Below, in pieces: positions 1-64,000 of a stretch of 64,000 bases of DNA. A program made the position numbers and the translations under genes. The notes beneath the pieces are model-generated. The model was not told the DNA's origin and did no database searches. It was given only the letters and a program-made list of their open reading frames with translations. Origin of the DNA: Chara braunii (taxonomy: Eukaryota; Plantae; Charophyceae); NCBI GenBank assembly GCA_003427395.1, contig BFEA01000028.1, forward strand, positions 2,241,001-2,305,000, written 5' to 3'. How positions within the stretch are numbered: the stretch's first letter is position 1; each line of letters opens with the position of its first letter.

Positions 1-73
<73 letters not shown>

Positions 74-181
74 CGCTCGCTCGCTCGCTCGCTCGATCGA
101 GTAGTCAGTAGAGAGCCCTCTCTCTCTCGATTGATCGATCGATCGATCGATCGACCGATCGATCAAGTAGCCAGCAGAGAG

Positions 182-251
<70 letters not shown>

Positions 252-1115
252 AGTAGCCACTCGCGCGCTCTCTCTCTCTCTCTCCCTCTCTCTCCCTCGC
301 GCGCTCGCCCGCCCGCTCGCCCCCGGCCCCTCCTCTCCTCTTACACATACACACACGTCCGAGTAGACGGTCTGAGTAGCCAGTCGAGAGTCCTGCTTAG
401 CATACAACGCAGACTAGCGGGTCGAGAGTCCTGCTTAGCATACAACGCAGACTAGCGGGTCGAGAGTCGAGCGTCTCTCTCACACACATGTCCGCGTAGA
501 GTTCCAAAGTCGAAGTCGAGCATATAGGGGCGGGGTTTCTTTGTGGCGCCGCCTCCCAAACCTGAGAAAGTTCGTTGCCGGCGGCAGCGTGCGGGGACCT
601 GCGCCGTGTACCGCCCCGCGAGGGGTACCGCCAGCATTCGCGGCGGGGCCAGGACCTGTGCTACGGCGGGTACCGGGCCAGTGCCGCGCCTCCTTCCTAA
701 TAATCTACTCTCAATCTGGACCGTGCACGGTCACGGTCCAGATTGAGAGTTGATTCGGGAAACCTGGCCTGAGACTCAGTGGGGGGAAACGCAACCCTGA
801 CGGGCTGCGAACATTTGAATGAATGTTCACTCAAATTCGAACATTTCAATGTTCACTCAAATTCCAACGTGGGTGGTCGTCGGGAGGGTTGGCATTTTGA
901 GGTGTAGGGGCCTTGCAAGGGCCAGGACCGCATAGGACCTTTATTCCCCCGAAAACGGGCCAAAAATATATATATATATATGACGAAAATGAGAAGTAAC
1001 AAACGAGAAAAAAAAGGGCAAGGCAGCGGGGAAGGGGAGGGAAGAACGAGAGAGAGAGAGAAAGGGAGAGAGGGCATCAGGGAGTTTCTGACTCGGCGTC
1101 AGAAACTCCCTGATG

Positions 1116-1186
<71 letters not shown>

Positions 1187-1793
1187 AGTGAACCATTCAC
1201 GAGAATGAATCTTCCTTTGATTCATTCTCGTTGGGCATGTCTGATTTCCTTTCTTTTTTTTCATTTTTTTTTGCAGAATGTTGTAGGTTTTTTTTTTTTT
1301 TTTTCTTCTTCTTCTTCTTTTTCTGTGATGTACTTCTTCTTTTTCAGTGATGTACTAGCGGTTGTCCGAGGCTCGGCAATAAAGTCCGAGGCTCGGGAAT
1401 CATTGGGCTACCCGTAGTCTGAGCCTCGGACTTGATAGCTGAGCCAGGTACTGGTGGTTTAAGCCTTTTTCGAAATTGAAACGGCGGGGTCAAGCTAGGT
1501 CCATGTAGTGTACAGCCAAGGGGTCCAGCATTTTACAAACGCCGGACCCTCAGGAACACCAAATTTTGACGAGTTTTCGGCCAAAAAACTCGGTTTCAAT
1601 TTCGTTCAGAAAATAAAAGATGTCCATGTTGACGAAATGGCAGTTACGTACACGTTGTATTCGAATACGTGTACCCTTTTTATTTGGGTTTCGAAAAGAA
1701 ACAAACTCTTGTATTCCAAAAAAAAAACATCTTTCTTTTTCGGAGGCCAGCACCTGCCCTTGTGCTCCCCGCCACTGACATGCTGCATGCTGC

Positions 1794-1847
<54 letters not shown>

Positions 1848-2607
1848 NNNNNNNNNNNNNNNNNNNNNNNNNNNNNNNNNNNNNNNNNNNNNNNNNNNNN
1901 NNNNNNNNNNNNNNNNNNNNNNNNNNNNNNNNNNNNNNNNNNNNNNNNNNNNNNNNNNNNNNNNNNNNNNNNNNNNNNNNNNNNNNNNNNNNNNNNNNNN
2001 NNNNNNNNNNNNNNNNNNNNNNNNNNNNNNNNNNNNNNNNNNNNNNNNNNNNNNNNNNNNNNNNNNNNNNNNNNNNNNNNNNNNNNNNNNNNNNNNNNNN
2101 NNNNNNNNNNNNNNNNNNNNNNNNNNNNNNNNNNNNNNNNNNNNNNNNNNNNNNNNNNNNNNNNNNNNNNNNNNNNNNNNNNNNNNNNNNNNNNNNNNNN
2201 NNNNNNNNNNNNNNNNNNNNNNNNNNNNNNNNNNNNNNNNNNNNNNNNNNNNNNNNNNNNNNNNNNNNNNNNNNNNNNNNNNNNNNNNNNNNNNNNNNNN
2301 NNNNNNNNNNNNNNNNNNNNNNNNNNNNNNNNNNNNNNNNNNNNNNNNNNNNNNNNNNNNNNNNNNNNNNNNNNNNNNNNNNNNNNNNNNNNNNNNNNNN
2401 NNNNNNNNNNNNNNNNNNNNNNNNNNNNNNNNNNNNNNNNNNNNNNNNNNNNNNNNNNNNNNNNNNNNNNNNNNNNNNNNNNNNNNNNNNNNNNNNNNNN
2501 NNNNNNNNNNNNNNNNNNNNNNNNNNNNNNNNNNNNNNNNNNNNNNNNNNNNNNNNNNNNNNNNNNNNNNNNNNNNNNNNNNNNNNNNNNNNNNNNNNNN
2601 NNNNNNN

Positions 2608-2681
<74 letters not shown>

Positions 2682-3019
2682 CACAAACACACACACACAC
2701 ACACACACATTCTGTTGTCTATTGGTGAGTAGCGGCACCTGTTGGGAACAGGATTGTTGGTGGTGGTTAAATGCCAGGGCACAAGAACCTGGCAGCACTG
2801 TGATTTGGATTTCCTTCCATAACCGTGGTGAGCTGATCGATCGTGCTCTTCCACAACCGGCCTCGCGCATGAATTTCACAAGGATTCTCCTTTTCCTCCT
2901 ATTAGCAAAGACTTCCTTCACGACCCTAACCTCACAGCCGAAATGTATCATGTAGGATCAGCCCTCATTAACCAGAATTTCGTCTGTGGGTTATTACCAC
3001 ATCCCGGTAAACAGATAAT

Positions 3020-3142
3020 GGACCTCGCTGCACTACTCGCCAAATGTGTGCAAAATGAAACTGAATCCTCCGCTAGAACATGGAAAGATACACCGCCATA
3101 TTTTTGTCTTTTGTGCATGTGGAAAGTAGTGGAGCGAGGCCC
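3020..3142. mobile_element. Short (~120 bp) PIF/Harbinger-like MITE, family H-short
   Basis: TIRs GGACCTCGCTGCACTACT / AGTAGTGGAGCGAGGCCC with AAT on both flanks. Related copies at 12969-13094 (reversed), 16605-17134 and, partially, 3712-3770. Confidence 0.8.
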
Positions 3143-3155
3143 AATGAGGCCCAAT

Positions 3156-3652
3156 GGGCCTCACTCCACTACTCTAGACTTGTGAAAAAAATCTAGAGTC
3201 CTTCTAGAGCTGTCAGAGTCACAAAAAGTCCTAAAACCTACGCATCGCCGCACTAGCTCTCGACTCTACAAAAGCTAGAGTTGCTCCGTCACTTTCTGAG
3301 TTCGGCCATTTCACTAAAGGACAGCGCCAGCCTGGGTTGTCCATCCAGACTCAAGGCCCACTCTAGGAAAATCAAGGCGTTTCAAGGGTCCTCCGGACCT
3401 CCCTTAAAAAAAACACCTTTGCAGGCAGGTACTCTAGATCAATATAGAGTGAGGGCCTACCCGCTCTGACACCTCTAGAAATGAAAAATCTACAGCGAAC
3501 CTATCGAGTAAGTGGAGCGATGACGACTCTATTACTTTTCTAGAGTCGTTCTGACAGCTCTAGAACAAGTTTTCGAGTGCCCATTTATAGAGTAAGTGCA
3601 GCCATGCCGCACTCTAGAAAAAGCTCGAATCTAGAGTAGTGCAGCGAGGCCC
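3156..3652. mobile_element. ~500-bp PIF/Harbinger-like MITE, family H-long
   Basis: TIRs GGGCCTCACTCCACTACTCTAGA / TCTAGAGTAGTGCAGCGAGGCCC. The interior is rich in TCTAGA and homologous to 39836-40733. Confidence 0.85.
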
Positions 3653-4019
3653 GATATCGAGAGAGGAGAATAGTGTAGCGAACACAGCTGTCCCCTATAT
3701 GAGGAGAAGACAGCTAGAACATGGAAATTTTCGGTCTTTTGTGCATGTGGAGAGTAGTGGAGTGAGGCCCAATACCGAGCGACGAGAATGCTGTAGCGAA
3801 TACAGCCATCCCCCATATGAGGAGAAGACAGATTTCTTTTGGATCACGAGAAAAAAAAAAGAAAAAAAAAAAAGAAAAAAAAAAAAGAAAGAAAGAAAGT
3901 AAAAAAAACTCTATTAGAATCTGGAAGCTCCTCTTAAATTTCTTTTTTTGCCTTTTCAAAAGAAAAAGAGGAAAACTCGAAAAGTGCAGTCCTGCCAAGT
4001 TGTACCTGCAGTGTTGGAC

Positions 4020-4121
4020 AAAAAGATTGGACCATTTCACCATTTACGTGTGTCATCCTTGCACAGGGGCCATGCTAATCTTCTCTGTACCGTTCTGATT
4101 ATAACGGACATCCCCAAGGAC
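4020..4121 (-). pseudogene. U6: Diverged full-length U6 snRNA copy
   Basis: The reverse complement reads GTCCTTGGGGATGTCCGTTATAATCAGAACGGTACAGAGAAGATTAGCATGGCCCCTGTGCAAGGATGACACACGTAAATGGTGAAATGGTCCAATCTTTT. The ACAGAGA box is intact, with multiple substitutions elsewhere. No clear TSD. Confidence 0.9.
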
Positions 4122-4420
4122 TCTCCCCTGCAGACTCTTCTTTAAACCAGCAACCCCGGTTTGCCACCACCGGCTACAGTCTCTTCCCCCGAATACAACG
4201 TACGATCATTATAGCTGAATTTGGGCTATCTTTCAGTCTAAAGACAGCTGTGCAAGAAGGGTAGGTCGGGACCGGTTTCTGCAGACAGACGAAAAAATTT
4301 TGGCTGCTACGTGGATTGTCATCTGATGGACCAGCCGAGAAATTGGAGCACCTGTGGTATCCGTCCCGTTGTGAAAATGGGTTGGTGGTTCAACGTGTGT
4401 TCCATAACACCTGATCTGCT

Positions 4421-4848
4421 TAGCATCGTGTTCGCGTTCGGAGGCAAACCCGAACATGTTCGCCCGAACACGAACTAACGCCCAAAACCCTCCGAACGCG
4501 AACATAAAAAAATATATATATCGTCACAAACAGAACTGCCCGGTAAACCGTAGGCAGAGAGAGAGAAGAGGACAACAAACGAGGGGCTGTATATATACAT
4601 ATAAAAAAAAAAAAAAAGTCTCAGAAAAATCTGAAAAAAATGTGTCATGTAAAACAACAATACAAGCAACTTTTGCCTTGGACTCATGTCCAAAAATGTG
4701 AGTGAAAAATCAAAAAGCGAAAAAAAAAAGATTTTTTTTTTTTTACAAAAAAAAAAAAGTTTGTCCGAACACATTCGTGAGCTGTTCGCTCGAATGCGTG
4801 AACACGTTCGCGTGAACACAGAGGGGCGTGAACACGTTCGCCGTGCTA
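4421..4848. mobile_element. hAT-like MITE with CGAACA(T/C)GTTCG subterminal repeats; related copy ~22853-23295
   Basis: TAGC...GCTA ends and repeated CCGAACATGTTCG. 23230-23295 is reverse-complement homologous to 4421-4510. TSD not recognisable. Confidence 0.55.
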
Positions 4849-5159
4849 CGCAGCTTGTGATGTTTCTAACTTTCTAGTCCATTTTCTTCCTCTCAGCTTC
4901 CTAGCACATTTAGCAGCTTCCAGTATCATCATGCACATGCATTTCCCCCATTGTTTGCTCGAGTTCACGAAATCCGGACACCATGGATGTAACGTACGAG
5001 AACCCAAGTCATATCATCATGATATCATCGATTGAAGAATTTTCTGATGAAAAATGCACGATGCAACAATGGCGAACAGTGGTGTATTATGCTTCATTTC
5101 AAATTTCGTCAAGCAGACAGACTTCCAAATGTGTTTTGCTCCATTTCACATTTGCCCAA

Positions 5160-6692
5160 TCAGATCGAGTTTCCGATGTTTCCACTCCGGCAAATCTCGC
5201 ACATTGAGATCATCATCCCTTGTATGAGCTGTGAGGCAGCTACTCGACTCGCACTGGCTGGGCTGGAGTCAGAAACAATACCAAACTGAGACCCTATGGG
5301 CGAGAACCCTGCCAACGCATAGCCAGTGAGGCCTGCACCTGTCTTCAGAACGACTTCCGTCTCGAAGCAGAGCTGGAGGCACTCCTTTAGCACGTCTAAC
5401 GGAAGGTGTTTGGCGTCCGCTTTTAGAAAAAACAACCGCTTCGGGTTTCGCAAACCGAGGGCCTTGGCGATCTGCACGTCAGTTTTTCCCGCGGCCATCC
5501 CCGCCTTCACTACAAGCCATTCCCTAAACTGCCCAACAACGGCCAACAGAATGCCGACAGGTTCCTCTTTTCCACTGGCCAACAGCAATTCCAAACCTTT
5601 GAGAGCCTCCCGAACATCCCCCTCCCTGATCCTGTCGGCCAATTGCACCGCGCGGAGGCATCCCACCCCCACGGGAACCAAGCCCGTCACCATATCCGCA
5701 TCAACAAACCCCCCGCTGGCCTCCGTAGCTAAGAGTGAGAGCTTCTTAAGCTCCCGATCAACTGTTAATGTGTTTCCAGCTGCAAATTCCGCCACGATTT
5801 CAGCTGCTTTCGGCGACAATTTCAACCCATCTCGAGCAGCTGCCTTATGTACCTGCTCCGTCAACTTTTTCTTGTTCCAGGTGTTTGGTTCAACAAACTC
5901 CTCCGCGTTAGCTAATTCTGGGTAAACGAGAGCTTTGCGCCAGCTTGTGTTAGGAGCAGCAGAAAGCGTGATCACCAGCCTCGAAGTCCGCGGCAGCATG
6001 CGAACTAAGTCCTGCAAATGAACCTCAAGCCAACTTGGGCAGCGTTTCGACATAATTTTCGGTTCGACGAGCCACACTGCACGGCCCTTCCCCCCTATCA
6101 GAGGTGCAGTCATTAAAGTCTGTATGGCAGATAGTACAGCCCCGTGATCATCCACCTCTTGTAATCGAAGGAAGTTCAGCTCCACACTCCCTTCGCCAAC
6201 CACGGCACTGATCGCAGCCTTTACAGCAGACTCCATTGCGACCATATCACCTCCATAAAATATATGCACTGGTTTGTCAATCGCATCTAAACGCTCTACA
6301 CCCTCTGCTGTGGGCGCTGGTTCTTTCTTACGCCTTGCTACTCGTACAGGTCCAAAGGTTGGAATAACACCAGGTCGCGGAGAAGGGATGGCGCAAGCGC
6401 TCCTCCTCCTGACGTGCAACTGTGGTGTTCGACTATGGCGTGGTGAGAAAGAATGCAGCCGGAATGGCTGGGGCTGCAGAACTTGACAGCTACCAGGGCT
6501 AGAGGAAAGAGAGAAGGTATCGGCGGCGTTCGTACGAGGAGTTGACCTCGCAGGTGTCACCAGATAGAGTTGGGAGAGTCGTTGTGCACGTTGCATCAGT
6601 CTTTTGGTGAGAAGACCAGGCCTGACGCTGACGAGCATTCCTGCTCTTGATGGCTGACACCCACTGCGGCCCACCTTCAGATGCTGTAGCAT
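5160..6692 (-). CDS. holA: DNA polymerase III delta subunit (HolA, clamp-loader)-like protein, cyanobacterial type, with ~140-aa putative organellar transit peptide
   Basis: Uninterrupted ORF (first ATG 6692). From ~aa143 it carries HolA-typical motifs: PVHIFYGGD, AIQTLMTAPLIGGKGRAVWL, EPNTWN, AAEIVAEFAAGNTLTVDRELKKL, LADRIREGD, EEPVGILLAVVGQFREWLVVK, IAKALGLRNPKRLFFL, ETEVVLKTG. The N-terminus is Arg/Ser/Pro-rich and acid-poor. Confidence 0.85.
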   Translation of the reverse strand: MLQHLKVGRSGCQPSRAGMLVSVRPGLLTKRLMQRAQRLSQLYLVTPARSTPRTNAADTFSLSSSPGSCQVLQPQPFRLHSFSPRHSRTPQLHVRRRSACAIPSPRPGVIPTFGPVRVARRKKEPAPTAEGVERLDAIDKPVHIFYGGDMVAMESAVKAAISAVVGEGSVELNFLRLQEVDDHGAVLSAIQTLMTAPLIGGKGRAVWLVEPKIMSKRCPSWLEVHLQDLVRMLPRTSRLVITLSAAPNTSWRKALVYPELANAEEFVEPNTWNKKKLTEQVHKAAARDGLKLSPKAAEIVAEFAAGNTLTVDRELKKLSLLATEASGGFVDADMVTGLVPVGVGCLRAVQLADRIREGDVREALKGLELLLASGKEEPVGILLAVVGQFREWLVVKAGMAAGKTDVQIAKALGLRNPKRLFFLKADAKHLPLDVLKECLQLCFETEVVLKTGAGLTGYALAGFSPIGSQFGIVSDSSPASASRVAASQLIQGMMISMCEICRSGNIGNSI

Positions 6693-7904
6693 TACCAAGC
6701 AAGAACGAACGAGTAGGAACGAATGGGCAAAGACAAAAAAGAATGGTTGTGATTCCTCTTTTACAGAAGGAAAGATACTTCTCTAGAATAAGTCCTCTTG
6801 CATCTACAGTTATGCTCTCTGCGCAATTACGTGATGATGTCTAAAAACAAAACACGGCCAAAAGATTCACTACTAATGACCCTCTGTACAATGTGACTGT
6901 TGAACTTACATTATATTAGAGTAATTAGGCAATAATAATAATAATACATAACCACTGCTTGTCTGATAAAGGCGCGCTTAGATTGTTGCAACTTTCTGCC
7001 GATTAGGCATTGGAGTGGCTAAAGAATTGCACACCCCATTCTGACAAACATGTGGGCACCTTGTGAACCCGCGCTATGTTAAAATGAATTCATTAGCAGT
7101 TGAAGACATCCAGCTCCGAGAATAGTTTGAGAAGCAAAAAGTCATGCACAAAGAAGATGCCACCGTGCAGTGTCAGACTGCCATGCTTCTTCGCTGCCAC
7201 AGAATAGCAAGCTGATCATCATAGCTGGGCATTATTGTGATGTGGAAGGGCTTGAACTCCGGACCTGTGAGTTACGTGTCCTATACTTATCTTGCAGAAA
7301 CAACCCTGCAAAATCCCTGCGTTTTTTATGTACATCCCTCGAGCTTTGTTTGGATGCCATTACTAAACCGAAGTTCAAGGTTTGGCCTTCGCGGTGGTCT
7401 AGATAGGGGGTCCAGGTTCAGGGGTGTGTTCCTCAGGCTTATGACCAGTCCAAAAGGCCATGGTTGGTTGCCTGTGCGTCTGGGACCTTGGTTCAAGACT
7501 TTGTTTTTTCCAAATTGTCAATGTTGTGATGCTGCAGGAACCCCTGTCTGTTATTGGACCGAGGCTCATGTCCAGTGCCACGTCAAAGTGGCTGTGGGTG
7601 ATACTTTTGTCTTCACCCATGTTCTCTCAATGGACCCGCCGCTCACACACTGGTACTGGAGCCTCTCTGCCTCCTCCGTCCTAGTCGTTACCCATCCACC
7701 CTACAGTTGTAGTCGTGCCAACAACCTTCCTTTTGTAGGAAGGCAACCAAAGAGCCTCTATAGGATCATGATAGCCTCCACCGTCCTACCTCTCATTACC
7801 CTAGGCTCCCTTCAAACCCTTCTGATCCATCCTCCTCCCCGTGTGAACAAAGGAGAAACCCACATTGAGGGCGGGACTGCACCATAAGGAGATTTGTGGC
7901 TTAA

Positions 7905-8075
7905 ACCACCAGTACACCCGGGCCTGCAGGCCCCTTACTGCACACCAAGCTTTTCTGAGCCGCCAGCGGAGCACTTTTTCTCTTTTTGGGCTGGCGCCAC
8001 CAGCCATTGCGGTCTGGTATCCCGAGCCTCCTACGAGTTTCCTTCCCAGCAAGGCTGGGGCCATGTACTGGCGGT
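7905..8075. mobile_element. TTAA-flanked MITE (TIR ACCACCAGTAC)
   Basis: TTAA|ACCACCAGTAC...GTACTGGCGGT|TTAA. Confidence 0.8.
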
Positions 8076-8791
8076 TTAAGGACTCAGGAGCCAATCCCTC
8101 TCTCCCCTCCAACTCCTTTAACCCCCCCCAAACCCCTTCTCCCTTGCCACAGTCACAAGGGCACCCCCCACTCCGTATGCATGCTTCCCATCCCACACCC
8201 ACATCCTGGGGTGAGCTTTCCTAATTAAGTGCACGCAAGGTTTGCTAATTAATATTCACACAAGGTTGCCTAATTAGGCACAATGCAAATCGTAGCTATC
8301 CCAACCATGTGTAGGTTCAGGCCCTTCATGGTCATCAGGGTTACTAGATGTCCGAACTAGCCATCTGGATTGGACCGTCTGGGCAAGATGGCCTGCCAAC
8401 TTAGGGGTTTTTTTTTTTTTTTGGGGGGGGGGNNNNNNNNNNNNNNNNNNNNNNNNNNNNNNNNNNNGGGTTACTTAGGTTTCTGTCCTGCTTCTGACTC
8501 TTTTCGGGCTTTCTTTTTGCATTGCATCTGTACTTTTTTCGGTCTTCTTTCAATCGTCTTCTTTTGCTTCAGATTGCATGGAGACACCCTATGTGCATTT
8601 TGCGGTAGCAGCCCAAGGGCACAATTGCTTGGCTCATCGACAATGAAGGATAGGTTTAGAAAAAGAACGGAAAAGAGGACATGCATACAATTGCTTGACG
8701 CAAATAGAAACAACGGAAAAAAGAACATCAATGAAAAAAAAGCACAGGAAACACAAGCAATTGTTGATGTGAACAGGGAAATAGGTGGGCG

Positions 8792-8842
<51 letters not shown>

Positions 8843-9703
8843 CAAAGGAGGAGTAGAGGGAGGGGGAGGGGAGGGGGGGGAGGCGGCGCGGGCCGGTGGC
8901 GCAGGGCGGGGCAGCGAGGAAAGAAGCAAAGGAAAGGAAAGATAAGTAACAGGTGCGGAAAGACCAAAAGAAGAAGAAAAGACAAGGAACAGGTATGCAA
9001 GGGACAAAAAAGCAAGGAATGCAGGAAGGCAATGAGAATGGGGTTGAGAAGGAAAGATGGGGACGGAGGAAGAGGCGACAGATCATAAACGGAACGTCCG
9101 CACTGAGGAGGACCACAGCAAAAAGGAGGACAAGGACGAGGAGAAGGCAGCAACACTGGCAGAGGAGAGAGAAGATGACAATGATGACAATGGCAATAGC
9201 AGTGACACTAACGACAACAATAAATAAACGAGAGGAGGAGGAGGAGGAGGAGGAGGAGGAGGAGGAGGAGGAGGAGAAGCGAACCTTGAAATTTCCTTCA
9301 TGGCTGCTTTGGAATTTGCGGCAATGCTCCACCCACATGTCGCATCTACTCAGCTTCTGTACGAAGAAACAAGGCACAGGGTTAATGTCCATTCCGAACA
9401 AGGAGGTAAGGGCCTTGAGATCAGCCGTACAGCCCAAGCTTCTCATGCCTGCTCGGCCCAAGCTGTTGTGAATAAGAGGTCCGCTGCAGATTGGTTCTGC
9501 CGATCACCCTTGATTGTGGAGGGGAGGAAAGACATAACCATCAGTGAACTGACAAGCACCGCAGAAGAACCTCAGATCGCCAGTACATGTTTAAACCACC
9601 AGAATGTTTCCCAGCCTTTTTGCAGCCTGCCGCCTCACAAAACATACCATCAGTGAACTGACAAGCACCGCAGAAGAACCTCAGATCGCCAGTACATGTT
9701 TAC

Positions 9704-9912
9704 ACCACCAGTATGTTTCCCAGCCATTTTGCGAGAACGCAGCCATGCGCGCGCGGTGTTCTGTGGCATGTACCGGCCTGCCACGTCACAAAACACACAT
9801 CCACACAATTTATGTCCCGTGCACGGACTGTTTTGCTTTGATGACGGTACATCCTGCAGACCGCGGAGCACGGCCACGTTCTCACAAAATGGCTGGGAAA
9901 CGTACTGGTGGT
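9704..9912. mobile_element. TTAA-family MITE preceded by a ~110-bp tandem duplication of its left junction
   Basis: ACCACCAGTATGTTTCCCAGCCATTTTGCGAGAACG ... CGTTCTCACAAAATGGCTGGGAAACGTACTGGTGGT|TTAA. The stretch 9536-9625 is repeated from 9646. Confidence 0.8.
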
Positions 9913-10693
9913 TTAAGGCACTGATAGCAGCAACAGCAGAGTCCAGCCAAAGATACACACCACTGTTCCGATTCAACGGTGACTGCACACAAACTGCTAC
10001 TGAGTTGAAGCAGGTGCAACGGACCTGATATCCCAGAAAAGGGCCAAAATCGTGAATTTTTTGTTTTGAAGTAACGAGTCCGCTATGGATGGGGGGTGGT
10101 ACGAGCATCCTCCCATAGTATTCTCGGGCACCGGGTGCTCTGATCTATTGGTGGGGAGCCTCACATGCTGGAAACCGGGTCCAGGATCCCAGATACATGT
10201 GTTCTATCTCAGACTTTGCATACTTCGCTTCCGACTCCCAGAATTGTAACTTGGGCATCGCCAAATCGCAAATTTGCCCTCGAACAAAACCCCAGCAAGA
10301 GTCATGTCACTGAGTACGATCACAATTCAGCGGTTCAAAAACGGGCCTAGCTCAGGCTCAGTTGATACACCGATGAACTGTTGAAAAATACAGACGTGTG
10401 GTCGAATCCGAATGGAGCTAGATGGATGAAAATTCTCAATTACCTGGCGCTGGTCAGTTCTATGATAATACATCAAGGCCATGGCCCTTTTAAAATCTAG
10501 GAAAAAACGTAGAAAGCGGTCCCCATCACGAAGATCTCGATTTTTTTTATTTTTTTTTTGTAACTAAATTATTAAACCCATATTTGCTCCAGTTCCACGT
10601 AGATTTTATTGTTTGCTCTCCTTGGGCCAACGAACTAACATGTTAATCCATAATAAATAAACAAAACCAAGAGTTAGTTGAAATCCTCGTAGG

Positions 10694-10846
10694 ATACCTT
10701 TCTCGGCCTTTTGGCTAAAAATAGATCAAGTGCACTGTATCTGTTCTGGTCAGTTTAATATCTGATCCGTGGTCCATGGAGCCACAAGGGCAGGAAAAAA
10801 AAAAAAAAAAAAAAAAAAAAACGAAAAAGAAAAAGTGAAAAAAAAG
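10694..10846 (+). pseudogene. U2: U2 snRNA 5'-half retrocopy with poly(A) and 14-bp TSD
   Basis: ATACCTTTCTCGGCCTTTTGGCTA(AAAAT)AGATCAAGTG...TCAGTTTAATATCTGATCCGTGGTCCATGGAGCCACA, with an A tail at 10795-10846. Flanks are GAAATCCTCGTAGG (10680-10693) and GAAATCCCCGTAGG (10847-10860). Confidence 0.92.
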
Positions 10847-10998
10847 GAAATCCCCGTAGGTACTATTCACTTGTGGCTGTACTGCCCATTAGCGGATGAA
10901 TTGTTGGAATAGTAGAAAAGACAATGGCATTCCCTAACTGCAGTGGTGTTTGGCTGGTCTGATAACTGAATGCCTACTGAAAAGTTACCAGCAGACTA

Positions 10999-11103
10999 CA
11001 GTCTTACCCCGAATACAACATACTGTCGTTATAGCTGAATTTAGACTGAAAGATGCCCCAAATTCAGTTATAATGACCGTACGTTGTAATCGGGGGAAGA
11101 CTG
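10999..11103. mobile_element. ~105-bp palindromic Tc1/mariner(pogo)-like MITE, TA TSD
   Basis: TA|CAGTCTTACCCCGAATACAAC...GTTGTAATCGGGGGAAGACTG|TA. A partial copy lies at 4177-4242 and a diverged one at ~12468-12580. Confidence 0.8.
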
Positions 11104-11399
11104 TAGGCGTATAGTAGATGATCTGATCCGTTCTTCAGGCCTGCGGGCCCCACCGCACACGCACGGTCTCACCCTCAGCCACAGGAACTGTCTCTTAACC
11201 GCTACAGCCAGGACATGGTGTTCAAAAGTGGTATGGTGGAACCATACCCGTGGTGATATCCACCCCACCCCTGAAAGGCTGTAGTGTCCAACTCACTTAC
11301 ACCACACACAACACCACATGGGCACGGCAATTCAACGCACACTTCGCTACAATCAGCACAGCGACCCACCACCACCGCTACTTCAGGCTGGGGCTAGCT

Positions 11400-11520
11400 A
11401 AGTCGCCCTGGTACGGCAAGGGGTCCTGATGGAAGTTAATTGGACGGCAAGGAATGCGAGAATCTTCAACGGAGAAACGACGCCTATTCAGCAGAAGATA
11501 AATATCGCCCAGAAGAACTA
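11400..11520 (+). mobile_element. Decayed L1-type ORF2 C-terminal fragment
   Basis: Translates to EVNWTARNARIFNGET (WxARNxxIF motif). Confidence 0.5.
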
Positions 11521-11876
11521 AAGTAGAAAACAGGAAAACAGCAGAAAGGATAGGCATTGTACTGACTATCAGATGCCATCAGAGCAACCACAGAGAGGAC
11601 CTTCAAATCTTTTTTTTCTGGGAAAAGTCTGCATAGGCGATAAAAAGAACAGAACTGCAGCTCTCAACTCCAGAGGGCAAGTTAGTTCTGTCTCCGTGGA
11701 TAGCAGGCCTGTGGGATTAATAAGCATTCACATGCTGCATTGTTGAGGAGTTATCTCCATGTTAGGACAAGTGTGGAGGTGGTCTTAGACCCAATTTCAC
11801 AGGGCTTTATAGCAGTTGTCAGTGCTTGTAGGTGCTTGTAATGTGGTACGATTTTTTTCTCAGAGCTTCATGTTAA

Positions 11877-12026
11877 ACCACCAGTACTTCCTAGAGTTGT
11901 GCCCATTAACGCGCCACTATTTTAGGAAAAATACGGGCTACTACAGGAGCGCCCAAATTCATCCGACTAGAAACGTTTCTACTCTTTCTTTTTCCGTGGC
12001 TGATAGCTGGGCCAAGTACAGGTGGT
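11877..12026. mobile_element. TTAA-flanked MITE
   Basis: TTAA|ACCACCAGTACTT...AAGTACAGGTGGT|TTAA. Confidence 0.8.
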
Positions 12027-12968
12027 TTAAGTCCGGGAAGCTTTTGTTGTAAGATGGGATGCTGGATCCGGTTTCCAGCAAAGCCAGTAATATCCGGGGG
12101 CTCAGTCCCACCTGTGCCTTTCCGTTGTAGGAAGCTACCACAAAGCGACTGGCGGGCGTCTGGGGACCATGGATTGTGTCAATCCATGGTCCTTGGGCGC
12201 ACGCCATTCTCTTCGTTGTAGCCTGTAGCCTCCTAGAACGAAAATGCCAAGGTGGGACCGAGCCCCGGGTTGAATTGTGAGGTCCCCACGGGCCTCTGAT
12301 TCTCTTTCAAATACAAAAGATTAAAATTTTTCAAAAAGAAGAAAAGAAGAAATCATTTTTCGTAGGGTGCACTCAATACTTGTCCTTTCCTGGCTGTATC
12401 TGCCAACAAGCACCGCCAAATTAGCTTGAAAGCATTCTAGTGTAATATTATGATGAAATGGACTAACCCGGGTTTCACCCCAATAGAACGCACCCCCGGT
12501 AATTATTGCCACACACCTGGACTGAAAGGTGCACCAAATACAGGTATAATGATCGGCTGTTCCTATCGGGTGAATAGGGCAATTGGGACCTAACGAGCCT
12601 CAGAAGGTAGCTGCACACAAAAACAACTCTGATTCACAGAGCCTCCCTCCTCTACACAACACTCTACATGCATTTGGACGCTTTTTGGACCAGGTGCATT
12701 CGGAAGAGTCCAACTTTTTGAGTGAATCGGGTCCAGAAAACAGTGCACTTGTGCAGGGTGGTTGCTATCGTAGAGGCTTACCGGCAAGATTGGCTCTTTC
12801 ATTCCTCTCATGCCAACGGAAACAGACGGCCAATGACATCCTCCTATTCTTGGTTCAAAGATGTGCTTCGACTCCCCGCACTCAGATCTCCGCCTAGACT
12901 TGGTTCCATAATAACTCTGACAAAACAGGAATTGCAAATTGCACAACACAGTTAAAACTCGCACAGAT

Positions 12969-13094
12969 GGGACCTCGCTCCACCACTCACCAAATGTAAA
13001 AAAAAACAAAAATATGGTGGCCGTATCTTTCCACGTTCGAGCCGGAGATTCATTCTCATGTTCCACATCTTTGGAGAGTTGTGGAGAGAGCCCC
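12969..13094. mobile_element. H-short MITE copy (opposite orientation)
   Basis: Reverse-complement homology to 3020-3142; both copies translate to the same ARTWKD-type peptide in the ORF track. Confidence 0.7.
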
Positions 13095-13207
13095 GTGGTC
13101 TCACATTAACAGGGTGGACAGCAAAAGATCTCCGCAATGAATACAACATTTTCCATCCAGTCCAACTCGACCTTAAGTCGCACAATCTCCATCAGTACAT
13201 CCAGCTG

Positions 13208-13280
<73 letters not shown>

Positions 13281-14171
13281 TGTTTTGGGTCTCCGTTAAC
13301 CGCCTCTCGTGTGTGTGGGGGGGGGAGGGGGAGGGCACGTGCATGCACACCTGCAAAAGTTTCTGAGAGAGAGCGAGCGAGAGGGCTACACGTGGGTATA
13401 TGATCAATTTGCATCACGGGCACAGGGGTATAAGAACAATTTGCACGGTCCACTTGGATCATGGGTACTTTGACAATTCCAAGTATTTCCGTGGTTGGGT
13501 ATAACGACAATTTCATGGTCCCAAACGATCCCCGGGCACACCAAAAATTTGCGCAGCAGGGTTCTGAGATATAGCAACAAGTTTGGCCTCCGTCCCAGGG
13601 GTATAACAGAAAATCCAAATTAAAAGTGGGTACAACTACAATGCCCCCCTTCATCTCGCCGGATACGGATCTGATCGAGATGATGACGTGGCAGAGGAGC
13701 TCTGCGCCGCATTTCGCTATGAACATAAGCAGTCAGTGCGCCATGCCACTCGGGGGCACCAACGGCCTATCTCCAGGTGCCAAGTCCCACTAGCAGCGTT
13801 GAGCTACCTCAACGCCTGAATCTGGACGTGTTTGTGGAGACGTGCAGTTCAGGAAACTCAACACCATTTCTGCACATCTCCGTAAAAGCGTCCAGATTCA
13901 GGCGTTGAGCATACTCAACGCTGCTAGTGGGACTTGGCCCCAGGTGCCGGGTGCCAAGCTTGCCCAGGAAGGTACATGAGGCCAATGGGGATTGAATCAT
14001 TGAACCCAATACCTGCGCCGTAGTTACCCCAAAATTAAAAATAAATTTTATTTTTAAATTTAAATTTTATTTTTTAATTTAAATTTTATTTTTTAATTTA
14101 AATTTAAATTTTATTTTTTAATTTAAATTTAAATTTTATTTTTATTTTGAATTTTCTTTTGAATTTTATTT

Positions 14172-14200
14172 TTTATGCGTGTCATCCTTGCGCAGGGGCC

Positions 14201-14232
<32 letters not shown>

Positions 14233-14250
14233 ACGGATGTCCCGAAGGAC
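14172..14250 (-). pseudogene. U6: 3'-truncated (tailless) U6 retrocopy with 15-bp TSD
   Basis: Near-perfect U6 nt 1-~79 ending at GACACGCATAAA. It is flanked by the direct repeat TTGAATTTTATTTTT (14159-14173 and 14251-14265) within an AT-rich tract. Confidence 0.92.
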
Positions 14251-15398
14251 TTGAATTTTATTTTTATTTTTTGTTTTTATTTAATTTTTAATTTAATTTT
14301 AATTTTTATTTTAATTTTTATTTTGGTAAAGAATTTCGATGTCACCCTGAATGCCACTTGCGAGCCTTACGAACTGAGCTAGGCCGCTGGATCATTTCTT
14401 TGCGTTCCTTTCGTTGCCTTCGTTTTTTATTTTTATTTTTTTCTTTTATTCGTTTTTATTTTTTTTCCGTTTCTCTTTTTTTTCCTCCTTTTTCCATGTC
14501 CACTTCTTCCCCCGAGATTGAAGGAATGGCATGGGTTTCGTAAATCGTCCGTCGGTTCCTTCACGCGGATCACCCCGCCGACCTCGTGCTTCCATAATCA
14601 AACAGAAAAGAGGCCAGCTGTCGTGACACGCGTGCAGAAGACGACCGGCGAACCTCCCAGGCCATCTCCTCAGCTTAAGGTCATGAAGGTTTTTTGGGGA
14701 AGTCATCAGTTAAATACCATTTCACGAGGATCGGTTGGTAGAGACGACGGCGGGAAATTCCAGAACAGGATCACTGTGCAGCAGCCAGAGAAAGGCATCA
14801 GGACCGAGGGAGAAGAGGAGGAGGAGGAGGAGGAGGAGGACGAGGAGGAGGAGGACGAGGAGGGAGATGCGGGGAGCAAGGACACCACACAGAGAGAAAA
14901 AAAAGACACAGAAAAAGGAGGAGGAAACAGAGAAGCTCACCTCGCCCCCCCACCTTTCTTCCCCTTACCTTCGGTAAGACAATATCTCGAGATATGGGAG
15001 CCGAGATGTGTTCCATGACGGCATGCATCGCGGCAGAACTGCGAAGCATCGACTTCGAAAGATAAAGAGTGTCGGCGCGAAGTCCAAGCGCCGCCATAGC
15101 TGCTGAATTCCGACCAATCTGCGCCGGATGAGTAACACCTCCCTCCTTCCCTCCCTCCCTCCTTCGACTCTTGACCCGCCGTAGTACAACAGGGCGCCAC
15201 GTGGCTCAGGTCTCACCCCGCTTTCGAGAAGAGACCTCGACAACACACGACTTCTGGTCTCCCTCGCGCACTCACTCATTCTTTGTCGGCCACGTGGCAC
15301 CCACCTCCCTCCCACTCACTCATTCTTCGTCGCCCACGTGTCCCTCACCTCCCATGCCGCCCTCTGACGCCACAAATGGCCAGTCTTCCATTCGAGCA

Positions 15399-15477
<79 letters not shown>

Positions 15478-16225
15478 NNNNNNNNNNNNNNNNNNNNNNN
15501 NNNNNNNNNNNNNNNNNNNNNNNNNNNNNNNNNNNNNNNNNNNNNNNNNNNNNNNNNNNNNNNNNNNNNNNNNNNNNNNNNNNNNNNNNNNNNNNNNNNN
15601 NNNNNNNNNNNNNNNNNAACTACCCCACTCGGTAAGACGGGCCTTCAGTTCGGTTCCCCGCCTTTCCAGCCCAAATCTTTCACCTAATTCCTCCCCCTAA
15701 CATCCTGCGACATCGTTACCTGTCTCTGTGACATCATTACCTCTCTCTAGCCTCCTCTCTCTCTCACTCATGGTGCGCGCAGAGCATGCAGTAGGGCGTA
15801 CTCACACTAAAAGGCCCTACCGGTAGCTGAACTACTCAGGCGTATCTTCAGCTACAACGTGGAAAATACGCTCACCATCTTTTTGTCTTTCTTGGATTTG
15901 GCGGGTGGTGGACCGAGGGGCCCTCCTATCGCTGCAACTGTGGCTTGCCACCAGGTGGTGAACGGGGTGGTGTATATAATCACGACTGCATGCATTTTCA
16001 ATCAAAAGTTGGGAAGATACGCTCCACTCTTTGTTTTTCTTTTGCCTTTCTCACACCTGTTGGTCAGCCGTTAAGCCAGCCCCCTCCTCTCGCGACTTCA
16101 CCGCCATACTCTCCTCTCGACCAACAGACGTTTTTTTGGCTGGCGCGCGCTCAGACTGAATAATCCGCATTTCGGCGCCACACTTTGCGCGCCCTCCTTC
16201 CCTTTTTCGTCCCGCGGCCGTGCTA

Positions 16226-16330
16226 CCGTCTTCCCCCGAACATAACGTACCCTCAAAATGAACGTATACAAGGTATGTTTCCGGCCCGATACAGTCAAAA
16301 TGAGGGTGCGTTGTGTTCGGGGGAAGAGGG
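16226..16330. mobile_element. TA-flanked palindromic MITE
   Basis: TA|CCGTCTTCCCCCGAACATAACG...CGTTGTGTTCGGGGGAAGAGGG|TA. Confidence 0.78.
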
Positions 16331-16604
16331 TAGACTGCTGACTTGCGCGCCCGACACATTAGCGCGTCCCGACGTAGCCACGTTCCCAGGCACGGTCCCG
16401 AGAGCGCCGCGTGGCATCGCCACGTACCGACCGCCCAATCTGTTGGTGCTGTGTTATTACACTGTTTTTTTACCGCCCAAATTTGATCCATTCATTCCCG
16501 CGCTCAGCGTCGACGTATTTTCTTGGCCGTTGCTCCTTTTTCCCCACCGCGGTAAGAGTTCAGACAGACAGACGGCTCCTCGGGCCGGTCAGTTCAATGA
16601 TGAT

Positions 16605-17134
16605 GGGCCTCGCTCCACCACTACTCTCGAAATGTGCAAAACGAAACTGAGGGCCTCGCTGCACTACTCTAGACTCTCGAAATATTTCGAGAGTTCGACT
16701 AGCATTGTCAGAGACGCCAGACTCTCGAAATACACGCCTTACTCTAGAACCTGTGACACTAGATGAATTCCCGAAACCCTGGGAGTAGTCCTACTCGACT
16801 GAAGGGCTGCACCACTGCGCTACGGGACAAAGTCTGGCCGCCGGGACAGGAGGTCCACTCTCGAAAAACGAGCCCGTCGGCGTACAGAGGATACTTGCAA
16901 ATTCAGTTTTTGCAGGCAGGGGACTCTACTTTTCGAGAGTTGCGTTATAGTGTGGCTTCTGACAGCTCTCGATCAGGTTTCGAGAGTTTCCCGATCGAGA
17001 GTAAGTGCAGCTCTCGAAAATTCGAGAGTCTAGAGTAGTGCAGCGAGGCCCTGAATCTTCTGGTAGACCATGGAAAGGATACATAGCCATGATTTTTGTC
17101 TTTTGTACATGTCGAGAGTAGTGGTGGGAGGCCC
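16605..17134. mobile_element. H-short MITE containing a nested 401-bp H-type MITE (16651-17051)
   Basis: The inner element has perfect TIRs GGGCCTCGCTGCACTACTCTAGACTCTCGAA and a TGA TSD (16648-16650 / 17052-17054). Removing it restores GAAACTGAATC, as in the 3020 copy. Confidence 0.9.
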
Positions 17135-17719
17135 CATATCTCACTCAAGCCTGCCGAAAAACTTCATCTGCAGACTCTGTACCCCATTCAAAGCTGGGAG
17201 TTCCCTTTAAACCCAGTGCCAGCGCCCAACCTGCATCCACAGGGCCCCTGTCCAGGAGCACACAAGACATTATGCTCATTCGCACAAACCAGGCAGGCAA
17301 AGTTGGGTATGGGCCTCGTTTGACACTCCTTGGGGATCCAATTCCATCCCCAAAGTTGTGGTTACACGTCATCCTAAAAACCAAATTCCTTGAAAAAATG
17401 TGAAAACGCTCCAAGGAAGAATCCTTGGGGAATCAGGGATTCCCAGCCATTTCTTCCTCGGCTCCAAGGGACCCTCATGAGGTCCCTTGGACCCAAGGAT
17501 CCGTGTTTCACTAACAGGAGCGGGCACATGTGACGCACCAGCTTCTGTATCTGAGCGAACTTCCGTAGCCCTGAGTTTTGTTATTCGTGCTTTTTCTATC
17601 TCTAAGGGACTTTCGGGGTACCCTTCTTTTTGGCTGGTGCTATGCATGGAATCAATGGACGACAAGGTCCTCCCACTTTTAAAGCTCATTGTTATTCTTT
17701 CTGAGGACTTTTACGATTT

Positions 17720-18847
17720 CTCTCCGGTGATCCATCAATTTACATAGGACTTACGCGCGCCTTAGTGAGCGCGCTAGGAATTTTGTTCGGCAGTTGGGGA
17801 TTCCGGAATTTGTGGCCGCACTTCCCGCTGACGTGTCCTTTCTTGCAAGTGAAATTCGCCCTTGAAGGCTCTGTGAATTTTCTGTCGGATCTGAATAAGC
17901 GTAGGATTTTTCCCGCATCCAATCTCCCTCGCGGATATCGTGTTTGAATTTCTCAACCTTTAATTACTTTTAGAGATAAAAATGGACGGAACATAACAGT
18001 TTTTGTGCCTTTTTGTTTCCGCACCGGCGCCATGTATGCAAACTTCCTCGGCTTCCCACTATCCCCATGTCATCTTCACCTCTCTCTTCTTTGCGCCTTA
18101 TTTCCTCCATCTGTAACTGTTTTCCACCCCCTTCCCCTTCACGCTTCTCTCCCGCTCTTTTTCGTCTGAGTCTTGGTCCCGCTCCACGCTCTCCTTCTTC
18201 CCGCCTTCATCCCCATACAGGAACTTCCTACCGATCTGATTGGCTGTGAAGAAACTCGCGGGGATCGATATGGCTTTCCCCAAACGATTCACTACTTAAA
18301 CTCTCTCTTCACACCCTCCTACCTCCGCCCCATTCCCTCCCATCTTCTATCTCCCTCTTCACAACTATAAAATCCGCAAGCGTATCCAAAAAACTTTCTC
18401 TCAACCCATCTGCCAGCTTTCGGGAAGTCGTGGCTAGATGATGTGTATGTCTGGTGAGTCAAGAAGTTCTGACGAGCTGACTATAGTGTTACAAGGTTGT
18501 GTGTCAGGTGGCCGCTACAAACTGCGGGATCTGGGTAAGTTGGTGTAGAAGCTGAGTTGGCGGGGTGACGATCGCTGTGGTGTGGAGGTTGGTATGTGGT
18601 GGCGGGGATCATCAGTACTGGGGTAAGGAAGGTGTATGTATACGAGTGGTTGCATGGCATGCGGCCATAGTCAGAGAGCAGAAGGTTTGCATGCCTTTGA
18701 TCTTCGGTTCCTCCTCCTATATTGGAAGCTAAGTCCACGACAGATTGACAATTTTGTTTCTCATATCTATTTGTGTGCTCATAACTCCTTCTTTTTCCTC
18801 AGTCCCCTTCTTCGTTCAAGCTACGGCTTCGTCGACCTCCTTCGACC

Positions 18848-18934
<87 letters not shown>

Positions 18935-19415
18935 GCTCTCTCGATATTTTCTTTATGAATGTTTGAATGTTATGATAACTCCCTCGTCCCTACCAGCTCC
19001 CGAGGTCCTGTTCCGCTCATCTCATTGAATTCAATCGGATCTCGCGAGGATGAGTATCGTTGAATTTGAAGAAACCAGCAAGATCAGGTGATTTTATCTC
19101 GTCCCTCTCTTTGCTCCTTAGTATCCGATGGTTAATGCATGAGTGATCTATTACATATATGTATCGATTGAGTCGTTACATTGATGACGGGAACAATTAG
19201 GAGTCTGAAATGATCATTTCGATGCATGCTTAACTACTCGCACGAATGAATGATGGTCGTTCTCCCGACTGAGTGGACTCACGCCTTGAATGGGTTTGCA
19301 CAGTGGATAGAAGATAATGCATAGTATGATGTTTGTTTATTCCTTTGATCGAATAACGAATTGATCAAACATACACAATCAGCCTTGCTTATGCCATGTG
19401 GACTCGTCCACGGGA
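17720..19415 (+). repeat. ~1.7-kb interspersed repeat (possibly non-autonomous Helitron); inverted homologue at 42563-44350
   Basis: Colinear reverse-complement similarity along the whole length. It ends in a GTGGACTCGTCCAC hairpin. Confidence 0.7.
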
Positions 19416-19444
19416 TGACAATTTAATTCGTTAAAAAGAAATAA

Positions 19445-19638
19445 GGGTAACTTAAGTAGAGTCACAAAAAAAGTTCTAATTGCACTACGGGCAAGATACA
19501 CTTTGCAATTGCGCTTCAGGCACCCTACCTGGCCAAAAAGTTGGGTTCTATACATTGCCCAAACTGCAATTGCAAAACTGTATGTTAGCCTATACTGCAA
19601 TTACAACTTATTTTTGTGACTCCCGCGTAGTTTCTCCG
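19445..19638. mobile_element. Small MULE-like fold-back MITE
   Basis: GAGTCACAAAAA...TTGCAATTGC / GCAATTGCAA...TTTTTGTGACTC inverted arms; flanks AAGAAATAA / AATAAATAA. Confidence 0.65.
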
Positions 19639-21884
19639 AATAAATAATAATGAGCACGGGGGAAAGTGAGCATCAATAAATTTAAAACCAGAGATGGTTG
19701 CACTTTGTGCCTAAAGAGAACCCAAAGGCAAACATGAAAAGAACTGCGGAAAAATCAATCTTCGCTTCGGGATTGGTTTTGAAGCTCCCATAGTAGTCTT
19801 TTGTGGACCCTCGGTCAACTACAATGAAGGGGGGCAAAGTATCTGGGTTTCAAATTCTTGTCTGCAGATGCGACCATGAAATCAAACGTTTGGAGGCTAT
19901 CAAGGTTGACTCTTAAATTCGCTTTATGATAGACAAACAAGGCTATGCATTTAAAAAATAACAATTGTGTAGAGTCTTCTTTCAAAAACAAGTATACCAA
20001 TCTGCAAATTGTGACACACACTCGACAAGTAAGTTCAAATCCCAACAACAACAACCAACCCAACAAACCACAACTGAAACGGATGCAATGTATGAACAGG
20101 TCTCACTCAAATGAGTTCCACCGTCCCCCTCCGGAAAAAAAAAAAAGGTATTTTCAACGCTTTCATAGCTCCGACAGAAATTCAACAACTGCAACAGGTA
20201 AATTCAAATCCCCACGACAAACAACCTACCAAACTACAACTGAAAGGGGTGCAAAGTGTGAACAATGTTTTTCATGTGAGAAAAAAAGAAAAGAAAAAAA
20301 TTCAGCAATGCATCGACTGCATCAACAACAGTGCACATGTAAGTCTCAAAGCCACTGAAACGGTTTCACCCAGTTGACCTGGTACTGCAGTCACAGAGAT
20401 TCGATCCCTAGACCTGTGCCCTAACCCTGTACATTGACCCCGTGACATGAGTAGGATTCGATCCCCAAACCTGTCCTTCGACTTAGGTTAGTCTGTAGTT
20501 TGGTCAGTAGGACTTTATCCCTAGGTCTGTAGATTAGCAGCTAGGTCTGTTACCAATAGGCCTAGAGAGCCTGTTCTAGAAGTCTCTACTGAGTCTGTCG
20601 AAAGTCTGTAGAGTCTGTAGGTTCTAAAAGTCCGTAGGGTTCTGTAGGGGGGTCCAACCAGCATGTACCTGGGTAAGGGCTGCACGTGGGGAAGGTTCTG
20701 GAGCATGCAGAGAGTTCCACACGTTTTGGCCCAGAAGGCCAAACGTTTCCCTGGGCCACACGTTTTGGCCCAGGCCCACAGGTCTGGAGGCAGGGTCCGG
20801 GTACCTCCAAAGAAGTATAAATAAACAGGCAGCGTCCAACCATTCATTCATTCGCCTATGAGCCATGCGGAAGGGCTGCCTTGGTGTCTTGTGCATGGAG
20901 GTCTGCAGGTGCCTGGAGACGAAGTGGGCAATGAAGAAGACAGCGGCCATAGCTGGCCAGTGGGGTAGATGTCGGCGGCCATAGCCAGCAGGAGGAAGAC
21001 GACGACGGCCATAGCCGCCCAGCTGTTGGTGAAGACAAGTGTTCAGAGTGTGTGAGGCTGTGTCGAGTGGGGACATTCAGGGTGATCCTCGTACATGCAC
21101 GCATGAGACAGTGAGGGAGAGAGTGAGGCTGGTGGTAGAGACCGTGTTCGGCGGCCATAGCCGCAAGTTGTGCAGCTGTTAAGATTGAGTTTAAGACAAG
21201 TTCATTGTTGTTTTTTTGAGTTGAAAGAGCTCAGTCTTGCCATCGGTTCTCAATTGTGCATGTTGTGAGCAAGCCCAGAGTTGAGTCTGATTGCACCACA
21301 CCTCCCCCCTCCCCCCACCCCACCCCACCCCACCCCATCCCACCGATCCCTTCCCAACTTCTCATTTTTCCTCTTTGTACATTTTGGAAAGTGCCAGCGT
21401 GAGAATGCTCTGAAATGAAAGGGTTTGGCAGAGAGTATATTGCCCCCCACCTCTCACGGGGAGACATAAAAAAAAATAAAAAATTGAGACTCGTCTTTCT
21501 TTTACCACCAGTACTTGGCCCAACTATGAAGTCCGAGCCTACCCTATTCAAAGATGAGAATTTTCTTTATATCTAGTCGCAGTGTCCAACTTGGGCCTGA
21601 GAAACAACCTGTGGAAATTATGTTTATGCCTAGGACCGAGGTGGGCCAAGGTTGGTACTGCCAAATTGTGATCACACCCAACCGCATGAATGCTCAAATT
21701 ATGGGCAAAAACAATTGTGCTTGAGGCTTTCAGCCAATAGGGTGCCACCACGATATATATTTGACCATTGTAACGTCTCTCTGCATGTGTGTATGTGTGT
21801 GATGTTCTAACCTCACACCGTATGTTGTCTTCCGAACGGACTGATAAAAATATGCGGAACAGACCCTCAAAGATCAACAAAATG

Positions 21885-22290
21885 GGGTGTGCCAAAGATT
21901 TTTGAGAAAATTGAGTGTGGGGACACAGACGAAACTGAAATTCCCCATATGGTTCCAAGTTAGTGAGAAATGGTCATAGCCGCGCGAGAAAGAAATAGCA
22001 CGCGTTGCTTTCAAACATTCGCTTAATCCAAAAAATAGTATCTACGAACTTCCACGGAGTTATTCGACGTCTTTTCGAACTGAACGGCGGGAGTACGCAC
22101 ATGGGATCTCATTTTCGGATTAAGTACAGATGCCATTTGTTACAGAGCTCGGTATCCGACGTGGATGACCTCAGCGTGGTCGCTCTTTCCTTGTGTTCGT
22201 CCTCACCGCGTGTCCGGTAGTGAAACCCCTTTTCCGGATAACGTTTGGTGAGACGACAATCACTACAAAGAGTGTTGGGCCAATGAGGTG
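21885..22290 (+). repeat. Interspersed repeat shared with 41900-42300
   Basis: TGTGCCAA(A/G)GATTTTT..GAAAATTG.GTGTGGGGAC... is colinear in both copies. Confidence 0.7.
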
Positions 22291-23299
22291 TCAGTACCTT
22301 TATTTTATTTTATTTATGGTAAGTCATAGGTATTCACCACATTGTTGCAGTGGTGTGGTTGCAGTTGTGATGAGGATGATGTGTCTGACTCTTTGTCCTT
22401 TTTGCACACATCATTCATACGACTCGTACCTAAGTTCTTACAGACAATTGTAGTGAATATGGTGAAGGCATAGTCTTACCCCATCAGAAATGGTGGAAGG
22501 TCGAGGTTCCAAGGGTTCGGTTGTTCGCNNATGAAAGTGGTAAACTCATTGTCGCGTCATACGAGTAATCTCTGACCTTTTTACTTCACTATATGCGGGA
22601 AAGTCCTAACCTCTTCGTTGAATGAATTTCAATATACAATGGATAATCAGCAGGCCCGGGAAACCAACATATGTCTGTGTAGGATCCTCAAAGATTATTG
22701 CCATAAGTATCCAAAAACGTTTTTGAAGCTCATGAAGTACCACATTGGATAGAAGAGGGTCGAAGGGCCGACCAATATGGTTGTCTTTCGATAAAATGAC
22801 CGACCAAATATCTAAGTAGCTGAAGGAAAACAGATCAACCGAGACTTCGTTAATCGTGGCGAGCGAACACGGATTAGGCTTTAAATATCATCCAAAAAAA
22901 ATTAAAAAATTTGGAAGTTTTGTCAGAGAAGGTGATGGTTGTGTACCACACCGAACATGTTCGAAGATTTTCTGAACGTCCGAACATGTTCGAGTGTTCG
23001 GTCGAACGCCTCCTGAACATGTTCGGTCGAACGCCTCCCGAACATGTTCGGCCGAACATATTAAATAACAATAAAAAAAAATTAAAATTTGGTTTTTTAT
23101 TTTTAACTCGAGTTTGGTTACAAATTCGAGCATACCCCCAAGGTAAAATTTGTTTGTTTTATTGTTTTACATAACATATATTGTTTTCAAATTTTTCTGA
23201 GAATTGTTTGTTTTTTTTTAAATATTTTTTATGTTCGTATTCGGGGGGGGTGGCGCTCGTTTGCGTTCAGTCGCGAACCCGAAAACACGAGGCTACATA

Positions 23300-24367
23300 G
23301 GGTGATAGCCCTGTATATTTTTCCCAATAGTTTTCATTTCAAGAAGAAAATAAGTATATGTACTGACTAAATTTCTCTTCTTTAGGTTCTCTCTATTTAG
23401 ATATTTTTGTGGTGGTATCCTTGATTCACCAATTGAGTTAAGAAATTAAACGGGGAATTCAAGTTCGTCGTTTTCGTCAAGTCATTCATCCACTCAGCAA
23501 CATATGATCTCTTTGTCCGAAAATTGATGAAAAAGTTTATTATTGACTTATTTTGTTTCCTCGTTTTTAAGGAAGATAATCATTATTTTGGCAATCCAGT
23601 CTTTCTGTTCTGGATTTTAGAAAAGGTTGAAGTACGTCTATGTGATGAGATTTTCCGCACTGCTTATATGCAAATGTCGACAGACAAATGGTTGTTTCAA
23701 CATCCTCATCTGCTTTTTCGTAATTTTCATCCTCGACTTTCAATAGCCATGACGTAAAGTGCATTGTTGTCTCGTCTCCGCCTCAAGGCCTTGATCGCGT
23801 GTTTTCTGCGACCTTCATAGTTTGTAAACAGTTTCATAGGGGCGAGCTTTTGCTGCAGACTTTCACTTGAGCTCTTGTGCTCCGCAGGATTACGGGAAAC
23901 ACTTGCATGAAATCCTTCGCCAACACCACGAGTTTGTTTGAGAATGGCAAGTAGGAGTTACAGAGAACTCTCAACGTGCGGTCCAAGGCCTCCAACATAT
24001 TTATGTGGCTCATCCATACTTCATCCCGCACAATCAAATCGGATATTTTCATGAGTTGAGCTAACTCCGACTGTTTTGGTATTTTGAACAGAGTGTTGCT
24101 CCCGAATTTCATAGGAGCGCGAAATTGGGAATGGAATGCCCTTCCCCCATCTAGCAGCGTTGTTGCGATTCCGTGAGATGCAACAGCTAAGGCCACTTTT
24201 TTCTCTAGGCAGACACTTGCGAGGATTGTATTAATAAAAAGCGTTTTCCCTGTCCCTGCAAGTGCATCCAGGAAGATCCCCAAGGGCTTCGAATCTTGAC
24301 TGCATCCACTACTCAATGCAGAAATATCTTTTGAGAAGGTATGAGGCATGTTGTTCGCGTTAACCAT
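23300..24367 (-). pseudogene. Decayed Helitron RepHel PIF1-like helicase
   Basis: FLDALAGTGKTLFINTILASV (Walker A), VASHGIATTLLDGGRAFHSQF, LIVRDEVWM, EALDRTLR, PFSNKLVVLAKDFMQVFPV. A frameshifted continuation reads HFTSWLLKVEDE. Confidence 0.85.
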
Positions 24368-24991
24368 GTATGTTTGAGATTTGACATATCATACGATAAT
24401 TCGTTACGCAATTCTCAAGATAATTTGTTCAATGTTTTTTGTCAATCCGATTGTTTTATGAACTTCGTATTCGCACAGCTATGATATCTAATGTTGTAGG
24501 TTTACAAGTTGAGTCCCCTTCTTTTCAACAATCACTGTATGTTCAAAATAACCATTGCCCTCAAACGCATGCCGCAAATAAGTGAAAGTCGGAGGGGCAT
24601 TTTGAAAAATTTGAGCTTACCAGCCCGAGGAATTGAGAGTTCTGGAAGAATTTAGATTCGAACTTAGGTCTGTATTTCAATAGTCCATGGGTGTGCCAAC
24701 TCAGGTAGACTTGTCAGCACTTACAGTCCACCCTGCTTAGCTGGTGGTAAGGACCGGGAGAAAAAGACAAGGAAAAAAAACATAGCCTCACTCCCCTACA
24801 CGACACTAGACATATTTGGACGCTTTTTGGCAAAAGGTGCATTTGGACTAGGCCAACATTTTGAATCTATCGGCATGCAGAGTGTTGTGTAGTTGAGCAA
24901 GGCCTGTGTCCCGTCGCCATGATTTCAAGGTCGCACAGTGGTGTTGTCGTCTCATCGGGGGCCCACCAGACCTCCCCCATGCCTGATGTTT

Positions 24992-25943
24992 GGGCTCGCC
25001 ACACCACCGTCGAAAGTGCATTTTTCTTTTCTTTTTTCCTTCCTTGAAATTGTAATTGCAAAGAAGATCTCCGAGGCCGGGGTCTTCACAGTCTACCTGG
25101 ATGAACAAAATACTTCTAAGAGCCTTACCCAACTTCGCTTTTTACAGGACCCACAAGGACCCAAGACACCAGTAGGATTGCCGACAGCCAATCCAATATA
25201 CTAATCAGTACACTGATCAAAAAGCAAAAATGGACTATTCCTATTTCCAGTAGGACCTCACTTCTATGAATTCTACTACCACACTTGTAAAACCAACTCC
25301 TAAACCTGCTTGTCACCTGGTACACTCTGAAAATACTAGATAATACGAACATCAAAGAATTAAACAGCAAAACGAAAACCCTTTCTAACAAAAATGCAAT
25401 TTTCGATAGTTTCTCATCGCCACACAGCCTTTTGAAGAGAGGTAGAAAGCTTTGCTTGCAGGGGTCTCCTATATACCCTTAGGAGTAATGGTAGGTAGGT
25501 AGGTATTGAACGAAAGATATGTTCCATGACATGGCAGAACTCCAGTTAAAAATATGTGACTTGAGAGAAAAAATGAAAAAAATAATTAAAAAAAATAAAG
25601 ACACAAAACAACTTTGCTAGTTGTCAGAGAAAGCTTCTCAACACCTCCTTTGGAAAGTGGTTTCATCCCCAGCCAGCCTGCAACTCCCAACGTGTTCAAC
25701 AGTCCTCCACTCTGCTATCAAGTGTTCATCGGAATTTGGTGAATCGGCCTGACGTTGGGACGGCTGAACGCTTGTCCCCTCCTCACACGCGCTTGTCTGT
25801 TTCCGGCTTGGATGCATTCACGAGTTCGTGTATTCAACAGTGTTGTGAGGCTAAAGGGGGGGGAACTGTCGAAGGGGCAGCTGTCAAATTTCTTCTGACA
25901 GTTGTCGATTTTTTTAGCATTGCGACAGTGGTGTGGCGAGCCC
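24992..25943. mobile_element. ~950-bp non-autonomous TIR element (Harbinger-like)
   Basis: GGGCTCGCCACACCACCGTCG ... CGACAGTGGTGTGGCGAGCCC. The same terminus bounds the hairpin element at 40741-40903. Confidence 0.7.
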
Positions 25944-26285
25944 CTTTGCATCGGCACTCGGGACGAGAAAAATCTACAGTGCAGGCAGGATGAGAAAATA
26001 TAAGAATTCGACATTGATTGTAAGAGGGTGCCTGTAACACCACCATTCAACATTGGTTCGAACTCAACAGAGAAAGCCAAATTCAAAGCGTTCCAAATAG
26101 GAAGAAAATTAATTACGCCCCCGATATGAATGCACTGCCTGTCATGTCTATACAACAACTGCCGAAAAATCGTCAGACAAAACCACCTCTGCCTCTCTCT
26201 CTCTCTCCAATTAATTACGCCCCCGATATGAATGCACTGCCTGTCATGTCTATACAACAACTGCCGGAAAATCGTCAGACAAAAC

Positions 26286-26373
<88 letters not shown>

Positions 26374-26740
26374 CCCTCCGACCTATCTCCTTTTTTTTTG
26401 TNNNNNNNNNNNNNNNNNNNNNNNNNNNNNNNNNNNNNNNNNNNNNNNNNNNNNNNNNNNNNNNNNNNNNNNNNNNNNNNNNNNNNNNNNNNNNNNNNNN
26501 NNNNNNNNNNNNNNNNNNNNNNNNNNNNNNNNNNNNNNNNNNNNNNNNNNNNNNNNNNNNNNNNNNNNNNNNNNNNNNNNNNNNNNNNNNNNNNNNNNNN
26601 NNNNNNNNNNNNNNNNNNNNNNNNNNNNNNNNNNNNNNNNNNNNNNNNNNNNNNNNNNNNNNNNNNNNNNNNNNNNNNNNNNNNNNNNNNNNNNNNNNNN
26701 NNNNNNNNNNNNNNNNNNNNGCGCGCGCGTGCGGGCGCGT

Positions 26741-26781
<41 letters not shown>

Positions 26782-27317
26782 CATGGACACCCAAGGACAC
26801 CATTAGAAAAAACGAACAAACCATGGTTGTGTGTGCAAGTGTGCAAACATGCACACACGCTCAAACGGGCAAACAAATATCACCCCTAACCCCAGCACGC
26901 TGTATTGCAGCAGCAGTGTACCACATGGCTGCAAAGACATCCCAACAATGGTCGAGGCACTGCAGCAGGCCATCCCTCATGGTGCCTACACAGTTGCATT
27001 GTTAAGGGAACTGGCAGTTTTGAAGGTACCACCAGTAGATGAACTGGCAATTTTGAAGGTACCGCCAGGAGACGAACTGGCAATTTTGAAGGTACCACCA
27101 GTAGACGAACAACGGGGGCTGTTGCAGAAAGGAGCACTGAAAATTGTTCAAGTGTCTGATCCACAAAGCAGCATGGCTCCTTGTCACCCTATGTTCAAAT
27201 TTCTTCCTTTTTGCCTTGTGGCCATTCTCCACGTCTTTTGCCCCAGAGGTCACTGTTGGAGAGGAGGGCTCCGAAGAAGGCGAAACAGATCTTCAGGGAA
27301 ACAACACAGGATCTCCT

Positions 27318-27450
27318 GTCGTTCGGGAGGTCTGTTAAAATTGGAATGATACAGAGAAAGAAGATTAGCATGGCCCCTGCTGTGCAAAGATGACACGCAT
27401 AAATCAAGAAATGGTCCATTTTTTATTATTTTTTATTTTAGGGAAAAAAA
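27318..27450 (+). pseudogene. U6: Full-length U6 retrocopy with A-tail and 10-bp TSD
   Basis: GTCGTTCGGGAGG...ACAGAGAAAGAAGATTAGCATGGCCCCTG...AAATGGTCCATTTTTT, then a T-rich linker and an A run. AGGATCTCCT is repeated at 27308-27317 and 27451-27460. Confidence 0.9.
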
Positions 27451-27538
27451 AGGATCTCCTCCTCCTGCAGGGTTTTCGGCACAAACACCCTTGGGGCATG
27501 ACTTCACTTCAATCACCAGCCAGCTGAGAGAAATATAT

Positions 27539-28255
27539 TCAGAATTCTGCCTTTGCCTTAACCCCATTGCCTTTCTCCATCTCCTTTGCCTCAGAAATAC
27601 CTGCTGGGGGAGGGGGCTGCAAAGAAGGCAAGAGCTTTGAGACAAGCACCTTCTGCGGTATGATGTCAGAGAGGAAATCAAGACGATGGTCGCCAGCCAC
27701 AGCGTGTGCAACGTCGTTGTATTGTAAACTGTATCTAGTGTCTTCGAGCATTCTTTCATAAGCGCGCTCGACAAAGGATTCTAAAAATAGCTCTGTTGCC
27801 TTCGTAATCAGAATGTTCGCCTCTGCAGTCACTAGCTGTACACCGCCTTCACTCTTAATCAGCCGCTTCACTCTTGAGAGAGGGAGCGATGACACTGCCG
27901 ACATCGACTGAGAGTGCAACGATGTTCCTCCAATCGCATACGCTCTGCTCAATCCCACACACCCTGCTGTGTCCGTATCTTCTTCTGCCATCCCTTTGCC
28001 AGCACATGAAGACGCTTCTTTCTCCATGTCACCTTCTTCTGTTGATCTAACAACATCAATTTGCCTCTCCTCCTCTCCTCCTGCTCCTCCTTTCCACGCC
28101 TTCTTCTCCTGCTCCTCCTCTTCCTCCTTGTCTCCTCCTCCTCCTTGTCTCCTCCTCTGCTCCCTCTCCTGCTTAAATATGAGAAAAGAACTCCAATGGG
28201 CTCCTCTTCTACCTAAACAAGGTCGACCGCAACAACAGATCAGGAAAGAGATCAT
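27539..28255 (-). CDS. H2A-type histone-fold protein, DPB3/POLE4/CHRAC15 (NF-YC10-like) family; 5' end uncertain
   Basis: SLPLSRVKRLIKSE...LITKATELFLESFVERAY...LQYNDVAHAVAGDHRLDFLSDIIPQK is an NF-YC-like histone fold. A plausible splice acceptor (TTCTTTTCTCATATTTAAGCAG|, exon starting at 28168) suggests an upstream exon may exist. 28255 is the first in-frame ATG. Confidence 0.85.
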   Translation of the reverse strand: MISFLICCCGRPCLGRRGAHWSSFLIFKQEREQRRRQGGGGDKEEEEEQEKKAWKGGAGGEEERQIDVVRSTEEGDMEKEASSCAGKGMAEEDTDTAGCVGLSRAYAIGGTSLHSQSMSAVSSLPLSRVKRLIKSEGGVQLVTAEANILITKATELFLESFVERAYERMLEDTRYSLQYNDVAHAVAGDHRLDFLSDIIPQKVLVSKLLPSLQPPPPAGISEAKEMEKGNGVKAKAEF

Positions 28256-28351
28256 CCGCAATCGACTGAATACACTGATAAGACTAGGACAAACACAGGA
28301 AACCAATGCTACACATGCGCATATATGCGTGCGTGGAGGGGGATGCAAGAG

Positions 28352-28441
<90 letters not shown>

Positions 28442-30012
28442 GAGATCAGCAGGTTGTAAAGACGTTTGAGAAACAGGTTGGAGGCTCCTAGCGTAGCGCA
28501 GGTAGCTTGTTATGGTGATGGTGTTTGCAAAACCATCACCATTTGTAAGTCTGCATAGGAGCGTCTACTGATCATCAGATGGAGTGCTCGCTGAAGATGC
28601 TCCATGGGCAGCAGTTAGTCAAACTCACAACTCACAGCTCACATCTGGGAAGGGAATACCCCACCGCTTCGTGCCACCTGCAAGGAATATGAGCCAAGCA
28701 GAGAGCGATAGACAGAAAACAAAGTTGCAAAATCAGGAAGTAGTCCAGATAGTCATGTACCAAGCAGAGAACACAAATGCACCAATAAACCATCCAAATA
28801 AGAGCAATACAATGAACTCGAGTGCCAATGCCGACGCTCTCTGGTCACACCAACACTGTATCCAATGTCGCTCCTACTGTCTGGCGCCCAGCGCCCAGCC
28901 TACACTACTCAGCCAATCTTTCCTATCTCCGTTCATGCGACTGGAACACATCGAAGTCGAAGACCAATGTGCATGACGTCAACACCAATGCCGACCACCA
29001 GCATACACCAGGTACGTTCTCTCTCCTCCCCTCATCACCCCTTGGTTCTCCTCTGCATGCGCCTCCTACCCGAAGACCACCATCGCCATCACCTGCCTGC
29101 GCCCCTGCAGCCCGGCTATTGCTGCTGTGCGCCCACAGCCTCAGCAGCACCCCTCACCTCAGCGCTCGTGCGCGCGTCCGACCAGCAGCGCACATGCAGA
29201 CACTAGCGCAGCAACACAGCAGCGTGTTCGCATTGCCTGCCAAGGTCAGAATGAGGCTGCCTGGGCGAGGCACTTTCGTTTACGGAAAGTGTGGCCCTGT
29301 GTCTGGCTACGTGGGCCTGGCCTGGGAAGTTTCCAGTAGCTTCCATCGGGCCCCAATGTCTACGCCCAGGCCCAACTCTGCTGTTACGGGCCTGGGCCCT
29401 TTTCAGTTGGGCACTTCCAGGCTCCAACTGTTGGCCGCATTCTCACTGGCTCGTGGAGGTTGCGTGACGACAATGCTGCTTTCTCATTCGACTGCGGCCA
29501 CTGTGTGTGTGCCCAGGGCGCAACCAACCGGGCCGTGGGCTCAACTGTGCAGCGTAGCTCTTGCTTCTGGAGGGAGCCAGCAAAGGCTCACGTTGCTTTG
29601 TAACCAACTTGCGTGCTGCAACTGTCTGATTCCCCACATATGGAAAAATGTCGTAGGAAGGCCTCAAGTGGATATTCAGGCCCGCCTTCACTTAGGGCGG
29701 GCTCAATGCCTGCTGGGGGGGGGGCACAGCCCAGAACACTTGCATGAGTAAAAGCCCCGTGAGGGCTCGATCCTCGCACGCCTGTCACACCAGATCAGCC
29801 CTAGCACAACATACAGAGCCAACAAATCACTTAGCCGCTCGCCATGTTATTACCCACAGCTCACAGCTCACATCTGGGAAGGTAATACCCCACGGCTTCG
29901 TGCCACCTATCACACCAGATCAGCCCTAGTACAACATACATAGCCAACAAATCACTTCGCCGCTCGCCATGTTATTACCCTCGGCCTTTGTTCACCTATT
30001 AACACCCCCCCT

Positions 30013-30014
<2 letters not shown>

Positions 30015-30079
<65 letters not shown>

Positions 30080-30162
30080 GGTCCGATGGACCACAGATCA
30101 GATATTAAACTGATCAGAACAGATACTACACTTGATCTTAGCCAAAAGGCCGAGAAAGGTAT
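30015..30162 (-). pseudogene. U2: Young U2 snRNA 5'-half retrocopy with long poly(A) and TSD
   Basis: The reverse complement reads ATACCTTTCTCGGCCTTTTGGCTAAGATCAAGTGTAGTATCTGTTCTGATCAGTTTAATATCTGATCTGTGGTCCATCGGACCGT plus ~60 A. ACCCCCCCTT is repeated at 30004-30013 and 30163-30172. Confidence 0.94.
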
Positions 30163-32074
30163 ACCCCCCCTTTGTTAACATAAGAGGAAAGCTAGGAAAC
30201 CCACCCTTCGAGTTCCACTGTTGTCACTGCTATGACCTATGACCGTCAGTGGTAAGCCACCCTCCTAAACCCCTAAAAGACAAAAGAAAAAGGGAAAAGC
30301 AAGCCAAGCCAGACCTCATTTCTGATATGACCGTGCTCAGATGCCAGGCAGAGGCTCTTTTTTCTTTTTTCCCCACATAAAGTCAATCCAGCGTCAACCT
30401 GATCGCCGAGACTATCAGTGTAGTTTCATTCTCGACTGATCACAGGACACAGCACCAACTGGGCTTTGAACCTTCGCCGGGCTCATTGCACAATCTCTCA
30501 TTTGGTATGTCTTCCTGCCCGCATCTGACCGCAATTGCGGCAAGATTCAGTCCAAAAAAAGTGGTAGTGAGACTACCACCAATGTGCGCGTTCTGTTCCA
30601 AAGAACACGAACCTTTTTACTGTACGGTTTTCTGTAGTCTGTCTTTTAGTCGTAAGCAAAAGTTGTTAGCCATCGCTTCTTCTGGCATTGCACAAAGAAA
30701 AAAAAAAAGAAAAACGTTTTTTTTGTCGTTATGCCCTTGAGAATTCCGTACTATCTCAAAAAAAAATAAAAATAAAAAGAAAAGAAAGCAAAGTCCTTAC
30801 TATCTTGTCTTCTTCCCCAAGGAATCCACATTGTTATCTTCCTGCCCGCATCTGACCGCAATTGCAGCAAGATTCAGTTCAAAAAGTGGTAGTGAGAGTA
30901 TGGTCACCGCCATTTTTACAAGGTAGCTGCCCTATCTGGTCTTTTACCATTCTGTCCCTGCTCCGCAAGCTTTCCCTCAATCTCAGATTCTTTCTTGCTA
31001 TTCTCTCTCTCTCTGTTCAGTCTTCCCGCTCCATGGATATCCACCAATAAGGACAAGGAGTCAAGAAAACTTGAAAAAAAAAAAAAAAACTAACTTAAAA
31101 AATAATAACAATAATAATAATAATAATAATAATAAAACCTGGTCACAGTCCACATACCCCACACTACAACGTCAGAACGTCTGTTAAGCATCAGCCTCAT
31201 AATGTGCACTCGAATGAGACCATCAACCGTGCAAAGAATCTGTCTACAGTCCACGCTATACCGGTCACAACCTCAGTTAAGCATCTCCCTTCAGAATCAC
31301 CGATCGTTAAGAATCTCCGACTCTCCGTTAAGCATCTGCGTTAAGAATTCCGTTAAGAATCTCCGTTCAGAATCTCCGTTCAGAATCTCAGTTACCTGAG
31401 ATCCACCATAGCGATTGTTAGCAGGGAAGTGTGCACTGTGCTCAGGCGAATTAGCGGTCATCGCCTGTGCTAAGAGAATCTGACCACAGTTACTGTGCAG
31501 TTAAACTGAAATTTACCGCCGCAGCTGAGTGAATGACTGGGAATCGCCGGACCACAGTTAAGAGAGAGCACACTACTTACTGTGTGTGTGTGGCACTCGT
31601 CAGATCAATGAGCAATCTGATCGAAGGACGGGCGTAGAGGCGGAAGAGCAAGTTATGGTGGACTTTTCGCAAGCCCACGGCTTTTGGCACTATAGACACC
31701 CACAAACACGTTTTTCGTCTATCAACTACGACTAGACGAAAAACGTTGCAGCTTTGCTTGCAAGGAAAAACAGGAGGCAATGCCTACTACCAATGAACTT
31801 CTTTCCTCTTGTATTGCGGTAGTCAGTTCGCCTGGTATATTACGTATGTGCGGTTCCGTTATATTAGGTTTGGTTGAACGCTATTCTTCCTGTGTTCTGT
31901 CCAATGACCCGCACGGTTGCAGTAGTCTGAGAACTCTGCACTATTCTATCCTGACGAAAGGCTGACCTGATGATGATCTGTTGCAAAAAATTCCAATTCA
32001 CAGTCTGTTTGCTCTGTTTTCTTTTCGAAGTATGTATGTGATCGGCCACTGTTGTATGGATGCCGTGCTTGCCT

Positions 32075-32139
<65 letters not shown>

Positions 32140-33899
32140 GAAGCAGGATTTGCAGCAGGAGGTGAATCTGGCGGACAACGACGAAAACATGAAAACTCTT
32201 GTGGTTTTCTTCTCGCCTCAGTGTAAGTGTGATGGGGTCTTTCCTGTACTCTCCCCAGGCTGAGGAATATTGGCATCCAAGGCAGAAGGACGTCGTGGAG
32301 GAGAAGGATCAGACTGAAAGGGGGGGAAAAAAAATAATAATAATGGAAAAGTAGGAACGAAAACACCCTTGTAGTCTTCCTAACCCGTGTGAAAGTGTGA
32401 TGATGGTCTTTCCCGCGCTGTCCACGAGGCTGAAGCGATATTGGCATCCGAGGCAGAAGAACGAAGAGGAGGAGAAGGATGAATATGTGGAGGAGATGAA
32501 ATGGAGAAGGATGACATAGAGAAAAAGGACATGAAGGAGGCGGCGAAAGATGAGGAGGAGGGACTCTGGCATATTCATCTTCCTAGCCCCCTCTACCGCT
32601 AGTCATCATCATCATCTTCATCATCATCATCATCCTCATCATCATCATCATCCTCATCCTCATCATCATCATCATCTAATCTCTCCTCGCCTTCCTCTCT
32701 GTCCACCCATTTCATCTTCGAATAATCATCGTTTCTCTACTTCTTTCATCTCCCGTGTTCTCCTGGAGGTAGGAGGATCCACCGCTTCCACACGGAACCG
32801 GACATATGCAGAGACCGCTGACGTGGACGAGGACGAGACGATGAGGGTGAAGCGAAATAAAAGAGAAAACCCGAATTAGTACAAGGAAGCGAAATGAAGC
32901 CACCATAGCCCCCTACGCCTTTTCCCATCCCGCTTCTTCCCGCCGTCAGCAACGCCATACTTCTACCCCTCCTCCTCCTCCTCCTCAGCTCACCCGCTGA
33001 TAAAAAACCAGACTAGTTCTCTCTCTCTCTCTCTCTCTCTCNNNNNNNNNNNNNNNNNNNNNNNNNNNNNNNNNNNNNNNNNNNNNNNNNNNNNNNNNNN
33101 NNNNNNNNNNNNNNNNNNNNNNNNNNNNNNNNNNNNNNNNNNNNNNNNNNNNNNNNNNNNNNNNNNNNNNNNNNNNNNNNNNNNNNNNNNNNNNNNNNNN
33201 NNNNNNNNNNNNNNNNNNNNNNNNNNNNNNNNNNNNNNNNNNNNNNNNNNNNNNNNNNNNNNNNNNNNNNNNNNNNNNNNNNNNNNNNNNNNNNNNNNNN
33301 NNNNNNNNNNNNNNNNNNNNNNNNNNNNNNNNNNNNNNNNNNNNNNNNNNNNNNNNNNNNNNNNNNNNNNNNNNNNNNNNNNNNNNNNNNNNNNNNNNNN
33401 NNNNNNNNNNNNNNNNNNNNNNNNNNNNNNNNNNNNNNNNNNNNNNNNNNNNNNNNNNNNNNNTCTCTCTCTCTCTCTCTCTCTCCGTGTGTGTGTGTCT
33501 GTGTTCTGTGACACAAACACAAATCAACAAAACTTGGCGTAAGCTGGCCGTGTGGACTGAACCGATGATGTTATTGAGAGAGATCGACAGAAATGGCACG
33601 CAAGCAAAGTGGGGCCTAAGTAAAAAACGATGGGACCTGAAGAAGCCGGAAGCCGGAGCTTAGGTCGCGATGGGGGAAGAGAGACGGGTAAAGCAGGTGC
33701 AGACGGATCTTGCCACAGGATGTCGAAAGATGGACAGTCGAGGGCAATATCCGGGAGGAGGAGGAGGAGAAAGGATCAGATCCCGGCTAACCTCTTCCGC
33801 GCGGAGTTGGTTACCGCTCCATTGACTGAAAAATAGGTTCGACTCTTGGCGGACAGCACACTGCTCATGTTCTCTCTCTCTCTCCCTTCCTCTCTGCCA

Positions 33900-34310
33900 A
33901 GCACACGCGCACACGCACACGGACGCGCACACGAACACGCACACGTACACGCACGCGCACAAGCGGACACCCGCACACGCACAAGCACACGCACTCGCAC
34001 GCACTCCCACGCCCACGCACACGCACACACGCACACGGACACGCACACACACACACGCACACGCACACGCACACGGACACGCACACACGCACACGCACAC
34101 GCACACGGACACGCACACACGCACACGGACACGCACACACGCACACGCACACACGCACACGCACACGCACAACCACAACCACACCCCTCGTGAGAAAATG
34201 CACACGCACACGCAATTAGGACAGCGGCAGTAGGCCTACGCACACTGACACACGCACATGCACACGCACAGCACAGCACAGGCACAGGCACAGGCACAAG
34301 CGCACCCTTG
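33900..34310. repeat. Degenerate (CA/CG)n microsatellite (GCACAC units)
   Basis: Direct inspection. Confidence 0.9.
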
Positions 34311-34727
34311 TGAGCACATGGACACACACGCAGTAAGGAGAGCGGCAGTAGGCCTACGATAGGGGGTAGAGGTGCCCCGGGGGAAATTACGAAAGTGGTA
34401 GGTTGGAAGGGAGTCCCGTAGGGATACCACATGGCCAAGTGCCGAAGGTGCCTGTCATATGTCCAGAAATCCAGCATTTGCTTTTCTCCAAGGGCCAAGT
34501 CCCACATACACCTTGAGCACGGTTCCACTAGCCAAGGAGTAAGGTAAACTGTGTCCCACAAACACCTTTGGGACATCTGGGGGACATCGTCTGACCACTG
34601 ATGCAGGAGATTCGGATGGCAGAGAAATTGCGAGGGATTTATATTCTGAGGTGGTTTTTTTTTTTTGTGTGTGTGCTTTTCCTTTCGGGTTCCCAAGAAT
34701 GGGAGGCGGGAAAAGAAAATAGAAAGA

Positions 34728-34765
<38 letters not shown>

Positions 34766-34773
34766 AAAACAAA

Positions 34774-36688
34774 GCTCCATCTATTGGTGGGGAGCAACAC
34801 CTGCTGGAAACCAGGTCCAGCGTCCCATAGATACAACCATATCCTCACAAATTGGCACGANCTGGGAACCGGGCCCAGCGTCCCATAAAGAGTACATTCA
34901 GAAAACTCGTCAGAAAATTTCATGCAAATGAGGCTAGGAACCTACTAGAAAAATCCAATTGGCCTAAGAATGGAATTTGAAAATTGAGATGCCGGGGCCA
35001 TTACCCGGCTTTGGCTCAGAGGATTAGAGCTCCTTCAGACATATCTATGACAACTTCATGATTCAGAAACGACTCAGAAGAACCCCCATAAATCCACTTT
35101 ACCTCCCTCCGGCAAGACTGACTGCAGCGGAGCCACCATCTCTGCTGCTGCTGTACCATACTCCCATCCTACCAGCCAGCCCCTTCACTGGTAGGACGCG
35201 TGATAACCCACCATCTTCTCCCACTTTTTTTTTTGGCTTCAGACATGTGATTTCAGAATCCGACTTAGAAGAACCCCCATCTATCCACTTTACCTCACTC
35301 TGGCAAGACTGACTGCAGCGGAGCCACCATCTCAGCTGCTGCTATACCATACTACCATCCTGCCAGCTAGCCCCCTCACTGGTAGGACGCGTGATAACCC
35401 ACCATCTTTCCCACTCACCACTCCATGCTGCTGTGCAACAGTTCTGTCTTCGTCATCGAGAGGGAGGTCCCGGAAGACCAACAAGTGCAACAGTCTTGTC
35501 TTCGTCATCGAAAGGGAGGTCCCAGGTACTTTCTAATGAAGTCAGTTGACCACGGCCGGTACCCATCGAGACTCCACTCAATGCCAATCGCATCCGTTCT
35601 CAACCACCCCCATCAGAACCCCCTTCATCCTCCCCAACTCCGTCCTAGTGAAGGGTTCGAAAGACCATATCCTCAGCACGAGCTGGACACAATCCTCATC
35701 CTGCAATCTCCTGCCCCCTCAGGGATTCCAGTCTCCGTCATCGAGAGGGTAAGCCACCGCTGCTTGAGGCCAATCGCACCAGGATGATCCCTCATCAGCC
35801 GGTACCCATCCGGCAGCTAAGCTGCCCGATGCCAATCGCATCTAATGAAAAATCCCCCAGCCGGTACCCCGCAGACGACCTGATTCAACCCTCTTTTCGT
35901 CCTCACAAAGAGTCATCTCGTGCCCTTTGCCCTCCACCTTGAACAGATCCCCCAAAACCCAACAGAACCTCCACTCGCCTGTCCCTTCTTCACCCTCCAA
36001 AACTCCGTCCTAGTAAAGAGTTTGAAAGACCATGTCCTCAGTAAGAACCAGACACAATCCTCATCTTGCAATCTCCTGCCCCCTCAGAATTTTAGTCTAC
36101 GTCTTCAAGGGGGTGAACCAACACTGTTCGAGGCCAATCGTACCAGAGTAAACCCTCATCAGCCGGTACCCATCCGACAACCCAAGTTGCCCGACGCCAA
36201 TCGCATCCAATGAAAGTTCCCCTAGCCGGTACCCCTCAGACAGCCCCAATGCAACCCTCTCTCCGTCCTCACAACGAGTCATCTCGTGCCCTTTGCCCTC
36301 CATCTTGGACAGATCCCCCAAAGCTCAACAGAACCGCCCCGTACAAATTCACGAAATAAGCTCAACAGTTCACAAAGTTTTAAGAAGCGAATTATCGCCA
36401 ATTTTTAGAGATCGTCTCAGACAACTGAAAACCCTAAAAAAAGTAGTCGCGAATCCCACAGAAACTGGAAACAGATGTGGACTGAGTACACCTGTGCCCC
36501 CCGGTGCCCCCCTCCCACACCCGACCACACCCCAGGGTAGGCAGGGATGTTATAATCCGGACAATGGGACGCTGGACCTGGTTTCCAACACTGTGGTGTC
36601 AGACTCAATGGTGAAGAAGAGAAAGATGTATCTAAGGGACGCTGGACCCGGTTTCCAGCAGGTGAGGCTCCCCACCAATAGATGGAGC
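34774..36688. mobile_element. 1.9-kb non-autonomous element with ~60-bp TIRs and internal tandem duplications
   Basis: GCTCCATCTATTGGTGGGGAGC...GCTGGAAACCAGGTCCAGCGTCCC at the left and its reverse complement at 36627-36688. Internal duplications of ~190 bp and ~370 bp. Another left end at 10137-10198. Confidence 0.75.
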
Positions 36689-37950
36689 GGCCCACCAGAC
36701 AAAGCCTCAATCCCGGTGGTTCTCTTACCACCACTGGGATAGAGGTTTTGCACAGGCCTTAAAAAAAATAAAAAAATAAAAAAATTACAGGGAATTTAAG
36801 ACAGGCTACGAATTTATAGAAATTTTAGGAATTTAATAGACTATACCATCGGATGCCCTAAATAGGATTTTCGACCAATACTATGAAAATATGGACCTGC
36901 TAAGCAGAAGGAGGGAAGGTGGAGGCCGTCATTCCTCGTACAAAAACGCGACAGACCTCAACCCCCCTCATGCTAGGGTGATAGGGCGCCACCGCTACCC
37001 CATAACTGGTCCACCTTGTTCGCACGGAAAGAAGTGTCTTCCACGCTCGACTACTCCTCAAAGTCATAAAGCCCCACAGTTACAGGGGAATACCCCCGGC
37101 CATGACTTCGTCGAACCCACTGGTTATGCTGCACTGACGGCATAACTCCCCAGGCCTCAAGCTCCTACCCAAGTTACAGAGCCTCAACTCCAGCACCGGC
37201 CTGAGTCGTCCTAACAAAATTCTCCTGACCTACCAGCCATAACCAACCATCCAACCACCTAGCCGATCCGGACCACCCTAAACCGATGCACCATCCTGAG
37301 GGAAGACAAAACAAATTCGAAGTTTACCATGATAGAAATCAATTAGGTTTGCGGACACAGGTTGAAGTTTACCATGATAGAAATCAATTAGGTTTGCAAA
37401 CACAGGTTTCTTCAAGTAGAAATTAGTCAAAACGAAGATTAGGGAAATTATGAACTCTTATCTAGAGCATCGCTTAGAAGTTTTAAAGTTTTATGAATTA
37501 AAAAAACGAGATTTATGAAATCTATCTAAGGTGTTCAAATTGGACTCATGAATATCTAAAATCAAGAGGATAATCATGATCGTGGTTAAGATCGTTGTTA
37601 AGAACAACAAAATTACGTCAAGAATTATAAACCTAACAAAAACAGAGCCTGATTTGCGATTTTCAATTTAAGAAGTGAACTCACAGGATAAAAAGTATTT
37701 TGAAGATAAGATCAAAGGACACGATCAGAAACAATCGGAGTACAATCATAAAAAGAAGCAATCAGAAAACTATCAGAGTACAATCAAAGAATTCACAATC
37801 AGAGTGTTAAGAAATTGCGGAGATTATCTCAGACTGTAGATTTCACATTATCAAGAAACCAGGCGACGCGTGGGCAGAATCCTAATCCACTAATACCAGA
37901 TTCCCGTTCCCTTTCAAAAGATGAAAAAAAATCAAGTACTCGAAGAGCAT

Positions 37951-38449
37951 GGGCCTCGTTCCACTACCCTCGACTTGAAAAAATCTCAAGGGCAGCGCCA
38001 TTCCACTACACCCTTGAGATGTCCTAATCACTATTGGAAAGTGATTACGGTTCTCGCCTCAAGAAAGTCCCGCTCTGAAACTCGAGGGCGGCCGTAGGGT
38101 GCCCAGGCAACTTCGACCAATTTTCAAGTCACCTCCCAGAGGTGACTTCAATTTTCTTGGAAACGGCGCCAACATGCGCCGCCAGGCAGTCCAGCCCCCC
38201 CGTCCGGGTCCTTTTTTTTTTTTTTTTTTTTGCCAATCACGGTTGTCCTGGCCCAGCGATGGACCTGGGTTGTGAAAATTCCCTCACGAACCGGGGTGCA
38301 CATTTTCCCGCTCCTTTTGCGAGCGGGAACTGCAGGGTGTAGTGGAACGACGACGACCTCTAGTATTTGTTAATTACGTTTTGGCTCAAGGGCACCCATG
38401 GGGCTGCCCTTGAGATTTTTTTCAAGTCGAGGGTAGTGGAACGAGGCCC
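37951..38449. mobile_element. PIF/Harbinger-like MITE with ~45-bp TIRs and CAT TSD
   Basis: CAT|GGGCCTCGTTCCACTACCCTCGACTTGAAAAAATCTCAAGGGCAGC ... GCTGCCCTTGAGATTTTTTTCAAGTCGAGGGTAGTGGAACGAGGCCC|CAT. Confidence 0.9.
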
Positions 38450-38956
38450 CATGTTTTTGACCCCCTTCTTTTTCCTGGTCAATGTTAACCCCATCCAGTA
38501 CTTCGATTTTCTCTCAAAATATACGAAATGCAGGCTTGAGCATGGCAACCGTCAGAGAAGGGAGTCCCATCAGGCACACGAAGGGACTCCCTCGCGGTGG
38601 TATGCGAGACTGCAACAGTCACGTACCACTCTGTCCTGATTAGGCATTGGCTGGGTGGGGAGCAGGGGGAGGAGACGGGAAGGTTAGTGGGACGACAACA
38701 CTTTCAAAAGTCGGCCTCCTTCCCATCTTGGGAAATGTAACTTCGCTATTTTTCTTTTTTTTAAGTCTTTAAAATTACTTTTCTTCCTTTTCTTACAGTG
38801 CCGCACAGGTCCAAATAGGCCATGACTCCTGTGCTAGTGGAACCGTGCCCCTTGTGTTCAACTGGTTCAACGGTGTGACATGATTTCTCCAAATAAAAAA
38901 ATGAATTTTGCCATTTTTTTGCATTTTTTCTTTTTTTCACGTCTTCAATAGAAGAT

Positions 38957-39382
38957 GGTAGAGTTTCGAAATGCCCCTGAAGTTTGCGTTTATTTGCGTT
39001 TTATCCCTCCAACGGCCGACTTACCTTGATTTGCCCCTGGGCCCTCTGAGCTTTCGTGCAGGCCCATGTCAGTGAGGGGAGCAACTTTTCGAAATGCCCC
39101 TACCGGACCGCCGGTCCCATTTCCCGTGGTGGTTGTTCGATTTGCCCTTTCGCGATGGATGCATCTTCCTGGGATGCCCTCCAGCGGGGAGGCCTTAAGA
39201 ATTCAAATTCAAACTCCTTGCTTTACCAGGCTGCTGCCGTGCAAAAAAACAGCACTCCACTCCACGTTCTGTCCACTGCTGCAATCCACCGTGGAGTTCA
39301 TTCTTCTGCTACTGCGACCTGCCGCCGTCTTGGACGTCCTCGGAGTACATTGCCGAAGGTGAGTGTTCCTTCCCTTCTTCCA

Positions 39383-39452
<70 letters not shown>

Positions 39453-39738
39453 AGAAAGCTGTGGAGCTAGGAGGGTAATGTACAGCCGAGATGCACGACA
39501 CCAGCAGGGGTATCTTGGAAATTCTCGTGCCGGTACCCAACGGCTTTCCGGTAGGGGCATACTGGATATTTGGCACCGGTACCGGTAGGGCCATATTGAA
39601 CATATTTCAGGCCCAAACGACGGCAGGGTTTTTTGGAAACTTGAATCGTTGTCAGAGGGGCAAATCAGAGTAAGTCGGCCGCCAGAGGGGCAAAATGCAA
39701 ATGAACGAAAACTTCAGGGGCATTTAGAAAAATGTCCC
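38957..39738. mobile_element. Non-autonomous Mutator-like element (MULE)
   Basis: Imperfect TIRs of ~85 bp (AAATGCCCCTGAAGTTT...GACTTAC..TGATTTGCCCCT). The 9-bp flanks ATAGAAGAT / ATAGAAAAT match 8/9. Confidence 0.8.
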
Positions 39739-39835
39739 ATAGAAAATAGAAGAGAAAATGGATCCCCGAAATTATTACGTTTTCTTTCTGTGCCTTACTG
39801 ACAGCCTGTATATCTTGGTGGACATTGATTTCATT

Positions 39836-40733
39836 GGGGCCCGCTGCACTACTCTAGACTCCTGAAAAAATTCTAGAGTTGTTCTAGAGCAATCAGAGTC
39901 GTGAAAAGTCCTAAAGGGTCTCGCTCCACTGCACTAAACTCACGAAAAAAAATAGTGAGTGCTTCTAAAGTTGTCAGAGGTCTATAACTCTTGAAAAAAG
40001 AAGCACCGCTCTACTTACTCCAGACTCAAGAACAATAGAAGCACTCACGAATTTCTCAGCGCTACATGACAGCCCTTTTACAGCGCCAGCTCGTTCTGAT
40101 GGCCGGGGCAGGAGGCACACTGGCGAAAAAAGAGGCCGGAGCCGGGGTAGGAGGGAGGATGCTAGAAAACCTGAGCGTTGCAGGCTGTGAACTTTATACA
40201 AATAGAGAGTGCCCTTCGAGAGCGCTTTCTGACAGCTCTCGAAGGGTGTTATCATGAGTTCCAGTCTACAGTAAGTGGGGCGAGGCGTTATTCTCGAAAC
40301 TTCGGGAGGCCCAAAATCTACGCATCGCCGCACTAGCTCTAGACTCTAGAAAAGCTAGAGTTGCTCCGTCACTTTTTGAGTTCGGCCAGTTCACTACAGG
40401 ACCGCTAGCCTGGGTTGTCCATCCAGACTCAAGGCCCACTCAAGGAAAACCAAGGCGTTTCAAGGGTCCTTTGGCCCTCCCTAAAAACAACGGCCTTTGC
40501 AGGTTAGTGCTCTAGATCAATCTAGAGTGAGAAGGACCGACCCGATCTGACAGCTCAAGAAATGAGAACTCTAGAGCGAACTTACCGAGTAAGTCGAGCG
40601 ATGATGAATCTATTACTTTTCTAGAGTTGTTCTGACAACTCTACAACAGGTTTTCGAGCGCCCATTTCTTGAGTAAGTGCAGCCATGTCGGACTCAAGAA
40701 AAAGCTTGAATCTAGAGTAGTGCAACGAGCCCT
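39836..40733. mobile_element. H-long MITE with nested related element (39916-40312, AAA TSD)
   Basis: The outer parts align with 3156-3652. The insert GGGTCTCGCTCCACT...GAGGCCC splits CCTAAAA(T/C)CTACGCATCGCC. Confidence 0.85.
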
Positions 40734-40740
40734 ATCATGA

Positions 40741-40903
40741 ACCTCGCCACACCACTGTAGGAACGAAAACCGAACAAATGCATCTTCCCATGTGGTAGGG
40801 CAAGATGCATCCGTGCTATGAATAGCAGCAATGGATGCATCGTATCACTTTATGTGGCAGATGCATTCGTTCTCTTTTCGTTTCGACATTTGTGTGGCGA
40901 GGT
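40741..40903. mobile_element. Fold-back MITE
   Basis: ACCTCGCCACAC...GTGTGGCGAGGT termini with an imperfectly palindromic interior. Confidence 0.7.
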
Positions 40904-40973
40904 GCTATGATGTACCACCAAGGCTCCCCTTGAAGTTCCCATGAATGTTGCACCCCCTCCACATAGTTGCCTA

Positions 40974-41078
40974 CCTTCTTCACCCGAATAGAACACCCCG
41001 TCATTATAGCTGCATTTGGCCCACCTTTCAGTCCAGATGCAGCGATAATGGCCAGACGTTCTATTCTGGTGAAGACGG
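40974..41078. mobile_element. TA-flanked palindromic MITE
   Basis: TA|CCTTCTTCACCCGAATAGAAC...GTTCTATTCTGGTGAAGACGG|TA. Confidence 0.78.
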
Positions 41079-41403
41079 TAACTGAAAACGAGAAATATGG
41101 CGGTGTATGTACCCAGGATTCGACGAAGCATTCATTCTCGTTTTCACTTCGTGGGGAGCAGTGGAAAGAGGTCATACGTCTGTTAAGCATATATGTTGTA
41201 CGTGATCGTGAATGCCATACTATGCATCAACTAACGAAATGCGTGTTCTTTGTGTGGACTTCGATTGAATACGGTCAGCTCTGGTGGCTAGGTACGTTGG
41301 TAAGTACTTGATATGCCAGGATGAACCAAAACTGAGGGTCACCATTTTTTATTTATTTTTTAATAATTAATCTATATTCATCTCACAATCTTGTTTGTAT
41401 CCA

Positions 41404-41475
41404 GCGGCCTAGCTCAATTGGTTAAGCACGCAAGTGACATTCAGGAGGTTGTGGGTTCAATCCCCATGGATGCCT
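41404..41475 (+). mobile_element. tRNA-like head (Pol III A/B boxes) of a putative SINE or tRNA pseudogene
   Basis: A box TAGCTCAATTGG and B box GGTTCAATCC at tRNA spacing. The anticodon arm (TGACAT) does not pair. A 60-bp internal duplication follows downstream (41632-41763). Confidence 0.6.
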
Positions 41476-42562
41476 GTAGTACTCTTGGTGCCAACCAACT
41501 GAGATAGTCAGCTGGATCCTCCTTGTCGATATTCAACCAACACGGGTGTGAGTGTGTGTGTGAGTGGGTTGCGTGTGGCATGCGGGAGAGTGTTGGCTTT
41601 AGACACTGCTGTTACTCGATGGGGGTGGGGGAAGATGAAAAGGGAGGCACAATTACTGGCAAATGCTCGGTCGTTGTTTCGACGGGCCCCCACCGGCAGA
41701 AGATGAAAAGGGAGGCACAATTACTGGCAAATGCTCGGTCCTTGTTTAGACGGGCCCCCACCGACAGCCCCAACCCTGCACCCTATACGCTAGGGCAAAG
41801 GGGCAATTATGCTTGTGACGCGCTAACCTCATGCCCTACTCTGTCTTCCGGTCAGAGTGATAAGTTGTGTGGAAAAGGCCCTGAAAGACAATAGAACGAG
41901 ATGTGCCAAGGATTTTTTGAAAATTGCGTGTGGGGACTCGGGCGGAACTGAAGTCCCCCGCGTGGTTCCGACTTTAGCGAGAACAGGTCACTGACGCGTG
42001 GGAAAGAAACAAGTGTGCGCGGTTTTCAAACATCCATTCAATCCAAAAAGTATCGATGTACCTTCGCGAGGGCTAAGGGTCGTCTCTTAGAGTGAAAGGG
42101 CGAAGGAACGCACGTGGGATCCCGTTTTCGGATCAGATCCCGGCGTCACTCGGTACAGAGCTCAGAGTCCAACGTGGAGGGCCTCAGCCTTGTCGCTCGT
42201 TCCTTGTGTACGTCTTCGCCATGTGTTTGATGGTGGAACTTTTTTTTCCGGTAGCGTTCTATGTGGCAACAATCGCTGCACAGGGTGTTCGGCCAATGGG
42301 GTGCTACTGCCGCCCAAGGGATGACAATCAACTCATTAAAAGGCAACAACAATGAGTACGGAGGGAAGTGAGGGTCAACAATGACAAAACCAGCACCTAC
42401 AAATCCATAGCACCTCATCTCTGGTGGGAAATAGTATCTGCCGCCAATCTTGGCGACGTCTTCCCGTATGTTCCACTCGGACACACGTGTCCTTTCCTCG
42501 CTATAAGGGAACGGCCGAGGTGGGGCTGGGGGAAGTCGGCGCCCGGTCAGATCGGAATGTTT

Positions 42563-44350
42563 AGTCCACATGGCACGAGCAAAACCTGATTGCATTTGTC
42601 TAATCACTCCGTTATTCAATCACAAAAATATGCAAACACAATATTATGCATTATCTTCCATACATTACGCAAATTGATCCAATCAAGGGGACGACCATCA
42701 TGCATTCGTGTGAGCATGCATCACATCAGAATCTTAATTCGTTCCCATCGTCGGAGCGGCTACTCAATCGACACATACATGAGACAAATCGCTCATGCAC
42801 ATTTCATCAAAGACTAAGAAGCAAAGGAAGGGGCGCGGCAAAATCACATGCGCTTGCTAGCCTCGAGGGCACGTCCCCGCGAGATCCGATTGAATTCAAT
42901 GAGACAAGCAGGACAAAACCTCAGGGACTTGCAAGGATGTAGGATTTGTCAAAACATTCGTACATTCACAACGGAAATACCATAAGAGAGAGAGGGAGAT
43001 AAAGATTTGGCTTGACCAACGAAGGGGAGTAAGGACAAGGAAGGAGTTGTAAGCACACAAATAGATAGAGAACCAAAAAAACAGCACTCTGCCGTGAACT
43101 TAACTTCAAAAAGAAAAAGAGGAGTCGAGGATCAAGTGAGCGCAAGCCTGCTGTTCTCTGACCATGGCCCCAGGCCATACAACCTCCCGTGCACATGCAC
43201 CTTCCTTACCCTGGTACTGGCGATCCCGACCACCACATACCAACCTCGACACCACAGCGATCTCACCCCGCCAACTCAGCCTGCACACCTACTTGCCCAG
43301 ATCCTGCAGGCCACCCAACACACAACCTTGCGAAACTACAGTCAGCTCATCAAATTTTCGACCTGTTGTGACTTCCCATCACCTAGCCACGAATCCCGAA
43401 AGTTGGCAGATGGGTTCAGAGAGAGTTTCTTGGGAGTGCTTGCGAGTTCCATAGTTGCGAGCAGGGGAACATAAAAGCATGGGGTGAAGACTGGGAGGGG
43501 TCAAGAGGGAGTTTGAGATGATCGCCCGCGGAAAGCCATATCGATCCCGCAGGCTCTTCGTGCAGCCAATCAGACCACTTCATGTGAGGGGAGTTTCTCC
43601 TTTGACGACGTCGATGAGTGACTTCGAGTACCTTGAGAAGGGATCGGTAAGGAGTTCCGGTATAGGAATGCAGGCGGGAAGAATATGAGTGCGAAAGTAG
43701 CGCGGAGCGGATCCAAGATTCAAACGATGATGATTGGGGGTGAAGCATGAGAGAGAGGGGATGGAAAACATTTACAGACGAAGGGACAAAGGCGCGAAGA
43801 AGAGGAGAGGGAAGATGGTACGGGCTTTAGCAGGAGGGGGAAGCTTTCGCGTACAACGCCAGTGCCTAGGAGAGAAGGACATCAAAACAGTACGTTCATC
43901 CTAAAGCTATTTTAAGAATACGAAATTCAAATGTTATACAAGTGCGCGAGATTGAGCATGCAAAAATCCTACGTGTATCCAGTTGCGAGGGAAGATGGTA
44001 CGGGCTTTAGCAGGAGGGGGAAACTTTCGGGTACAACGCCAGTGCCTAGGAGAGAAGGACATCAAAACAGTACGTTCCATCCTAAAGCTATTTTAAGAAT
44101 ACAAAATTCAAATGTTATACAAGTGCGCAAGATTGAGCATGCAAAATCCTACGTGTATCCAGTTGCCTACTAAAAATTCACCAATCTTTCAAGGGCGGAT
44201 ATGGGAAGCTCTCGATGCAAGAAATGAGACGTCAACGAAAAAGACATCCGTAAATCCCAAAATTCCCAACCATTGAACAAAATTCTTAGCGCTCTCTCTA
44301 GTGCACGCTTAATTCCTACGTAAGTTCATGAATTCCGAAAGGAAATTTGC
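42563..44350 (-). repeat. Second copy of the ~1.7-kb repeat, with an internal ~180-bp tandem duplication (43806-44165)
   Basis: Homology to 17720-19415. Confidence 0.7.
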
Positions 44351-45477
44351 AACCAAAAAAAAGAAACGTCGGCTTGGATTCGGGAGAGCCTGGCTGGCCG
44401 ACAACTTCATGCCTCGGGAATACAGCAAGAGAGAGGGGGGGAGCGGGGGAGGGGAGGGAGATGGTTCAACAAAATTTGGGGGCTTCGGAAGATAGTTCCG
44501 GTATGAGGCTCCAAACGCCCTGCGTGCCAAAGAAAAATGAACCAGCACAGGCCTCCTTATTGGCTGCTGCCGCCAGCCATTACTATTCTGCGACTGCTGA
44601 CCCCCAAAAGTTGCGGCACCATGCAAGCCACATCTTTGAAAAAATGGCCGGGAAACGTATTGGTGATGAAAAAAGAAAAGATTAGCTGTAACAAGTGACA
44701 GGAATCACATGGTGATTTGTCCGTTAACGAAAAATGAATCATCGCAGGCCTCCTTATTGCCTGCCGCCGCCAGCCATTACTAAGCTCCGACTACTGACCC
44801 CCCAAAGTTGCGGCAGCATGCAAGCCGCATCTTTGAAAACATGGCCGGGAAACGTACTGGTGGTTAAAAAAGAAAAGATAAGCTGTAACAAGTGACAGAT
44901 ATCACATGGTGATTTGTCCATTAACTGCTACCCATGGTTGGATTCAACCCTTCAGGTCAGGAATGACGTGCTGGAAACCAAACTAGAATACGAGGGGCAT
45001 TCTGTCGTGGTTGCACGACTCACATGTCAGCGGTTACCACTGACAGTTCAACTGCATTTCATGCTATACGCGAATCACCGAGGACCTCATCCACAAGGTA
45101 AAGAAACATCCTCCCTGCTGCACGATTACCGAAGAACGGCACACGGTGTGCCCACATCAGGTTGACTGAGTTTTCTTGCAATGCAGTCCAAGTTCATGAA
45201 CATACTCCACCACACCCATGACGGATGAATGGGTCATTTTACATGCAACGCAAAAGGAGGATGGATCTGTTTGCAACGTGCAGCTATGCAAAAGGTCGTT
45301 AAACTGGTCCGTGCTCTTGTATATTGGGTAAATCCCCAACAAAGAACAAGACTTCCTAGCACATTCCCAATCAGAAGCACTTGCTCTTGTACATTGGCTA
45401 AATCCCCAACGAAGAACAAGACTTCCTACCACATTCCCAATCAGAAGCACGTGCCACGTGCAGCGTGCAGCTATGGT

Positions 45478-45571
45478 CCCAGCCTTTTTCCTAAAAATAG
45501 ATCAAAATTCATCAAATGTAGTATCTGATCAGTTAAATATCTGATGCGTGTGTGGCCCATTAGACAGGACC

Positions 45572-45605
<34 letters not shown>
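45478..45605 (+). pseudogene. U2: Degenerate U2 5'-half retrocopy with poly(A)
   Basis: GCCTTTTTCCTAAAAATAGATCAA...TGTAGTATCTGATCAGTTAAATATCTGATGCGTGTGTGGCCCAT followed by an A run of ~33. Confidence 0.72.
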
Positions 45606-45607
<2 letters not shown>

Positions 45608-45711
45608 AAAGAAAGAAAGGGTACAGTGCTACCATTGAATGTTCTGAAGGCACTGAAGTGAAAACATATTATTGATTTATTCTGGACAAGTTTTCTAGCA
45701 ATGGAGGTTCA

Positions 45712-45947
45712 ACCACCAGTACGTGGCCAAGCTATCGAAGCCAACCCTCCCAGCCCCCTGCGCACCAAGTCCTACCAAACCGCCATCGGCAGTTTTTGTT
45801 TTCATTTTGGCTGTGGCCTCCAACCAATGCGTGTTTTCATTTTGGCTGTGGCCTCCAACCAATGAGGTCCGGTAGGCCGAAGCCCGAATGCCGCGGCGCG
45901 CTAACGGGGAAGCGCCGCGGCCAATAGCTGGGCCAAGTACTGGTGGA
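45712..45947. mobile_element. TTAA-family MITE
   Basis: TTCA|ACCACCAGTAC...GTACTGGTGGA|TTAA; the interior is related to the 7905 and 48208 copies. Confidence 0.75.
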
Positions 45948-46400
45948 TTAATAACTACGCCAGAAGCAAGATGGCAGGCCCTGAAGCCCCAACTTGACCT
46001 CTTTCGGATGCACAAGGATATTGAGCCGGCCATTGCCTCCTTCTGCAGGGACTGGTTGGGGGGTCAAAAGAGGGGGTTGGATAGCTACAGTGGAACGGAG
46101 CGGAGGCAGGGCAGACGGCCAACAGTGGGAGATGGTAGCGTCCAGGGGCGACTGCCTGATTTTCAACGACTGGACAAGTATGCAACGGGCCTTCCCCATC
46201 GGACTTCCCGGATCCCTTCCTGTCGCACCCGCTTGCCCTCGCTTAGATACCGATGGACGCTGAGAAATGATTGCCTGATCGGTTGCCCCCTGGATTCCCG
46301 AACCAAAAACCCAATCTTTTTGCCCCCCCTGTGCCCCTCCGCAGGGCTGCAGCTGCTCTGCAGGAAACCTCCCCCAGACCACAAAGCTGGAGCTGGGCGC

Positions 46401-46900
46401 TCAGTCTTCGCATACCCCTTCACAGCTGTATCGACATGAAAGGAGTGCTCGCAGGCCCCTCGACAAGGCAACGGCGACCCAAGGCTTCACCTTTTTGGAG
46501 ATGAGGGAAGGAGCGGGCAGCAACCTGCAGCTCTTAGACGAGGAAGAAGGCGTGCTTACTACTCTAGCATCACGTTCAATCTGGCGGTGGCCCATAGGGA
46601 AACCGAAGAGGCAAGCAGCATTCAAGTCTTCGCCGTCGGGACGACAGTGGGGATAGCCTAGAAAATCATCTGCGAAGCGGATGTAATGCATCCTTCGGTT
46701 CCAATGCATGGAATTCAGATGCGAAGCGTCAGCTCAAACTCTCACGTAAATTTTTGACAAAAGTTAGCTCAGCTCATAGGCCGTAGGCGGCGTCATGCAT
46801 CTACACTTTCCATCTTCATATGCTATAGATCCAATACAACTCTCGAGGAATTCGTCCCCGGGTCATGAAAAAGTGCTGGTAGATGTACAAGTTCACCTTA
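46401..46900 (-). pseudogene. Possible decayed reverse transcriptase / group II intron maturase fragment
   Basis: HYIRFADDFLG resembles the RT5 YxRYADDF motif; the surrounding sequence is degenerate. Confidence 0.4.
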
Positions 46901-46943
46901 CTGAAATGTAATTGGCATAATCAGCAAGAAACGAACATATGTC

Positions 46944-46981
46944 CTGTCTCTTATACACATCTAGATGTGTATAAGAGACAG
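46944..46981. other. Nextera mate-pair junction adapter (Tn5 mosaic ends) - assembly artefact
   Basis: Exact CTGTCTCTTATACACATCT+AGATGTGTATAAGAGACAG. Confidence 0.98.
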
Positions 46982-47917
46982 GTGCCGCACAGGTCCAAAT
47001 AGGCCATGACTCCTGTNNNNNNNNNNNNNNNNNNNNNNNNNNNNNNNNNNNNNNNNNNNNNNNNNNNNNNNNNNNNNNNNNNNNNNNNNNNNNNNNNNNN
47101 NNNNNNNNNNNNNNNNNNNNNNNNNNNNNNNNNNNNNNNNNNNNNNNNNNNNNNNNNNNNNNNNNNNNNNNNNNNNNNNNNNNNNNNNNNNNNNNNNNNN
47201 NNNNNNNNNNNNNNNNNNNNNNNNNNNNNNNNNNNNNNNNNNNNNNNNNNNNNNNNNNNNNNNNNNNNNNNNNNNNNNNNNNNNNNNNNNNNNNNNNNNN
47301 NAAAAAAAAAAAAAAAAAAAAGAGAGAGAGAGAGAGAGACAGAAGGGGTTAGCAGGCAAAAAATACTAGGACATGCCTATCAGCTGCACAGTTACCCCCA
47401 CAGATCCCCTGGGGTAGTCGATACTGGCAGTCCATGATTAGATTCTCATCTGAGTCCTCTTTATGCATTCAATATATTCATTTGCGATGTTGGACAAGCT
47501 TTTCAGCAGGTGAGGTTCGGCACCAGTAGACTGGAGCAACCGGAACTGAAAACAAAGAATTGTAGTAAATGGAATGCTCCGTAAGCTAAGCTGAGTAATG
47601 CACTCGGTACCCAGGTTGAATTGCGAGGTCCCTGGCCTCGTATTTTTCTTTTAAAAAAAATAAAATAATGATAATAATAATAAAATTATTGACATACAAA
47701 CAATTTTGAAAGCACGTGCAGATTGCCTGAGAGTTCCCAGATTTCGTCAGATAAGAGGGGTCTCGTGACAAGCAGGGGGGATATGACCAAGCATTGTCAT
47801 TAGAAAAGCATCAGCTGTTTTTCCTTTAACAAAAAAAGGAAAAAGACGATCTGGAACAACATGGAATGAAACCGATAGAACTGCTTATGTTGGCAAAAAG
47901 CCTAAAAGAAGAAGGGG

Positions 47918-47961
<44 letters not shown>

Positions 47962-48207
47962 AGCCTACCACCCAGGCAAACCAAGGGCATCGCAAATAAT
48001 ACATGGCATCGACTGCGGATAAACAGCAACAGAAGCCAGCCTATACACATCAGCAACGCACTTGGCAGCAGCATTCGTTCAACGCACGGCACGATGAGCC
48101 AAGGAATGCCCCTGGACGACTCTGCGGTCCACACCCTGTCCTTTTTCTTCAATTACACGCTGCACCCTAGACTGCCAAGCATATACACAGATCAGCAACG
48201 CACTTCA

Positions 48208-48408
48208 ACCACCAGTACTTGCCCCAGCTATTGATGCCAAGCCGCGAAAACCCCGCCACGCCAAGTTTTGCCAAGCCACCACCACGTCGTTTCGTTTTTC
48301 TTTTGGCTGGCGCCTCCAGCCATTGTGCTCCAGCAGCCCGAAGCCCATCGGTTTGCGGCGTGGGAACGGGAAACCCCGCGGCCGATGTATGGGCCAAGTA
48401 CTGGTGGG
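48208..48408. mobile_element. TTAA-family MITE inserted in one copy of a local duplication
   Basis: The paralogous empty site CAGCAACGCAC-TTGG-CAGCAGCATTCGTTC is at 48051-48080. Confidence 0.8.
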
Positions 48409-49059
48409 GTAACAGCAGCATTCGTTCAATGCACAGCACGATGAGCCGAGGAATGCCCATGGACGACTCTGCAGTCCACAACCTGTCCTTTTTCTTCACT
48501 TGCATTACCCGCTGTCACCAATTTTCACAGACCCTGCCGGTTCTTCAGCTGCGCAACCAAGACCACAACTTGGCAAGTTGGCAGTCATCTGATGAGGTGA
48601 AGTCTTATCTGTTGTCTACTCTGCCACAATTCTCCGGCATCACAGGCAGCGAAGGCAGAGAGACCCTTCTGCTGCAGGCAATATATATATTTTTCCCAAG
48701 AAATATTTCATTCTGGACATCTCCTTCGACGGGATTGGAACTGAGGCCAGTATTTCCACAGTTCCGTTGCTGTCTTCTGCAGGCATCTAGCTGGGCAATT
48801 GTCTCAAAAATGACCGGATGTACATTCAAACACAGAAGAACAGGCCCATCCGGTGCTTGGCGGGCTGCCCACGGTGGTTAGCTACGAATCCTCTTCTCCA
48901 CCATTTGTCAGAAAAACAGCAGAAACTTTCCGCGTTGTCAATCAGCTGTCCCACTCTTCAGTGATGCTTGCCACTGGCACTACTGCCATAATGATTGCTT
49001 GCCCTCAAGTTGTGTAGCGAACGAAACGGCGCGTGTGCAGCTGACAGGTACCATAAGTT

Positions 49060-50889
49060 TTACTCTCCAATCTGTGCTCGGAGGCGAACTGCACGTCTTC
49101 CCTCCTCTGCAGCTGAAGCTGCCCTTTTTGAGATTTCTGCAAAGTCCCCTGCCATCATGGCTGCCCGGTCGAAGATCGCATCGGACAAGACGACAGCTAC
49201 AGCCCCAGCAGTGACGTATGGCTCTATCATGCTTACTGTTATGCCATGAGCAGGGATTAAGGGCACTTTGCCAAATGGCCTACACATCGCTTTAACAAAG
49301 TTCACCCCTCCAACCGCTGTGACAGGGAAGACCTTCACAGCTCGAGCTCCGCTCCTGGTGGCATTCATGAGCTCCGTGGGAGTCATGGCACCCGGAATCA
49401 GTAGCGCAGGCCCCTCCTTCAGCCATCCAACCAGATGTTCATCCATCCCAGGACTCATGAGGAACTTCGCACCCGCTTTAATGACTGAAGCAGCATCCAA
49501 CATGCCGAGAACTGTCCCCGCACCAATCAAAGCATTAGGATATTCAGCTACCAGAGTATGAATGATTTCATCTGCAGCAGGAGTTGTGAGGGGAATTTCC
49601 AGCACAGAAACAGATGCATCAAGAGCTGCACGTGCCGCTTGAAGTGCCACATCACTGTCATCTGCTTTCACACAAGCAATGATTCCAGACGCACGAATCC
49701 TCTCGAGGATCGCATCGAGAGCGGCTGCCCCTCGCCGATCCTCATCCTCAGTCAATGAACCTCTGCTGCTGCTCCTTGTGTCTCCTATGGAATCCCGACC
49801 AATTACGCTCAAGGCTGATCTGCCCAACAGCCCACTTGCTCTAGCAGTACTGCGGATGTCAGGATCACCAGGTAGCCATCCGGTCGGCTCCTTTCTCAGG
49901 ACTCCTCGAGGTTTTCGGCCCGGATCCCCGGTTACCGAGTACGGAATCGACTCGACCAAGGGGCGTGCTATTCCTCTCCTCTCTTCTCCCTCATTCAACA
50001 CTTCTGGCGAGCAATCTGGGACCTCATCATTCTCCTTGTCATTCGCAGAAGGACTTGGCCTTTCCATCTTGTACGGCCACCAATTCTCTTCCAGAGGGTT
50101 TTCAAAAGCATCCAAAGGGTTTTCAAAAGCATTACAACTGTTAGACCGGTGCTCCGGCTCTTCACCTTCTCTGCGCGTCTGCTGGCTGCCGCTTCCATCA
50201 AGAGAGACATGAGATGATTGTGAATCCTCATCTGTAACTTTCCACCCCGTCTCTAGTACACGCCTCACTCCCTCTGCTTGCTGCATCTGCCCTTTCCATA
50301 TTGTCTCAAGTGCTTCTTGATGGTATTCCTTATACCTTTCCCCCTCGGGGGTGCTCCCTGCCCACTCTTCCATATGATGAGGGTAGCTGTTCCCTCCAAC
50401 ATCGCTCCTCGGTTGTCTGAAGCCATGCAGGTGCAGCCTAGCACTGGGAAACACTATGGATCCAGTCAGAAACCTTCCCACCTTGGTGCAGACTGACTGC
50501 CGTGCTCTTCTCACAAGCCGTGGACTCGAATGACAATCCAAGTTCTGGTTCCGGGACGTTTTCCAGGAGCGTGATGTCCGAGACGACGATGGAAGCAACA
50601 ATGACGTCGCTCGCACTTCCAACCTGATACCGGCCTGGTGATGGGGGTCAGAAAGATTCAAAGGCGCCCTGAAACACAAAGGTACCCTGAAACCTTCACA
50701 GACTACCGATAAGATCTGGCGGTGATCCCTCGCGATCGAAAATGCACACTGCCCTGCAGTGCAAGTCTGCACACAGGAGCTGTGTGCCCCGGCATGGGAG
50801 GTGGAAAAACATTTTGTCCCCTTCCCCTGAGAAGCAAATGCAGCTGCGTAGCAGTACTTCATAGATTGTGGGCTGGTGATGGTGTGCAT
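49060..50889 (-). CDS. eda: KDPG/KHG aldolase (Entner-Doudoroff aldolase family) with ~390-aa N-terminal extension
   Basis: The C-terminal ~215 aa (about 49060-49720) contain SGIIACV, VLEIPLTT (catalytic Glu position), LIGAGTVL, AGAKFLMSPG, IPGAMTPTE and AVKVFP (Schiff-base Lys). Single open frame; first ATG at 50889. Confidence 0.88.
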   Translation of the reverse strand: MHTITSPQSMKYCYAAAFASQGKGTKCFSTSHAGAHSSCVQTCTAGQCAFSIARDHRQILSVVCEGFRVPLCFRAPLNLSDPHHQAGIRLEVRATSLLLPSSSRTSRSWKTSRNQNLDCHSSPRLVRRARQSVCTKVGRFLTGSIVFPSARLHLHGFRQPRSDVGGNSYPHHMEEWAGSTPEGERYKEYHQEALETIWKGQMQQAEGVRRVLETGWKVTDEDSQSSHVSLDGSGSQQTRREGEEPEHRSNSCNAFENPLDAFENPLEENWWPYKMERPSPSANDKENDEVPDCSPEVLNEGEERRGIARPLVESIPYSVTGDPGRKPRGVLRKEPTGWLPGDPDIRSTARASGLLGRSALSVIGRDSIGDTRSSSRGSLTEDEDRRGAAALDAILERIRASGIIACVKADDSDVALQAARAALDASVSVLEIPLTTPAADEIIHTLVAEYPNALIGAGTVLGMLDAASVIKAGAKFLMSPGMDEHLVGWLKEGPALLIPGAMTPTELMNATRSGARAVKVFPVTAVGGVNFVKAMCRPFGKVPLIPAHGITVSMIEPYVTAGAVAVVLSDAIFDRAAMMAGDFAEISKRAASAAEEGRRAVRLRAQIGE

Positions 50890-53805
50890 CCTTGCGCACG
50901 GGTGCAAGCAGATCAGATCAATATTTGCAACACCTCTCTCGATAACAAGGCAAAAAAGTGAAAAACTTGTTTTGGTAACAGTGAAAGCAGACGGATATTA
51001 ATTGTACACTTTATTCTTTTCAAGCTCTTGTCAAAGGATTCCGAGCATGTGCCCCGAGCCAACACCGAGGTTTCGGTGTGAATCTGATCAATGTCGATAC
51101 AGCGAAACCCCCACAGCCGTCATGCCAATGTAGATGGATGTCCATGCAACAACGTGACGTGCATGCCAAAGCCTATACACCTCTGAAGCCCTTAAGTACT
51201 TACACACTTAGAGCATTGCTCACACTGGGACTTCTTTTGCCGAAATCTGTTCGTAATTGTCGCCTGATACATACACAGAAGTACGAGTGTGAGGATGCTC
51301 TTATTCTCTTCTTGCCGCCGCACGTATGCTTAATTAATTACAGCTCCCTCCCGCCGCTCTACTTACAGCACTTGTTTCCCTGCTCCTGCACATCCTTCAA
51401 TGCAGTTCCATACCTGCAGTGCACATACATAAACCAAACCAGCCGCAGCACCTATGTACAGCCCCAAGCCACATTAACATACAACGCTCCCCTGCACGGC
51501 CCCGCACCCCCCCCCCGGCTGAATATAATATGCAACTTCACCTGCCATGCAGCAATATTTGCAACGCCACCTGCCACCGGCCATACAGCAATGTCCACTG
51601 TACAAACTACTAGCTATGGACTCTAGCAAAGGACCCTGCAATCAGGAAGGGGACGGATGAAAATCACCAAGGAAATCACGGAGCAGGCACTGGAGATTTA
51701 TAGCGCTGCATCCACAAGAGATAACTCCAACTCCAGGAATGCAGACAAACAGGTCAGATGCGAATCGCTGGGTTTGTGGGACTGAGCACCCCAAGCAGCA
51801 TTGCCCAACTGACAAGTATCTTGCGAATATATAGGACTAGCGGAGGGAGCGATAGGTGCAGAGAGATGGAGAGTAGATAGAGAAGTACCTGGGAGAAGAA
51901 ATAGACAGGTACTTAGGGAGATGAAAGAACTAGACGAGGAGGTGATGATGGGTGAAACCAGGAGGAAAGGGATGGTCAGTGGAGGACGAATTACTGGCAA
52001 GGGGCCTTGACGAATCCAACAAAGCTGCGTTTCCTAGTGTCCATGACACTGCCGCAAACCTACACTCACTACTGTCCTTCGGTTTAGAGTGGGGAAAGGC
52101 CCTAGTGATAGAAGACAAAGAAAGGGAAGAAGCAACCATATAGATTCTACAGCTATACCTCAGGTGATTGCTTGCCGACCGCATCCAAGAAACCAGATGA
52201 GCGGTCATCAAAGTTCAAGTGGAGAACCGACCACCCACTCACCCCACGGCAGTCGTTTCCCTCAAGCCACTGGACACCTCAAAGTCCCTGCTTGGCAACT
52301 GTAGAAGGGGTTGTGATGGTGAAAGAAGCTATACCAAAGACTTAACACTTGGCGTTCGCACGGAACGACAAGGAATAGACAACACCAAGTGTACAAGCGC
52401 ACAAACAAATGTGACAAAAGAGTCAAAAACGCAAACGCAACGCCAACGCCAGTCTGTATTTACGCACTCCACGGTGATCTCTCTACTACCTCATCACCTA
52501 CCAAGCACAACCAACTCGCCAACCATCCAATCAGAGAACTGTATGCTCGCTTGTGTTTCGCCCCTTCACGCCAAGATGATCTGCATTGCTGAGCAGCCCA
52601 ACAATTTTTCAAATCTCGAACGCGTTATGGGTTCGAGGAACCAACCAACAACTCACTGCCACCGCAACCCCTCTCGATCACAGGGGCCAAAACACCAGCA
52701 ACGTCAATTCACTGACAACACCAACCAGCAAAAGCCAAACCACCCCTAGATGAAAAGAGTCGTGCCCTCGAGCAGCAGCATCATATATACACCATACTGC
52801 TCTGCTCAGAGTTCAGCGCATGTCATTGAGGCCGCACACTCTGCCACACACACCAATCTGCCCCACACTGCTCTTGTCTCAAGCCCACTGCGGCGAGAGG
52901 CATTCGCCACAAAACTAAGCACAAGTGCTGCTCATTCGTGAGGACCACAACGGTTCTCACGCTCGTTTAGCTCATAGTAACAAACACAGAAACGTTCAAC
53001 ATGTTCCTCTGCTCAGTGTTCAGCGCATGTCATAGGGGCCGCACAAGCGGGCGTCCACACCAATCTTCCCCTCACAGCTCGTCTCACGGCCACTGAGTCG
53101 AGGCATTTGCCACGTCACTATGCAGAATACCTGTTTGCCAAGACCAGAACTTCCTTCACGCCCGCTTAGCCTGCAGTACCAAACAAGAAACACCCAATCA
53201 CTTTCTTATTAGATCCCTTCCTCGAAAGAACAACAACAAGAAGAACAACAATGGCAACAACAACCGCAAAGAGAAGAAGAACAACAACAACAACAACCCA
53301 AAACACGACAAAAACCAAAAAAAAAAAGAGAAGAAAAAGAAATGACAAGAAATTCCTCAAAAGAACAATGACAACAACAATCAATCAAGAGCAGAGCAAC
53401 AACAACAACAGCAACAAAGAGACAAGAAGAAAACATGAAATGGAATTCCTCAAAAGAACAACAAGAATGAAGACAAAGAACGAGCAGAGCAAAAAACAAC
53501 AAAAAGAAAAAGAATGTGAGACGAAGAAGAATTGAATTGAATCTTACGCTTCTCATGACGATCCCAAGAATCGAACACGTCCTCCCGGTCAGGAGGCTGG
53601 CACTCAACCAAACGGCTAAGTGGACTGGGGTGAAAGTTAAGCCCCAAGATGAGCACTTAACCCCACCCCAGCACAGGTACTCGTTTTTCCCCGTGACCCG
53701 GTGTACCCAGTCACACACACCCAACACAGGCGTCGATGCAGCCACCACACAATGTACGACCTCATTGCTGGTTGCTACGCAGCTAAGAGTTGAAGAAACA
53801 ACAGC

Positions 53806-53843
<38 letters not shown>

Positions 53844-54570
53844 CGAGAAGAAGAAATGAAACGAAACGGAAGTAACGAGGTCAATCACCACGTCTCCATT
53901 GACGTTACACAATCCAAGTTGACAACCTCACGGACATAGCCAATGCTCTAAGGGCTCCCAATCCTCGACGGGTTTCCGCTGGTTGCGCCCCAGCACGTAT
54001 CAAGAGGCGACCTCTCTCCCGCATCCACAAGAGCATTCCACCCTGAGCAAAGAGAAAGAAGAAGACGAAGAGAAGAAAAAGAAGAAGAAGAATTGCATTC
54101 CATCCATGATTCGATCTCAAGGACCGAACGCACGTACCTCCCACACGGGAGTCGAAACGCTCAACCGAACGGCTAAGCTGACTGAGGTGCAGGTTAAGCT
54201 CCAAGACAAAAACTACTTAACCCCACCCGAAAACGGATTTCGCAGTGTACTCAGTCACACTCACAACAGACCCGATGACCGACACAGGCTGTCGACGCAG
54301 CCAACACACAATGCGTCTCCGCACTGCTGGTTGCTACGCTAGCAAGAAATTGCATTTCATACCATGATTCGATCTCGAGGACCGAACACGCGACCTCCCG
54401 CAGGAGAGAACAAGAAATTGGAGAAAGCAGAAGAACAACAAGAAGAAGCAAAGGACGAAGAAATCAAGAGTAAAGTAATGGTACTCCATACATAACAGGA
54501 GCAGCAACAAGATAACTAACTATTGCTCAAGCCAACAGATCACCATCATCTAATGATGGCTTATTTCTTC

Positions 54571-54633
54571 TTTTTTTTTTCAAAAAATTTGGACCATTTC
54601 TCGATTTATGCGTGTCATCCTTGCGCAGGGGCC

Positions 54634-54665
<32 letters not shown>

Positions 54666-54683
54666 ACAGATGTCCCGAAGGAC
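54571..54683 (-). pseudogene. U6: Near-perfect full-length U6 copy with poly(A) tail and TSD (retrocopy)
   Basis: U6 body at 54683-54582, followed by G(A)10. Flanks are AATGATGGCTTATTTCTTC (54552-54570) and AATGATGGCTTTCTTC (54684-54699). No plant USE/TATA seen upstream. Confidence 0.93.
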
Positions 54684-55030
54684 AATGATGGCTTTCTTCA
54701 TTTTACGGGCCACCGAGTTTTCGACCTAGTCAGGCCATGGCGAAATAATGGCACAAAAAGTCACCGGAGCCACAGTCAGTCATTTGCTCAGTAAGGACGA
54801 CAACCTGGAACCCGTTGCAGCTTACTGTAAATTAAACAAAACAATAAATAAGGGAGGCATTGACGCAAACTTAAATTAAACAAAACAATAAGGGAGGCAT
54901 TGAAGCAAACTTAAATTAAACAAAACAAAAAGCGAGGCATTGAAGCAAAAACTTAAATTAAAAAAAACAAAGGACGATATTTGCTTCAATGCCTCCCTTA
55001 TTGCAACGTAGCCGAAAGTGCAGACGGCTA

Positions 55031-55139
55031 ACGACTTCACTCGAATAGAACGCCCGGTCATAATGGCTGTATCAAACAAGAGTCGACCAATATACAGCAG
55101 GTGTAATGAACCGGGGGCGTTCTATTCGGGTGAAGACGA
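55031..55139. mobile_element. TA-flanked palindromic MITE
   Basis: TA|ACGACTTCACTCGAATAGAACGCCC...GGGCGTTCTATTCGGGTGAAGACGA|TA. Confidence 0.75.
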
Positions 55140-55438
55140 TAGGCGAAAAAGTCCAGAGATTGCAAATCCCTACACGTGGGCCGAAGTGCAGATGGCTAGG
55201 GCGACAATTTGGCGCGCAGTGGACCTCTCCTTCTGTGCCCGCCGTCTCGCTTTTCGTCCTGTTTTTCCATTTGGCGCGCAATGCAACAGAATATGCCGTT
55301 GGGCGCTTCGGGAGACATCACAGCCATTAAAACTGGAAGGATAGAGAAAGGATTGATCGATTTTTTTTTTTTTGGGGGGGGGGGGGGGGGGGAAAGAAAA
55401 GATTAATCAATTAGCGCGGCACCTGACAATATCTGAAG

Positions 55439-55490
55439 AATGACATGCACAGATCCAGAAATGGTCCAAATTAAAAAAAAAAAAAAGAAT
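55439..55490 (+). pseudogene. U6: 5'-truncated U6 3'-end fragment with poly(A)
   Basis: ATGACATGCACAGATCCAGAAATGGTCCAAATT followed by a poly(A) run; matches the last ~35 nt of U6. Confidence 0.7.
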
Positions 55491-56146
55491 AAATAAAAAT
55501 TGGAGCGTCAAGAGAAAAGCGGCAAGGCAAAGAAGAACCAAATACGACCCATACGGCAGCAAACAAAATGCGCGTTAGGAGAATACCCAGTCCATGTGTC
55601 TGAATACTACAGCAACAATGTTGCACCTTCGTGTTCATAAATAGGTCATGAGGTCGAATCCTCGAAACAATCAGCCTGATGAGTACAACAATTTTAGGGG
55701 TTTAACCGCTTTCTACGGAAAAAAAAAAAGAAGGGAGCGATCGCCATTCCACCATCAATATGAGTTCTCATTCTCTCTCTCTCTCCCTCGGGGTCGGAGC
55801 GAATAAATAGAGGTTGGACGGCAAGAACTGAATGCGCACCAAACACAAAAAGGGAGAAAAATCCCCGTTCTTATGTCATATATTAAATTAATGAAATAGT
55901 GAGACATTCTAGGCTCTGAGCGATAAACTGCGTGCAGAGAGAGAGAGAGAGAGAGAGAGAGCGCAAAGGCGGAAGAAGACGAAACCAAAAAAGGGAAAGA
56001 AGGAAAACCCCGCCTGTTCATCACCTCTTATATATAGTCAAACAGAGATGCCCGGTAAACCGTAGGCAGAGAGGGAGAAGACGGCAACAAACGAGGGTAT
56101 ACCGCACGAACTGCGTGTGCACCCTCATCAACGAGATCATGCCATC

Positions 56147-56199
<53 letters not shown>

Positions 56200-56745
56200 G
56201 ACTCACGATTCCCGCACTCCTCCTGGCCCTCCGCAAACGTTCGTCTGCTGCCGCACTTCTCCGCTCAAGCAAGGATCCTTTCCGCAGGAAAAAACGTTTT
56301 TTCAGACGAAATTTGCGCGGGAATTATGACGATCGGTAAAAATCCTAGAGGAAAATTCTAGTGAGAGTATGCCTTTTTGAGGATCCGAAGGAAGACCGAC
56401 GAAGGCACTCGGATTTCTACCGATCATCGGTCTTCCTTCGGATCAAAATGCCCATTTTGATCCATTACTCTCACGGTAAAAATCGCACACACGGTGAGAA
56501 GAGCACAAGAGGAGAAGGGGAGAAGAGCAGAATGGAAAGGAGGGGAAATTACGGGGCAAGCGGAAACGGATAACGAAAGGCCATTCTGATCATAGATTTA
56601 CTACTCTAGGCATTTTCCTAAATTTGAAAGTCCATCTTCATCCTAAAATGGTGGCGGATGAACGGAGCTCAAAAAACAATATTAAAAAAATTGGTGGTCG
56701 ATGATGCCGAACGGAAGGAGAGAGGGGGAGGGGAAGGGGGGGGGG

Positions 56746-56806
<61 letters not shown>

Positions 56807-56890
56807 TCTAAGGACAGGACGATAAATGGCTGCGGGGTTATTGGAGTAAAAAAAAAAAAAAAAAAGTGGGGGGGGGGGGGGGACGGCGAC

Positions 56891-56929
<39 letters not shown>

Positions 56930-57546
56930 GCCGGGAGGAGGAGAATGACGCTACCTGCTCCCGTAGCTTGCTACATTGATTGAAAAAAACAAAAATAAAC
57001 TCAGCCTCCTTCACGATTCCTCATGCTCACCTACAGATTGACAGACGGTGGAGACCGGTGAGCCATTTCCCGCTTCCCTACGAAATAAAAAATCCCCCCC
57101 CCAAAAAAAAACAGCGCCCTCGCCGCCTCTCCTTCCTTTTTCTGCTCAGAACATACTCGTACTAGGACTTTGCTGGATGTATATGACTGCTTTTCTGACC
57201 CGGGGTGGACGCACCTGACCGCCATTACGTCCAGAGAGAAGTGCATAAAGTCCTAGTGTGACTATGCCCTCAATGTGAGAGCCCAGCCCCTAACTTCCCA
57301 ATCATTCACTTCTTTTTTTTTGTCGGAACACTCCTCGATTTGTGTGCGACTATCCCAATCATTCCCGAACTATTGCACAAGGCCCATTCCTGCTGATTAA
57401 CGCCTGGCCGCATCCCAGGGTAAAAACACCAGAAGGATGACTCGATTTTTCCCTGACTATGGCCCTCAATGTGAGTTTTCTGGTGTTTTTAGTGAGTGTT
57501 GGGTCGCCGCACTGCTCACGGATAAATCGTGTTTAATATGTCAGAC

Positions 57547-57632
57547 TTCTCGATTAGTGCGTGTCATCCTTGTGCAGGGACCATGCTAATCTTCTCTGTA
57601 CGTTTCCAAATTTAGCGGAGGTCCCGAAGAAC
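57547..57632 (-). pseudogene. U6: Diverged 3'-truncated U6 copy
   Basis: The reverse complement reads GTTCTTCGGGACCTCCGCTAAATTTGGAAACGTACAGAGAAGATTAGCATGGTCCCTGCACAAGGATGACACGCACTAATCGAGAA. Confidence 0.88.
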
Positions 57633-58457
57633 AATCCTCAGCGAATGTGTATGTATATCCCAAGGGTTATCCTCGACCAATCGTCGGAAAAAAAAAACAG
57701 AAAAATAAAGAAAAAGAAAACGAGAAAGAAAAAGAAGACGAAAAAGAAAAAGAAAAAAGAAAAGGAATGCTAAGTAAATCTTCTGTAATCGGATCGGTTA
57801 AATAAGTCTTCTGGGTTATCTTCCCAATTTTAGCGGGAGAAGACACGTGCGGTGAGAGAGGGGAGAGGAGGATGGATGGCGGGAAAAGGCACGTGCAGCG
57901 AGGCTCATCCTCTTCCGTCTCTCACTGCACGTGCCTGGATGGCGGGAAAAGGCACGTGCGAGGCCCATCCTCTTCCCTCTCACTGCACGTGCCTTCTCCC
58001 GCCCTTTGCGCGCGCGAGCACGCCCGAATCTCGAATCCCCCCACCCCCCTTCCCGCCCTTTCTCCCGTTTTTTCTCCCGTCCTTTCTCCCGCCCTTTTCA
58101 TGGCACCATCACGAGGCATGACATACTCGAGCCACAGACGACTTCGCGCACTCATTCTGGCGGGAAAAGATGCAATCATACAAGCACATCTGGGGTACTG
58201 CTTGTGTCCCATAGAGGGACAGGTACCGAGATCCAACCAAACACGTGCACAACGATAGAAGAGACAGAGGAGGAGAAGGAAAGGAGACGTCACTCAGCGC
58301 AGAGGACATGTCGACACCGAGAGAAAGTTCATCGCTGAGAGAGAGAAAGTTCATGGATGACAGATAGCTTGCCTGAGAGAAAGTCAATGCCGTTTCCAGC
58401 CACAGCAATTCGACGAAGAGCCGACGACCAATATCATTTCTTTTCTCGAATCGACCC

Positions 58458-59320
58458 CGCTCGTTCTGCCGCGCTTGTTCTGGCTCGTTCTGGGGCACCT
58501 TGCTCGTTCTTCCGCGACCGTTCTGCCTTGCCTTGCTCGTTCTTCTGCGCTCGTTCTGCCGCACCTTGCTCGTTATTCCGCGCTCGTTCTGCCGCACCTC
58601 GCTCGTTCTGCCCCACGTTGCTAGTTCTGCCGCACCTTGCTCGTTCGTCCGCACTCGTTTGCTCGTTCTTCCTCCGCGCTCCGCCCCGCTCCTTGCTCGT
58701 TCTTCCGCGCTCCGGCCCGCTCCTTGCTCGTTCTTCCGCGCTCCGTCTCGCTCCTTGCCCGTTCTTCCGCGCTCCGCCCCGCTCCTTGCTCGTTCTTCCG
58801 CGCTCCGCCCCGCTCCTTGCTCGTTCTTCCGCGCTCGTTCTGCCGCACCTTGCTCGTTCTGCCGCACCTTGCTCGTTCTGCCCCACGTTGCTAGTTCTGC
58901 CGCACCTTGCTCGTTCTGACCCACGTTGCTAGTTCTGCCGCACCTTGCTCGTTCGTCCGCACTCGTTTGCTCGTTCTTCCGCGCTCCGCCTTGCTCGTTA
59001 TTCCGCGCTCGTTCTGCCGCACTTTGCTCGTTCTGCCCCACGTTGCTAGTTCTGCCGCACCTTGCTCGTTCTTCGGCACTCGTTTGCTCGTTCTTCCGCG
59101 CTCCGCCCCGCTCCTTGCTCGTTCTTCCGCGCTCGTTCTGCCGCACCTTGCTCGTTCTGCCCCACGTTGCTAGTTCTGCCGCACGTTGCTCGTTCGTCCG
59201 CACTCGTTTGCTCGTTCTTCCACGCTCCGCCCCGCTACTTGCTCTTTGTTCCACGCTCCGCCTTGCTCCTTGCTCGTTCTTCCGCGCTCGTTCTGCCGCA
59301 CCTTTACTCGTTCTTCCGCC
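58458..59320. repeat. Complex higher-order minisatellite built on GCTCGTTCT(T/G)CCGC units
   Basis: Dozens of TTGCTCGTTC cores joined by a few alternative spacers. Confidence 0.9.
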
Positions 59321-59964
59321 TGGGTTCTGCAGCAGCTTGAATGTTCCCCTGGGCTCGATCAGCTAAGGTCGATGCCCCTTTAGTTGGCGCCCAGAGGAAG
59401 CTACCAAAACAACGCTGGCAAAAGATCCACCGCTCCCACACAAAAAGAAGAGAGAAAACGAAAAAATCTACCACGGGATAATCCTACCGCTACCTGAACA
59501 CCTTTGAAGATCCGACCGCTGTCGAAGAAAACGCAGACACACACCAAAAGTCGCAAGCACGTCAGTGGGCAGTCTGCGCAACGTTTTTGTGTACGATTGT
59601 ACGGCCGCATCGGGGCATGACACCACCGTGGATTCTTTGGCCACGCTCGGGCTTTTTGGACAGTGGACAGAGAATACACCGCGGTAGCTTGGCGGCTGGA
59701 AAGCCTTTGGAAACAATGCAGTGAAGCCGGAAGAGACAGTGGACCCCGCACGACAGGATGCAGTGAAGCCGGAAGAAACGGTGGACCCACCAGTACCTAC
59801 CGGTATGCCGAACCTTGCCGAGCCTCGAGCTACCGGTAGGTACACATCAAAAAAAAAAAAAAAAAAAAGACGACGTTCTTCTGCCAAAAAATAAAAGAAA
59901 TTGAAACAAAGAGAGAGAGCGAGAGAGAGAGAGTGAGAGAGCCGGCGGGACCCCGCCGGCTCTC

Positions 59965-60036
<72 letters not shown>

Positions 60037-60166
60037 TGTGTGTGTTCGGCGTGCACACTTGCAAGATTCGAATGAATCTCCCCGCTTCCAGGGGAAGAGT
60101 CATCCACCCTCCACCAATTCGCAAAATGAGAATGAATCTTCCCGTGGAAGCGGGGAGATTCATTCG

Positions 60167-60234
<68 letters not shown>

Positions 60235-60339
60235 TGTGTGTGTCTGTGTGTGTCTCTGGTCGGCGCACACTTGCAGGATTCGAATGAATCTTCCCGTGGA
60301 AGCGGGGAGATTCATTCGAATCCTGCAAGTGTGTGCGGG

Positions 60340-60376
<37 letters not shown>

Positions 60377-60564
60377 GAGTTTGGTTGGCGCAANNNNNNN
60401 NNNNNNNNNNNNNNNNNNNNNNNNNNNNNNNNNNNNNNNNNNNNNNNNNNNNNNNNNNNNNNNNNNNNNTCTCTCTCTCTCCCTCTCTTTTTTTTTTTTT
60501 TTTTTGGAAATCTGGTATCTGTATTGAATAATGAGCCGCGAGGCCGGGGACCTCACAATTCTAC

Positions 60565-61150
60565 CCCGATACTGAGGCCAATACTCAGCTTAGGCACACA
60601 TTGGGTCCACTTATCTGCAATAAGACCTTCGGCTAGACTACCTTCTGTGAAAAGGGTATCTTGCTGGAAAGCAGGTCCAGCGTCCTTACTCTGTTTTATT
60701 CTATCTCTGTGGATCCTAAGTCCACTTCTAGAGGTAACTGTGTCACACCAAGCAACCTCTTTGCTGGAAACCAGGTCCAACGTCCTTATTTGTCCTTGTA
60801 AAAGTAGTGGACTGACGCTCTGATACCCAATACCATGTACCCAGGTACTGAGGCCAATAAACAGCTTAGGCGTGTGCTGGAAAGGAGGTCCAGCGTCCTT
60901 TAGATCCACATTGGGTCCACTTGTCTGCAGTAGAGCCTTCGGTTAGACTACCTTCTATGAGCTTCTCTTGCTGGGAAGCAGGTCCGTCATCCTTACTCTG
61001 TTCTATTCTATCTTTGTGGTTCCTAAGTTCATGTCTAGAGGTAACTGTGTAACACCAAGTAACCTCTTTACTGGAAACCAGGTCCAGCGTCCTTATTCGG
61101 CTTTGTAAAAGTAGTGGACTGACTCTCTGATACCTAATACCATGTATTAA
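60565..61150. repeat. ~300-bp tandem duplication carrying five GCTGGAAACCAGGTCCAGCGTCC-like motifs
   Basis: 60597-60850 is repeated at 60907-61150; the motif equals the TIR core of the 34774 element. Confidence 0.8.
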
Positions 61151-61160
61151 GAGTACTATA

Positions 61161-61640
61161 TTAGAACGATGGGACTGCAATTTGCAGACTAGTGTCGTCT
61201 GTGGTAGTTCCTTCATCCCACAGTAAGCGAGAGAAGAAGAACTTACCATTGGCTCTTCTCCCTGCCCATTGGAAAGGGGACTCCCACTCGCTTGTTAGTT
61301 TCGGGGCGGTGACGTCCTTCCTTAGTTTCCTCTGTTTGGACCTTCTGTATTCTGCCAAGATCTGCAATCTTACCATATGTCTGAAGCTGTTTCTCAGGGC
61401 CGGTTGGGCCGTGTTGTTACCTTTAAAACGGCTGTACCTCCTTGCCAACCACAGGACCCAGAAAGCAATTGCACGGAAGTTCAGTGCCACCTGTTTCCTA
61501 ATGTGAGTTGATGTGTCTCCTGTTAGAACAAAGTTCTGATCCCACCTGATGGAGTCTCCGTAAGCCTTCCGCCACAGTTCTTGGAGCCACTCCCAGAAGC
61601 CTCGTGCCACCACACATTCCCACCACAGATGTGCCGAGGA
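61161..61640 (-). mobile_element. 5'-truncated L1/Tx1-type LINE ORF2 C-terminus (zf-RVT region)
   Basis: ESSAHLWWECVVARGFWEWL...AIAFWVLWLARRYSRFKG. Confidence 0.75.
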
Positions 61641-63769
61641 CTCCACCCTGGGGTAAGGGTCTCTCTCTCTTTTCACCGTCCCATGCGCGCCTTTCCCTTT
61701 TCTTTTCTTTTTTTTTTTAACGAAGAATATGTTTTTTTAATTTTTTTTCGTGAATTTTTTTTGGGGGGGGCAAATTGCACCGACCGGGCGTTGGTCTCCC
61801 CGACCCCCTAAAATTGTGGCGCGTTAACGGCCGCGACTTTTTTTTATAGCTGGGCGAGGTACTGGTGGTTTTACTTTTTTTTTTAGGGTCCTACCCCATA
61901 TGAGCGCACCCCTCCAAGCATTAGGGCCTTGCCACACCACTCTCGGACTGTGAAAAAGACATGAATCTTGCGGGTGCATTTGGCCATGTTCTAGCAGGAA
62001 GTTCATTCCCATTTTTCACATTTCCAGAGTGGTATGGTGATGCCCTTAAAGGAGTGGGGAAAAAAAAAAAAAAAAACTTTCCTCTCGTCAATTCTCCCGG
62101 CCGCACCCCCCACTTCCCAGCCCTACCTCAATGTCTCAGGACCATCACCCTTCTACCATCTTGTCAGGGTGATCTACCGGACAGCAGTTGCAGGCACCAC
62201 CGTTGAGCAGGAACCCCACTCATAACTGGATGAAGCAGAGTCAAACAAGCCCTGACTTATACGTACTTCGGGCGATAGGCATAAGTTTTCTTTCTACAAG
62301 CCCCATGGGTGTAGCCTCAATGGCCCCCAAGATTGCCCGGGCACCTCAGTGTATGGATCTAGTCATATACACCATAGATATTATAGGTGATGTTTAATGG
62401 TTCCCTCTAGCCAAGGTCTAACCTATGACACCCAAGCAACCTGGGTATTCTTACCTAGCACAGTTGTTATCAATTGTTCAAATTATGTTCACAACCTATA
62501 TATTATAGCCTATCATCAGTCGTTGTATGACCACTATCCGCCCCCTTACCTTCATGGTTGTATTATTGTTGTTCCGATTACGACTTATAGTTTAACCTAT
62601 TATTAATAGATTCAAGACCACTATCAGCCCCTCTATCTTACCGTCCATTATAGCCCTTTCTGATCACTCGTATTGTTGTTCTGGTCATTATTGATTGTTT
62701 ATGGTTTGAAGGTATTCTAGCCCCTGTCATCAGTAGATTCATGATCACCATCTATCCCCAGACCTCGGGCATCAACGAGTCTCCCCTACTCATTGTAATT
62801 GTGTTTTGTCATCACCTAGAGCAACTTTTGTCTTGACCATCAGTAGGTACATAGCCACAATTTACTCAAGTATCTTTGTCATCAAGTGGTTCTACTACGC
62901 CTTATACGTAAAAGATTAAAAATATATATTAAATGGAATTTTATGCACCACTATCTTACTCAATGTGGCCCTAAAGAACCAAGTGCTTTGAAATCAATGA
63001 TTTTGCGAAGAAAATCACTGAGGACATAGTGAGACTTATACTGTGACGAGGCTGAGGCAACGAGGATGGGAGAGAGAGGGAGAGAGGGAGAGCACACACA
63101 CACACTCACTCAACTCGACACAGACTCGACACGACTCGACGGCCGCAGACATGAAGTGGCAAAGTCGCAAAGTCGAAGTCTTGGATTTCCGAACACAATG
63201 TCGAAGCAAGTCACCCGAAGCACAAGTACAGCAGCAGAAAACTGGTACGAGACTGGTGCTCGTACCGTACGGGGAACCGGTATAAGTACCGTTGACACGT
63301 ACTGTACCAGGGGCATTTCTTCAAAGGCCCCGGGGGCAGAACTGAAAAATGCGGTATTTGAAAGTGGCGCCCGAATTGCAGCATGGCACCAGTTGTTCAA
63401 AATCCTACGGTACCAAAAGAGGGGTTTGGAAAAAGGGTGTCAGGCCAAAAACGGGATGCAACCGAAACAGCAAAAGGATAGACCAAGGATCGAGCCCTGG
63501 CGAAGTCCGTAACACTATCCCCTCCCTCTAGAAGGCAACGTCCCNGCTGCCAAAAACCATGAAGCAATGCTGAAATCTGTGAAGGACGGGACGGGGCCGA
63601 TCACTGGTTAACAAGTCGAAGGGAAAAGGGGTATAATGTGGGTGGCATGGACTGCGGGAGTAAGAGGGAACAAGGTTTGGTACCGGTGAACAGGGTTGTC
63701 CTACTGATGAACTAGGGGCGGCAGGGAGCAGGGTAGTCCTACTGATGAACTAAGGGGACTGCATGGTTT

Positions 63770-64000
63770 GCTATAGGTCAAGGAGGAACAAAGTTCAGGG
63801 AACAGGGAACTTTTATTGATGTTCTACTGGGTAAGGGAAACGGTGTTCAGGAAAACACGGTATTTCTATTTATGTTCTAGTGGGTAAGGGAAACAACGGT
63901 CAGAGGGAACAGGGAATGCTTATTGATGTTCTAGTGGGTACGGGGAACAATGGTTAGGGAAACACGGATCTGCTAATGATGTTCTACAGGGTTGTCAAAA
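63770..64000. repeat. Tandem repeat (~55-60-bp unit, ATGTTCTAGTGGGTAAGGGAAAC) running off the window
   Basis: At least four diverged units are visible. Confidence 0.75.

Follow-up and report, generated by a model that had tools for sequence, protein, structure and literature searches.

Whether a nuclear genome of the green lineage still encodes a bacterial clamp-loader delta subunit (HolA), and what such a protein would be doing there, is the question raised by a minus-strand open frame at 5160-6692 in a 64-kb window (the whole stretch of DNA analyzed) of the alga Chara braunii. A preliminary description of the sequence had located this frame, which is indeed present, and had read it as an intact single-exon gene for a cyanobacterial-type HolA, possibly part of an undescribed organellar replication or repair system in a lineage whose organelles were taken to contain no Pol III parts. 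The gene is recorded in the databases as CBR_g30332, 619 aa, located on scaffold BFEA01000028.1 (5.37 Mb), and its UniRef name, an automatic label, is already DNA polymerase III subunit delta.

The premise about green-lineage organelles is out of date. According to a May 2026 preprint by Antoine et al., nuclear-encoded and plastid-targeted cyanobacterial Pol III subunits alpha and tau/gamma occur in some green and red algae and follow primary endosymbiosis, while beta was reported only in Pyrenomonadales cryptophytes and in none of the Archaeplastida; the green and red algal subunits were read there as scattered, clamp-less remnants (10.64898/2026.05.23.727376). The subunits surveyed were alpha, beta, tau/gamma, and epsilon only, and the legend of Fig. 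S8 adds one eukaryote, Chara braunii, to each of the alpha and tau/gamma trees (27 to 28 and 25 to 26) (10.64898/2026.05.23.727376). The words "holA", "delta", and Mesostigma have zero occurrences in the main text of the same preprint (10.64898/2026.05.23.727376), and our literature search, with thin coverage of subscription journals, found no report of holA in algae. Since alpha and tau/gamma have already been reported as plastid-targeted, the Pol III system itself is not undescribed, and novelty is confined to the subunit: the HolA delta of Chara is a probable, hitherto unreported component of the plastid Pol III relic that was first described in 2026. It resembles the relic of Archaeplastida and Pyrenomonadales, as the preprint presents it, in being a nuclear cyanobacterial subunit with an N-terminal extension and a patchy distribution, in an alga already included for alpha and tau/gamma; the difference is that the survey there was made without delta.

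Gene Structure, Expression, and Genomic Context

The NCBI model of the gene comprises four exons and three introns, all of phase 0, and places a 247-aa leader ahead of the domain. RNA reads were mapped to positions 4500-10400 (5,901 letters). The features of the transcription unit are as follows.

14969..15097, minus strand: exon 1 with the start codon, 43 aa (NCBI model; beyond the read-mapped stretch 4500-10400)
12782..12916, minus strand: exon 2, 45 aa, canonical splice sites (NCBI model; beyond the read-mapped stretch)
9285..9356, minus strand: exon 3, 72 nt, 24 aa (NCBI model and RNA contigs of two studies on 9286-9357)
6684..9284, minus strand: intron 3, GT..AG, phase 0, with an assembly gap near 8433-8467 (NCBI model and RNA contig ends)
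5160..6683, minus strand: coding part of exon 4, 507 aa and stop, with 135 aa of basic leader followed by the whole HolA domain (NCBI model, RNA contigs, and stranded reads)
4653..5159, minus strand: transcribed 3′ untranslated region, about 500 nt (RNA contigs of two studies)

In two studies, other than those that supplied the raw oligo-dT reads described below, RNA contigs match the window perfectly from 4653 or 4666 up to 6684 and end at the AG acceptor of exon 4, carrying 29 letters from elsewhere. Second contigs from two studies occupy 9286-9357, after which 337 and 590 further letters come from elsewhere, lengths that would fit 264 coding nt plus the 5′ UTR. The contig ends agree with the GT..AG splice sites in the NCBI model, the joint between exons 3 and 4 being deduced from the contig ends and not read as joined sequence. 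The ATG at 6692, from which the frame had been taken to start, falls within the last 9 nt of intron 3. Because the contig ends match the model splice boundaries, the gene is spliced, this ATG is intronic, and the HolA domain runs from residue 248; a single-exon gene starting at 6692 is thereby ruled out. The residues 1-140 that had been put forward as the leader for localization are likewise not the true N-terminus, which is now corrected for future localization work.

In the bin beyond the contig end, the depth (3.04 and 3.47) equals exactly the contribution of the exon-4 contigs alone, so the intron is entered by no contig; a few raw reads do lie inside intron 3, and a minor unspliced transcript form is possible. 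Read depth over exon 3 is about 1.5 times that over exon 4 (52-55 versus 33-38), from which about one third of transcripts would leave the exon-3 donor differently, by intron read-through or another splice. The RNA contigs break at that donor (9285).

The mapped stretch is present in 19 runs from six studies of one organism, with near-identical sequence across runs. Raw oligo-dT reads from two runs cover the frame thinly, at a depth of about 0-5, and their first mates all map to the plus strand, the orientation that the usual stranded libraries should give for a minus-strand mRNA. Expression is low. The RNA-seq evidence bears out the view that this is a genuine, spliced, expressed nuclear gene, and expression in stranded oligo-dT libraries makes contamination very unlikely. 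A bacterial contaminant, an assembly error, or a recent insertion in decay could be argued from the assembly gap in intron 3 and the lack of a known close relative; this reading is barely credible in view of the spliceosomal boundaries, the stranded oligo-dT reads, the 500-nt 3′ UTR, and an identity of only about 30% to any bacterium among the best 150 of 458 matches. Contamination itself is very unlikely given the splice boundaries and reads together with the large scaffold of 5.37 Mb and an ortholog in Mesostigma, described below, and was rejected.

The surroundings are eukaryotic, as the preliminary description had noted from the snRNA copies and inverted-repeat elements. Seven snRNA-like copies lie in the 64 kb, five of U6 (4021-4121, 14150-14250, 27313-27425, 54583-54683, and 57532-57632) and two of U2 (10694-10905 and 30053-30162); two fall within holA introns and several adjoin long A/T runs, which suggests snRNA-carrying or snRNA-targeting mobile elements. 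Small inverted-repeat (MITE-like) elements are found in the holA introns at 9700-9916, 10996-11106, 12094-12269, and 13773-13944. A short repeat at 4512-4585, just beyond the 3′ end, attracts RNA reads and contigs from other loci to a depth above 1000 and is a highly transcribed dispersed repeat. The window also holds a second bacterial-type gene, an intact KDPG/KHG aldolase (Entner-Doudoroff eda) of 615 aa at 49060-50907 on the minus strand (TIGR01182, 170 bits against a cut-off of 156), a family known in plants.

Identity and Functional Sites of the Encoded Protein

Homology, fold, and tree work used exon 4, not the joined four-exon protein. Profile searches confirmed the proposed HolA identity: TIGR01128 (holA) matched with 128.9 bits (E 2.5e-37) against a curated cut-off of 80, spanning model positions 2-302 of 316, and both Pfam domains scored above their gathering thresholds, PF06144 (N-terminal) with 30.7 bits versus 21 and PF21694 (C-terminal) with 44.8 versus 27, at E values of 3e-7 and 1.5e-11. 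The motifs first noted in the translation (GQFREWLVVK, NPKRLFFL, and MISMCEIC) are all present. The domain features and functional positions are located as follows.

5334..6266, minus strand: TIGR01128 holA match (profile search, AlphaFold2 model, and fold match to 3zh9)
6266-5961, minus strand: PF06144 match (profile search)
5645-5331, minus strand: PF21694 match (profile search)
6096..6116, minus strand: clamp-binding plug position, LMTAPLI, corresponding to the E. coli delta Met71/Leu73/Phe74 region (profile alignment; role from PMC11139829)
5433..5459, minus strand: primer-template-binding loop position, LGLRNPKRL, versus E. coli HRVWQNRR (profile alignment; role from PMC2425476)

The last 372 aa were modeled with AlphaFold2 at a mean pLDDT of 85, giving three domains and a low-confidence loop at 320-337. 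The model's top structural match is 3zh9, the delta subunit of B. subtilis (E 6e-14, TM 0.63-0.68), followed by E. coli clamp-loader chains that include E. coli delta. A direct sequence search of the PDB with the Chara delta gave no match, whereas the profile and fold searches did. The gene product is a real member of the HolA family. With chromosomal and plasmid cyanobacterial HolA it shares the full-length domain match, the fold, about 30% identity, and the EP, QFRxWL, and NPKRL motifs; it differs in its nuclear location, three model introns, 247-aa leader, replaced KPD motif, and a flexible insertion of about 30 aa before the last helix. Land-plant STICHEL-like DnaX proteins also have bacterial clamp-loader ancestry and reside in green-lineage nuclear genomes; they are tau/gamma-type ATPases, whereas the Chara protein is a delta. 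A DnaX or STICHEL-like identity was rejected (PRK14948, 20.3 bits against a cut-off of 593).

Binding and opening of the beta-clamp is the established role of delta, achieved in E. coli with a plug formed by Met71, Leu73, and Phe74 (PMC11139829), and the E. coli delta loop HRVWQNRR binds the primer-template (PMC2425476). At the hydrophobic plug, which lies at the end of helix 4, the usual Phe is replaced by Leu in Chara and one residue is inserted, while Mesostigma (LSMRPF) keeps the Phe. The collar-domain DNA loop retains the cyanobacterial form NPKRL in Chara and is degenerate in Mesostigma; neither alga retains the KPDxRxK motif, which has been replaced. Among columns at least 80% conserved in cyanobacteria, 42 of 63 are kept in Chara, compared with 32 of the 85 columns of moderate conservation and 28 of the 171 that vary, a retention that fits what would be expected under selection for delta function. 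The kept plug and DNA-loop positions would predict a divergent beta-clamp.

These sites also bear on the reading of the protein as a clamp-less remnant, in which delta would serve tau/gamma, or a STICHEL-like DnaX, as a structural partner, and the complex would bind DNA or tether alpha without any beta. The change of Phe to Leu and the inserted residue at the plug are consistent with it, as are the altered KPD motif and the C-terminal insertion gained in both algae and the absence of beta from Archaeplastida reported in the preprint (10.64898/2026.05.23.727376). On the other side, Leu, Val, Ile, Met, and Trp are also found at the plug Phe position in cyanobacterial HolA, and Mesostigma retains the Phe itself. 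The beta filter of the preprint, PF00712 with E at most 1e-20 (10.64898/2026.05.23.727376), is far stricter than the 3e-7 and 1.5e-11 reached by the Chara delta against its own domains, and a beta that had diverged to the same degree would have escaped it. A clamp-less remnant appears unlikely.

Relatives and Origin

Run exhaustively against 1.84 billion cluster representatives, phmmer returned 458 matches, of which the best 150 were listed, 30 of these being identified by name and the others judged from length and N-terminus. Among these 150, the best matches are cyanobacterial in type, with about 30% identity, and the sole eukaryotic nuclear protein identified is Mv02990 of Mesostigma viride; they include no red-algal, cryptophyte, Klebsormidium, or zygnematophyte delta. 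The second eukaryote-associated match among the best 150 of 458 is a chromatophore gene of Paulinella micropora (BBL86208.1), which like the Chara gene represents a cyanobacterial delta inside a photosynthetic eukaryote. It differs in being organelle-encoded and leaderless and in belonging to a separate picocyanobacterial-type clade, and it stems from an independent endosymbiosis. Word-index protein searches yielded nothing beyond the Chara gene itself and Mesostigma, and metagenome scans with either algal delta gave no match. Viral contigs gave none to the Chara delta; one weak phage record came from a faecal sample (E 2e-3). A genome scan matched only four cyanobacterial loci.

Mv02990 is 563 aa long, begins with a basic leader of 135 aa, and scores 86.6 bits on TIGR01128, above the cut-off of 80. 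Its precomputed Pfam column is empty and its gene model is unnamed; domain-based surveys would therefore miss it. It is 29% identical to the Chara delta and has a 70-aa internal low-complexity insertion. The two algal proteins are sisters in all trees, share 17 residues rare in cyanobacteria (at most 10-12 in any cyanobacterial pairing), and have in common the replacement of the KPD motif, one extra residue ahead of EP, and the insertion preceding the last helix. In a 28-row mixture-model tree with two eukaryotic rows, the pair (98/96) lies within a cyanobacterial clade (100/98), many tips being classed as cyanobacterial by motifs and grouping; in FastTree, which warned of long branches, it came out as the sister group of all the cyanobacteria. 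Since both algal branches are long, their union could be aided by attraction, and the shared indels provide independent support. Judged from its sequence, Mv02990 is the ortholog of the Chara delta, and the cyanobacterial origin originally proposed for the Chara gene is likewise supported by the trees.

The donor within cyanobacteria is less sharply defined. A holA of their own is common on large cyanobacterial plasmids such as Chroococcidiopsis plasmid pA (locus 904-10211), often with dnaX, holB, or dnaN next to it, and the plasmid copies are spread over several separate clades. As plasmids carry holA together with dnaX, dnaN, and holB, a plasmid donor is conceivable, and the same protein with the same job could have arrived by one ancient horizontal transfer into a streptophyte ancestor, from a free-living cyanobacterium or as a plasmid module (dnaN-dnaX-holA-holB). 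Such a transfer would agree with a delta seen in just two streptophytes among the best 150 of 458 matches, with best single matches to plasmid-type HolA (31.5% for Chroococcidiopsis plasmid pA, where dnaN and dnaX occupy the same locus), and with an AU test that did not reject grouping with the Chroococcidiopsis-type plasmid clade (p-AU 0.143). Placement with Gloeomargaritaceae is, however, equally unrejected (p-AU 0.122), and the row most similar to the Mesostigma delta is a Gloeomargaritaceae protein. The algal pair joins the wider plasmid-type clade in just 16 of 1000 bootstrap trees, and the preprint traces alpha and tau/gamma to primary endosymbiosis (10.64898/2026.05.23.727376). Horizontal transfer is regarded as quite unlikely.

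Leader and Predicted Localization

The better-defined part of the leader lies in exon 4.

6279..6683, minus strand: largely unstructured leader segment, rich in Arg, Ser, and Pro and poor in acidic residues, model aa 113-247 (composition and fold of the segment)

The basic, acid-poor stretch described ahead of the domain was recovered by a composition count: residues 113-235 contain 2% D+E and carry a net charge of +20 over 123 aa. Residues 1-112 are less clean, with 7-12% D+E. Folded alone and without an alignment, which is weak evidence, the exon-4 part of the leader showed little structure. At 247 aa, the leader greatly exceeds the usual length of a transit peptide. An N-terminal extension of about 400 residues likewise precedes the domain of the KDPG aldolase in this window, which indicates that long extensions occur on other Chara genes of such type. 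Both the Chara and the Mesostigma deltas carry basic leaders, mutually unrelated in sequence. Organelle import of the Chara delta is likely, with leader composition as the targeting evidence.

An Arg-rich, acid-poor make-up is common to plastid and mitochondrial presequences, and a leader of this kind would also suit mitochondrial or dual targeting, with a role in DNA maintenance there. POP enzymes have been described as dual-targeted (PMC6523293). The cyanobacterial origin of the gene and the plastid targeting predicted for the other Pol III subunits in the preprint (10.64898/2026.05.23.727376) argue against this option, which is distinctly improbable.

A Candidate Plastid Clamp Loader

The explanation considered probable is that the protein is the delta subunit of a working plastid clamp loader, encoded by an endosymbiotic gene, imported, and assembled with tau/gamma and delta-prime to load a cryptic beta for Pol III alpha. 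A cyanobacterial Pol III clamp-loader delta gene would have moved from the plastid ancestor to the nucleus, gained introns and an import leader, and been retained from the time of the last ancestor that Mesostigma and Chara share, if not from earlier. The precursor would be imported into the chloroplast and then trimmed, and the mature delta would join tau/gamma and delta-prime in a pentameric loader. Its hydrophobic plug would open a divergent, as yet unrecognized beta-clamp, which the loader may set on primed plastid DNA for Pol III alpha, so that Pol III would work beside POP in plastid replication or repair. Counted against a working loader are the replaced KPDxRxK motif, the degenerate DNA loop in Mesostigma, the low expression, the long leader, the length of both branches, and the lack of a red-algal, cryptophyte, Klebsormidium, or zygnematophyte delta among the best 150 of 458 matches, together with the absence of a beta-clamp from Archaeplastida in the preprint (10.64898/2026.05.23.727376).

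As a further, tentative proposal, which we hold to be possible and somewhat doubtful, early streptophytes like Chara and Mesostigma may keep a complete working Pol III (alpha, tau/gamma, delta, delta-prime, and a cryptic beta) in the chloroplast beside POP. Since opening beta is the established job of delta, a direct test would be a renewed look for a divergent beta and for delta-prime in Chara and Mesostigma. An expressed delta conserved in two distant streptophytes argues for a clamp loader that may still be assembled there, and bears on when and how plastids exchanged the bacterial replisome for POP. If a complete Pol III has indeed been kept, the switch to POP only would have come late, toward land plants, and could be studied in a cultured model alga.
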